From NCBI RefSeq assembly GCF_038025025.1, contig NW_027117347.1, positions 682,001 to 746,000 on the forward strand: a stretch of 64,000 nt of DNA, given 5' to 3'. Made by a program: the position numbers and the translations under genes. A model generated the notes under the pieces. That model saw only the letters and a list, made by a program, of their open reading frames with translations, was not told the DNA's origin and did not search any database. Shown here one piece after another: positions 1-64,000 of this stretch. Source of the DNA: Phyllosticta citribraziliensis. Taxonomy: Eukaryota. Each line of letters opens with the position of its first letter. The stretch's first letter is position 1.

Positions 1-1193
1 TGAGCGCCTCGTCGTATTCGAGCTTCTGCCGCTCGGCGGCCGACTTGACGCCTTGCCGTGCTGACGCCTTCGCTCTCCACAGCCGCACATTGCCGTCGTC
101 CGAGCCAGAAAGAATGTAAGAGTTGTCGGGAGTCCAGGCGCATGAGAAGACGCGCTGCATGCGCTTGGTGTGGTAAACGTCGCGTGAGTGGCCTTGCCCG
201 CGCTGCCACAGCCGTACGCTACGATCGTAGGACGCAGACACAAGCTCTTCGCCCGTCGGCGACCAGTCGACGTCCATGACGGCGGCAACGTGGTCTCTGA
301 GGACGTTGAGCGCGCGCTTCATGTTCCGCACGTCGAAAATATAAACATTGTGGTCTTCGCTGGCGGCGGCAAAGTTGAACGCTTCCATTGGGTTCCAGGC
401 AATGGCGTTGCAGGCCAGCGTCATGACGGAGCGGTGGAGGGGCGAAGACGTGCGGAGGTCGTACAGTACAATGGAGCGATCCGATGCGGCCGAGGCGAGA
501 ATCGACGTCTCTGTCTGGTTGAGGGAGACAGCGTTGATCGTGTCAATGGCCGTTGGCCATGCGATGGTCTGCGTCGGATTCGAGGCTGGCCTCGTGGTAT
601 CGTAGATGGAAATCTGGGAGGAGGAAGACACGGCGATCGCTGGGTCACTGCGGTGATGGGTGATGCTGGTGAAGGCGCCTTGCCCAAGCCATGTCGCAAT
701 CGGCCTGCTGCCAGAGGTCGTCTGGTACGGGTCAAACATCTTGACCGTCTTGTCCGTTCCGCAGGAGAGTATCTTTCGGTCGCGCGACCAGGCCATGCCG
801 CGGACCATGTTTTCGTGCGCCTGCGCTTGCCATATCTCCTCCTGACTCGTCAGATCCCAAACCTTGACGACTCCGTCGCCGCTACCACTGGCAAAGTGCT
901 CCAAGGACTCGGGATCTTTTGCGATTGAGTAGACTCCGTCGACGTGGCCCTTGCCGAGTTGAGCGAGGAAGGGTTTTGCAAACATGCGGTCCACTTTGGT
1001 CGCATTCAAGGCCCTCGTGTATTCCCGAGCTCTCTCGAAAGGATGTAGTGCCGGATCCAGGTTGCGAGGCGCGCGGGCGACATTGGTGCCCGGTGCCTGA
1101 TAGTCGGCCGCTGAGCGGGAAAGGGCTTTGATTTTCTGCCAGCATGTCAGTCTCCGTAAATTCAAGGCGAAGGTCAAGAGATTAGCATACCAT
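1..1193 (-). CDS. SOF1: U3 snoRNP WD40 protein Sof1/DCAF13, 3'-truncated by the window edge. Exon 1 is ATG only (1191-1193), intron 1136-1190, exon 2 1135-<1.
   Basis: Spliced translation gives M|KIKALSRSAADYQAPGTNVARAPRNLDPALHPFERAREYTRALNATK...GHVDGVYSIAKDP...ILSGSDDGNVRLWRA. Intron is GTATGC...CTGAC...CAG. Confidence 0.93.
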
Positions 1194-1442
1194 GTTGGTG
1201 TGTGCGGAGGACAGGGTTCGCCGCAACGGCGAGAACTTTTGGACGTCAAAATGCTTGGCGCGGCCTGCGGGCGGTGAGCTCGAAACGCCGACGCCGACGC
1301 GACATCAGAGCTCCGGTACGGATCCAGCTACTGCCATCAGCCAGACATCAACAACCTATCATCACCACGCCGGAGCATCTCCCCGCTCATTTCCTCTCAA
1401 ACCTCTCACGTCCTCCCTAGACTCACCCTTCCACCACCCAAG
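1194..1442. promoter_or_regulatory. Short bidirectional promoter region between SOF1 and RPN6 with candidate Rpn4-type sites (GGTGAGCT 1273-1280; GGAGCT on the minus strand 1309-1314)
   Basis: Head-to-head starts are about 250 bp apart. GGAGCT is the proteasome-gene motif reported for filamentous ascomycetes. Motif match only. Confidence 0.4.
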
Positions 1443-2770
1443 ATGGCGCCAGCGGCCCCCGAAGACGCAAAGAGGATAGCAGAGGCCCAGAAGCTGGCAA
1501 AGAGTGAGCCGGGAAAGGCAGAGGCCATCTACCGCGACGTACTCTCCAGCGACCCGGGTTCCAGCGATGCTGCAATCAAGAACTTTGAGACGGCCCTCGT
1601 CTCCCTGGGCGAGCTGTACCGGGATCACAAAAAGGTGGACGAGCTGGGGGAGCTGATTCGGCAGACGCGCTCTGTCATGTCGACGTTTGCAAAGGCGAAG
1701 ACGGCGAAGCTTGGTGAGCAAGTTATCCATCGGCATCTTCACATTGACTGACTCTGTGAACAGTCCGTCAGCTTCTCGACTTCTTCACCGCCATCCCCAA
1801 CACGCTCGAAACCCAAATCACCGTCACCAAGTCATCCATCGAATGGGCCGTATCCGAGCGGAGAGGCTTCCTCCGACAAAACCTCGAGACTCGCCTCGTC
1901 TCGCTCTACATGCAGAAGCAAGCCTACTACGATGCCCTTACGCTCATCAACAGCTTGCTGAAGGAGCTGAAGCGCCTGGACGACAAGCTGGTGCTCGTCG
2001 AAGTCCAACTTCTCGAATCGAGGGTGTACCACGCGTTGGGCAATGTGCCCAAGGGGCGGGCTGCGCTGACTTCTGCGCGCACATCGGCGGCATCCGTATA
2101 CACTCCGCCACTGGTACAGGCAGGGTTGGACATGCAGAGCGGAATGCTGCACGCCGAGGACAAGGACTTCACCACGGCCTTTTCGTACTTCATCGAAGCC
2201 ATGGAGGGCTACCACTCGCTGGACAATGAGCAAATGGCGACGTCGGCCCTGCAGTACATGCTGCTCTGCAAGATCATGCTGAACCAAGTCGACGACGTCA
2301 ACAACATCATGACGTCGAAGCAAGCGCTCAAGTACGCGGGCAAGAACCTCGACGCCATGAAGGCCGTGGCGCGCGCGCACGCCAACCGCTCGCTCGAAGA
2401 GTACGAAAAGGCGCTGTCAGACTACCGCTACGAGCTCGGCTCGGACCGCTTCATCGCGTCGCACCTGCGGCGCCTCTACGACGCCATGCTCGAGCAGAAC
2501 CTGATCAAGGTCATCGAGCCGTACTCGCGCGTCGAAATCTCGCACATTGCCAAGACGGTCGGCCTCGACACGCAGCAGGTCGAGCGCAAGCTGTCGCAGA
2601 TGATCCTCGACAAGGTCATCATCGGCGTGCTCGACCAGGACGCCGGCTGCCTCATCGTCTACGACGAGACGCAGCGCGACCGCGGCTACGACGCCGCCCT
2701 CTCCACCATCGAGAAGTTGCACAATGTCGTCGACGTGCTGTACACGAATCAGGCGTCGTTATTGGAGTAG
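1443..2770 (+). CDS. RPN6: 26S proteasome lid subunit Rpn6 (PCI domain); intron 1714-1763
   Basis: AKAKTAKL|VRQLLD after splicing GTGAGC...CAG. Also LKELKRLDDKLVLVEVQLLES, DMQSGMLHAEDKDF and the PCI segment LIKVIEPYSRVEISHIA...LSQMILDK. Confidence 0.97.
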
Positions 2771-3954
2771 GCAGACCAAGTGCGGGTACGGGGAGGCGGC
2801 TTCTGGGGTGCATGGGTGGAATGGGCGGCGATGGTATAGGGCCTTGAATGGGACGCGCTAAGTGTACCATAGGATAGAGCGGTGACCTCCTCTTTCTCAT
2901 CGCGCAAATCGTTGACGCGAATGGCATAATATCATGACATGCATGGCAAGAGCAAAGCGACGACTATGCCGACTGTGACAGGGCGTCTTTGGTATTGTCT
3001 CCTAGTGGAATTGGCGAAAATGCATCAACCACGACTTATAGATCAAGTGACAGCGCACACAAACTCGGCTCCATCCGCCAGCAGACCGTGTGCAGTAAAA
3101 TGGACAGATCCATGCCACCACAGCAATGTGCTCGAATCAAGTCACTCGCCTTCCCAGTCGAAATACCTCGTGCTACCGAGACACAGCAAATGCTCTCCTT
3201 CCCTCCCTTCTCTAACAGCAGTTCCACCACTACCACCACCTCACCCGAATCTAGTATAGATGAAATGAAACGAATATGCACGTGGTCGAATCAGAGCTCC
3301 GTCGGATGGACTTTAGAGGAGGAAAGGACGGATACAGCAAGGGGAGAAAGAGGAGTAAGGGGTGGATGTGTGGTATTGAATCCTTAAGAGTGAGCGAGAG
3401 AGCGAGAGAGAAGCGAAGACGTGAAGGAAAGCATAGCGGCTTGGAATGGGAGGGACGGGATGGGACACGGCGGGTTTGGTTTCGGCTTTGGTTGAGTTGT
3501 CGTCGTCTGCCCGCGGCCGTGTACATGCAGTCGTATCGCCTGCTGTTGCTACTGCTGCTGCTGCTGCTGCTGCACACAGTGGGGCACGGCGGTTCTGGTG
3601 GCGTATCGCTGGGCGGCGCGAGCCTTGCGACCCATTGTAGCGTTCGTTCTCTTCATTTGTCGTCATGGCTTGCCTCACATCGTCGTCGTCGTTGTCCTCG
3701 TTGTTGCATCTCCCACAACCTTACAACACCACAGCGTGATCGATCCTTGCACTCGGCTTTTGCCCGCTTCCCGCCATCGCCCGTCCAAGAGACCAAACGA
3801 ACCGCTCAAACAGCGCGGCTGTTGCAAATCTTAAAGAAGAAAAAAGCAGGTGAGGTGGTGGATATATGCGCGACGGAAAGTATCGACGGGTTGAGTGTGT
3901 GACGGACAAGCAGACAACAAAAGCGACAAGGACTAAGGCGGCACGCAGCGGCGC

Positions 3955-4373
3955 CTACAGCTTCGCCTCATCCTTGACCTCGCCGACCTTGAGCTTGGGA
4001 CCGTATTTCTTGAGCACGCCCTCATTGTGATACTATAATGAACCGGTTAGCGCACGATCCTACCATATCCTCACCCTACCCATCCTCCCCTAAGCTTCTC
4101 CGCACCCAAATTTGCCCAAACCCGTAATAAACCACGGCAAAAAGGGCAGAGAGAGAGAATGAAGGAGAAAACAGAAAGGAAGTGCAAACCAACCTTCCAA
4201 AACTGCTTGCTCGCGTCCTTGCCCCCGACGCGCTTCAGGATCTTGCTGCCGCCGGGGTGCTCGTCGACGAACGAGGCCAGGCTGTACACGTTGTGGTCGA
4301 TGATGATGTAGAGGCCGTCGTCGACGGATGCGCGCGCCGCGACGTCTTTGGGCGTGAAGGACTTGTCTGACAT
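3955..4373 (-). CDS. Small soluble cytochrome b5 heme-binding protein (~85 aa); intron 4033-4193
   Basis: FVDEHPGGSKILKRVGGKDASKQFWK|YHNEGVLKKYGPKLKVGEVKDEAKL*. Has the HPGG heme motif and the second His. Intron is GTTGGT...CTAAC...TAG. Confidence 0.9.
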
Positions 4374-5344
4374 GGTTTGTGTACGTCGGTTGGCGGGAGA
4401 CGGGAGAGAGAGAGAGAGAGAGAAAGAGGGCGACGGCGGCGCGGGGAGGGGTATGCGATGGAGGGACAGAGGGACGGAGGGAAGGGTCTAGAGCGGACGG
4501 CCGACGGGGAAGGTCGTTGATATACTGCTGCTGTATGTGCCGCGGCTCGGCCCGCGTCGTTGTTTCGTGGGTTTGGTTTGGTTTGGTTGGTTGGCAGAAG
4601 CCGCGCAGGAAAGAGGATGGATGGCTGTCGTTGTGGACGAGGCGATGGGCTTGGTCGAATGTTCCTTCGTGCAATAGAAACAGGTTGGATTGGTGAGAGA
4701 TGCAAGGCGAGAAAATGGAAAGAAGTGACGGGGGAGGATGATGGATGCTTCAAAGGCGCATTCATTCCCGACGAGGGCGCGGGGCGGAACCAAGGTCCCC
4801 TCACTTCCTTACAGCTTCCTTCCTTCTCCCGTCCGGCAGAGCAGTGCAGCGTGGTACACATCCAGCCGCTGTCTGTCTGTCTGTCTGGTATCCAAGCATA
4901 CGGTACCTTTAGCAACCCAACATCTCAGCTCCTCTTCCCCTACCACCTCCCCTAGGCACATCCAATACCCATATACCTCACCCATCGCAACCACCCTCAC
5001 CTCACCTCACTCACCCCACCCCACCCCACCCCACCAACGAACCAGCACACCAACCAAACAGCCGAGGTCCATTCCATTCCACTCACCACCAACAGCGCCA
5101 GTCCAGTCCAGGTCAGGGCAGACCGCGGGCCCAACCCAACCGCTCGGGCCCCCATTCAACCTGCGGCTCCGCAGCGCACCCCACCGAAGGCAATAATGCC
5201 AAATGCGCGCCTCCTCATTGGCTGCATGCCTACCACCTACCTCAGTCCGCCCGCGCAACCACAACCGAAGCACGCGAGATGACGCGCGCCCGCGCGCACA
5301 CCACCGCTTGGCGGCTGCGTCCGGCCGGCTCCTGCCCAAGTGCG

Positions 5345-5345
5345 C

Positions 5346-5376
<31 letters not shown>

Positions 5377-5415
5377 TCGCTATTTTTACCCCCCCCCCCC
5401 CCCCCCCCCCCCCCC
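5345..5415. repeat. (GCGT)n microsatellite followed by a C27 homopolymer (5389-5415)
   Basis: Directly visible in the sequence. Confidence 0.9.
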
Positions 5416-6748
5416 ACCCTCCTTGCCCCTCCGTTGCCTGGCCTGAGGTTGGTGTCTCTGGGCCCGACTGGGCTGGGTGCGACGCGACGCGGATGTGCGT
5501 GTACGCGCACGCTGCCGTCGTCACGGCATGCAGAGGGGTCGTGCGGGTGGGCGATAAGGGGGGGGTGCGAACGTGAGGAGGTCGCGTGTCGTCCGGCGGT
5601 CGTGTTTTGCCTGGCACACGGTGATGAGGTCGGGAAAAGGGATCCGACACTTCGACGGCCTGCACTGAAGGGGGGGGTCGGGGGCGTGCGGGCTCGCGGG
5701 GGCCCGTCTGTCCGTCCGAGCTGGAGAGCATCCATCGTTGGATGGTAGGGTAGGTTAGTGACGACTCGCCGTGTGGCACGCGGAACGCAAAAACAAGGCT
5801 CGTAATAGTTGCAGATTTCTCTCGATTTCGCCGTCCAGTCGTTCACTCCGCCTGTCAGTCGGTCGGATCTTTCAATCTACCCATCCCATCCCATCCCATC
5901 CCGTCCGCCCCGTTTCATCTGCTCATCTCAAAATCCCGTATTCCCCATCTGCGCTCCCTGACCTGACCGACATCTCGTTTCGAGAGAGGAAAACATGTCT
6001 GAGCCCCGTCTCGTATTCCCAACCACCCGTCCGTCCGTCTCGTCTTGTAAGAATCGCCCCGTCTTGAGTAAGTAACCCCCGTCCTGTAGCTCCAGACACC
6101 GTAACGACCGACACCGAGCGGAGAGAGTCTCCGTCAAAGAAACATAGATAGATAGGAAACAGGAGAAGGAAACAAGGAACAGAAAGAAACGAGGAAGTGT
6201 GAAATAGTGGTATCTCAACTCACTGAAACGCGCAATCTTTTCCCTTGCCACAGCGTCGGTTGCGTGGGGCATATCGCTGCCACAACGGCAGGGAAGAAGA
6301 CAGGAAACAGCACAAGAGGGAAATATCAGAAAGAAACACAACGGGAAAAAGAAAGGGAATCAGAGGCACGATTACCCCAGACCGGTAGTTTCCGACACAA
6401 CCGGCCAAACGAACGCCATTCCATGCATCCATGACACCGCGTCCCTCATGCAACAGGCAAGGGGAATCCGAACATTTGAAACAACAAGCGGGGAGATCAA
6501 TGTCCGTCATCAAACTCTGCGGGCTCGAGGATCAAAACAAAAAAAGACCCGGCAACGCCTTTCAGCCTGTAGCAGAATCCCGGTCCGATCTTTCTCGGCG
6601 GAGCGAAGGCAAAGAGGCTAAGCATCGACGAGAAACGTGAACTTGCAGCACTGTTCGTGCTGGTGGTAAAAATGTTCAGAAAGAACTGTCATGTGCCCAA
6701 AGCAAAGACACAATTGGGTGAGTCGTCATCTTGCACATTCAGAGTTTC

Positions 6749-8204
6749 TCAGACGAGGAAGGCCTTGTCCAAGCTGCGCAAGGCCTTGGAGTCTTCCCCG
6801 AAGCCCGATATCCGGTTGTTCACGTGCTGAAGATGGCCGTTGGGGCTCCGGCTCCCTTGGCGGCTATTGCCGCTGGTATCGCTTCTAGTTTCGGCAGGCT
6901 CAGAGGTGCCGTTTACGAGAGCGTGGATACTCGGAAAGATCTTGCCCGTCGACGTCGTCGGCGGTCCCGAATTGGTCTCGCCGTTGGTTTGAGCGTCTGC
7001 GGCGGCCGCGGGAGGCGGAACCTGCTTGCTTGGTGGCGAGGCCATTGGCTTGCCATTGGTGATGGGCGCCGAAGTATTGACCGGGGGAAGTTGTGGCCCA
7101 GAAGTGGTAGGGGCGGGCAAGGCGATTCTATCTTGAGGCGGCTCATAATGTGAGTAGGGGTGGGGCGGGTATCCCGGTGCCGAAGTTGGCGGTCCGGCTT
7201 GTGAGATTTGCTGTGCGCGAGGAGAGAGATTTGGTTGATGTTGCTGCTGAGGAGCGGCCAGGTGATGAGGAGCGAAGGGGTGTCCGTTGGTCATGGGCGG
7301 AGGCGCAGGCAGACCCGGCGGAGGGCGTTCAAAAACGGTTGGGGCCGAGAACCCAGGATGAGGAGGATATGGGTGCGGATAAGGATGAGGTGAATGGGCA
7401 ATGTAGCCCGGTGGGGCTGGGCCGTAGTAGTGAGCGTAAGCATGCGGCGGTGTCCCGAGGGGAGTTGGGGGCCAGCTGCCCGGCGGTGCATGGATTGCGT
7501 AGGAGGGGACTGGAGGGCCTGCTCTCGCGTACGGAGATCCCATCTGGTGTGGCGCCGTGGTGAAGGGTGATCCGCCCATCGGACCTCGCGTGACTGCTGG
7601 AACGTTGGATTGCTCGTTGACCGACGATTCGGGGTACATGCCCTTTTGAGGACGGATGTGACGCAGAGCTAAATACACATTAGCGGCAGTGACGCAAAAA
7701 TGTCCCAGAAGGCTTACTTGGGTCCTGCGATGGTTGCATGAGGGTCTGCGACGTGGGGCTTGCGCGCGAGTAGTAGCTGATCAGGTGGAGGTGCTGTCCT
7801 TGCGAGGTGGTGATGCTGAAAGACTGCTTCATCAGACCGTCGGGCTTGTAGCGGTAACCGTCGTCGGGCATGGTGTCTTCGTCAGAGCCGTCCTTTGAAC
7901 CGGAGTCGGACTTGGAGCCCGACTTTTTGGGTGCAGAAAAGCTGTTGCCTCCTCTTTTGCCCTCCATTTCGCGATAGGTCAGAAAGCTTCCGGATACCCT
8001 GCTGGCGCTCCATGATTTTCCGTCGGTCCACCTCCTCATGCCAGCCTCGCGCTCATCCCAGACGAAGACGGAGCCGGACTTGATCTGCTGGCGTTCCTTT
8101 TCGGACAGGCGGCGCTGGACGCGAGGCAGCATGCCGGTGCGACATGCTTCAAAGAGAATGATGGCGTCGTTGGGGGTTCGTACGTGGCCGTGATAAGTCT
8201 CCAT
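6749..8204 (-). CDS. PAC2: Gti1/Pac2 (WOPR) family transcription regulator, Pac2 clade; intron 7669-7717
   Basis: METYHGHVRTPNDAIILFEACRTGMLPRVQRRLSEKERQQIKSGSVFVWDEREAGMRRWTDGKSWSASRV and LMKQSFSIT...HLISYY, followed by a Pro-rich tail. Intron is GTAAGC...CTAAT...TAG. Confidence 0.92.
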
Positions 8205-8318
8205 GGTGTCGAGGGAGGTTGAGCGCAGCGGCCAGGTGGTGGCTCAGAAGCGCAGAGGAGCGAGCAGGCGACTAGTAGGGCGGTGGGTACAAAGGATATA
8301 AAGTTTCGGTTAAGCCGA

Positions 8319-8560
8319 CTGCAGAAACACCGAGCGTCAGCCAAGCCATGGTACCGGCTGAGCCAGAAATGATTTTGAGTTGACGCATGGGACAAAATTA
8401 GGCCAGCAATAAGCACAGCGGGCAGTCCTTGGGGATGCTTGGAGCCAAGGGTGGGCGAGCTGCGGTGAACCTCGCACGGAACGGGGCGGGAGAGGTGTTG
8501 GCAGCGGCGGTTGGCGGGCGGCGATCTGAAACAGGAATAAAGTTGCGACGCAGGACTTAC
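8319..8560 (-). other. Predicted 5'-UTR intron of the PAC2 gene (242 nt)
   Basis: GTAAGT donor at 8560, CTGAC branch and TTTCTGCAG acceptor at 8319, with a pyrimidine-rich leader upstream. Confidence 0.65.
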
Positions 8561-9013
8561 AGTCGAGGTTAAGCTTGAACGTGGTGGTGGTTGCGATATT
8601 ATCCTCGAGTTTGCGAGCGAGCTTCTTGCAGAGAGAGAGGGTGAGAGGAGGTGGGGCGGATGGGCGTGGCGGCGGTGGGGGTCGAGGTCGAGGTCGAAGG
8701 AGTCGTGGACAAGGACCAAGGACCAAGGGCCAAGGAGGGACAAGTGAGAATGGACTGAGTGGAGGAAGGAATGTGTCGTCTTTTCTTGGGCGCGTGGGAA
8801 TGGATCGGCCTTGGCCTGCTTGGAGTGGCGGACTGGTGTTTGCTCAGAGCAGTGCCCTTGTTGGGGCCCAGTGCCCAGATGGCATCAGTGCGCAGAATAA
8901 GCGTTTCCCCTGCCCGACCCTAAGGCTAACTTTAATTCAAAGTGCCGCGCAAACATCAACAAGCTCCAGCGTAAGCCCGCCGCGGCCCCCAGCGCCAAGT
9001 CGCGACGTTTTCT

Positions 9014-9039
9014 TTCGTTCGTTCGTTCGTTCGTTCGTT
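9014..9039. repeat. (TTCG)n microsatellite
   Basis: Directly visible in the sequence. Confidence 0.85.
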
Positions 9040-10241
9040 CTCTCATACAGTCAGCGGGCGCGCCGCTATGCTTGATGCTTACAGCGCGCTGTCTCAACTC
9101 AACGACTGGCTACATGTGGCTGGCAGCAAGGAGGACTGACTGCGCACATCGCCATCTCTCCACCCTGACCCAGCTCCAGCTCTCTCGCCTGGCGCCGCCA
9201 AGCCTGTCTTGCGGAACGTGCTAACCTCCTGAGTCGCATCCTCTGCGGGTCCGTCGGATTTCCAAGGTCCAGGGCCACGTAAGCCGCCAACGACGCATGC
9301 CCGGCTGTGACGTCCCCACCACGACCTGGCGCTGGGCCAGAGTGGGAGGGACGGCCAGCGAGCAGGAAGTGTCCATGTGCGTGTGGGCGCTGTACTGTAC
9401 GTGCCGGCGACGTTGGGCCAAGACCTGGAGGGTGGGCGGCCTGGCGCCTCAGTCATGGGCTCACGGGGGTTGCGATAAGGCTTTTAAGCTTAAGGCTTTA
9501 AGCATAATGACTTGCCCAGCGGGAGCAGCGGCATTTGCCCTCGCATCATCCCCGTCCCCGTCCACCCAAGCCTGCCTGCCACTGGACACGAGCACGGGCG
9601 CGCAATCTCGATGCGACGGTCCAGTCGCACGTTTGCGGCGCAGATGGTTTCTCGCACCTCTTTTTTGCAGAGGAACTTGCCGCCAGCCCATGGCCCTTGG
9701 TATGGCGCCGCTGTCAGGCCGACAAGGTTGGCCGAGAATTAAGGTAGAAGCCAAGCTGCGCGATTGACGGCGCTACCAAAGGCTTTGCTCTCGAGTCCAC
9801 AACCAGACTGCTGCTGCTTCCGAGCTCCGCTGCATCTCGTCTGCGCTGCGCTGCGCTGCAATGCAATGCAATTTGCCAGGCCCCGCCCTCAGTACCGCCC
9901 ACACACGCAAGCTCTTTTTCCCGATGATCCAAAGTCCGAGGCTCTGCTCGCCGTCCGTGGGCCAAGCGCCAAGCCAGCCCAACCAAGCATCACGACTATG
10001 CTTATTCCCAGCTGCCATTGGACCACTGCAGCCTCGTGTTAGCCTCGGCCAGGCCAAGACGCCCAAGTCCGTCCCCCGTCCGCCGGGCACAGCCGTCCTG
10101 CCGCCAAGCTCAGAAGCCTCTTGTCCTGCCTGTCTCTTTCAGACTTGTCATGGCGCGCATAAAACGCCATTCCAACATCTCGGGTCTGCTTGAGCGACTC
10201 TTGTCAAGCACTCGCCCGGAATACAGCGGCACCCTCGTATT

Positions 10242-10271
10242 CCACCACCACCACCACCACCACCACCACCA
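10242..10271. repeat. (CCA)n microsatellite
   Basis: Directly visible in the sequence. Confidence 0.9.
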
Positions 10272-13200
10272 ACACACCCATCCCGTCCGTCCACCAGGGT
10301 AAAATCGTTCGCTATTTTGCCAAACACAGGTAAAATCCTGCGTCTGCCGTGTGCTCGTCTGTCGCTGTTCATGTCCACCGCGCGCTTCCACAACTTACAA
10401 CTTAGGCGCGTGCCGCACGCAACAAAGTCAAAAGCCGACACATATCCAGCCTCCCAGAGCCATCGACTTTGGCCACCGAGTCAGCAGCACCATCGCATCT
10501 CGTTTCCTAGCTTCCACTCCATCTCCAAACCATCTCATCGCGATGTCCGGCAACCATCTCCCTCTCCCATCGCCTTGGCTTCGCCTGGTCAAAGCTTAGG
10601 TGCGCGCTCCCTTGCACTTCGACATGCTTCACAAGCCCTCGACCGTTGTTGGAAGCTCGTCGCTCTTCTGACCACCTCATTCGTGCCATGTGCGCTCATC
10701 ATGATTGGGCGGAGCTTCCCTTTCTAACCGGTTCATCGCCATCCCTGCTCACTCCTGATCTAGCCAAATTTATTGAGTTTTATGGTTTTTAGAGTTATTG
10801 CTCGGCGCGCTTAAGTCGTTGGCTTATGGATGGCTGGCTGGATGGGGGATGGATGGATGGATGACCGGCTGGCCTTGCTCGGGCACTAGCCAAGGGCCTG
10901 CCTGGGGTCTCGTGTCCGTCTGGGGAACACTTCGAGACAGGCACTCGCAGCGGCAAACTGCACACGCCAAAGTGCCTCCTGCTGCTTGACAGCTGTGAGT
11001 GCGCCTCTGCAGGGACAGGGTCGCAGGAGGCAATCCTTTATCCGCATTCTAACCTGACCAGCCAGCCAGCCCTCCAACCCATCTCTCTCTCGCTCTCGTT
11101 CCGGAGCCGAACAAGCGACCCGAAACTTCATCGTGCATTGCACATTTTGGACGTCAAGTCGAACACAGTTTACATACACCCCGTCGTCTCATCACGCAAA
11201 AACGAAATGCAAAAGAAGAATAAGAAGAAGGTCCAAGCCCAGCCGCGCCACCTCACACTTTGAACAACATACAATTTAAGCAACAAGGCCAAACGATTAA
11301 CCGTAGGTTCTTACTTCTTAATTTTGCGCGTTTGGCGTATTGGCCATGAGCGGCGGCGGCGGCGGGTCGCCTGGAGATTGCGATGGCGAGGCTTAGCGAA
11401 GTCTAAAGGGAAGTATGGGTAATGCAATGGTAATTATTGATCGCTCCCACAGTCTTCCACCGCACGAGAAGAGCATTTTGGATTTGGCGAGCGAGGGTGG
11501 ATTCTACGAAAACAAGCCTCCCTCAAATCCCGAAGACTCCCATAATTCTTGTTGTGGACCTTGCTCCTTCTGCTTCATTTTTGGTCCTGGTAAGCGCCTC
11601 TGGCCGAGCCAAATTCGGACGTATCATGTTCGTTTTTTCTTGTTATTCATCAACTTTCTTTGATTTCCTTTCGTCAACTGTTTCTTCTTTGGCGTCAAGC
11701 CTCGTCCTCTTGCCGCGCCTGCAACTCTCGCAACTCAACTCTGAAACTCTGCCTTTTAGCCTCTCGTCTGTTTAGTTGGCCAGCAACTGCAGCATCCACC
11801 CTCTCCTGCGGGAGCATCTGCAGCAAGGTGCAGCGCACCCACCCACCCACACGCTTGACTACAAGCAAGCAAACAAGCAAACAAGCAAACGAGTCGTCGA
11901 CCAGCATCCGCCGTCCGACTCTTTTTGGAAAGCTTCTGGAAATTTGCGTACGTCGCAGCCCGAGGACCTCCGTACGCTTAAGCTTCCGGCCACTTGGCTG
12001 ATTCGCAGGGCCTGGGCTAACCTGGCATATCCGCGCTGGCTGGACTTGCATCTCTCAATCGAGTTACTTTTCCCCGGACCTTTTCGTCCTGGGCTCAATC
12101 GCCGTCCCATGATTCGACGGATCGTCCTGTGGGCGATGTTGGCCTGCCTAGGTAGGTTGGTGAGGTGCAGAGCCTAACTTGCCTGGCATGAATCTGGCTG
12201 TGTTGTTCGACAGTGGAGCAATGTACATTCCTACTGTACCATTCGTTTCAGTTTGCCCGAGTAGTTAGCCGCTTGCGTGCGAGCTTGGTGTGTCTTGCGG
12301 ACATGCCTTCAGCGTTGCTGTTCATTGCGTTCTCTCCACGTTTCGTGCTTGTCTTCGTCTTGCCTTACAATGACTTATGCGCGTCTCGCCGATCCACTCG
12401 AAAAGTTAGTAGGGCGGTCAAGCCCTCGACAGTACCTGTCGCAAGGTCTCACGGGGCCATCGAGAACCATGCCAAAGCGCTCGCTTTTCTCTGCGAATCA
12501 GGCGGGCAGAAACTTGAGCAGCACTTACTTTCTTCCACAAACGGCGATCAAACAGCGTGGACCGGCCGACGGGATCATGGCTCCGGACGAGGAAGAGGAG
12601 GAGCAGACCATGGAGGAAGTCGTCTAGCTTCGCCTGCCGCGCCTGCTCACGCAAATAGACGGGCGCCAGCGAGTTTGTCCAGCTTCATGGAATCATTGAC
12701 ACATCAATCTCGTGTTTGCTTGCATACGTCGCATCCCTTCGCTCACTGCCTCTTCCTACTGCTGGCTCCCCCACCGCCGGTTTCTCTCCCAGGCCTCCAC
12801 GTATTTTCTCAAGGCCTGCTCTCCTCTCGTTCCGAGGCCATATGTTGATCCTCTGGTTCGCGGTACTCGGGCGAACGGCTGCCATTCCGCTACCAGCGGC
12901 AGAATGGCTAGATGCGTGCGTTCTTGCCGTATCTCGCGCTGACCTCGATTGCAGAGGATTTGGTAGGTTGTGTTGTGGTACTGAACCACACGAGGGCGTT
13001 GAAAGAGATGGTTGAGTGCGGCGGAGGCGATGGACGGGCGACGATGAGGTGCTTTCTAGGGACAAAAGGTGAGAGAAGGGAGAGAAGGAGACGTCTTGTG
13101 ACAGGCCACAGAATCCGGGAAGCTGTTCAGCGGTTGATGGGTCAGTGCCACTGTGGTGATGCTGATGGTGATAGGGATGATGATGACCAACGCAGGAGTA

Positions 13201-13411
13201 AACTTCTGCTGGTACCTCGCATCAAAGGGTACCAGATACCACAGTTGAGGAACCATTTGAGATTTGTCCAAAGCGCGCCAGACTCGCAGAGCTCCCCAAG
13301 GTATTTCTTTCCCACTCTCTCGTTCTTTTTCAACCTCTTCCCCCTCCTCCTCATCGTCCTCCACCACTTCACGACACCTCAAAACCGACCTCACCCAACC
13401 AACTCATCAAA

Positions 13412-13972
13412 ATGCATTTCCCCAACGCGCCCCTCGCCCTCATCCTCCTCATCACGCTATCCCTCACCCTCCTCACCCTCCCCACACCAACAACTGCCCG
13501 CGCCGTCCGCCACCACTCCTACCGCCACGGCCACGTCGCGCTCTCCTCACAACCCTACGCCCGCAGCGCCCAAAAAACGCACAACGCGCACAACAACGCG
13601 CACAACAACGCGCACTCTCTGCCCCACCACCACCAACACCACCATCAGCACCACCAAAAGCCGTCTCCTACGCACGGCGCGGCCGCAGCGAAGGAAAAGG
13701 CCCTCAAGAACCCAACGCGCTTCCACGTCGCCGCCGTGCGCGTCCCGACGCCGCGGCCGCGCACGCGCATGTCGTCGTTTCGGCGCGTGTGGGAGTGGGG
13801 GCGTGGGCGTGTTGTCGGTGGTGGTGGCAATGTTACTGCTGAGAGTACCGCCGCTGCTGGGAATGTCGGCGCCAACAGTGGTATCGGACATGGCAAGAGG
13901 GACGGGCCGAAGATGAAGGCGGTGATGGGGATTTCGAGAGATGAGTTTGTAGGAGCGGGAGTGGGAGCGTAG
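13412..13972 (+). CDS. Orphan putative secreted His-rich protein (186 aa)
   Basis: TCAAAATG start context after a C/A-rich leader. Signal-peptide-like N-terminus MHFPNAPLALILLITLSLTLLTLPTPTTA, then HNAHNNAHNNAH and HHHQHHHQHH tracts. Confidence 0.6.
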   Translation: MHFPNAPLALILLITLSLTLLTLPTPTTARAVRHHSYRHGHVALSSQPYARSAQKTHNAHNNAHNNAHSLPHHHQHHHQHHQKPSPTHGAAAAKEKALKNPTRFHVAAVRVPTPRPRTRMSSFRRVWEWGRGRVVGGGGNVTAESTAAAGNVGANSGIGHGKRDGPKMKAVMGISRDEFVGAGVGA

Positions 13973-14542
13973 AAAGAGCAGTTGTGAGATGGGGATGAAG
14001 TGATTGTGGGGGCGACACTGCGATTGTTGCTTCACGTCGTCATTTGGGGCTAAGAGATAGGACATACCTATGCTTTTTCGGGCTTCAACCACGGGAAATG
14101 CAAGAAAACGTCTGCTGGGCGGCGAAAACAGATGCGCGAGTGTGTTCACAATCGCAAAGGCTTGTTTACCATCGCGCAGTGATGAAGCCAAGGGGGGAGA
14201 TCGAGGGGAAGACTGGACGTTGTTCCTGTCAGGGGGTGGTTGAAGAGGTATATCGATTCCATGTGAGCTGATCTTTTTCACTCCTCCGGATGGCCGCCCC
14301 TGGGGAGAGTCGGGCGTTCGTTTTTGTACTTCACCGCGTCAAAATTGATCTTCGTCACTTCACTTCCCACCTCCAACGAACCTATATGTATGCCACTTCG
14401 CTCAATACAGAACACTCATCGACTTGCCGGGCGACACCCACCCTAAAAACTTCGTGATGCGCTCAGGGGCATACCGCATACTCCTCACCACCTCCCACCC
14501 GACCCCTCACACATCCTCCCCACCGACGAAACGATATATACC

Positions 14543-15112
14543 TCACCCAAAACACCCAGCAACAACATCATCAATCGACCTCCTCCTCTCCAACGCATCC
14601 ACCTGCAAGCTCACCGGCGGCTCCGCCCCAGCAACAACATCTCTAATGGCGTCCAGCGCAGCGACGAGAGCGGACAATTCGAGCTTTTCTTGTGCGGCAA
14701 CAGCTACGTCTGGGTCGTTCGCAGCTCCGTCGGGGTCGTTCTCAGTGCCGAGCCAGGCACTTCGAAGAGAGCTCTCCGGCCGCCGCCTCCCGGCGCCCCA
14801 GTCCCATCCGCACGTTGCACGCCGCACGACAAAGCCATGCACAGCTCTGAGGCCCTTCTTGACGTAAAACTTAGCAACGGTGTGCGTTACGAGTCTGTGC
14901 GCGCAGAGGCGGAGGAGCCAGACAGCTTGCAGGCGTGTGGAGGAGGGAAAGGGGAAGGATGACAAAGACGGGAGTGCTAGGAAGGAAGACGAAGACGGCA
15001 TGGTGGTCAAGGGCAGCGATATTAGTAGCGGCAGGAGGAGTGGTAGTGTGGCTAAGAAAGCTGCGAAGGCTGCCACAGCTGCGGTGAAGGCGAGTATTGG
15101 TAACGGGTGCAT
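14543..15112 (-). CDS. Orphan protein with a hydrophobic N-terminus (189 aa)
   Basis: GAAACATG start context. MHPLPILAFTAAVAAFAAFLATLPLLLPLLISLP followed by a protein-like C-terminus (AQEKLELSALVAALDAIRDVV). No family recognised. Confidence 0.45.
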   Translation of the reverse strand: MHPLPILAFTAAVAAFAAFLATLPLLLPLLISLPLTTMPSSSSFLALPSLSSFPFPSSTRLQAVWLLRLCAHRLVTHTVAKFYVKKGLRAVHGFVVRRATCGWDWGAGRRRPESSLRSAWLGTENDPDGAANDPDVAVAAQEKLELSALVAALDAIRDVVAGAEPPVSLQVDALERRRSIDDVVAGCFG

Positions 15113-15782
15113 GTTTCGGTGGTCCTGTTGTGCGGCACGAAGAGGGCAGTGGCCGTGAAGGCGCGCGTTTTATGGACACTGGTGCTGATGAGGCTTTGGA
15201 GTCATGAGACCGGAGCTACTTCGTCAGCATGCTGCTCAAGAGCGACCCAGGGGCTGGGACGATGCCGAGTGATCACTGATAGTCGTTGTCCACCGCAGCC
15301 ATTGCCTTTGAAGTTTTGCCCATCACCAACGTCTCCAATCACTTTCAGTCTTACACGACACTTGACACCTTTGCAAACACATTGTATGACCTGCATTGAT
15401 TTTACAAACGACAACACCTCGGGAAGAGATGATGGAATCGAACTGCTCCTTTTTATCGAGTTCCTTGCTGACCTAGTTTACCTGTTTGAAAATAACCTCT
15501 GCCTCAGGTGATGAAAAACTCGCAGACCCACTGACACGGGTGAAGACTTGGGGGATGTCGAGCAGCAATCCGTGGAATGGGTGGAAATCGCCACTTCCAA
15601 AAAAAAACACAGGCGCCGACGATTACCTGGAAACCGCAGACCGTACCGAACCGCTCGAAACCTGATTCGCATCATCAATTTTGAAGAGATCGACTGGCGA
15701 GGAAAAGCCCACGACCGCAGCAATCGAGCTTCAGAACTTGCGGCTTTTTGTCAATGGCTTAGACACAAAGGAATTGGGCATT

Positions 15783-16765
15783 TCACTCGGCGGTGTCCAG
15801 GTCGTCGTGGGCGGGGGGAGGGGGAGATTCCTCGCCTACATCTTCGTTAGCCATGTGCCACCGTACTAGACTATTCCCAACGTACGCTTGTCGGCTCCAC
15901 TGGTACCATTCTCGCGTTCGCGGTCTTCGTCGTCGCGGTCACGGACGTCGCGCATCTCCCGGTCACGGTCGCCCCGGTCACGGTCGTCAGGGCTGCGAGA
16001 ACGGTCGCGGTCGCGGCGGTCGTAGTCGCGGTCACGGCGGTCGTCCTTGCGAGGCGAGTAGTCGCCGCGACGACGAGGAGGAGTGACGCTGCGGCCGCGG
16101 CGGGGGGAGCGGTCACGCCTCGGTGGGCGGTCAGCGCGGTCACGGCCCGAGTCGAAGCGCCACGACGCAGAGGGTGGAGTGCGGGCCCACTGGGATTGTT
16201 GTCAGCATTGCAAAGGGGGATGCCGGCTCTGGATGCGTACCTCGATCTTCAGGATGTCGTCACGTCCGATGCGCTTGTTGTGCATCTCATGATAGGCATC
16301 GTCAGCATCCCGACGAGACTCATACTCCACAAACGCGAAACTGGAGCGAGACGGTCAGAACGGCCAGGACTTGTCGTCCGGGGGCAGGGACAAGGAGGGA
16401 AACTTACAGACGAGATGAAGCAGATCGCGGAGCTGGAATGTCACAGCGCACAAGGCGACCATACCTTCGTGTGGAAGTTAGATTGGGCGTTCATCGTCGC
16501 ATCGCGGAAGGACAAGAAACAGAGAACGGGGTGGTCGGAGGTCCAGGAGCGTCGATGAGGGCTATCTACATGACGGGAGGAGCGAGGAGGGAATCGATAG
16601 ATCGATCGGTTCGGGTCGGAAGTGCAATGCGGTAGAGAGGAGGTAGGCGAGTCGACTTCACGTATCGTAGAGGACGTACCGTTCGAATTCGTATGCGAGG
16701 TCTCGGGCGCGCGTTCCGTGAGAGAAGCCGGTCACGTAGAGCGTGGTGCCACCGCGGCCAGACAT
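15783..16765 (-). CDS. srp1: SR-like RRM splicing factor (Srp1-like). Exons 16765-16680, 16464-16408, 16340-16241, 16189-~15886, ~15835-15783.
   Basis: MSGRGGTTLYVTGFSHGTRARDLAYEFER|YGRLVRCDIPAPRSASSRL|FAFVEYESRRDADDAYHEMHNKRIGRDDILKIE|WARTPPSASWRFD, followed by an RD/RS-rich tail. Four GT-AG introns keep the frame. Confidence 0.9.
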
Positions 16766-17277
16766 CTTGAACGAAGCCTTCGTGTTGAGGAGCACAACGA
16801 AGAGCGATGCACGAAGATGCAGTAGACGCGTGGGGGTGAGGGTGTCCAGAAGAGAGACGAGGTGTTGTGAAGAAGAGACGCGGGAGCAAGTTGCAGTTGG
16901 GCTTTGAGGTCGCCCCGGCCGCGGGCGTGGATGAACTTCGGTCCGAGAGCCTCCCGTCACCGGCCAAAGGTCAGGTAAGCTCCAGTCTCCGCCACGCCAA
17001 CGCCAACGCCAACCTGCACGCACCGACAAAGCCGTGCTCCACCTCTACACACAACTTTCAAACATCCTCCGCCACCCGCACCACCTCCAAACCCACCTAT
17101 TCTTTGTTGAACGACGTCGCCTGCCTCGCGCCTTCACGAATACCCTCCTTTCCGCCGTCCATCGACCCGCACGCCTCCTCGCGACTAGCCCACCGCGCGC
17201 CCGCCACTCCTGCAACCTGCCCGTCGTCGCGCGACCCTCGACCCTAGATCCCGCAATCCACCGTTGACCCGGGAATC

Positions 17278-18877
17278 ATGTCGGTCGAGCTCCAGGTCGG
17301 CACGCCTCTGGCCAACGCCCTTCAAAGCGTCGTCCAGCCCAAGCTCGCCGAAGTTGGCTGGAGCAGCGGCGCTTCAGACGACACTGCGCTTTCCGAGTAC
17401 ATCATCCTCATGCTTGTTAATGGCAAGACTCAGGAGCAAATCGCCTCGGAGCTGGCCAACGACTTGCTCAGTCTGGGACCCGACGATCCTGACGCTGCCA
17501 ATTTTTCACGATGGTTATTCGAGCAGCTTCATACCCTCAACTCGCAATTGAACGGCGACGCGTCAGGATCGTCAGAAACGCAAGGCGGTCAGCGAGCTTT
17601 CGATGGAGACCAGGCCAACCTCACCAACCGACCAAGCCAGGATGCGGAGATGGGTGACGGCACGCAAACTTCAATGTAAGGCTCTTGCCAGAATGCAACA
17701 AAGTCTAAGATTTACGAGGCTAACCAATTCACACAGACCAACTGGTCCAAAGGCCATGCGCAACGGTAACCAGACCGGCCGCGAGAAGCGCATGATGGGG
17801 CATTTGAGCAAGGCCATGGAACGCTCCAACGACGCAGCTTTACATCGTGTGAGAGGCGGAGGTGGGACAGGGCGTATAAACTCACATGCTGGCAGAGAAG
17901 CTCCTAAGGGACCTCGTCATCAGGCAAACCGCAACATGGCCATCATGAACGGCATGGGCGGCATGGGCGGTATGCCGGGCATGAACGGCATGGGCATGCC
18001 CGTTCCTGGCAATATGATGCCTCCACAATCGCAAATGTCGCAAATGGACATTTTCCGGACTTTCGAGGCCATGTCAGCTCAGATGGCACAAATGTCACAG
18101 GCTTTGGCAGCAAAGGGTCAAGTGCCGCCGCAGCAGCCCTATGTGAACCCGGCGTTCCAAAAGAATTTCCGCGGCGGACCCAACCAAGGCAAATCCTTGT
18201 TCGATCGAGTTGATCCCTCTTCGCGTCCAAACAGGAGCAAGCCCCAGCACATTGGAAAGAAGCTGCAGGGTGATACGGACATGGGTGAAGGTGGTGCAGA
18301 CGCTGGGAACAACGCGGAGGCGATGGACGTCGAATCGAAAGACAAGGAGCCCTGGGATATCATGTGCAAGTTCAACTCCAACTGCACCAACGCAAAGTGC
18401 CCCTACGCGCACCAGGCACCCATGGCTGCTCCTGGTATCACCGTCGACCTCGGCGACCAGTGCTCCTTTGGCGTCCGATGCACAAACTTCAAGTGCACAG
18501 CCAAGCACCCTTCGCCTGCTCAGAAGATGGAATTTCAGCAGAAGAACCCTTGCAAATTCGGCATGCACTGCACAAATCCTGGCTGTCCATTCCAGCATCC
18601 GCCGAAGCCCTGCCGGTTCAACGAAAGCTGCACCAACCCTGATTGCAAGTTTACGCACGTCGACACCAAGTGCAAGTTCACCCCGTGCCTCAACCCGCAC
18701 TGCTTCTTCAAGCATGACCCGGGCCAACGGGCTGCGAATGGATCTGGCAAGGAACATGTTAGCGAGAGGAAGTTCATTGACGAGAATCAGGAGGAGGAGC
18801 TCATCTTGCCAGCAAAGTCGCAAGAGTCAGAGGAGGCGCCAAAGGCGGAACAGCAGGAGCCCGAGATTGCGGCTTAA
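17278..18877 (+). CDS. NAB2: Nab2/ZC3H14-like nuclear poly(A) RNA-binding protein; intron 17676-17736
   Basis: N-terminal PWI-like region (LSEYIILMLVNGKTQEQIASEL), IPTGPK after splicing, and five tandem CCCH zinc fingers. Confidence 0.88.
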
Positions 18878-19309
18878 AAAATGTCAGCCAATGCTTTCAC
18901 AACCATTGGACGGAGGACCATGTATGAGATTCGATTCTGGTGTGGAGACGAAGGGTGAATAGATGCCCTGTGCGAGCAGGGCCACGGCGTTTTGAATTTG
19001 GGTGGTATGGACAGGACAGCACGAGCTGCCTTGATTCCTCAGTTGGACGATGGACTGTATGTAGATGCAAATGGAGAGCTTCTGGGACCAATCATCTTCA
19101 AGGAAAATGGCAGTGACATGATGTGGTGAATTCAAAGTTTGAAATACCCTGCAGGGTCTCGAGGCTCAGCAGCCAGTTAGGGTGTCCGCCTCCACGTCGA
19201 TTCACGTCACCCCAGCTGCGGCCATTGACCGTAGCTCCCAGCGCCAGAACCTCTGCGGCACAGCTTGCCTCATTCTTCCCGACACCACGCCATTGATGCT
19301 TTTCGAGCG

Positions 19310-21220
19310 ATGCAATCACGCAGCCATGTCTTGCTTCAAGGCGCTCGAATCCCGCGTGCTTCGCTGAACGCGTCCGTCGGTTGCGGATGCGCGTCATACA
19401 AGCTGCCGCGCCGATGCTACGCGACCCAGCGACCCCAGCGACCCGCACCCAAAAAGATTGCTGTACTCGGCGGCGGTATCACCGGCCTGACGACGGCCTA
19501 CTACCTGTCCAAGTCACTACCTAACGCTACAATCACAATCTACGAGGCCAGCGGCCGGTTCGGAGGATGGCTGCAGTCAAAGCGCGTGAAAGTACCTGAC
19601 GGCGGAGGATTCGTTACTTTCGAACAGGGACCGCGGACGCTGAGAAAAGGTCTCTGGGGGATTTTCACGCTCGAACTGGTACGCCCTCGCTATGAAGATC
19701 AGATGGCCATTGCAAAGATAACACTCGCGACTAGCTCTTGGAACTCGGCTTGCAAGGTGACATTAGGGGTGCAACCAAGGATTCCGTTGCCGCCAAAAAC
19801 CGATATTTCTACGACCAAGACCACATAGTACGCCTACCAAGCTCCATAAAGGACGCCTTATTCTCCGGGGAAAGGGTAATATACACTGCTATTAGAGAAG
19901 TTCTTTTCGAGTGGTGCTGGAAAAAACCGGAATTCGGACATGGCGACGAATCCATAACAGACTTTTTGGCTCGCCGCGGCTTGAAGCAGACTGGTGACGA
20001 TTTAGCATCGGCCTTTCTCCATGGAGTGTACGCCGGAAATATCGACGAGTTGAGCGCCAAAAGCACTCCTCCATTCGACAGATTGTCTCACCTAGAGCAC
20101 GCGAACGGCAGCATTACAAATGGACTTTTGGCCAAACAAAAAGACTTTGTTACCGTACCAACGAGATTGCAAAAAATGTCCAATCATCGTCTGCCACTGG
20201 ATATCTTCAGCAAGAACCCCAATTTATTGGTTTGGTGGGTAAACACCTCGGTGTTTGCGCTGAAGGACGGCCTGGGCAGTCTTGCAAACGTGCTGGAAAA
20301 AAAGCTTATCCAAAACCGTGTTGGTTTTATAAGAGAAGGGGCTACAAAGCTCGAGAAGTCTTCGGATGGCATCACGGTTCGTAGTCCCTTATAAAGAGTT
20401 GACTCTGTCAAGCACTAATTTGTTCTTGCAGGTACACACACAGAAAAAGACCAGCAGCATCCTCAAAACCTATGACCTTGTCATCTCTGCACTACCAGCA
20501 AAGACAACGGGCGAGATTGCGTTGGCTGGACTACGCTCTGGGACGGGTTCGGCCTCATTGGCAAAGAACCGCCAGGCCATGAAGGAAGCGTTCAACGTGC
20601 CCACTGTTACAGTGATGGTGGTCAATCTGTTCTACAAACAACCTGGGCTCGTGCCACACCAAGGGTTTGGCTACTTGATCCCAAAAACGGTTCCAGGAGA
20701 GCAGAACCCGGAAAGAGCGCTGGGAGTCATCTTTGACAGTGACATAATACCAGGGATGGACTCTGCGGGAGGAACCAAGTTGACCGTCATGCTAGGCGGG
20801 CATTGGTGGAACGGATGGCCCGAATCAAGCCTGCCAGACGAGGAGGAGGCCGTCCTGGCCGCAAAATCGCTTCTCGCAAGACACCTGAAGATCGAGGCCG
20901 AACCTGTGTTGACAAATGTCGCTCTGCAAAAGGACTGCATCCCGCAATACAACGTGGGTCACCAACAGAAGCTGTATGCGGCTCATGAAGCACTGAAAGA
21001 GGTGTACGAAGGAAGGGTCCGGGTTGTGGGTAACTCATACTATGGCGTCGGAGTACATGATTGCGTTGTCGCGGCAAGGCAGATGGCGGAGAATGTCATG
21101 GAGGAGGTGGCAGAGGGAGTGTTGCACAGCGGTCGTACTGGCCTAGAGGCTTCGGCCGACGAGCATCTAAGTGGCTGGACTCACTACCGGGTGCATCCTA
21201 CTGTGCTCAAGTTGATGTAG
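19310..21220 (+). CDS. HEM14: Protoporphyrinogen oxidase with a mitochondrial presequence; introns 19679-19734 and 20377-20431
   Basis: FAD motif IAVLGGGITGL, plus FEQGPRTLR, HGVYAG, GFGYLIP, KLTVMLGG, CIPQYNVGH and YGVGVHDCV. The N-terminus is Arg-rich. Confidence 0.93.
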
Positions 21221-21620
21221 ATTGGAGGTTGCGAGAGTCATGTATTGAGGGATCCGGGGAGAAGAAGATAGAAAGCAAGTCATAGCCACGCCAAGGGCGA
21301 AGACAATGAAAGCCAAGAGGGGTGACAAAGACCATGACGACGCCTTGGGCGGAGTGCGAGGGTTGGGTTAATGTTGGGTTGGCGGAGGGTGAGGCGGGAG
21401 TCTTGACCTGCACCAATCAGCGGCCGGCCTCGTTCGCGCCGTTGGCCGGGTTCCTGTGCTGCGCCTCCGGCTCCGTCCAGGCTGATGCGGTGCCATTGCT
21501 GCTACCGCACTACCATTTATCTTCCCTCTTCCTCTCCCTCGCCCTCGCCTCCACCCGTCTCTCTCCACCTCTTCCACCTCAGGCCCTGTCGTCTTTCACC
21601 AGGCCCCCATTCCATTCACC

Positions 21621-22303
21621 ATGCCTGCCCTTCATTCGTTTCAGAAGCGAGAGTAAGTCCCACGTCCCATCCGTTCCCGCCGCGACACAACGGCACCGTA
21701 TCGACGTCACTTGGCGCACGGCCTCCAAACAGGACCTGAACACAACTGACACTTTTTCCAGTGACTGCGTTCGCGACAGCAATGGAGAATTGTACTGCAA
21801 CAACACCCCGTGGAGCGACTGGGCTCGCTGGGTCGTCCTCGTAATCATCATCGTCGCCTTCTTCCTTCTCTTCGTCGTAAGCACCAGCGCCACCACCCCA
21901 ACACAGAACCCAATAGAAGTCTAACCTCACCACCACACAGGCCTGCTCCTGCGTCACCGCACGTCGCCGCCGTCGCATGGGCCGCCATCCCATGTGGGGA
22001 ACCGGCTGGGCTGCGCGAAACGGTCACGGCGAAGCTCAGTACGTCGGTCCTCAACAACAGTACGCGCAACCCTACTACAACCCGAACCCGAACCCGCAAT
22101 TCGGCGCCGCTCCCCCGCCGCCAGCCTACAGCCCGCCGCCGGGCGGATACTACGCCAACGGCGGCCACCAGGGCAACTACGAGATGGGCAGCATGCCAAC
22201 GTCGCCGCCGCCCGCGCACCCGCACGACACGCGGAATGCGGCGGGAGAGGCCGTGTATGAGCAGCCGCCGGGTCCGCCACCGAACAAGGCCAGAGAAGTT
22301 TGA
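21621..22303 (+). CDS. RCR-family (Congo-red resistance/chitin regulation) single-pass membrane protein; introns 21653-21761 and 21877-21940
   Basis: MPALHSFQKR|DDCVRDSNGELYCNNTPWSDWARWVVLVIIIVAFFLLFV|ACSCVTARRRRRMGRHPMWGTGW. The Pro/Tyr-rich tail carries a PPAY motif. Confidence 0.85.
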
Positions 22304-24247
22304 GATGCGGCCGTGTGGTAGCGATGCTGTCGACGAAGACACGATTAGGCGGGAATCAATTTTGCTCTCAAGGACCCTTTTTTCGCCTCCTTGCGTCCAG
22401 GGCGGCTTTTCTCTGGCTACGATACAAAAATCCATTTGAACAGACTTTCTCTGCGCCACGCTGTATGCAAACATGGCCTACATTGCAACACGCAAACAAC
22501 TCTCATGGCTATGGAGAAAGAAGTCGATGACAGGTCTGGGACGGATTCGGGTAATGGCGCTAAACTGGTGGACCCACGGTACGGACAATGGGGCTCGGGA
22601 ATGGATTTACGGGTATGAGGGTATTGGGATATGTGTGTATGGGCTGGGACACCTGAACCGGGGCAACGCACGCCGAGTGTTTTGACAGGCGGGAAGGGAG
22701 GGAAAGGCCGGCCTCCAGGCTTCTGTTTTGCCAAACGAAACTCAGGTCGTTTTCTCATCCTTTCCAGCAGGCACCGCTTGTCCCAAGTCTTCGGAATTAT
22801 ACCTATTTGCTCTTTTCCTTGGTACGTATCGATTGATCGAGTCAATGAAGGCGTCTTCGCTGCTGTTGCTACACGCGCTCTTCACAGTGCGGCTGCTTGG
22901 TATCAACCAACGACCCAAAGCTTCTTGGCTCTCTGCTTACGAAACATGTCAACATGCTTAGAAACATCGTTACCTGGCCCCGGTGTCAATCGTCGCCTCC
23001 TGCACTCGACTCTCTTCTCATCGCTACGTTCCTGTATGGATGGGTACTCTTGCCACGCTTACTTGCCGTACCTTATTCACTAAACCACGCTTCCCTTCGC
23101 TCGCCCACGCCACGCCTACGCCACGCCACCCGCCTCCCTCCCCCACACGCATGTATCCACACCCACCCACCAACCAACCCACCAACCAACGACATAACCA
23201 ACGCATCCCAAGAATGCTCCCGGCCTCCACCGTTTCTCGGCGTGTCCTCCTGGCCTTCCATTTTCTCGACAGCGTACTCGACGTTATTGTGTCTGCGGGA
23301 CGTAGCTGGCAACTGAAGCTAATGCAAGGAGGTATGTATGGCCGGACTGCACCGGACCGCACCGGTCAGGAAATAGACACGGCGATGCAATGCGCCTACT
23401 TTGAGTAGTGTGGGGAGAGTGTAGACGCCGGTAGAGTGAATTAGGGAGGCGTGTTGGCGGAGCCGCACAGCAGCGCCTGTACATCGACTCTGAAGGCATC
23501 TGTAGAATAGCTGGGACTGAGCATTTAGCCAGCATAGCACAACAATTTCAGCCTCGACTCTGGCAATGTTCACGGCATTCTTCTCACTCCCCGAGCCAAG
23601 AATTCGAACATCGAGGTAGCAGATCATCGTGTCGTATCATGTACGGCGGCACAGCCTCAACCTCAGCATCAGCCTCAGTCTTAGCCTCAGCACTGACAGC
23701 CCAGCCAGAAAGATGGTTAGACAGTGAAACAGCAGCAAGTCAGAGACTGGCCGATTATTATTGACTGACTGTCCAACTGGCTGCCTGCGGCGCGGTCCAA
23801 TGATATGTGTGCGACGCGACACGACACGACAAGACGGGATCGGATGGTGGCGTGTGCCAAGAGGCCGACGACCCAAGACTTCCAAGGCTTAGGCTTATTT
23901 TACTTTTCTGTTTTTCTGTTTGTTTCTTTTTCTTTTTCTTTTGTTTCGGCCAGCTGGCCAGCCAAGGATAATGTCGTCTTCGCCACTCGGGGTAAGAAGG
24001 GGGTGCGGGGAATTGGACAAGGGGTGAAGGGGGGGTTTTCTGAGGAGGTGGATATGTCGGGGGGCCGCAAGGGCTCGACGGGATGGTGATGGGTTTGGTT
24101 GCTCTCATGGAGTACCTACGTAGTGCAACCGCTGTTTGGAGCTTGCAGCTGGTAGCCGGCTACTTGCTACATGCAAAGGGGTATCGATGTCAAACATCGT
24201 ACTGCCGTCTGTCCCGCAAATCTAGATATCAAAAGCAGTCCATGACC

Positions 24248-26017
24248 CTACTCTTCCGCACTCCCATCCTCCTCCTCACTCGTCTTCTTCTTGGCCTTCG
24301 CACCCGCCTTTCCAAAACTCAGTTTAGTCTGCTTGCCGCCCTTCTTGTCCTCGCGCTTATCCACCTGCGCCTGCACCCGCTCGCGCTCCGGCCGGCCCCT
24401 CTCCTGCAACTCGGCCTCCAGGCGTGCAAACTCGTCGCTCGCCGCATCCATCCCGACCAAGCTCTCCAGCAGCTTGATCTCTCGGGCCCATACGGCGCGG
24501 TCCTCGACCGTCTTCCCCGGAGTTTTGGGGTCCGGCACGTCGATGGGCGTCTCGAGGACCATGGGGAGGCCGCGCAGGCGCGGCTCGTTCATGAGGGCGT
24601 GGAAGGCGCGCAGGCCGAGGAAGCCCGTGCCGATGTTGGCGTGCAGGTCGCGGCCGGAGGCCAGCGGCGCCTTGGAGTCGTTGAGATGCAGCGCCTTGAG
24701 GTAGTCGAGGCCAATGACTTGATCGAACTTGTCGAGGACGTCCTTGAAGGCGCCGGGCGTGCGCAGGTCGTAGCCGGCGGCGAAAACGTGGCACGTGTCG
24801 AGGCAGACGCCGACACGGGCCTTGTCGCTGACTTGGTCGATGATGGCGCGCAGTTCTTCGAACGTGCCGCCGATGGTGTTGCCTGTGAAGACGGCCATCG
24901 TTTCGAGCAGTGTGAGAACGCTGCCTGTTGATGGGTCTGCGTGCGCGCGGTTGAGGTTTGTGGCGAGCTGCTTGAGTGCCTCGTCCCGTGTTGAGCTGGC
25001 TGCGTTGCCCGGGTGGAAGTTGTACAGTTTGATGCCCAGCTGGTGACAGCGTGAGACATCGTCCAGGAAGGAGTCGTATGCTTGCTGAGTTCGCTCCGGG
25101 TCCGTGTGGGCCAAATTGACCAGATATGATCCATGAGGGACAACGTCCTTTTCGCTTTCGTACTTGTGCTCTTTACACGCAGCCTTGAACATGATAGCAA
25201 TTTCATCCTTTAAAGGCGGATTTGCCCATTTCCGCTGGTTCTTGAGGAACAGCGCAAAAGCGTTGCCACTGCACAGTTGTTAGATTTTTCCAGGAGTAGA
25301 TGAAGACAACCCGCTCACCCTATTTGATTGCTGTTCAAAATGGCATTTTGCACACCTGGCAGCAGTCAGCATCGTCTTTCTGGGCCCCAGCCAACATGTT
25401 CGAGCAACCATACCCCCAGAAGCGCTCACGTGGGCTCCAATCTTGTACGAATGGCCCACTGTCCGCTCAGCAAACGGCGTCGCAACCTCCTCCTCGCCCT
25501 TCACCTTGGTCTTGCGCTTGGTCTTCTTAGGCGCCGCGCCGTTCTCGCCGTCCTCAGCCCCCTCGTCCTCTTTCTTGACCTGCGCCTTTGGCTTCCGCCC
25601 TGGCTTCTTCGCCGCCGGCTTTGTCTCCACTTCCTCGCCTACTTCAGCTTCCTCCTCATCCTTGACCTCAATCTTGGGCTTCCTCCCTCTTGCGCTCTTC
25701 TTCGGCGTGCTCTTTTTTGTCTCGGCCACGCTGTCGGGCTCCCCGTCGTCTGCACTCTCCTCGGCGTAATTGGGCTTGGCGGCTCCGCGCGTCGCTCTCT
25801 TGGTGCGCTTAACAGGTTCCTCGGCGTTGACGTCGTGGTTCTCTGCGCCGCGCTTGCGTGTCGAGGCGGTGCCTCTGGCTTGTCGCGAGCGGTCTGCCAT
25901 GGATGCGATAGGAGCAAAGACGGTTGGACGGGAAATGCGGATGCTGCTCCCTGTTGCGTAATGGAAGAGGCTTGGAAGAAGACGGCGACGGCAAAGAGCT
26001 CCGGCGGTTGTGAACAT
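24248..26017 (-). CDS. APN1: AP endonuclease 1 (endonuclease IV family); introns 25356-25413 and 25269-25318; second in-frame ATG at 25900
   Basis: IGAHVSASG|GVQNAILNSNQIG|GNAFALFLKNQRKW, PHGSYLVNL, YNFHPG, LLETMA, CLDTCHVFAAGYD, HLNDSK, DLHANIG and LETP. Confidence 0.95.
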
Positions 26018-27449
26018 GAATTGTGTCGTTCTATGGTCCTGCGATATCGACGTAGACGATGGAACGCGATGGCGACCTCAGAAGCACGTCCAGGGCATCG
26101 CGACGCGTCGCGCACCGATCAGATTGCGGCGGAGCTGCGGCTACGCACAGACCAGGTCGGCAAACCCTGCGCGGGCTCAAAAAGACGACTCGACGACTCC
26201 TCGCCCTCTCCATTCAGAAAAACCACGGGACCTCTCACTTAACCGGCCGGAGCCTTCGCGTACCGTGACGGTCATTCGGGTCCCCAGATGGACTCGCATG
26301 TCAGTGCTGCCTCTCTCCCCTTCCTTGCGGTCGGGGCGATGCAGTCGCCGCGCTTGCCTGCCCTGCCCTTGTCGCTGGCGGGGAGGCTGGCGTGGACGCG
26401 TGTGTGTGCGTACATTTTTTCGTCTTGATGTTTGACTCTGGGACTGTGTCATGTGTATGGGAGGGGAAGGGCCCCCTGGCTGTTTTTTGGCTTCACGGAT
26501 GGCAGAGTTGTCGGTCCTGGAATACAAACTTGGCCTTCATCTCCTCTGCCGTCTTTCTCATGTCCATGCTTTCGAAGTCCCGTCTGGTGCTGTTGTTTCG
26601 CGGCACCAATACTCGATGGATGATACGAGGATGTCGGAGACTACATACAAAGTGCCGACTATCTGGTTTCTTGACACCCGCAACAACCTCACACGAGACA
26701 GGCTTCTGTTGTCGCGGCACCAGCGCCACACCATCATCATGTCCTATCTTCCCCGCGTTTGAGCACGGCACTGCCACTGTTGTCCCGGTAAAACTGTTCG
26801 AAGCTCCAGCTGAGGCACAACAGTGGACCAGAAACGCAAAAGCGCATAGTTGAGCTGTCAAATTTCCCTCCAGTCTCTCCTCTGCGGTTGACGTGATGCC
26901 AAACTGGTTTTTGTCTCTTCTGTCTATGTATCGCCGCCTGTCGCATCTCCACTGCTCGCCGTAAGGCCGCTTCCTCGTGCATCCTTCAATCTCCGACTCG
27001 ACGGGCTCCTCCTGCTCCTCCTGCACTCGCTGTCATCGCAGTGCAGGAGACTTTTGTGGGTGTTTGCTTTCTCGTTTCAGCTGCCTAGTCTGCCGCCCAG
27101 GACTACCGGCTCTGGTTGCCAAAAATCGACGAAGCGCGGGATTAAAATGAGTAAATGGAAAAAGATGTCGTTGAACTTCGTAACGGCGTAACATCTCAAT
27201 AAGTCATGAATTACAGTACGGGGAAATGTTGATCAGGAAAGGTTTTGGAAAGGAGTGGAGGAGAAGGGAAGACAAAGGAAAGTACAAGCTGTGAATTGAT
27301 CAAATGAGGGAATGCTCAAGAAAATGGGGATGAAAGAGTCGATGGTTCGTGGAGGAGAGATGGGCAGATCAGAAGACCACCAGTATCGCTTCTCTCGGAC
27401 TTGGTGCATCTGAACCACGACCTTCCGGATCTCCAAAGCGTCTTTCAAC

Positions 27450-29216
27450 TCAAAAAGCTGAACCCGCCTTCCAAGGGCTTCGCGGGCTCTTGGGCACAAT
27501 CGCCTTCAAAACCCGGCGCGTCGTTGCCGCCGCAGCCTCAGCCTGCATGGCGCCAGCTGCTCTGCGAGAATTGGATCGCCCCGGCCGCATTGGCTCCACG
27601 TACGACGCGTCGTCGTCAAAGGGGTTCTCGCCCGGCGGCAAACGCGGCGTGGCCGCCACGACGAAGCCGTCATCAAAGTCACCCAGCACTTCCGGCCGGT
27701 CCAGGTCGAACGGATCACTCTTGCGGCGCCGGGATTGCGAGCGCTGTCCGAGGTACGAGTTGCGTCTGCTGCTAGCCCGAGAGCTCTTGGGGCTTGCGCC
27801 TCGGAATTGAGGTCGTCCACGGGTTTCTTCGGTGTTGTTCGGAACGCCTCGGTGTGGCCGCGAGTAGATTGAGCTGCTTGGGAGGGGAATCACAGGTGGA
27901 CGATTGTTCGAGTCGTAGCTGTCGGTGCGGGAAGGAGGCAGGATCAAGATGCTGGCAGGCCGATTCTCCCGTTCGTCCACCGAGGGAGCTGGACTGTTGG
28001 CGAGCTGCGTCAAAGGAGAGTACTTGCGAGCAATTTTAAGCGGCGCCACTTCGGCAGAGCGATGGGCTGGAGACGTGTAGCCTGAGTCGCGAGACGAGTG
28101 CTCGGGACTCTTTTGCTTTGACTTTGATGGCAGTCCCTCTCCTGCAAAAATCGCTTTTTCCTTGATGGGCCTGATTAGGTCGGCAGCAATGCTCCTGCCA
28201 CCAGCTTTTGAACGGTTTATGGGATCCATGAATCGGTCGACCGAAACGAGTTTGCGGAGTCCCTGGGATATTTCCACGCCGTCGGGAGGGTCAAGGAACG
28301 GATTTTCAAAGTCACTCCGATCAGCAAAGGCTGCCGCAATTGTTGGGCGACTGGGAAGGGTAGGAGCAGCATTGTCAGGTCTACTCGGTAGGGTCACGTC
28401 GCCCATGTTTGCGATGCGGATGGAGACGCGGTTCGAGTCGGCAAACGGATCCAAAGAAGCAACAGGAATCTCGGGCGGGAGAGCTGACTGGAATGAGCGT
28501 GTGCTGTCAATGGATGGAAGACGTTCGCGGCCAATGCGCCTCTTGAAGCTGTCTGTAACCTCTTGGACGCTCTTCAAAAGAGGCGCACTGGTCGATCTGT
28601 TGTGTCCCGGTGGTTGATTAGATCCAGCGGACGAACGGGCCTGGCTCCCACGATTCGCACGATTTGCACGAAACGGGCGGTTGGTGTTGAGAAAGGGGAA
28701 CGGCGAGCTGATGCTGGGCGGGTGTTCGCGGAGACCAGAACTGGCATTGAAGCCAAACCGTGACCCGCCAGTCTTTTTATCGGATAGCTTTTCAGTGATT
28801 TCGTAAACGCGATTGCGTTCTCTCGTCTTTCTCACACACCAGAGAAGCAGCAGGCCAGCCAGAATGACACCAACAAAGGACCCAAGAACGACACCGGCCA
28901 CTGCCCCAGGAGAAAGACTACGACCAGCGTCATTTTGCGCAGTAGCGGTGGGAATCGCCGAAAGAGTAGTAGAAGCTACATATTGTAAGCCAATGGACTC
29001 TATACGGCATATCTGAGCGTACCCGAAAAGGCTGCAGTAGTGGAAAGGTCGCCAGTAGAGGTCACAGTCTGGGAAAACATTAGCCAAACCAAGGGAATCC
29101 AAAAATGGCCCAAAGCAACTTACACTTCCACCAGCTGTGATGGTCGTGGTAACTCTCGGGACTCTGGTACAACGCTTCCCGTTGACCGTGGTAAAAGGAC
29201 TGGGAGGAGTGGCCAT
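27450..29216 (-). CDS. Single-pass membrane protein with an S/T-rich ectodomain and a long disordered cytoplasmic tail; introns 29069-29123 and 28976-29022
   Basis: MATPPSPFTTVNGKRCTRVPRVTTTITAGGS|TVTSTGDLSTTAAFS|ASTTLS. TM segment GAVAGVVLGSFVGVILAGLLLLWCV is followed by RKTRER; SDPFDLDRP lies near the C-terminus. Confidence 0.8.
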   Translation of the reverse strand: MATPPSPFTTVNGKRCTRVPRVTTTITAGGSVSCFGPFLDSLGLANVFPDCDLYWRPFHYCSLFGYAQICRIESIGLQYVASTTLSAIPTATAQNDAGRSLSPGAVAGVVLGSFVGVILAGLLLLWCVRKTRERNRVYEITEKLSDKKTGGSRFGFNASSGLREHPPSISSPFPFLNTNRPFRANRANRGSQARSSAGSNQPPGHNRSTSAPLLKSVQEVTDSFKRRIGRERLPSIDSTRSFQSALPPEIPVASLDPFADSNRVSIRIANMGDVTLPSRPDNAAPTLPSRPTIAAAFADRSDFENPFLDPPDGVEISQGLRKLVSVDRFMDPINRSKAGGRSIAADLIRPIKEKAIFAGEGLPSKSKQKSPEHSSRDSGYTSPAHRSAEVAPLKIARKYSPLTQLANSPAPSVDERENRPASILILPPSRTDSYDSNNRPPVIPLPSSSIYSRPHRGVPNNTEETRGRPQFRGASPKSSRASSRRNSYLGQRSQSRRRKSDPFDLDRPEVLGDFDDGFVVAATPRLPPGENPFDDDASYVEPMRPGRSNSRRAAGAMQAEAAAATTRRVLKAIVPKSPRSPWKAGSAF

Positions 29217-29907
29217 CCATGCAGGTTCAAGATGCAAGCAGCTTGAAGACAGCTGTGGACATGGCGCGCAACAGGGAAAACGGAGACCAACGCGTCAGCG
29301 CGGGGGACGAGGAAGAGGGATTATAGGAGGTCTCGGTGGCTCATGGGGAAAACACAGCACGATGGAAAAGGGTGGGAAAAGATCATGCTCGCATGGTTTC
29401 AGGGTACCGCGTCGAGGAGCGACTTGGCTATAAGCGCCGCAGGCTGTGTATCGTCAGGCGGACCAAGGCTCGTCCGGCGCTGATGCGACAAGTTGGGGCG
29501 CGTCTGGGCCATGGGTGAGGGTCGAGGCATGAGATGGGGGTGGATGGTTGTGGAGAAGGACGGGAGGTGTCGTGGGTGGTGGTTCTGCTGAGGTGGTCAG
29601 GCAAGCAGAGCAACGGGCGCACCCGCTGCAGGCGACGACATGGACCAGCAGCATCGCATTCCATCGAACCTTAATCCATCCATCCATCAATCTGTCTGAC
29701 CAACTATCCCATCTCTGCTACAGCATCTGGACTGGGCAGGCCTGCAGCTCTCCCGCGACGCACCGCAGCGGACGGGAACAAGCAAATCATCCGGGCTGCT
29801 GCTTGTGCGTGGACTGTGCCGCACCTCTGGACACTCAATGCCGCCCACGTCTCGTGTGAAACCTCGCAACATCCTCTCCTCCCGACCTCCCTTGGCCTCG
29901 ACCAGCC

Positions 29908-32046
29908 ATGTTTGCCTTTGGTTCCAGCTGTAAGTCATCCCCTCCTCAGCCACACCTCCCGGCTCTGCTTCACCCTCGACGCGCCCCCGGCTCGCTCTCG
30001 ACGCCTCCAAGCCCCGTCACCTTTGCCATCTCGCGCCACAGCTTTGGTTCCAGTTCCCCTGTGGCCCTTTTTCACGTGACCCGTGTTTTCAACTCTCCGG
30101 CTATGCCTCGAAGCTAACATCATCGGCTGCAGCCTCACTCATTGCGGGAAGACATGATCCCGACAAAGAGCGGGCCGATCCTGGCCAGCCCACGCCCGTG
30201 AGGTTTCCACGCCTCAACCCTGAAAATCAACCAACGCCCAAACCATGGACGTCACCGGCCGACGCTCCAGACTTGTTTCGCCAATTCACGCACATCAGAA
30301 GGCCCGTCGATATCACAGCTAACCTCTTTACTTCAATGAACATTGAGCTCAACCAAGTCCACGGAGTAACCGACATTGTCACCGCCCTGCCAGACGATGC
30401 TTCCTCCTACCTCCCACCAGAGTCATGGAAGAATCTCGACGCAGCAGGCGACGCTTCTCAGGACCATCGTCTCCCAAAGCGTCTTCTCTGCAATGGCAGA
30501 GAGTATCCAGGCCGTGAAGAGTTCACCATACGTCTTAAGGAGATTATGAATGACAACTATCATGCATTTAGCGCTCTCACGAGAACTCAAATCCCAGAAA
30601 AGAAGCCACCTCGTCTGGCCCATTTTCGAAGGTTTTGGGAGGGCCTGGACAACATGGCCTACTACTGGGACACGAGTCGAGACGTATATGTACCATTGCA
30701 CGAGCAAGAGGAGGATGCCGATGACCAAGATGGTCCAGTACAAACAGAAACGCCCAGCAAGGACGGAAAAGCGAGTGAAAAGGTCAAACCCGCTGGAGAA
30801 AACGAAACCGCAGCGGAAGAGGACGCGGGTCACACCAACAACTCGGAACCGCGAAAAAAGGCCAAAACGCAGGATTCCGACGGCAAAACAGACTCGCCAC
30901 GGCCAGGCCAGGCGCAGCCAGCGAAGCTTAGTCCGCCAAAACCAACCCGCGTTACCGAAGTGCGGGCCAAGTTGGTCAACGGAAAATGGGTCGAGACCAA
31001 GTCTACGGCACCGAAGACCAAATACAAGGGCATGCGTATCGGCAACGGCCGCGGCATGCCAGAAGGCTATCGCACCGACACTGTGCGCGGCTTCATCGAG
31101 CCGCTCTCGTGGCAGTACGGACTGGCGCTTGGCCCGCACCGGCGGCCGCCGGCGCTGCAGATCCACAAGCTGCGGGTTCCCGTGAGGGTCAGCTCGGCCG
31201 TGTGGAAGAGCAGTACGGACCGCCTCAAGGCTCGGCAGGGCATCGTGCAGGGCCCCGTGGCGGGCATCCGCTGCGCAGACTTTGTCGAGTTCTCCGAAGA
31301 CATCGCGTCGACAGCCGGCCAGCGCGAAGCGCTGCTAGACGTCATTCGCGAGATTGGCAGCATCTTGTGCATTGCGCAGGAGCGCGCGCGCGAGGGCAAG
31401 TCAGAGCGCAAGCCTGGCGAGGGCATGTGGTGGACGACGGCGCCGCGCTGGGGAGGCGGGCCTGGCGGCGAGGTGGGCGAGGGCCGCGGTGACAGCGATG
31501 GCCCGCTGGAGAAGGCCAAGGAGGAGAAGGAAGAGCGGTCGAGTAGTAGAGGCTCATCATCGTCGTCGACGAGCCGGCGAGTGGCGGCCAAGAAGAAAAC
31601 GGCGGCCGAGGCGTGGGCTGACTTGAAGCCGGGCGTGGGATATTGGGACCCCAAGGTCGAGTATGAGGCCGTCGGCAAGGACAGGAGAAGCGAGTGGGAC
31701 GATGTGAGTGCCGCCTACCAATACACCTCTCGAATCATCAACTAACGACATCTCCTAGGTCTTCTCCTTCTCCTCTCTTAACCACCACGTGGCCCTGCTT
31801 CACCTCCACGTCCACCCGGCGTACCTCGACTTCCTCCAGACGGGCGAACTGCCATCGCCTCCGCCCGCCGACCCCTCATGGTCCCGCCCCGTGCTGCGCC
31901 GCTCGCGATGGTACGACTTTTTCAGTGTCGACGACCGCGTCGAGCTGTTCTGCGGCTTGTGGGGCTTGTTTGGGTGGCTGGTTCGGACGCAGCCGCCGCA
32001 GCAGCAGGACGGCGACGGAGACGTCGAAATGAAGGACGCTACGTAA
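29908..32046 (+). CDS. Hypothetical protein; exons 29908-29929, 30133-31703, 31759-32046
   Basis: MFAFGSS|SSLIAGRHDPDKERADPGQP...RLAHFRRFWEGLDNMAYYWD...AQERAREGK...WWTTAPRWGGG...EWDD|VFSFSSLNHHVALL. Canonical introns keep the frame and codon bias is strong. Confidence 0.85.
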
Positions 32047-32352
32047 GCGAGTGCGTGTGTGAGCAGATAGATGAGGTGTCGGCATCGCACTCGCGAGCTT
32101 TATTTTTCTCGGGACGAAGCATTTGCGTCGTTTGCATTTGCAGCAGCAGCATCGTTTTGATCATCAGCGTTTGGCATCAGGTTGCAGCGAGCCAATTGAG
32201 CATGCAGTCAAGATTTCATCATTCTTTGGAAAAGGCACAGAACACTGCCCTGTGTAGAATAGGCACTTCACAAAAATGGGACATCGACAGGGAGGGGATG
32301 CAGAAAGAAAAGGTTGACTAACTACACTATGCAAGCACTCCAACGCCCCCAC

Positions 32353-33209
32353 CTAAATCTTGCCCTCGCCATTCTTCTCCTTCTGCTCCTCTTCCCTCCT
32401 CCGCCTCTTCTCTTCCTCGAGCCGCCGAAACAACCCCACGTTCAGCGGCATCGGCTCGCCAAGCCACGTCGCGCGCTGCGTGTGGTCGCGCAGGTCGTCT
32501 CCCGTGTTGGGATGCACGAGCACCGACAGCGGGCCGCGGTGGATCACCAGCCACGCGATGAAGGCGCCAAACTGCGCCGGCGTGAACAGATTGACTTCGA
32601 ACATGCCGACGACGTGCGGGCCGATGGGCCGCGGGAAGAGCGCGTAGGTGCGCAGTTCGGGGACTGCCAGGCGTTAGAGGGGGGTCTTGGTCTTGCTTTG
32701 AGAATGGATGTGGAGAAGGGGGGGAAGTGACGCACATTCCCGTCGCACGCGCTCCCAGAGGCGCGTCGCGTACTCGACTTGCGCGGCGTCCGTTTGGTAG
32801 AAGTAGATGTGCGCGTCGAAGCCGCCGCGCGGGCCGTTGTCGATGGGCTCGGTGAAGGCGTCGTAGGCGCTGCTGAGTGCTGCGGCCGGTGGGTTGACGT
32901 ATGACTTGCCATCGGCATTGCGCTCGCTGCGTGTTTATTGTGAGCACGTGGTTGGTTGAAATGCAGGAAAGCGAGAAGTGGTGGCTTGGTTCGAGGGCAT
33001 GATGGGATGAGGAAGGGACGGGAAATGGGCTCTTGCTTGCAGGAAGGCTGGAGATTGGAATAGTGCTATGGGTGGATTTTGGCTTTCCGACGAAAGACAG
33101 ATAAGAGGAAAGCAAGAGAGAATGAGAAGACGACGTACTCGGACAACGGTGGCAACCCCTCGTACCCCTCGAGAGGATCCGGATAAGTGTACAACGACGG
33201 GTCGGCCAT
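32353..33209 (-). CDS. DOPA 4,5-dioxygenase family protein; exons 33209-33139, 32926-32736, 32663-32353
   Basis: GGFDAHIYF, LWERVRRE|FPELR, PIGPHVVGMFEVNL, WLVIHRGPLSVLVHPNT and RDHTQRATWLG, including the three His ligands of the family. Confidence 0.9.
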
Positions 33210-35151
33210 TTCTTTCCAATTCTTTTCGGTGCAGGACAAAAGATTCCAATCCCAATCTCTTTTCAAGCAGGTTTTGTTGTAGAGTAGTTTCGTAGAAATC
33301 AAAAAGATGACCCGGAAAGGCAGAAGAGCTCGACTGCTAGAAATAGTTGAGTGCCAGTAGGATTCTTGGTTTCAATCTTGCGAAACGATGAACCGGATGC
33401 TGGAGAGTTGGATTGTAGTTCAGTGACAGAATATAAAGCAGATAGGCAGTAGGTAGGTCTGTAGGTCCGGCAGCACGTCAGGCTTGCTTACCTGATGCAA
33501 TGCAGGAGATAGACGGGGCGTTCCCGAAGCAGAACTGGGCTCTCCAAGAATGAATGTATTTGTCAGGCGTATTCGTATATTTTAGTGTAGTCAAGTAGCC
33601 GTACGGAGTAAGGACTCGCAACTGGTTGTGCCTGTAAGCACGCTTTTCAGAATGTAGTTGATGCTTGTTGTGTCTATGCCGGGTCAATGTGGGGGAAATG
33701 TATCGAGGTGGCTCGGGTTCGGGTGTTTTTCTACAAACGCGACTGCGTCCGATGATTGTAGACCTGAAGACCGAAAGTTCTTTGCGCCTGAAGCTTGTTC
33801 CTTACAAAGCGCTCCATTCTCTTTTCTTCTGGCATAGGCCAACCGACCGACAGGACAGGGAAGCCAGGTTACGCTGGGAACATTTTCTATCGCCTGCGAG
33901 CATTCAGTCAGCCACGCGCAATGGCCGCGCCCGAATTCCGCCGCGGAATGATTCCCGTCCAATCCCCTCCCACCCATCACGTCATTCTGGACTGCATCGC
34001 GCCGGGCAGCGCATCCATCACGGCTCCAGCTGAGACCACGAAGAACCACAATCGAGAGAGTGGCAGCTACGCGAGTAAGAAATGCGAAAGAAAAATATGC
34101 TTTTCGCTAAAACCGGGCCTGCCGACCAAGTCACCTAAGCTTGAGCTTAATTGCACGGAGAGCCGCTTGGCGAAAAGCTGCCGCGCATCGAAGGCGACGG
34201 GAGATAAGATGGCAAAGGCTGGCTGGCTTACAAGCTGAGAACATATACGTGCGAGAAGTGAGGCAGAGACAGAGCTGACAGGCTGATCCTGATGTTGTGG
34301 ACTATCACACCACCATGGCAATTGAGCGCCACTCGTTCACCTCTCGTGCCACCACCATCAGAACGATTCGACTGATCGTTTCCTCCGTCTGACACCCGCC
34401 AAGCGCTTTCCCCATCCCCGCACTCATGCGCTCCGCTTCCGCCCACCGCACAGAGCGCAATGCCCAGCCCTGGGCCGCGGCGTCGCCAAGGGCTCCGCCG
34501 AGACGTCATGGGCAATGGGCTCAAGGTATATCCAACCAGCACTGAGCAAAAGCAGCAGCGAGAAGAGGCCCCAGATTAAATTGATTCCGCCATTCCTGTT
34601 CGGCGAAGGCGCCGAGCGGCAGCAGGAGGGTAACAAGCAGTGGTAATTTTGGCTTGTCTAGTGCGTGGTGGGGTTCTGGGTGTCCCAGTTTGGTCGCTTT
34701 GCTTGTCGATGCTTTGACCTCCCTTGTGGTTGCTTGGTCTCTGTGGATGATGAGATGGGCTGCAGCTCGAGCTCGCTCCCCTGTCTGCTAAGACGCCGGT
34801 TGATGCGAGCGAGGCCGCATGTTGAGTTGGACCCAAGACTGGCCAAGCGCGGCCGAGCTGCGCACAGTCACGCTGCCGACAGGGGAGGCTGCGAAGCTGG
34901 CGGGTACAAAGTTGAGAGTGGAGCCATCGATGTCTTGGAAGATTTCGGCTTTCCGTTCCCCGCCTGCTCGCCTGTTCATACTCCTTGTCCTCGTGCTAGA
35001 ACAAAGACACAAGAGCTGTCGTCAAGTTTCTTTCAAAACAGGGTCGTCATCAATCGTCCATCAACACTGTTGGGATATATCGTTGCTTTGCAACCGCCGA
35101 CTTTCGTCTTCCTCGAACCTCTTACTGTCGGAGGCCGCGACCATAATCATC

Positions 35152-35490
35152 ATGGATGTCGTCCAGCTCGTTAAGCGTGCCGGTGGTGGCAGCAGCGGAG
35201 GAGAGGATCAGTCGCACCGCTTCGTGGATCACCCATCCCTTGGACATGAGCTTGGCGTAATGTTTGGGGGCATGGCCGCAATGGTTCTGAGTAAGTGGGC
35301 TTCGCAGACTGATCCAGACAGCGACTGATGCTTTCGCATAGGTATGGGTCTCTTCTGGATTTGGTGGGGAATCAACCTTAAGCGCGAGAAGAAGCTAGAG
35401 GCCAAGAGAATCGAGGGCTTGAGACAGAGGGGCATACTGAAAGAGCAGCTACCTCAGTCGTCGGACGAAGAACCCCACAAGACTGGATAG
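35152..35490 (+). CDS. Small single-TM protein (~95 aa); intron 35291-35341
   Basis: MDVVQLVKRAGGG...HPSLGHELGVMFGGMAAMVL|SMGLFWIWWGINLKREKKLEAKRIEGLRQRG. The GTAAGT...CTGAT...TAG intron restores a TM helix followed by a basic stretch. Confidence 0.75.
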
Positions 35491-35650
35491 AGGAATTGGA
35501 TGCTGCGGCAAGAGTTGGGAATGTGTCTGTATTTGGACCTTTGATGAGGTCACTGATTTGATGTCAATTCAAATATAATTTCAAGACTGCAATATATCTT
35601 TTCCATCGTCATCACCTCTCGTGTTGAGACTGACCTCTTTCGCGCATCAA

Positions 35651-36352
35651 CTACTCCTTGGTTTCTTTGAACAGCTCGAGAAACGCATCGGCCTCCTGAG
35701 CACCACCCACAACATACTTCTGGTTGATTGTGAAGTTTGGCACGCCAGAAATGCCTCGCAACTGCGCCTGTCTGACCTCATGGTCAACCTCTTTGCCGCC
35801 CTTGTCACTGCTCAACCAGTCCTTGACTTCAGCCTCATCGAGCCCGGCCTTCACAGCCGCCTCTTGCAACACTGCATGGCTGGTGATATCCTTTTCGTTT
35901 TCAAAGTACGCCGCGAAGAGCTCTTCGACGACCCTGGTCTGCGTATTTCCGCCCTTCTGCTTCCCGAGCTCTATCAACCGGTGCGAGTCGCGAGTGTTGC
36001 CCGTCTTGCCTCCCCACTTGAAGTTGATGCCATCCAGCTTTCCCGTCTGCGTCATACGGTCGAGCAGAGCCTCGGCCTGTCCGGAAAATTTGCGCTGGTA
36101 GCGTTCGAACTTGTTTTCACCCTCTTTCGGGGCCGTGGGGTCGAGGTAGTACGGCTTCCATGTGATGGAGAATGTGTCCGTTGGGTTTTGCAATTGATGC
36201 TGAGAAATGGCTTTGGAGAGGCGACGGTGGCCCACGTAACACCATCTGGGGCAGTTTTAGTAACTGAAGTGCGCGCAATACGGGACGAGAGCTCTGCTGG
36301 GGACATACGGGCACACTGTGTCGGAGACAATGTCGATTTTGAAGTGTGTCAT
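35651..36352 (-). CDS. DsbA/FrnE-like thioredoxin-fold oxidoreductase; intron 36246-36308
   Basis: MTHFKIDIVSDTVCP|WCYVGHRRL gives a CPWC active site. Also GNTRDSHRLI, LFAAYFE and GISGVPNFTI...GGAQ. Confidence 0.92.
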
Positions 36353-37190
36353 TGCGCGTCTGAGAGCCACTTTGAACAATTTTATTAGACACTGGCGTCC
36401 TTATTCGGTCCCTTTCGTTTGAGTAGACGAGCGCGAAGAGGTAGAGGGTGTTAGGAGCTTTGGAAGCTCTAGGAAGCTGTTGTAGCATGCCGTCGATTAC
36501 CAATCAATCTTCGGAAGTTGCCCCCGTTGAGATCCGGTCGCTCCCATGACAAAGCTGAGCTTCGAGACGGCGGAAGGATACCGACATGGCGAGAGATAGA
36601 GAGAGTAGCGCTTCGGAGCCGTCGCTGGAGAGAATGAAGCTGATGATCAAGTCGGGATGACCAGAAGTCGCATTGCATAGCTCTGGGGGACGTGCAAAGC
36701 TAGGGACCGGGGAAATGTCGTGGCCGGCCATGCTCAGCGAGTCCCTTGGAGGTTCAGTGGTGGCACACACAAAACAGCTAGCAGGCAGATGTGGAGCGTC
36801 ACCCGCCTAGAAAAGCTGCAAACAAGAAGCACTGACACTAAATCGAGTCAGAGGATCGAGAAGCGTTCAGACATCTGTAAGACAAGGAGCATTCAACTAC
36901 AACTACTGTCATCCGCAATACAGTAAGCCTCCAAATAACCTTCCTCAGTATAACAACTCCATGCTGGGAATCGGCTTTGCATGGTTCCTCAATTGTTGCT
37001 TGATGGGAATGGTGCCGTTGTTTCTGCTGATGACGCAGCCGGTAGCGAATGCCGGCATCCGATCGCCATGCAGGTTTCGTGTGCCTTGCTCACTTGTCGG
37101 TTTCTTAACATCGAATTCTCGCCTGTGCCACTCAAAAGCCCATCTTTGACTCGTTTCCCTTGCATTTGCGGTCCGTCCTTCTCATTCACG

Positions 37191-38033
37191 ATGCGTATTC
37201 CTCTCCATCGCTTGTGGCTCCTGCCTCTGATTTCCGGCATTGCCTGGTTCATCACGCTTTTATCGTTGCTGTTAAGATGGGTTGCAAGAGGGACCCCAAG
37301 ATATCCCGGTCAGAGCAATCCCTACGTTGCCTTCATATCAGATATCGCCGCGTTCGAAATGAAGCCCACATTTCTTGTCGGCGCCTGCATCACGGCAGTC
37401 GCCTTCATTGGAACAGTGTGTGCCGTCCACTTTGCACGCTATGATCACCGCATGTACGGCATCGACGATTTCTGGTACAAAAAGTGGTCTTCGGCGCTTG
37501 CCATGGTTTCCGGAGTAATCGCCGGACTTGGTTTGATCTTATTGGCCATCATGGACACCTTTCGATTTCACGAGGAGCATCGGGTCTTATTGTTTGTGTG
37601 TTTTTCGGGACTGGCGCTATCGTCTCTATCCACGACGTTGGTGTACTTTGACCAGACGAAAAAGCCTTCTCCTTTCCGCCTGCTGCGGCTCTAGTACGTG
37701 CATTCCCGGCCCTGGTAAAATGATCGTACCTGCTGACCATATACAGCTGCTCTGCAAGTGCCACCATAGTGGTTATAGAGGTGGTTCTGGGCGTCGCGTT
37801 CACAATACTGATGTACATGTCGTTCTGGAGGACTGCCGGTGTTCTCGAATGGGTCATGGCCTTCACTGGCTGCTTTTACATGCTAGCTTTTGTCGGATTT
37901 GTTGCGTAAGTTGGACTGACCACGGGGTCTTGCGGGGTGAAAGCTGCTGACATGATTAAGGGTGCCACCGGAGGGGATCGATGCTAGGGAGCATGATCCC
38001 CTACTGCAAGAGCCAGCAGGCAGCTCTGTATAG
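37191..38033 (+). CDS. Frag1/DRAM/Sfk1 family multi-pass membrane protein; introns 37694-37746 and 37906-37960
   Basis: LWLLPLISGIAWFITLLSLL...VAFISDIAA...LAIMDTFRFHEEH...AGVLEWVMAF, with about six hydrophobic segments. Confidence 0.85.
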
Positions 38034-39036
38034 AGCGGTTTCTGCTATGAAGGCCGTGGAATTCAAGAAAGCGAAGCTAACCTCGAAATGGGAGCGTTTG
38101 GATTACGGACCGTCAGAGTTGCTGTCATATATCAGCACATAAAAGTCTAAATCCTGCGAGAGAAAATCATTAGATAATGGACTGGGATAGATTCTGCTAC
38201 GCAAAAAATGTTTTGTTTTCGATCGAGTGGCTGTTTTGGTGAAGAAAGACTCCTGTCCAGGGTCGCGCCACAGTGTTAATAGTTGGCATTTAGATACCCG
38301 TCCTGAGCTGAAGCTGTGGATTTTTATCCAGACATTGTGACCGGCACACCGGTCTTGCGCTAGGACGGTGATTGACAAAGAGGCAAGCCTTCCCAAAAAC
38401 GGATGAAGCATCGACGAGCCCACAAAGCGGTGATGTGACGAGTGGGGGGATCACGCGGTGGATTGGTCGACGATGTTAAAAGTGAAGAGTCGGCTCCTCA
38501 AGACGAGCGCCAGATGACGCAACGAAGAAGGCGGTCCTGGAGAATCTAGCCCGTAAGAGTTTGACGCAGGCGTGTGGGGCGTAGTGTGCCACCTGTGACC
38601 TGGGAGACGGAAAGGGAAACGAGGCACGCGAACCAGCAGAAAGCCGGCCCCCCACCTGTGAGCGAGCGAGGGCAGGGAGACGGGTGAAGCTTCAGAAGAT
38701 ACATTAGACATTATATTGGTCGGTGGGTGGAGGGGGAACCTAGGAGCTACCGTATCCGACGCAAATCCCCCGGCGCACCGGTGATCCTGGCAGTTTGGAC
38801 GCAGAGCTCGAGCCAGAAACCTACGTCAACCAGGACAGGCTCAGGCTCAGGCTAGGCTTGACCATCGACTCTCCACTCTCTCCAGCCCGCCTGTTTCTTG
38901 CAACTGCAACACCAAACTCCCTATGCTTCCACCCCGTTCTCCCCATTCCCACTCCTTCTCATCTGGCAGCGCTGCCCCCCCGCTGCCTGTTCTGGCCCCT
39001 CGCCGCACCTGCGCTCCTTGACGCCCGCAACTCCCA

Positions 39037-41792
39037 ATGGCGTCCAACGACCGATCTGGCGAATCCTCCTCGGCTTCAACGGTGCCCGCCACGTCAAACC
39101 ATCCGCAGCCAGCGATACATGTCGCCCAGCCATCCTCCGAAACAGCTCCACAATCGTCTCGCGACGCTTCTACGCCAACTGCTACCAAGAAGAAGCGACA
39201 CCGCGGCGGCAAGAAAAGAAGGAGACGCCAGTCTTTTGCTGCGCCGCAGTCCGACCACGATGCCCATTCCGATGCGCATGAGGCTGAAAGACCGTCTCTG
39301 GCAGAAGTAAACAGACAAAAGGCAGCGACCAACAGCTTCTATCGCCTGGGCCAAAACAGGAGCAACACGAGCCTGGAGAGCGAGGCATTACTGGATCATC
39401 GGTGAGTACTCCGCGCCTGCCTTTGGCTCTGTCTTTCTTCATCTAACTTTCTCAGCGACCAAGGACCACTCCCAGTCCGACGCTCGAGCACCATGCAGGC
39501 CAACTTTTACAGCCCTCGGGCCACTCTGCCCTTCAATCGCAGTTCTCCAGTCAACCGACAATCCCAAGCTTATCCCTTCCCTGTTCGACGGACGGATACT
39601 AGTAGATCCAAGCAATCTTGGACTGGAAGAGCCCTTGAAGAGGACCCCGAAGAAGACAGTGTGGACGATCGCACTCCTTTGATCAGGAGAAACAGTCCAA
39701 AATTCAACACCAATGGCTTTGGCGGCATCATAGGCTCGTCTCCAGGACTACGCTTCAGCGAACGAGCGCGGAGAAAGTCTACAACGTCTCGAGAATCCGA
39801 CTCGACCAGGAAGCGGCCTGGCTCAAGGCCTGGTCCAAACCAGCACAGACTGCTCCCTGGCGACGATTATGACATTAATAACCCTCCATCAGTACCCACG
39901 AGCCCTAATTTGGAACCGGATCTGGGCTTTGACGATGTCATGCTCACCGGCGACCTTGATAGACAGAGATCTCGAGACTCGGATCATCGACCTAATCGCG
40001 ACATTCTAATCGACATTGACGAAGATGACGCCAACCATTGTTACCACTCTGACCACTCGCAAACAGACGCTCATCGCCCCTCTGCCGAACACCCAGCCGA
40101 GAAGGACGTGTGCTTTCCAGCAGACCTCATGTCTGAATTCGGCCGGGAGGAGTATGCCCATTACACAGAGGGTGCTGCGAGAACTCGTCGAAAGAGAAAG
40201 AAGCCATGGCCAAACCTCAACGTGCTCGAGGAATGGGCTGCAGAGGAGAAGGAGCAACGGAGCATTGACGGCATCCGTGCACGCAAGGTCAATGAACCAT
40301 TGTTGGTTGATGGCAGGCTTAGGCCACAGAAAAGAGTGTGGCACCGTGAAGATGACGATGCGCCTTTCAGGTTCACCTACTTCAACGAAGAGTTTCAAAG
40401 CACGCTCCACAGTCATACTCTGTCAGAATTGCTCCAGGAAGGACAAACTTTTCGCGACTTGTTTATTCCCGAGCCTCCAGTCCTTTCCGATGACAGCTCC
40501 TCCGAGTACGAACCAGAACCTCTCTCAAAGGTACCTTCACAGGTAATGAGTGGTGACAAGAGGTTACAATCTCCTGGTGGCGAGTCCATCCGGAGGCAAA
40601 GTTCCAGACTCAGCAACCACAAGCCTCACTTGTCAGGGGACCAAACAGGCCAGACCACGCCAAACCATTCCATAACCCCACGACAAAAGGAAAAACGATA
40701 TGGAGCACGCCCGGTGTTTTGGCTCGACGTCATGTCACCAACGGAGGCTGAAATGAAGGCTCTGACTCGGACATTTGGCATCCATCCGCTGACACACGAG
40801 GACATCATGATGCAAGAAGCTCGCGAAAAAGTTGAACTTTTTCACAATTACTACTTTGTCAACTACCGAACTTTTGAACAAGACAGCAACAGCGAGGACT
40901 TTATGGAGCCCATGAACATCTATTTCATCATCTTCCGCGAAGGAGTGATTAGTGTTCATTTTTCGATGACGCCTCATATGGCCAATGTGCGGCGTCGAAT
41001 TCGCCAGCTGAGCGACTATCTCATACTCAGCTCGGACTGGATTGCGTATGCCATCATCGACGACATTACAGACGCATACGCTCCTCTTATTCAAAGCATC
41101 GAGGATGAAGTTGACGAGATTGACGATGCAATCCTCCGACTACACAATCCAGAGGAAACCACATTGAACAAGCCAAAGGGCATCAAGTCCAAGGAGGACA
41201 TGGAGAAGAAGTCTGAAGTAGGCGACATTTCTACAGGAAATTCGGGCGGGAACATGCTACGGAGAGTCGGAGAGACGAGAAAAAAGGTCATGGCACTGTA
41301 CCGGCTCTTGGGCAACAAAGCCGACGTCATCAAAGGCTTCGCAAAAAGATGCAACGAGCAGTGGGAGGTGGCGCCCAAGACTGAGATTGGGCTCTACCTG
41401 GGCGATATCCAGGATCACATTGTGACCATGACGGGCAACTTGAGCCATTACGAAAGGTCAGTATCACCATGGCCGTCTTACCAGCAGTACTCAACTGACT
41501 CGTCGTGTCCAGCCTTCTTTCCCGCGCCCATGGAAACTATCTGGCTCAGATCAACATCCGCATGAATGAGCGCGCCGAACAAACCAACGATGTGTTGGGC
41601 AAATTGACTGTCCTCGGTACGATTGTGCTGCCCATGAATATCGTCACGGGCATGTGGGGCATGAACGTGCTCGTACCCGGCCAAGATATCGACAGTCTCT
41701 GGTGGTTCTGGGGAATCACGGCATTCCTAGTGCTCTTTGGAGTGTCGTGCTTCTTCATCTGCAAAAGGTACCTGAACATGGTCTTCCTGTAG
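39037..41792 (+). CDS. MNR2: CorA-family Mg2+ transporter, Mnr2-like; introns 39402-39455 and 41457-41512
   Basis: FWLDV...FGIHPLTHEDI...REKVELF, WIAYAIIDDITD, YLGDIQDH and LPMNIVTGMWGMNVLVPGQ (GMN motif) with two C-terminal TM helices. Confidence 0.88.
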
Positions 41793-42675
41793 CGCGTTGT
41801 GTCTTAAGATACCCCCACCTCGCGATGCTTGCCATTTACTGCGGAATTATTATCTTTTCATGACGGCGTGGTGGGTAGATCTTGATTATGCGTGCACATT
41901 GTCCGGCTTCACTCTGATGCAGACTAATATCTCTTAGGTACTACAAAATTGTCTAACTCGAGCATAAGTAATAGACGGCAAGGTTTGCAAAAAGCAGGAG
42001 TTGGTGGTTCGGTGGCTGGGTCGCAGACGCATACGGTTGGAAACCTGGTAGATTTGGATTCATGGGGTGCGGCCTAGGTATGCCGAGTTGTCATGTCATT
42101 CTAGAAGAATAGAACGCGTAAAGCGGGGTTGAGAAGCAATTGAAAGTGGCATCATCATAATCAACTTGATCTCTGCCACAATGGCGTCAGAAGAGGACCC
42201 ACGGCTGTGATGGCTCTCGCCAGCTCTTTCCACAGTTCAGGCCACCGCAGCAGATACAGGGTCGCCGCACGGGTCTTGGGCCTGTTTTGCGGTACGAGAG
42301 CGAGCCCTTCACACACCTCAGCCACAACTCGACGGCTTCGTGAGATGCTCGAGCCGCACTCTGTTCAATTGCATCTTGCACAGCCTCGGTTGTCGCTGCG
42401 ACCGCTGGATACTCACCGTCGTCAAGACTCGATTCAATCGAGTAATGGCCCCAAAAATGGAGCTGGTGGTGGCCGTATCGGCAGGGACCGAGCGGTGAAG
42501 GGGGGCCCCGCCAACGGACGGGCCGTCGAATGCACAGGTCCAGAGTTGGCCGCCAGCTATATCAATCGTCGGGGCGTCAACAATGCCGCCGAAGAGCCAC
42601 TCTTCCTCTGCCTTCACCGAGCCTCAGGCGCCCTCCTCTGCATCTGGAACCTTCTTCGAGAAAAAATCTGACAAA

Positions 42676-43825
42676 ATGTTTGGCTTTGGCGGCGAAGAAG
42701 TCACCAAGCTCGAGGTCGAGAACATCGACAAGACCTTCTCGGGCAAAAGCATCGGTAATTCATAAAGAACCCCCGCCGCCCTCTGTCTCTCTTTCTCTCT
42801 TCGACCCTTTCACCTGCTGATGGCTGACCCACCAACAAGACCTGATCTCCAAGCCGCTGGGCTCCGAAGTCCTCGCCGTTTCCGATGAATGGTTCGCCGA
42901 AGCCGAGAACCTGATCAACCCCAAGGCGCCCATCCGGCGGCCGGGCGTCTTCACGCACGCCGGCGCCTGGTACGATGGCTGGGAGACGCGTCGGCACAAC
43001 CCCGAGGAGTTTGACTGGGCGGTGATCAAGCTGGGCGTGGCGAGCGGCAAGGTCAAGGGCGTCGAGATTGACACGGCCTTCTTCGACGGCAACCACGCGC
43101 CGGAAATCGCCGTGCAGGGCTTCTTCGCCGGCAGCAACGAGGACGCCGACGAGCTGGTCAAGGACCCCGAGTTCGGCGGGTGGGAGACGATTCTGTCCAA
43201 GCAGGAGTGCGGCCCCAGCCAGCGCCACGGCTGGCTGCTGGCCAAGGAGACGGAAAAGGCATACACGCACGTGCGCCTGCAAATGTTTCCGGACGGCGGC
43301 ATCGCGCGCTTCAGGCTCTTCGGGTCGGTGGTGCCCGTCTTCCCGGCGAGCGTCGACGAGGCGTTCGACCTGGCGGCGGCCGTCAACGGCGGCGTCGCCC
43401 TCTCTTGCTCCGACCAGCACTTTGGCACCAAGGACAACCTGCTGCTGCCGGGCCGCGGCGTCGACATGGGCGACGGGTGGGAGACGAAGCGCACGCGCGG
43501 CGAGCACATTGACTGGACCATCGTGCGGCTGGGCACGCCGGCCGAGATCGAGCGCGTCGTCGTCGACACGGCCCACTTCCGCGGCAACTTCCCAAAGCAG
43601 GTCCAGATCTTTGCTGGCGATTTCCAGCAGGACCCCGGCCACGAGGACCCCGGTTGGGTCGAGATTCTGGAGCCCATTGGCACCGGACCCGACCAGGAGC
43701 ACGAGTATGACGAGGAGGTGCTCAAGGATGTCAAGGTCAAGGCGTACTCGCATGTCAAGCTCGTTATCATTCCCGACGGCGGCGTCAAGCGTTTGAGGGT
43801 GTTTGGCAAGAGGAGGGCTTGGTAG
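42676..43825 (+). CDS. DAL2: Allantoicase; intron 42755-42839
   Basis: Two allantoicase repeats: SDEWFA...YDGWETRRHN...IDTAFFDGN...FPDGGIARFR and SDQHFG...MGDGWETKR...VDTAHFRGN...PDGGVKRLRVFG. Confidence 0.95.
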
Positions 43826-45536
43826 AACTGGACGGAGTAAGTGAAGGAGCATAGGGAGATACCCGGTGTGACGAAATGCAACGTTTGCAAACGAGTCCAT
43901 TTTCACCCGTGGAAGTGATGGCGCGCGGCAATCGACTACTGCACCAAACCCCCAGTGCAGCCCGAATCTGGCTTCCTTTCAAGCCTCTCAAGGTAGGTCT
44001 TTGGATCACAAGATTCCTCTCTCCTTTTATTCCACAATGACGTATGGGACCGATTGAACCGAGTTGGAAGCCCTTTCTCGATGCCATCCCGGTTATGAGG
44101 TCCCTAGAACAACACTGCATGTTTTACAGGTCGTCCAGCTGCCTTAATATCCAGCGGATGACTTTACTTTCACGCTGACATGTCTTGGAATCCTTCTCCT
44201 GGCGACTTTGAAGCGCAGAAGGAAGGCCAATGGGGGGAATAGCTCAAGCATCATAGAGCCAGGAACATATATTAAATGGAATCTTCAATATGTCAAGGTG
44301 ATCCACATTTCCGGTACCATGCTCCTAGTCTCTCTGCCCTGCATGAACAGGCTAGGCAGCCGGGAAGCAACAAGCAGCGGCGCCAGTCAAGGTATCGTCA
44401 CAAGTGCCGTCTCGCCTCTCCGGCTCGCGTCGTTTCAGCTGCGTCTCGCGCGTCGTCCCGTTCCCCGTCTGCCGTCTGCCGTCTGCCGTCTCGCCAATCT
44501 GATTATGCGCAGCATAAAGCGAATCTCGATGGAAGACTGAGTTCTCCCTGCTGCTTGGTCGGTACTTCACGCTGCGAATCGGCATGCGTCTGCCTGTACC
44601 AGGTAGTATGTAGATGCATCCCAGACGTGCTCCCAGCTATTGGCCATCACCTGCTCTTCCCGCACCGCTGGACATTCTTGGGCTAGCCCGCTGGCGCATC
44701 CAACGCAGCCCAACTTCGCACTACCACGCATATGCCCTACTTACCTAGGTGCCTACCTACCTACCCGTCCCTCTAGCCCTCACACCGCACTACAGCCAAA
44801 CATACAAAACCCGCCTCGCCCCATCCCCCAGCCTTCGTCACCCTACAACAAACGGGACCACAACGATCCGAGCCGGCCTCCAGCACACACCTGCCCCACG
44901 CCGTTGCTGCTCGGCTGATGCGTCGTCCCCAGAGCGAATCTGCTCTTCTCCTTTGCGGGGGTTGAGGAGGTGAAAACGGCTTTTTTCCGCTCTCCATTCT
45001 ACTGTTGCTGTGGATGTGAGGCGTCTTCCACCGTTGTTACATTCTTTGTGGGTTGGACGGGGTTACAGGCGAGGCGCGTTGGGTCGGTTGGATAGGTATT
45101 GGCTGTTGTTGATGGGGTTTAGATGATGGAGTTGATTAGATTTTGGCTATTGGTTGAAGTTGACAACCACTTCGGAGAGTAACTGGCTAGTGAAGCTGTG
45201 ACTTCCAGGAGAGAATGAGGAGAAGAGATGGAACATTTGATCGAAAGCGTTAAGATGCCCAATTGAGCAACCTGTGTGCACAGACCACTCGCACTTCCTT
45301 GCCCCGCGTGTGATTGGCGGCCGGAGATCCGCCTATCGATAGTTGAGTACACTTGACCGACCCCTGCTCATTTTTTGTCTGGCTGGGAAAATCTGAGGAA
45401 CCGCTCAACAGCGACGCCTCACCAGCACACGCCCTCTCCCCCGAAAGCATCCTCGCGAGCTCCCTACCACGCGCCGCCTTCCTCACCAGCCACACGACAC
45501 CAACCTCGAGCCCAGGCGCGCTATACAACAACTACA

Positions 45537-46752
<1,216 letters not shown>

Positions 46753-48018
46753 TGTGCCCTCTCCCCGGCAGTTGTGTGAGCATTGTTGGCGGATTCAGCG
46801 AGCATGGATGGCGTTTGGCATACCTGGTATAAAAGGGCGTTGGAGGACGGATATTTGAGATACCTTTTTCTGTTCAATCTGAAATGGAGAGCAGCTGGAC
46901 GAGCGAGCGACAGGGGAATGTGGTGTAAACGGTGATGACGTTTCGAAGCCAGAAACTGAAGGGGGGGCTACCTGTAGGTATGGGACCCAAGTCCGGGACC
47001 GGTCCGGCCCACAACGGGATGGAGGACATGTTGGGATGACCTGGTGGGATGCGGCAGCTAGTGTAGGGCTGATGGACGACAGTTGACAGAGCAGAGGCAG
47101 CAGAGTCAATCTTGACCGGGCTTCAGCGCAAATGACGACGAGGCCGGCGTCATGGGCTGCGTGTCGCCTTTTCGGTTGTGCACCATGCCGTCACCAAGAT
47201 TGGGCTGTGATGCAGTGAAGCGAGTGAGTCACGATGGCGAGCGGCAGCCCTCACCCTCCATGTCGGCCGCTGAGCAAGCATCTTCTTGATTGTTGTGTGG
47301 TGTACAGGTATGTATGTAGGTAGGTGAGATGGACGATACCATGGCTGATGGTGCGCGACTTTTCGAGCGAGCTGCGTGCTGCCTATCGCCGTGATTGGTC
47401 CACAACGCGCAGGGTGTACTCGACCTCGACAATTGAAAAGTCCCTCTTCGCCAGTACCATGCATGATACAGCACCTCCAGAGAAGGGAGAGAGAGAATTT
47501 AAACAACCTAAGCCAGCCCAGTGCCGTCACGCCGGTTTGGCCTCTGCTCTGGCGCATCTCATGGCAACACGACAAGTGAAACGCCGTGTGGAACTTGGTC
47601 CCGTCCCCGCCATGCGCCAGCTGCGTCGCCAGCCAATCCGCCGTCAAAGCCTCATGTATCGTCCGGGGCCCTGGTCTCTCTGTCTTGACCATCGCAACAT
47701 CCTCTTCGCCTCTGATCTTCGCCCTCCCCGCCTGATTGCTGTCTTTTCCCCTACCACACCACTCCCTCCCGAGCCCTCGACGCCCTCGCCAACTCGCACT
47801 ATAAAATCCACCGCTCCCCGCGACCCTATCCCTTCCGGCCCCCGACCTCTCCCTCGCTACCGTTACCCTTTCGTCGTCGATCCCAAGGCCTCCAACCCAG
47901 CGCGCCGCGTCGTCCCACACCCCGCCGTCCTCGTCCACCGCCCGCGCCCGCCGCGTCGCCATGGCTCAATGTTGAAGCCTGAGCCCGCAGAGCCTGGGAT
48001 GTATTTGTAGCCGCCCTC

Positions 48019-51000
48019 ATGGCGGCTTTTGCCCAAGCTACTCCGACGCCCGCCGCGGTTCCCACGCGCACACGAGCACCCTCGCATACCAAACTTCTGC
48101 CCGACGGCCCTTGCAACCATCGCAACACTGACCTCGGCCCCAATGCCCCCGTCTGCGGCTGCCAGCGCTTCTGGTGCAATGACAATACCACCGTTGGAGG
48201 ACGACCTGTAGAGATTCCGTGGTGCGTCTGCGGCCACCATGCGTGCTTCCACGCTGCTGGCGACCCGCCTCCGGCCTCGACCAGCGTCCACCTCGAGAAC
48301 CCCGCGCCATCGCAGACGACGAGCTTTGCTGGGAAATTGGCCATGGACGATGCGGGCGCACAAGATCATGGTCGTTATAGACCTGTAGAAGGCTCGCAGC
48401 CAGACCCGGTTTGGAATGTGTCCAAGGCGGGCTGGCGGAATCCCGCGACGCCTATAAGAAGAACATCATCAGGCAGTGACCCCGTTAGGAACGCGCCACA
48501 ACCGCCAGTCTGGGCGACGGACCACCAGGTGGGCTCGTTTGGAGCCAATCCGTCTCCTCTCCCGAGCATTCCCTCCATCTGCCGCCTCGGGTCGAGCGAT
48601 CTCCGCCTCTTCAATAATCCAAACAATTCCATGAGCACCGAGGTTGTGCCCTCCCCTGTCCTTCCTGGGATGGGCACGTCGATGCATTCCACGACCGAGG
48701 AACTGAACCGGGTTCTTACAACACCGACTTTCGCTGGCGGAGGTTTTCACAGGACCCTGGAACCGCACAAATGGCGCGAAGCTTCCTTGGACCCAACGAT
48801 CCAAGATTCGACGGATGGCGAGAGCACGCGACATAGACCCAGCCCTAGTAGGACCTTTATGACCCAAGTCCTCGCTTCGCGGACGGCTCGAAATTCCAGA
48901 GCTCCTCGTCCAGTGCCACAAGCTCTCGATGTTGCGCAGAGTGCCACTGAACTTGCAACAAGCCCGGAGAATACGCCTGACTTGAGGTCATTCGATCACA
49001 ATGTGCAAGAGACTAGGGATTTGTTGAGCAATCTTTGCGACAGCCTTGCCGATGTAGAAAATGTGGACGACCGCGCTGACGTGAAGAGAGAACCTCGTAA
49101 TAGTCCTGAACGGGAAGACGCCCACGCGAGCCAAGACGGCCGTGCCGAGTCCCTTACCACGTCGTTGCGCAACATACCACTGATCCTGCAAAGACTGGCA
49201 CCGCATCTCAATCACTTGCACCAGCATTTGACTTCTTATCCAAACGTCTCGACAGACATACGGGACATACAGAGTCGCGTCCTCTCTCTAGAAAATGCAT
49301 CTTTCCAACATATACCACCAGAGGAGATTATGGAAAAGTTTGACAATCTCGATGTCCGCGTACTTGAGCTGGAGCAACGGCTGAAAGACTATTTGGCGGA
49401 GTGTGATTTTGATGGAAGCAGCAAAGACACGCTTGTCGACAGCGACGCGTCTGGCCATGACCCCAAGGATACGATCCACCGTCTCGAGGCGCTCGAGTAC
49501 AGGATGGAAAGCTTGGAGGCTACCTTGCCCTCACCCTCGAACCCTTGGGAGATTGAAGTCGTGTTGCTGCCTTGGGGCAAGGACTTGAAGGGCCTTTGGT
49601 TCTCCGCTTCCGAGTGGGAATCAGGCATCACCACCGGCTCGCAGTCGTCAGAGGAAAGGGCGCAGTCCGTCAGCAGCTTGTCGTCAATGAAAGCTCAGCC
49701 ACTGCTCATGAGCGCCCAGCACTTCGAAAAAGAAGCCATTGATCGCATTTCCAACACCTCCCACGAATCTGCATCTCTGGAGGAGTGGTACCCCCGAGCA
49801 TGCGGCCGCAGCGGTGTCGCCTACAAGCGCCTGGAGAGTCGTGGTTTCGTGCGCAGGGTGCAGATCAAAGATTCTAGTGCAGGACATATTCAGACGAGAA
49901 TCTGTGAAGAGTTTGACTCTTTGATAGATCTCGTCAACACGTCGCGTCGCCCTCTGGAGGAGGAAGAGAGCCAAATGTCAAGGGAAGAGGAGGACTACAT
50001 TGATCTGCACGGGCTGCGCGCATCCGTCCTGCCTTTGAGGAAGAAGAGAAAGGACTCTCAACTCCTGCTTCTGGGGGCTTCGGAACTGGTCACGGCCTCA
50101 CTGTGGACCGCGCAATTCCTCGCGTCGGGCGTCATGATGCGGGCCAGGGGAGGAGTCAAGCGGCTCTACATGACCCATGGCGCCGCGTACAAGCAACTGG
50201 AAATGGGCGAAGAGGATGGATGGACATGGGAAAACATCAAAGAGCTCCCGCGCTTTTCTCCAAACTCCAACGTCTACGACGAAGGCGGCGCCCATGATGA
50301 GCCTTGCTGGGACCACAACCCCAACTTTGATCCGCCGCGCGAGACGACAACTTCCTTCGTTTCAAAACTCAGCCTCCGCACCGGCCGCAACCCCTCGCAA
50401 GAGTCGAGCTCCCCAGGCTTCGACAGCCAAGGGAACGAGTCTTCTGGCTCTCAGGCAACTGCAACCACAAACAATTCAAAAGCGCCCATGACCCCTCAAT
50501 CCGAGCTCCCGAGCCATGCACAATCGCTACGCCCGGCTCGCCGTATCGAACGCACCCTCTCGGCGCCCATGCCACATCTCGACAGACAGCACTCGCAACC
50601 GTTCGCCTCAAAACGACGCATGACCGTCTCGTTCAACGGGGACGAAGAAGAAGAGGAGGAGGAGGCCAGCCGCCGCGCGTCGCTCGAAACTGCTAATGCC
50701 CGCAAGCGTCGCCGTTTCCAGCATTCGTCGTCCAACGGCAGTGCAGACACGCACAGAACCTCAGTCGCCCTTATAGGCGCGGGCAATGCCACACGCGGCG
50801 CTTTCGGATTCACGCCACGCCGTAGCCGTGAGCCGTCCAGTCCTCTGCGCAGCCAAGCAATGAGCGCCGGTCCTTCGACGACTTATGCGTACCACGGCGG
50901 CCGCGACCCAAGCATTGCCAGCGGCGTGGGTGTACGGGCAGGCTCCGTCGCCGCCGCCGCTGCTGCTGCTGGCGCAGAACATTGCAAAGGTGCGAACACG

Positions 51001-51873
51001 CCCGGAAACGCCGCCGCTTACATGACGCCGTTCAGCGGCATGGCGGAGGGAGGCGGCGCATACAGCGACGACTTGCCCGAAGGCGGCGACACCGAGGTCG
51101 ACAGCAGCGGCGACGACGAAGACGACGAAATGACAGACGCCGCGGGCGACAGAGCCGCCGACGAGACGGCTGCGGGTGCGGATGCGGACGCCGAGATGAA
51201 GGAGAATCGACCGTTGATGACGGCGGCAGCGGCCTTGCAGGACGGCGGCGGCGACACTGACTTTGAGGGATGCTCTGGAGTCGAGGGCGACGATGATGAC
51301 GACGATGACGATGTCGACGACAGCGCTTTCGACTCGGACGAGGAGATGGACCTGGTGCAGCACTTTGACAGCGACGGGATGGAGTACGGGCGGCGAGAAG
51401 GCGAAGAAGAGTACTTGCGACGGAGCAGAGGCCTCGAGCATCGCGGGCGAGTCCATCAGCCTGTCGTCGATTACACCGACGAAGAGGCTGTGATTGAACA
51501 TCCGGACGACGAAGATGACGACGATGACGACAGCAGCAGTAGCAGCGGCAGCAGCAGTTACAGCAGCAGCAGCCTCGTCGATAGGGTTGGTGGCGGCAAC
51601 AGCGTCGCCGCTGATCCGCGAGCGCGGTCATCGGGCGAGGAGGTGCAGCGTGAGCAGCGCAGCCATCATAGTCACAGCCACGGCAAGAGCAGCAGCAGCA
51701 GCAGCGACGACGACGAGGTCGATCTGGACGACGATCGCACGAAGCATCTGTACGTTGGCCTCTGGCGCCCGCTTTCTTTGATCTTTCTTCCCTCGGCCCC
51801 CCCCCCCCCCCCCCCCCTGAATGACAGCGAGGCAAGATGATGGAAGCTGACTTGTCATCGCGTCTGCAGGTGA
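48019..51873 (+). CDS. Large hypothetical protein (~1245 aa) with an N-terminal Cys/His cluster, coiled-coil and acidic/Ser-rich tail; probable terminal intron 51750-51869
   Basis: 3.7-kb ORF containing CGCQRFW...WCVCGHHACFH and PWEIEVVLLPWGKDLKGLWF. A GTACGT...CTGAC...CAG intron is followed by G-TGA. Confidence 0.82.
51797..51817. repeat. C21 homopolymer inside the predicted terminal intron
   Basis: Directly visible in the sequence. Confidence 0.85.
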
Positions 51874-52298
51874 ATCAGTCGATTGTCGTTTGGCCCCGGG
51901 CGCTCCTCCACCTCCGCAAGCCGCAATCCGACATCGAAGGCCTGGCCGGGCCTGCCGCTCTGCACTGGATTCTGCTGGCTGACTGACTGACCGTAATCGA
52001 ATGTGCGTATCCTGTAAATGCATCATGTGAGATATCGGACCAAGGAGGGCACCTCAAGGTAAGGTAAGTAAGGTAGAGACCAACGGCGTCCAGTCCAACA
52101 CACGAGAGGAGCAGGTGGGGGGAACAAACGGAGTTTTGGACTGGTGCAGCAGGGGTTTGGATTGATTGTTTGAAATGAAGCGGGGTTGATTTGGATTGAA
52201 TTGATGAAGTTGGGATGGGATGCGCATAGACGGACTTTACAGACAGCGCTGCTCTTGTACTATATATGCAATCTACCAAGCTCTTACATGCCATATCT

Positions 52299-52354
52299 AG
52301 GTAGGTAGGCAGGTAGGCAGGTAGGTAGGTGCCTATCTATCTACCTGTACCTAC
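52299..52354. repeat. (GGTA/GGCA)n array followed by complementary (CTAT/CTAC)n units between convergent genes
   Basis: aggtaggtaggcaggtaggcaggtaggtaggt-g-cctatctatctacctgtacctac. Confidence 0.7.
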
Positions 52355-52869
52355 TTTTTCATGCCACCATACTGCGCACTCAATCAACCTACTCACTCAC
52401 TCTCGTCCTACTTATCCCCTGTCCGCTAGGGAGCAAAGAACAGAGACCAAAACAAAGGAAGGCCTGCGTGCGTGATATGTGTATGTTGGTATGTATAAAT
52501 ATGTCTACGGGTATCTTGCTGTTATCGTCGTGTCCTCTCCCTCCTTCTCTTCATCCTCCTGTCGTACGTACTTGGCTGTGTGTGTAGCTGCTTGGGTATA
52601 TGCTCTGGTAGCCTCTGTTCGCATGGTATTTCCGATTCTCTTGCTCTTGCTCTTGCTCTGACCCTTTCTCTTTCTTTCTCTTTCTTTCTCTGAATGGCAA
52701 TCAGCAAGCCAGTCAGCCACTCCTCCTGCGCTTATATCTTCTCTCGCCCTCCCGTTCTTCCTCTTCACCTCTTTCTCACGCCCATTCTGAAGCAAACTTT
52801 CCCATCGAAAAAGCAAAATTGAAAAGAAAAAAAAATTGCAATGCCATACTCATCCTTGATCGCATCCTT

Positions 52870-55800
52870 CTACCAGCCACCATCAGTCTGCATTGAGCGG
52901 CTCCTCTTTCTCTCATCGTCCTCCTCCTGCAGTCCATCAATATCATCAATACCCGGCACACTGAGCCTTGCTGATGAAGACGTCCTCGGCCGTGGCCGTC
53001 TTGATGACGGCGATGGCGGAGGTGACCTGGACCGATCGACATCACTTCCGCTCTCGGCGCCGCTGTCCTCCTCGACGACCATGATGTTCCGAAGCGCCGA
53101 GAGGGTTGGCGACGTCGCGGCGCGAGCGATAGGGCCGGCTGGGGAGGGAGGAGGAGTAGCAGGCCAGTACCGAGGACGAGGAAGAGGACGTGGACGTTCA
53201 GCCCCGGCGACGGCATCAGGGGCGTCGTCTTCCTTGTCGTCTTCCATCTCCTCAACCATGCTTTCCGCATCTGGCGCTGCCGCGGCGTTGTCAAGTCTGG
53301 CAGTGTGTCCAAGGCCAACGGCTGGCACCGCGCCGACGACGGCACCTCTCCACGCTGCCTCCTGGACTGGACGCAATCTGCCGCGCCGGCTCATGCTTCT
53401 GCTTCTGCTCCTGCTCCTTCTGCGTCCTCTGACGCTACCCGCACTTGATTGCTCTTCGACCGCAGCAGTTGTGATAGCAGGCGAGGCTACGGCGCCGCCC
53501 AAGACACCCATGCTGGTAATACCTGCACCACGCACCTCGTGCGCCGGACCGGGGCCAAGAAGGGCAGTCAGTGGGCCGAAAGCTGGCGTGAAGGGGTTGG
53601 GTGCTGTGCAAAAGGGTCGGCGGCGCGTCGGGAACGGGAAAGGGTAGCTGTCGTTGTCGTCGCCGTACGCAAGTCCAGATTCCAAGTCAGGGTCTGGAGA
53701 GGGGCAGTCGCTGAGCCTGGACTCGTAAAGGGGTCTGGATCTGCTGTAAGAATTGGTGGGCCGAGAAGGGGAAAGTGAGGTCCGGGTTTGACGACGAGTC
53801 GCGTTGTTGTTTGAGACGGATAGGCTGGGAGCACCCACGGTGCCGTTTGTCGCGTTGGCTCTGGCGGTTATGTTGCCATTTGACAAAGCCGTCGTGTGGC
53901 CAGTGTGAAATCCACTGCTACCATTGCTGTGAGTGCTGTTGCGATTGCTGCTCCCGCCGCTCTGCCGCTGGTCGATATCCAAGTCCGGCATGCCTGTTTT
54001 TGCGCCGCTTGTAGAATCCAGCGGAGGTATGTCGAGAGATAACGGTGCGCCGTTGAGCTCCTTGAGCCAGCGTTGCGTCAGTCGGCGCTTCAAACTGGCC
54101 ATTTGCCCTAGATCTTGGGCCGGATCATAGGCTTCCGCGCGGATTGTGCGGTCAGGGTCGTACCAGAGTTTTACTAGGCGCCACTTGATGCCGTGAAAAA
54201 AGCCTCCGCGTGGGTTGATGTCTTGTCGTGGGCCATTGGGCGACCAAAGGCGTGGATAGAGGTCGGAGAACTCGTGGAAAAGGTGCTCGTAGGCGCCACG
54301 TTGGACGGCCGAGGGACCAGACTTGTCGCCGAAAGACGAGACATTCTTGAAGGCGAACATCAAAAGAAAGACGAACGCGAAGAGCGGGACCAGGCTGACA
54401 AAGTACCATTTGATAGATGGATTGTTCTCAAAGGTATCGACATTCATGCCGAAGAAGCTGACCATGAACGTCCCAGGAAGAAAAATAAACGTGATCCAGC
54501 TTAGTCGCCACATGCTGGCATCCATCCGTAGTCCTTGACGTGCGTCGCGAATTTCGACCGATTTGTACATCATGTCGTTGAGGTTGCCGGTCGGCTTGAT
54601 GAGATCCTCCTGAACAGAATTGGCCAACTTGTCAAAGTCTTCAGGGACCGAAGACAGCCACTCGTCTACGCCTTCGTCTGCGGTAAGCTCCTTCATCATG
54701 ATCCGTGTTTCTTTTGCAATGTCAAGGTGGAGATAAATCAGCTTCTCTACCTTGAGCCATTGGGACGAATTCATCCACAGCTCAGGGGCGCGAGACTCGT
54801 CGGCCGGATTGTCGTAAATCTTGTCCTCCAAGATGCTGACGTGGGTCTCGCAGGCACGCAAGAAGTTTTCCCACGACATGGCCAGGGATTTGAATACATC
54901 CTTGAGCACCAGGTCCATGCACTCGGCTACGAACTGTTGGTCGGTAACGCGCTGCTCCTTCTTCACAAAGAAAGGGAGCCTCCTCCAGCGCGACTCTATC
55001 TCGTTCCTCGCCTGAATCAGCGTATCTTCCGGACTCCTGGACTGCGCTTGCTCGAAAATGATGATGGTGTTGCTATTGTCAAGATCATCCGGTCGAGGGA
55101 AATAGCCCTTGTTGTGTCTCTTTTTTGCCTCTTTCCCTGATTTCACACGCCGCTGGAGACGCATGTACTCTTGGTACTCTTCTTCGTTGTATGGATCGCG
55201 CATGTCTAGCTCGTCGGTGTCGATCGGCGGACCTTCGTGCTTTTGAACGTACACACTAAGCCGTTGCACAAAGACGTCGCAGCCGTATTTCGGATTCTCG
55301 GCGGCATCATACCAGTTGAGCTCCATCATTTTGACACTCTCGTCGTCGGAGCATGTATTGTACTTGTGCGCAGTATAATGCCGCAGGTAATCGAAGCCAA
55401 ACGCGCAGCGGCTGATGCCACGCCAAGGGTCGCGTTGGGGACGAAAGGTTCGGCCGTTCAAGACGGGTTTGCCGGCGCGTTGCTGTGGTTTCTCAAATTT
55501 GGCCCAGCGCCCGAATTCGGAGCCTATGAGATCGTCTTGGTGTTCCATGTTGAACTTGCGGAGCAAAAAGCGCGTGGCCCAGGTTGAGTTTTGCACATGG
55601 ATGACGCGCAAGAGGGACGAGTCGCGCTGTTGCTTGTTGGCGCAATAAGATCTTAGTTCTTCGATCCGATGAAATTCTTGTGCGACGATTTTGCGCTTTC
55701 CAGTGTCCGACTTTTCTGCTAGGTGTCAGTAAAATGTACTGGTGGAGGGACGTCTGCGTACCTGAACCGACATAGTCAGTGAGCAGTACTCGGCCATCTA

Positions 55801-56051
55801 GCCAATCTTTGGGGTTCCAAGCCGTCAGCCATTCAGGACCTGGGCTACGTCTGCGTGAGTGGAGCGAATGGCGATGATGGCGGGGAGGGGAGGGATCCCG
55901 GGCTGGGTTGGTAGGGCTGGCAGGGTGGACTGGGGAAAACGTGGTTAGCTTCGGTCGCAGCCGCGCGGGAATGGAGCATACCGGTGCGACGATTTTGGCT
56001 TGTGTCTTGAACGGAAATGGAGGGACATGGAGCCGAGGCTGGCGGCGTCAT
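52870..56051 (-). CDS. Divergent CorA-like membrane protein with a long disordered C-terminal tail; exons 56051-55982, 55929-55762, 55718-52870
   Basis: MTPPASAP...RRT|VHPASP...DYVGS|AEKSDTG...LRVIHVQN...LEDKIYDNPADES...SMWRLSWITFIFLPGTFMVSFFGMNV...WYF (GMN motif and two TM helices). Confidence 0.85.
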
Positions 56052-56610
56052 GGTGGCGGCAGGCGAGTGGTTAGCTCACCTCAGTCGCAGCAAACGTTGA
56101 AAACCACGACGACAGGCCAATGCAGGATGAGTGGTGAAGAAGAAGAAGAAAGGCGACGAGGAAAAGAGATTTGTACAACCGCAATGCTGCCTACAACCTA
56201 AGCAGCTCAGGTAATATCATGTGCCTTCCCCAGTGAGGCTCGCAGGTGATCAGTGCCGAGGCTGAGCCCCAGCGTGCGGTGAGGTGGTAAAAGTAGGCAT
56301 CGACGGAGTCACTCGGTCAGCTCCTTCCAACCTCGTCAAGCCCGAGCCTCAGCACTTTGGGGGCCGTGACCGTGACCATGACCATGACCAGAACCGCAGC
56401 AAATATGCATCTCGATTGAGCGTCCGTCGCAGGGGGCCAAGGGCCAAGAAGTACCTGCATGTGGACCTTGTAATAATTGAACACTAGGTCCGCGGACCCC
56501 AGACCTTCTTTTGCCCATCCTTCAAGGTGAGATTCCATACCTCGCGCCCATGCCTCCAACGCCAGAATCCTTTCCCAAGTCATGCCTCGCGCCAATCAAA
56601 ACCCCAATGC

Positions 56611-58703
56611 CTAGTCCGTCTTGCCGCCCATGACCTTGGCCGCCTGCACTGCATTCATCTTTTGCGTCCAGCCCGGAGCCGGCTGGAACTTGCGCACCGT
56701 GCGAATCTCGTCGGACGCGTAGCCGGGGATGCGGATGTTGTAGTTGCGCTCGAGCACGCATTGGATGTCGCGAATCTCGAGCTGCGATGACTCGCGCAGC
56801 TTCGCCAGCTTGCAAGCCGACGTGACGACGTTGTCAAGGAAATCGTCGGCAAGCTGCAGCATCGCCTGTGACGTCGTTAGTGAGTGGGCGTTGGCTCAGC
56901 CAAATGACATACCTCTTCAACCTCAGGTCCCAAAGTCTCACCCGTGGGCAGCTCGCCCGCTCCCGTAACCTGCCGGACAAGTTCGTCGAGCTTCTTCTTG
57001 CTGAGCACGCGGCTCTCGTCGCCTTCGAGGTGGAATTGTGGGTGAGCAGACACGACCGGCTGGCCGAGCATGCCTGGAGCGCCGTTGCTGGGTCCTCCCA
57101 TGGTAGGTCTGGCGGGTCCCATGTTGACTGGATGTGGTGGTTGTGGAGGAAGGTTTTTGGGGATTGGCATTTTAGGGTTGGTCATTTGCTCGCTGCCGGC
57201 GCGATTGCCCATGGGGTAGCTCTGGTTATTTGGCTGCTGTATTTGCGGCGTAACACGTGCCTCGGAGTGAGTCCGTGCTGCAGCGCCCATGGCCTGCCCA
57301 TGCGTCAACGGCATGGGACCGCCCGCACTCTGTGGATGAGGCGAACCTTGGTGCATCTGGTTCATTTGGGACGCTTGCTGCGGATTCAGTGGTGGTCGCT
57401 GTGGGTTCATGCTCTGCTGTTGCTGCTGCTGTTGCTGCTGAGGCTGCTGCGGAATCTGGCCGGGTACCTGCTGTCCTGGCGTCATGTTTCCCCCTTGAGC
57501 AAATGTAGGCTGCGTCTGGCCCTGTTGTTGCGGCCCCGAGGTCGCAGGACTCATTGATGGGCGGTTGGCATTCATCTGCTGCTGCCGCGCAGCTTCCATT
57601 GCCGCGTTATTTGCCATCTGAGGGCCGGGTCCTTGCATGGTTTGATGCTGTTGCGCCTGTTGCTGTGCCTGATTGGCTTGTCCAGGTGCTTGCGTTTGCT
57701 GGGCCTGGGGATGAGGCGGTTGTGCATGTTGCTGCTGGCTTGGCTGCGTATTCGGTTCGGGCTTTACCTGTGGAACCGGTGTCTGCTGCGGTGGGGGTGG
57801 TTGTTGTTGCGGTGTTTGCCTTTGCGGACCTGGCTGGTTTGGCTGATTCTGCGCTCCCTGATGTGCCTGGCCTCCTTGAGGAACTTGTTGCTGCGGTGAT
57901 CCTTGTTGCTGCGCCATGTTCCTCCAGTTGTTTTGCTGGTTTCTAAACTCCTGAACGTTCCTTTCCAGAGTTTGGTACTGTGCTTGCAACTGATTCTTCT
58001 GAGCCTCAAAGTTGGCCGGGAGATCTTGCCTGTTCGGGTTTTCGCTGATCTGTTGCATCCTCTTGATTGAAGAGGCAACCTGCTCCTGCCTAGCGAGCAT
58101 CTGCAGATAGGTCTGCCGCAACTCCTTTATTTTGTTGTCGGCTTCTGGGGTTCCGTGCGGCATTCCTGAGGGCAGTTGGATCGGAAAACTTTGAACATGT
58201 TGCAGGATCTTAGGTGGAATCTGGGGGCGCGCGCCTTGTGGTTGATTTGGTTGCGGCGCTGGATGTCCTTGGGCCTGTTGGGGAGCCTGTTGCGGTGCTT
58301 GTTGCTGCGGCGGCGGCGGCGGCTGCTGCGATGGCTGCTGCTGTGGGGGCTGTTGGTTCGGCTGTTGAGGTGGTTGTCCCTGTGGCTGTCCGCCTTGACT
58401 CGGGGGACGATCGCCCTGTTGTTGAGCAGCTCCGGGTTGGTTTTTGGCCTTCCACTCATTAACCTCCTTTCCCATTCGTTTCGTAAATTCAAACAGCTTC
58501 GTCACCGCCGCTTTGTAGTCGGTGCTGTCCTTGTCGGACCGGCTTATCGTGTCGTACAGATTGGCAACGCCTCGAGTGTAGGTTGCTTTCTGGGCATCGG
58601 ATAGATGAGGCAGCGTCTGGATCTGGTTGACGCGAATGCCAGGAGGCAAAGGACGGTTCTGGGTCGGTCCCGAGGGTCCTTGCTGGGGGACGTTGCCGCT
58701 CAT
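56611..58703 (-). CDS. TAF12: TFIID/SAGA subunit Taf12 (Gln-rich N-terminus, C-terminal histone fold); intron 56866-56912
   Basis: [15 protein letters not shown]...[31 protein letters not shown]...[17 protein letters not shown]. Confidence 0.95.
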
Positions 58704-59414
58704 GATGAGACAGGGCGTGATCGGATGGGTGGAGTATGGACGACTGGTGCCAGCGCGACGAGTCTCAGGCTTCACGCGACAGCCGTGACGGGGCTAGGGA
58801 CGTGGAAAGATCGGCTAGGGAACGTGCGTGCAAGGACGCGAGATGAAGGTTCCTTTGCAATGGGTGTCGAGGGTAAGGATGCGACCCGAAGGCGTGTGGG
58901 TGAGAGGAGGAATGGCTGGAGGTTGATTGAAACTTTTGGATAGGCTTCGCGGTCCGCCGCTGGGCGTGGGGGAGTTAGGTTGGCTGGCCCTAGCTTCTAC
59001 CTCAGCCGCCCCACGCCGTCGCCGCAACTCGGGCATCCAGGGCGCTCGTCTCAACTCGAACATCGCAGATGTCGTCAGGTAACGTCGAAAGAGCAGTCTT
59101 TGAAAGTGATACGACTGTTACAAAGTGCTGTCAGCTCTACTGATTCTCAAAGCACAAAATCGACTTGATTCGCGGTCAACGCACCTTTTCCTCGGATCAT
59201 AATGCTTGCTTCTGCCACTCCCACAGCACTGGTCATTTTCAAGTCTCTGTCGAGGAAATTTGACCTACGCTGGCATGTGCCAACTCACGTTCAATCATGC
59301 GCTGTCTGTGAGTCCAGTCATTGAAGTCCAACCTTAGGGTTCATGAAGATGCTGCCTTAGCCGAACCTCGAAAATGCATGCCAGGCGCCTGTTGAGCGAA
59401 AGCTGCGACAGAGT

Positions 59415-59568
59415 ATTCGCTTCAGTCCATGTAAATTGCGAACCTTTTGCTGGCAGTGAATGATTGCGGGTACGTTCTATCACGTCCGCTAAATAGCCTA
59501 CATTCGCTTCAGTCCATGCGAATTTGGCGCGCCGAATGATTCAAGTACTTTGCGCGAAATGAAGCGAA
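59415..59568. repeat. 17-bp direct repeat ATTCGCTTCAGTCCATG (59415-59431, 59502-59518) plus an inverted core TGAAGCGAA (59560-59568)
   Basis: Exact 17-mer copies 87 bp apart, each followed by AATT...GAATGATT...GTAC. Confidence 0.85.
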
Positions 59569-59890
59569 AACGCCGCGCCTGCTCTTCAGTACACTTTTCA
59601 CGGCGTTACAATATTCAGCTTCAACTCACTTTTCTCAGGAGCACAATGTCACTTCATGGACTTGTCTCTTGTGAAATTCTGTAGTGAACTCAACATGACT
59701 ATAAATCTTCCGTGGATAATTTTCTCCCCCCTTCAACTTCAACACTTCAAGCCTTCAAGATCACCATTCGCCCTTCAAGCTCTTCTTCTACGTTCAGAAA
59801 ACGCATCCAAATCTCTCACACTGCCGACCGAAATCCGGGTTCAATTCAAACGCATCCAACACCTTCACCTCCAATTCGCAATCAGAAAGG

Positions 59891-60847
59891 ATGCCGGGCA
59901 AGACGACAGGACCGATGGGTAGACTGATGGCTCTGTAAGATCATGATCTATGGCCACCCCTAACACCAAAGCAGCTTACTGACAGATGATTCCAGGGTCA
60001 GCCACGGGTCGTCGATGTGGAGACGCGGATCACGCAGGGCCATCCTCTTGAGCCCAAGAACCACTCTTCGCGTCGAGACCGCCAGTCCAACTGAGATCGA
60101 CGAGGCTTCGCACAAGCGCAAGCACCAGGGTGAAGGTTTCAACCTCCTCCTCACCCCTGGTCCCATCGACGTCGATAACCAGTCAGCACGCGCTGCGACT
60201 CCAGGACACCAGCCATCGACACCATCGACACCGTCAGCCGGCGACCCTGCCGTTCCCCAGGAGGTCGACGGAACAGAGCCCCTCGTGTTCGCTGTTGGCC
60301 GCAGCATTCAGAACGGAGAACGCGTCGATGACCCCGAGGCCATGAGCGTCTGGACTGCGACCCGCCGCCACCACGTTCCGGCAGGCCGACCCAGCAAGGC
60401 GCAGAGGCAGCAGATTCAGCATGCCAGCCAGCACGTCGTCGCCGAAGTCCTGATCTTCAACCGCGACGAGATGGGATTCGCCTCGGGCAGGCTGGTCGAG
60501 AAGAGGCAGCTGCTGACTCTGTACGCCACGCAGATGGAATGGGAGGCCTTCATGGCGGAAAGCTTGGCCAACGGCTGGACCAAGGTTACGGGCCAGAGGT
60601 TGTAGTGGAAACTTGCAGCAAGCAGGACAAATCGCTGCTCACGGTAAGCCAACGTTCGAGGAGCCGAGGATATCCGACCTGACAAACCTCTAGTAAATTA
60701 TCCTTATTCATGACGGCCGGCGACGACGACTACGAAAGTCCGACGAATGAGCGCGTCAGGGGCTACCTCGATTCATTCCCAGGGAGCATCCGACATCTCG
60801 TCTCAAAGTTTTTGGCATTGGGTTCCATATTGATATCCCGGCGCTGA
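59891..60847 (+). CDS. Orphan gene. Exon 59891-59934, intron 59935-59995, ORF to TAG 60603-60605 (217 aa). The frame stays open through intron 60644-60693 to TGA at 60847 (281 aa if the TAG is recoded; could be a pseudogene).
   Basis: TATAAA at about 59700 and a C/A-rich leader. Both introns (GTAAGA...CTGAC...CAG and GTAAGC...CTGAC...TAG) preserve the frame. Confidence 0.6.
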
Positions 60848-60941
60848 TCCGAGTTCTTGAGCGTTTTGGAGACGAAAACCGGGTGTGAGGTTTGGCGGTT
60901 TGGCTTGAAGTCTTTCTCATTTTTTGCTTTGCTCTTTTATT

Positions 60942-61855
60942 CTAGTTGCCTGGTTGGCTCTTCACGTCTCGTTTCCTCAACTGATCGACGCCGTCTATTT
61001 CAACCGCGCCAGCATGCTTCTTTTCAGTGTCGACTTTGAGCTCGCTACTTCTCTCAATCACCCACGTCTCGGAGATCTCCTTCCTTTCCACCTTCTTCTT
61101 CTCTTCGCCCTTTGCCTCCTTCACTCGCCGCAGGTAACCCATGTAGATTGCAACTTCTGCAAAGGCGACGACACCACTGCCAGTCATGCTCAATGCCAGC
61201 CTCTGAGGCGTGCTCCAGTACCGCGCTGCCATCCATATTGCTACACTGCAGGCTATGATTGAGACGAGTACGTTGATGATGAGGGCGAGCTGGCGGTTGA
61301 TATCGGCGTAAGTGACTTCGTCATCTTCGTCTTTCATGAGGTCGGCAGGGGAAATAGCAGAAGGGTAAGGAGCGGCATTGGAGAAGCGTTGCGCGTAAGT
61401 CTCGGTGGGTGGAGGCGGATTGAGCATGCGCTCGTAGGCGCGAGCCTCCTCGTCGCGACGCAGGCGCGCCATGAGCTGCTTGTATTCATTGCTCTTCAAA
61501 GGTTGTCAGCAGCGGCACGACAGCGCTCCGGCAGCAGACTCACAGGCTCGGGCTTTGGCTTCGGTGGAGGAATGTACACTCGAGAACCGCGAAGGAGTTC
61601 ATTCAGGTGGAATTGGTATTGATTCTGGGCTTCATCTATCGGCCGATCATTGTTGTCATCTGGCGTGTTCAAGCGGGCTTTGAGAAACTCTGATACGTCA
61701 ATTAGTTGGCCATGGGATATGGGCTTTCCAAGCTCTGGGTCCGACAGCGACGGCTCGGATGGCGGCTGGAGCTTGGTCATTTGCTCCGCATCTGCCAGGT
61801 CAAAACACTTGTGGACAGCCGCCACGGTGGCGGGTGTCATGGTCAACAAAACCAT
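60942..61855 (-). CDS. VMA12: V-ATPase ER assembly factor Vma12/Vph2 (TMEM199-like); intron 61494-61543
   Basis: MVLLTMT...GKPISHGQLID...LNELLRGSRVYIPPPKPKPEP|SNEYKQLMARLRRDEEARAYERM...INVLVSII...AEVAIYMGY, with two TM helices. Confidence 0.9.
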
Positions 61856-62115
61856 GGCGACGAGTTGTTGTTGGGGAGCTGGAGATGCACAAGGTGGAGT
61901 TGTGTCGCGGCGGCGAGGTCACAGCTGGCTGGAGTGCCCTGGGCTGGCCGTCGCTTGGCGCAGATCCCTGGTAGTGGATTTTCCGAACAGCGCCGTCATC
62001 GCGTCAACGCTTTTCCCAGACCCTCGATCTGAACTTCGATTCTTTGCCTCCCCAGGTCCTATCCTGCTGCCAAGTTTCCCCAGGATCCTCAATTCCGGAC
62101 GGTGCAGCAAAAAGA

Positions 62116-63564
62116 ATGGCAGGCCGGACATTAACCTCGCCGGCCGTGGCCCGCGCGACATCTTTTGCCGCACACCGTCCGCGAACATCTCTTTGCTCAA
62201 GATGTCTTCGCTCGCCCTCGACCAAGTCCTCTTCCTTTCCTTCCACATCTCTCTATTTTCACCCTTCGAGGCGGCGGGAACAGTCCAACTGGGCGGCAGC
62301 CGTTTCGGCGGCGCAGAACTACTTCAACAATGGTCCAGATCCCGCGTCCCCCATTGCTGTTGACCCGTTGCGCAGCGTGGCGAAGGAGATGAAGTTCCTG
62401 ACTGGCAATATACGTCAGCTTCTGGGCTCTGGGCACCCAATGCTTGATACTGTAGCCAAATACTACACCCAATCCGAAGGCAAATACGTGCGGCCCATGC
62501 TCGTCCTGCTCATGTCGCGCGCCACCGCATTAACGCCCAAACCCGCTCGCGCCTCGCCTTCGCCGCCTATAAACAGCCCCATAGCGCCTTCGAATATCCT
62601 GGTCGACGAGAACCCTTCTGCGCCGGAATACGCGCCCCTCACGTCGCAGCCACAAGAGAATGGAGGCGCTGAAGAATCCGACATCCTGCCTTCGCAACGG
62701 CGACTGGCCGAAATCACGGAGCTCATCCACACTGCCTCGCTGCTCCACGACGATGTCATCGACCACTCGCTCGCCCGGCGATCCGCGCCGTCTGCAAACA
62801 TCGAATTCGGAAACAAGATGGCGGTTCTGGCTGGAGATTTCCTGTTGGGAAGGGCATCGGTGGCGCTGGCGAGGCTGCGCGACCCGGCCGTGACGGAGCT
62901 TTTGGCGACCGTCATTGCCAATCTGGTCGAGGGCGAGTTTATGCAGCTCAAGAATACGGCCAAGGACGAGAAGCACCCCGTGTGGACCGAGGACACGGTC
63001 ACCTATTATCTGCAAAAGACGTACCTCAAGTCGGCGAGCTTGATCAGCAAGTCGTGCCGCGCGGCCGCAATCCTGGGCGGCAGCACTCCAGAAGTGGTGG
63101 AAGCTTCGTACCAGTACGGCAAGAACCTGGGCCTGGCGTTCCAGTTGGTCGACGACATGCTGGACTACACGGTGTCGGCCGATGAGCTCGGAAAGCCCGC
63201 CGGCGCGGACCTAGAGCTGGGCCTGGCGACGGCGCCGCTGCTGTTTGCGTGGAAGGACAATGCTGCGCTAGGCAAGCTGGTTGGGAGGAAGTTTGCAGAG
63301 CCAGGAGATGTTTTGAAGGTCAGTCCAGCCTTTTTGTTGTTTGGACGGGACCCTGGAATCCTTTGACCCCTTTCCCCCGCATTTGGCTAATTTTCGTCAT
63401 AGGCTCGAGAGCTCGTTGGCCGCAGTACTGGGCTCGAGCAGACGCGCGCCCTGGCGCAGCAATACGTCGACAGCGCCATCGAAGCCATTAGCTTCTTCCC
63501 CGCGAGCGAGGCCAAGGACGGCCTTGTCGAAATGTGCACCAAGGTCATGAAGCGCAGGAAGTAG
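62116..63564 (+). CDS. COQ1: Mitochondrial polyprenyl diphosphate synthase; intron 63319-63402
   Basis: GKYVRP, ELIHTASLLHDDVID, AVLAGDFLLGRA, LVEGEFMQL and AFQLVDDMLD, with an Arg/Ser-rich presequence. Confidence 0.96.
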
Positions 63565-64000
63565 AGACTCGGGTCCGCTGCTCCGCTCTTGTTGCTGTTA
63601 CTGTTGCTGTTGATGACGATGACACACATCTAGCTGTTGTTCATTTCAACTCTCATCATCAAAAATTTCCGAACCTCCCGTTTGATACCTCTTGTACAAT
63701 AGCACGTCATAGAGTGGGCATACACACTGCCGGGCATCATCATCATCATCACATTACTCTGTCCATCTTCTCTCTCTCATCCATCATTATGGCTTTTAGG
63801 GCTCGTTGGAGATGTCCATCTTTTCGTTTTTTTCTCGTCTGCAGCCGGAGCCGGAGTGTATACAAAAAAAGAATTTCCTCCTCTTTATGAGACGCCGCTA
63901 CTCCACACTGTCTAGCGAAATAAAAAAAAAATCAGCGTATTCGGAGACTATCATGTGTACAGATCCCTCTCGCCGTCTCCCTCTCTTCCTTCTTGCTTCC

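Follow-up and report, generated by a model that had tools for sequence, protein, structure and literature searches.

The gene considered here lies on the forward (+) strand of the window, the 64,000-nt stretch of DNA from Phyllosticta citribraziliensis (Dothideomycetes, Botryosphaeriales) that was analysed. Its predicted start is the ATG at 59891. Exon 1 (59891..59934) encodes MPGKTTGPMGRLMA and supplies two bases of the next codon; it is followed by a predicted intron 1 of 61 nt (59935-59995; GTAAGA...CTGAC...CAG) and by the main coding exon, exon 2 (59996-60602), which runs up to a TAG stop codon at 60603-60605 in the context TTG TAG TGG. Behind the TAG the frame remains open for 12 codons plus two bases (60606..60643; WKLAASRTNRCS), up to a 50-nt + strand intron look-alike in the correct phase (60644-60693; GTAAGC...CTGAC...TAG) that is recognised from its sequence signals only, and then for 50 more codons before a TGA at 60845-60847 (60694..60847). 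This last segment is the proposed C-terminal extension (peptide KLSLFMTAGDDDYESPTNER...). The arrangement of TAG, intron and TGA described in the original prediction is exact, and all of its coordinates were confirmed on the sequence. The product is 217 aa long when it ends at the TAG and 281 aa long if the TAG is read as W.

The gene models differ in their 5' structure, which must be regarded as unsettled. The N-terminus encoded by exon 1 (MPGK..RLM.L) is also present in the P. capitalensis model P0006. The deposited P. citribraziliensis model P0002 (MRCL-VSHG...) has an 11-nt first exon (59297-59307, with its ATG at 59297), a GTGAGT donor at 59308, and a 688-nt intron leading to the same acceptor at 59995. 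The 5' parts disagree among the models of relatives P0004, P0005, P0007 and P0009, and P0007 seems, from our back-translation, to be a translation of this DNA in a different frame. Upstream of the gene there is a 23-nt direct repeat (ATTCGCTTCAGTCCATG...) at 59415-59437 and 59502-59524, 87 nt apart, with a third, partly complementary copy at 59549-59571.

Exon 2 encodes a product with 100% identity to P0002, which is deposited as 'uncharacterized protein J3D65DRAFT_670252'. The gene had been described as an orphan, and this was borne out at the level of the genus, since an HMM profile built from six family members and searched against 1.84 billion representatives recovered Phyllosticta proteins and a single further match, a protein of 7917 aa with 23 matched stretches that we take to reflect low complexity. 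Pfam contained no family for the gene, the proposed tail or two antisense ORFs, the ESM Atlas gave no usable look-alike for the gene product, and Rfam gave no match within 59200-61200 at E values up to 1. Scanning metagenome contigs with the family alignment yielded 323 pattern matches, none of which was confirmed, and the structure of the product predicted from a six-sequence alignment was uninformative (pLDDT 39.7, pTM 0.22). The gene is thus like other orphan genes of filamentous ascomycetes in having no Pfam family and no homologue outside Phyllosticta, and no unusual difference from them was observed.

Codon usage, GC content by position, alignment and in-frame indels all mark exon 2 as coding. 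The + frame of the CDS scores best of the six frames in codon usage (+0.211 per codon), and GC by codon position in its C-terminal half is 0.62/0.45/0.84. The family alignment has 68 invariant columns, mostly in the last ~110 residues, and it is this C-terminal portion that is conserved within the genus, the N-terminal half being divergent and prone to indels. Contigs of relatives were aligned at 80% likeness, and include X8, from organism D (~94% identical), and X6, which holds several strains. The length of a Pro/Ser/Thr-rich STPSTPS stretch (60225-60227) varies among these relatives, with a 9-nt deletion in one X6 contig and an 18-nt insertion (ACACCGTCAACTCCGTCA) in organism D; the P0003 protein has an insertion of ~26 residues upstream of this stretch that resembles a tandem duplication (TSPTEI..). 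A minus-strand coding gene beneath the CDS was considered and rejected, as the + frame comes out best in the six-frame codon scores and the 134-codon antisense ORF has, by our reading, no Met before its second half.

The convergent neighbour, on the minus strand at 60942..61918 with its stop at 60942-60944, encodes a Vma12-type V-ATPase assembly factor. PF11712 is matched at 60945-61505 with 135.5 bits against a gathering cut-off of 25.5 (E 1.6e-39), and an ORF upstream in the same gene also matches PF11712 (E 0.0058). The stops of the orphan gene and of Vma12 face each other tail to tail, 336 nt apart. A polyprenyl synthetase gene (61975-63366, + strand; PF00348, E 5e-63) is arranged head to head with Vma12, their open frames being separated by only ~60 nt.

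Twelve proteins of the family were retrieved; P0014, an N-terminal fragment, was excluded, and the other 11 reach the C-terminus. Compared at the protein level, ten of these 11 models or ORFs end at the residue where the TAG stands (...GQRL or ...GDRM): P0002 from P. citribraziliensis, P0003 from a Logan contig of a relative, P0004 and P0005 from two P. citriasiana strains, and P0007, P0009, P0010, P0011, P0012 and P0013 from P. capitalensis. When the P. citribraziliensis model is set aside, this residue is still the last one in nine of ten orthologue models, which represent three or more other species. The only model to continue is P0006 from P. capitalensis (HDK90DRAFT_513905), which extends 46 residues beyond GDRM. 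P0010, a contiguous Logan ORF that matches P0006 over its full length, ends at GDRM and so places a stop in the DNA of the P0006 lineage; because the stop is in the P0010 DNA, we conclude that P0006 bypasses a real stop by means of a modelled intron. Within P. citribraziliensis, the 206-aa protein P0002 is recorded identically from two contigs under two GenBank accessions, and an independent contig, from sequencing run X2 of this organism, is identical to the window across 59699-60634, TAG included. Judged from these comparisons, the TAG is an ancestral and ordinary termination codon.

The sequence behind the stop behaves differently from the CDS. Relatives show ten indels in all; the two within the CDS are 9 and 18 nt long, whereas only one of the eight outside it is a multiple of three. 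Downstream of the TAG there are frame-breaking indels of +2, +1 and -2, and those inside the proposed tail comprise a -3 at 60797, a +2 at 60813 (in X8 and one X6 contig) and a +1 at 60813 in another X6 contig. By our reading, four of the five substitutions listed within 60695-60844 are nonsynonymous (D>G, S>G, S>P, R>Q) and one is synonymous; this is a weak argument, because the N-terminal half of the real CDS is equally without third-position bias (7/5/8 by codon position for 20 X8 differences). The 12 codons after the TAG have a codon score of -0.414, a non-coding value, and GC by position of 0.33/0.75/0.42. The 50-codon segment scores +0.087, the best of its six frames, with a GC3 of 0.66; this score is ambiguous when set against a coding mean of +0.187 (sd 0.157) and an off-frame mean of -0.289 with a 95th percentile of +0.111. 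Nothing resembling the 50-residue tail turned up among proteins of 89-2000 aa. An apparent likeness by eye between the tails of P0006 and of the present gene (AAS...DYD...LDS) was rejected, as 837 of 2000 shuffles score as high. The open frame that follows the TAG is most likely coincidental and non-coding.

Splicing in this region is represented in the X2 run, whose identification as RNA is a guess of the tool that labelled it. Its contig, 4182 nt long with a depth of 1322, covers 59699-60634 and 60688-61000 (1249 nt with no differences) and contains one joint. This joint leads directly from 60634 to 60688 and skips the 53 nt of 60635-60687 (one contig, depth 1322, side 255). The skipped segment has CT..AC ends on the + strand, which is the GT..AG signature on the minus strand, and we therefore read it as a minus-strand intron (60635..60687; GTTTGT...GCTTAC...CAG), the strand being taken from the junction motif as is standard practice. 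The joint is not an alignment ambiguity, since removal of the + strand intron at 60644-60693 would give a different junction sequence. Neither + strand intron is removed in the X2 contig, which is unbroken from 59699 to 60634 and retains intron 1. The + strand junction from 60643 to 60694 is absent from the contigs of four runs, in which minor isoforms are invisible; Logan contigs drop rare variants, show neither transcript ends nor expression, and reveal strand only through the junction motif. The X3 run (organism A) leaves 59910-60059 and 60461-61000 uncovered and is uninformative on splicing. The end of the X2 contig at 59699 adjoins a TATAAAT at 59701-59707. The skip (53 nt) exceeds the look-alike (50 nt) by 3 nt, so the X2 sequence, as we read it on the + strand, also keeps the frame open after the TAG, a one-in-three coincidence.

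The 53-nt intron sits 255-307 nt downstream of the Vma12 stop, and belongs either to the Vma12 3' UTR or to an antisense RNA. The X2 contig spans the + strand gene completely and has a junction of minus polarity, which points either to a Vma12 transcript with a long, spliced 3' UTR or to a natural antisense transcript covering the orphan gene. There are parallels to fungal gene pairs that converge and have overlapping 3' UTRs, introns in the 3' UTR and antisense transcription, in that the genes lie tail to tail and a probable spliced RNA of minus polarity runs through the 3' region, although here the transcript that carries the 53-nt intron is ambiguous in the contigs.

Taken together, the locus very probably contains the conserved stop of a small Phyllosticta-only gene, followed by a frame that is open by chance in a 3' region shared with Vma12. 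The approximately 340 nt between the two stops would serve both genes as untranslated 3' sequence, the spliced RNA would be that of Vma12, and the + strand 'textbook intron' would nearly coincide with a 53-nt intron spliced from minus-strand RNA. Among the readings offered in the original prediction was a chance-open 3' region containing an intron; the chance-open region is favoured here, but the sole junction seen (60635-60687) is on the minus and not on the + strand. Several observations count against our explanation: measured against the fungal intron consensus, the + strand look-alike (GTAAGC, CTGAC, TAG) fits better than the minus-strand intron (GTTTGT, CTTAC, CAG); an extension of this kind through a strict intron is rare among long ORFs of the window (two of 111); the 50-codon segment has the best codon score of its six frames; and one P. 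capitalensis model, P0006, does pass the stop. A normal stop followed by a coincidentally open frame has little significance as it stands. The case is nonetheless a caution for scanning by sequence, as an intron look-alike can nearly overlie a real intron of the opposite strand.

The X2 run could be DNA, in which case the 53-nt skip would reflect not a minus-strand intron but a polymorphic deletion. The label 'RNA?' is only a guess, and the contig extends across several genes, which lie on both strands, and retains the predicted intron 1 of the + strand gene. We have taken X2 as RNA because a random deletion would show canonical GT..AG ends only ~2% of the time by our estimate (3 cut placements x 2 strands / 256); moreover, 53 nt is a typical length for a fungal intron, a genome run would not usually reach a depth of 1322, and the 1249 nt show no further difference. 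We regard a DNA origin as unlikely, and it would leave the main verdict unchanged; a true 53-nt deletion would itself argue against coding constraint here.

A different route past the stop would be an alternative 5' splice site, TT|GTAGTG at 60602, joined to the acceptor at 60693. This would delete the TAG and give a minor, longer isoform, with the product ...TGQR-F-KLSLFMTAGDDD... joined in frame; the donors at 60602 and 60644 are 42 nt apart and have the acceptor in common, so both keep the frame. The stop does overlap a GT, as in known cases of alternative 5' splice sites that remove stops, and the continuation of P0006 despite the stop in its lineage's DNA implies a modelled intron with its donor over the stop. 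However, fungal donors usually carry a G at intron position +5, which GTAGTG does not, and no junction from a 60602 donor occurs in the X2 contig, which passes unbroken through 60602-60634. The tail of P0006 is unrelated to the present one, so that the tails are dissimilar between species, nine of the ten other models do not use a stop-bypassing splice, and the frame-breaking indels in relatives fall within the tail. We therefore think such an isoform quite improbable, and our preferred reading presumes that no minor + strand isoform is made. Little credit can likewise be given to the broader idea that the conserved stop may double as a regulated exit, by editing in a Dothideomycete or through the weak donor GTAGTG, and so lead to a stage-specific, fast-evolving tail.

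The original prediction raised the prospect of an edited or read-through stop. On this reading stage-specific UAG to UIG editing or read-through, with or without splicing of 60644-60693, would add the C-terminal tail. Such events are known elsewhere: PMC11156358 describes 71 Fusarium genes with premature stops edited at UAG (PUK1 and 70 others) together with hundreds of stop-loss sites, and stop-loss edits are likewise counted in hundreds for Fusarium and Neurospora in PMC11156358 and PMC13123824. Stop-loss tails can be unconserved and destabilising, according to PMC13123824. The present locus resembles these edited stop codons in having a UAG followed by an open frame, and editing to UGG would lengthen the protein on paper; it differs in that orthologues share the present stop, that the downstream frame is unconserved and that the A lies in a predicted stem. 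Among its targets the fungal editing enzyme prefers UAG with U at position -1 (PMC11156358, PMC13123824), and A-to-I mRNA editing in fungi favours both U at -1 and hairpin loops (PMC11156358). The first of these is trivially true for any UAG, and the minimum-energy fold places A60604 in a stem and not in a hairpin loop, the fold being no better than those of shuffled sequences (z -0.55). In genes where editing corrects a premature stop a sense codon would be expected in relatives, whereas here nine of the ten orthologue models share the stop and none shows a sense codon. An edited product that retains the + strand intron would gain only 13 residues.

The lineage of the host is also against editing. 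P. citribraziliensis is a Dothideomycete, a class without documented mRNA editing that falls outside the lineages with sexual-stage editing, the Sordariomycetes and some Pezizomycetes. According to PMC11156358, documented editing is confined to Sordariomycetes and Pyronema, and none was detected in Aspergillus nidulans or Botrytis cinerea; the interaction of Ame1 with Tad3, on which editing depends, is reported in PMC11087585 to have arisen in Sordariomycetes. These two sources leave fungal classes beyond Sordariomycetes and Pyronema open (PMC11156358, PMC11087585). Our literature search found no paper linking Phyllosticta with RNA editing. The X2 contig reads A at 60604, in a sequence from which rare variants are dropped and which is likely minus-strand RNA. 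Editing at A60604 is thus unsupported and has a low prior. Orthologues end at the same residue (10/11) and relatives have indels that break the frame behind it, so that an edited or read-through stop is very improbable. Were sexual-stage RNA to show A>G at 60604, the locus would become notable as the first example of mRNA editing from the Dothideomycetes.

That the TAG is a recent nonsense allele, a RIP-type mutation or an assembly error of the present strain, as was suggested from the fact that TGG or CAG becomes TAG by a single transition, can hardly be entertained, given the conserved position of the stop across species, the 206-aa protein in two assemblies and the identical X2 contig.

With the TAG read as a normal stop, the remaining question is how often a frame should stay open in this way by chance. 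Among the 111 ORFs of at least 150 codons on both strands of the window, 29 (26%) extend at least 62 codons past their stop, a figure confounded by overlap with real coding exons. Extension by way of a strict intron look-alike is seen in two of the 111, the present case among them, and the combination of open frame and intron exceeds chance only mildly while being uncommon per gene. We also considered whether intron look-alikes are mirror images of minus-strand introns, and rejected this as a general explanation, the enrichment being weak (17 of 58 look-alikes have a relaxed partner on the opposite strand, compared with 17% of random intervals). The 64 kb contain 58 strict short-intron look-alikes, of which 32 lie on the + strand; with one every 2 kb or so on each strand, such coincidences are to be expected in a scan over thousands of genes.
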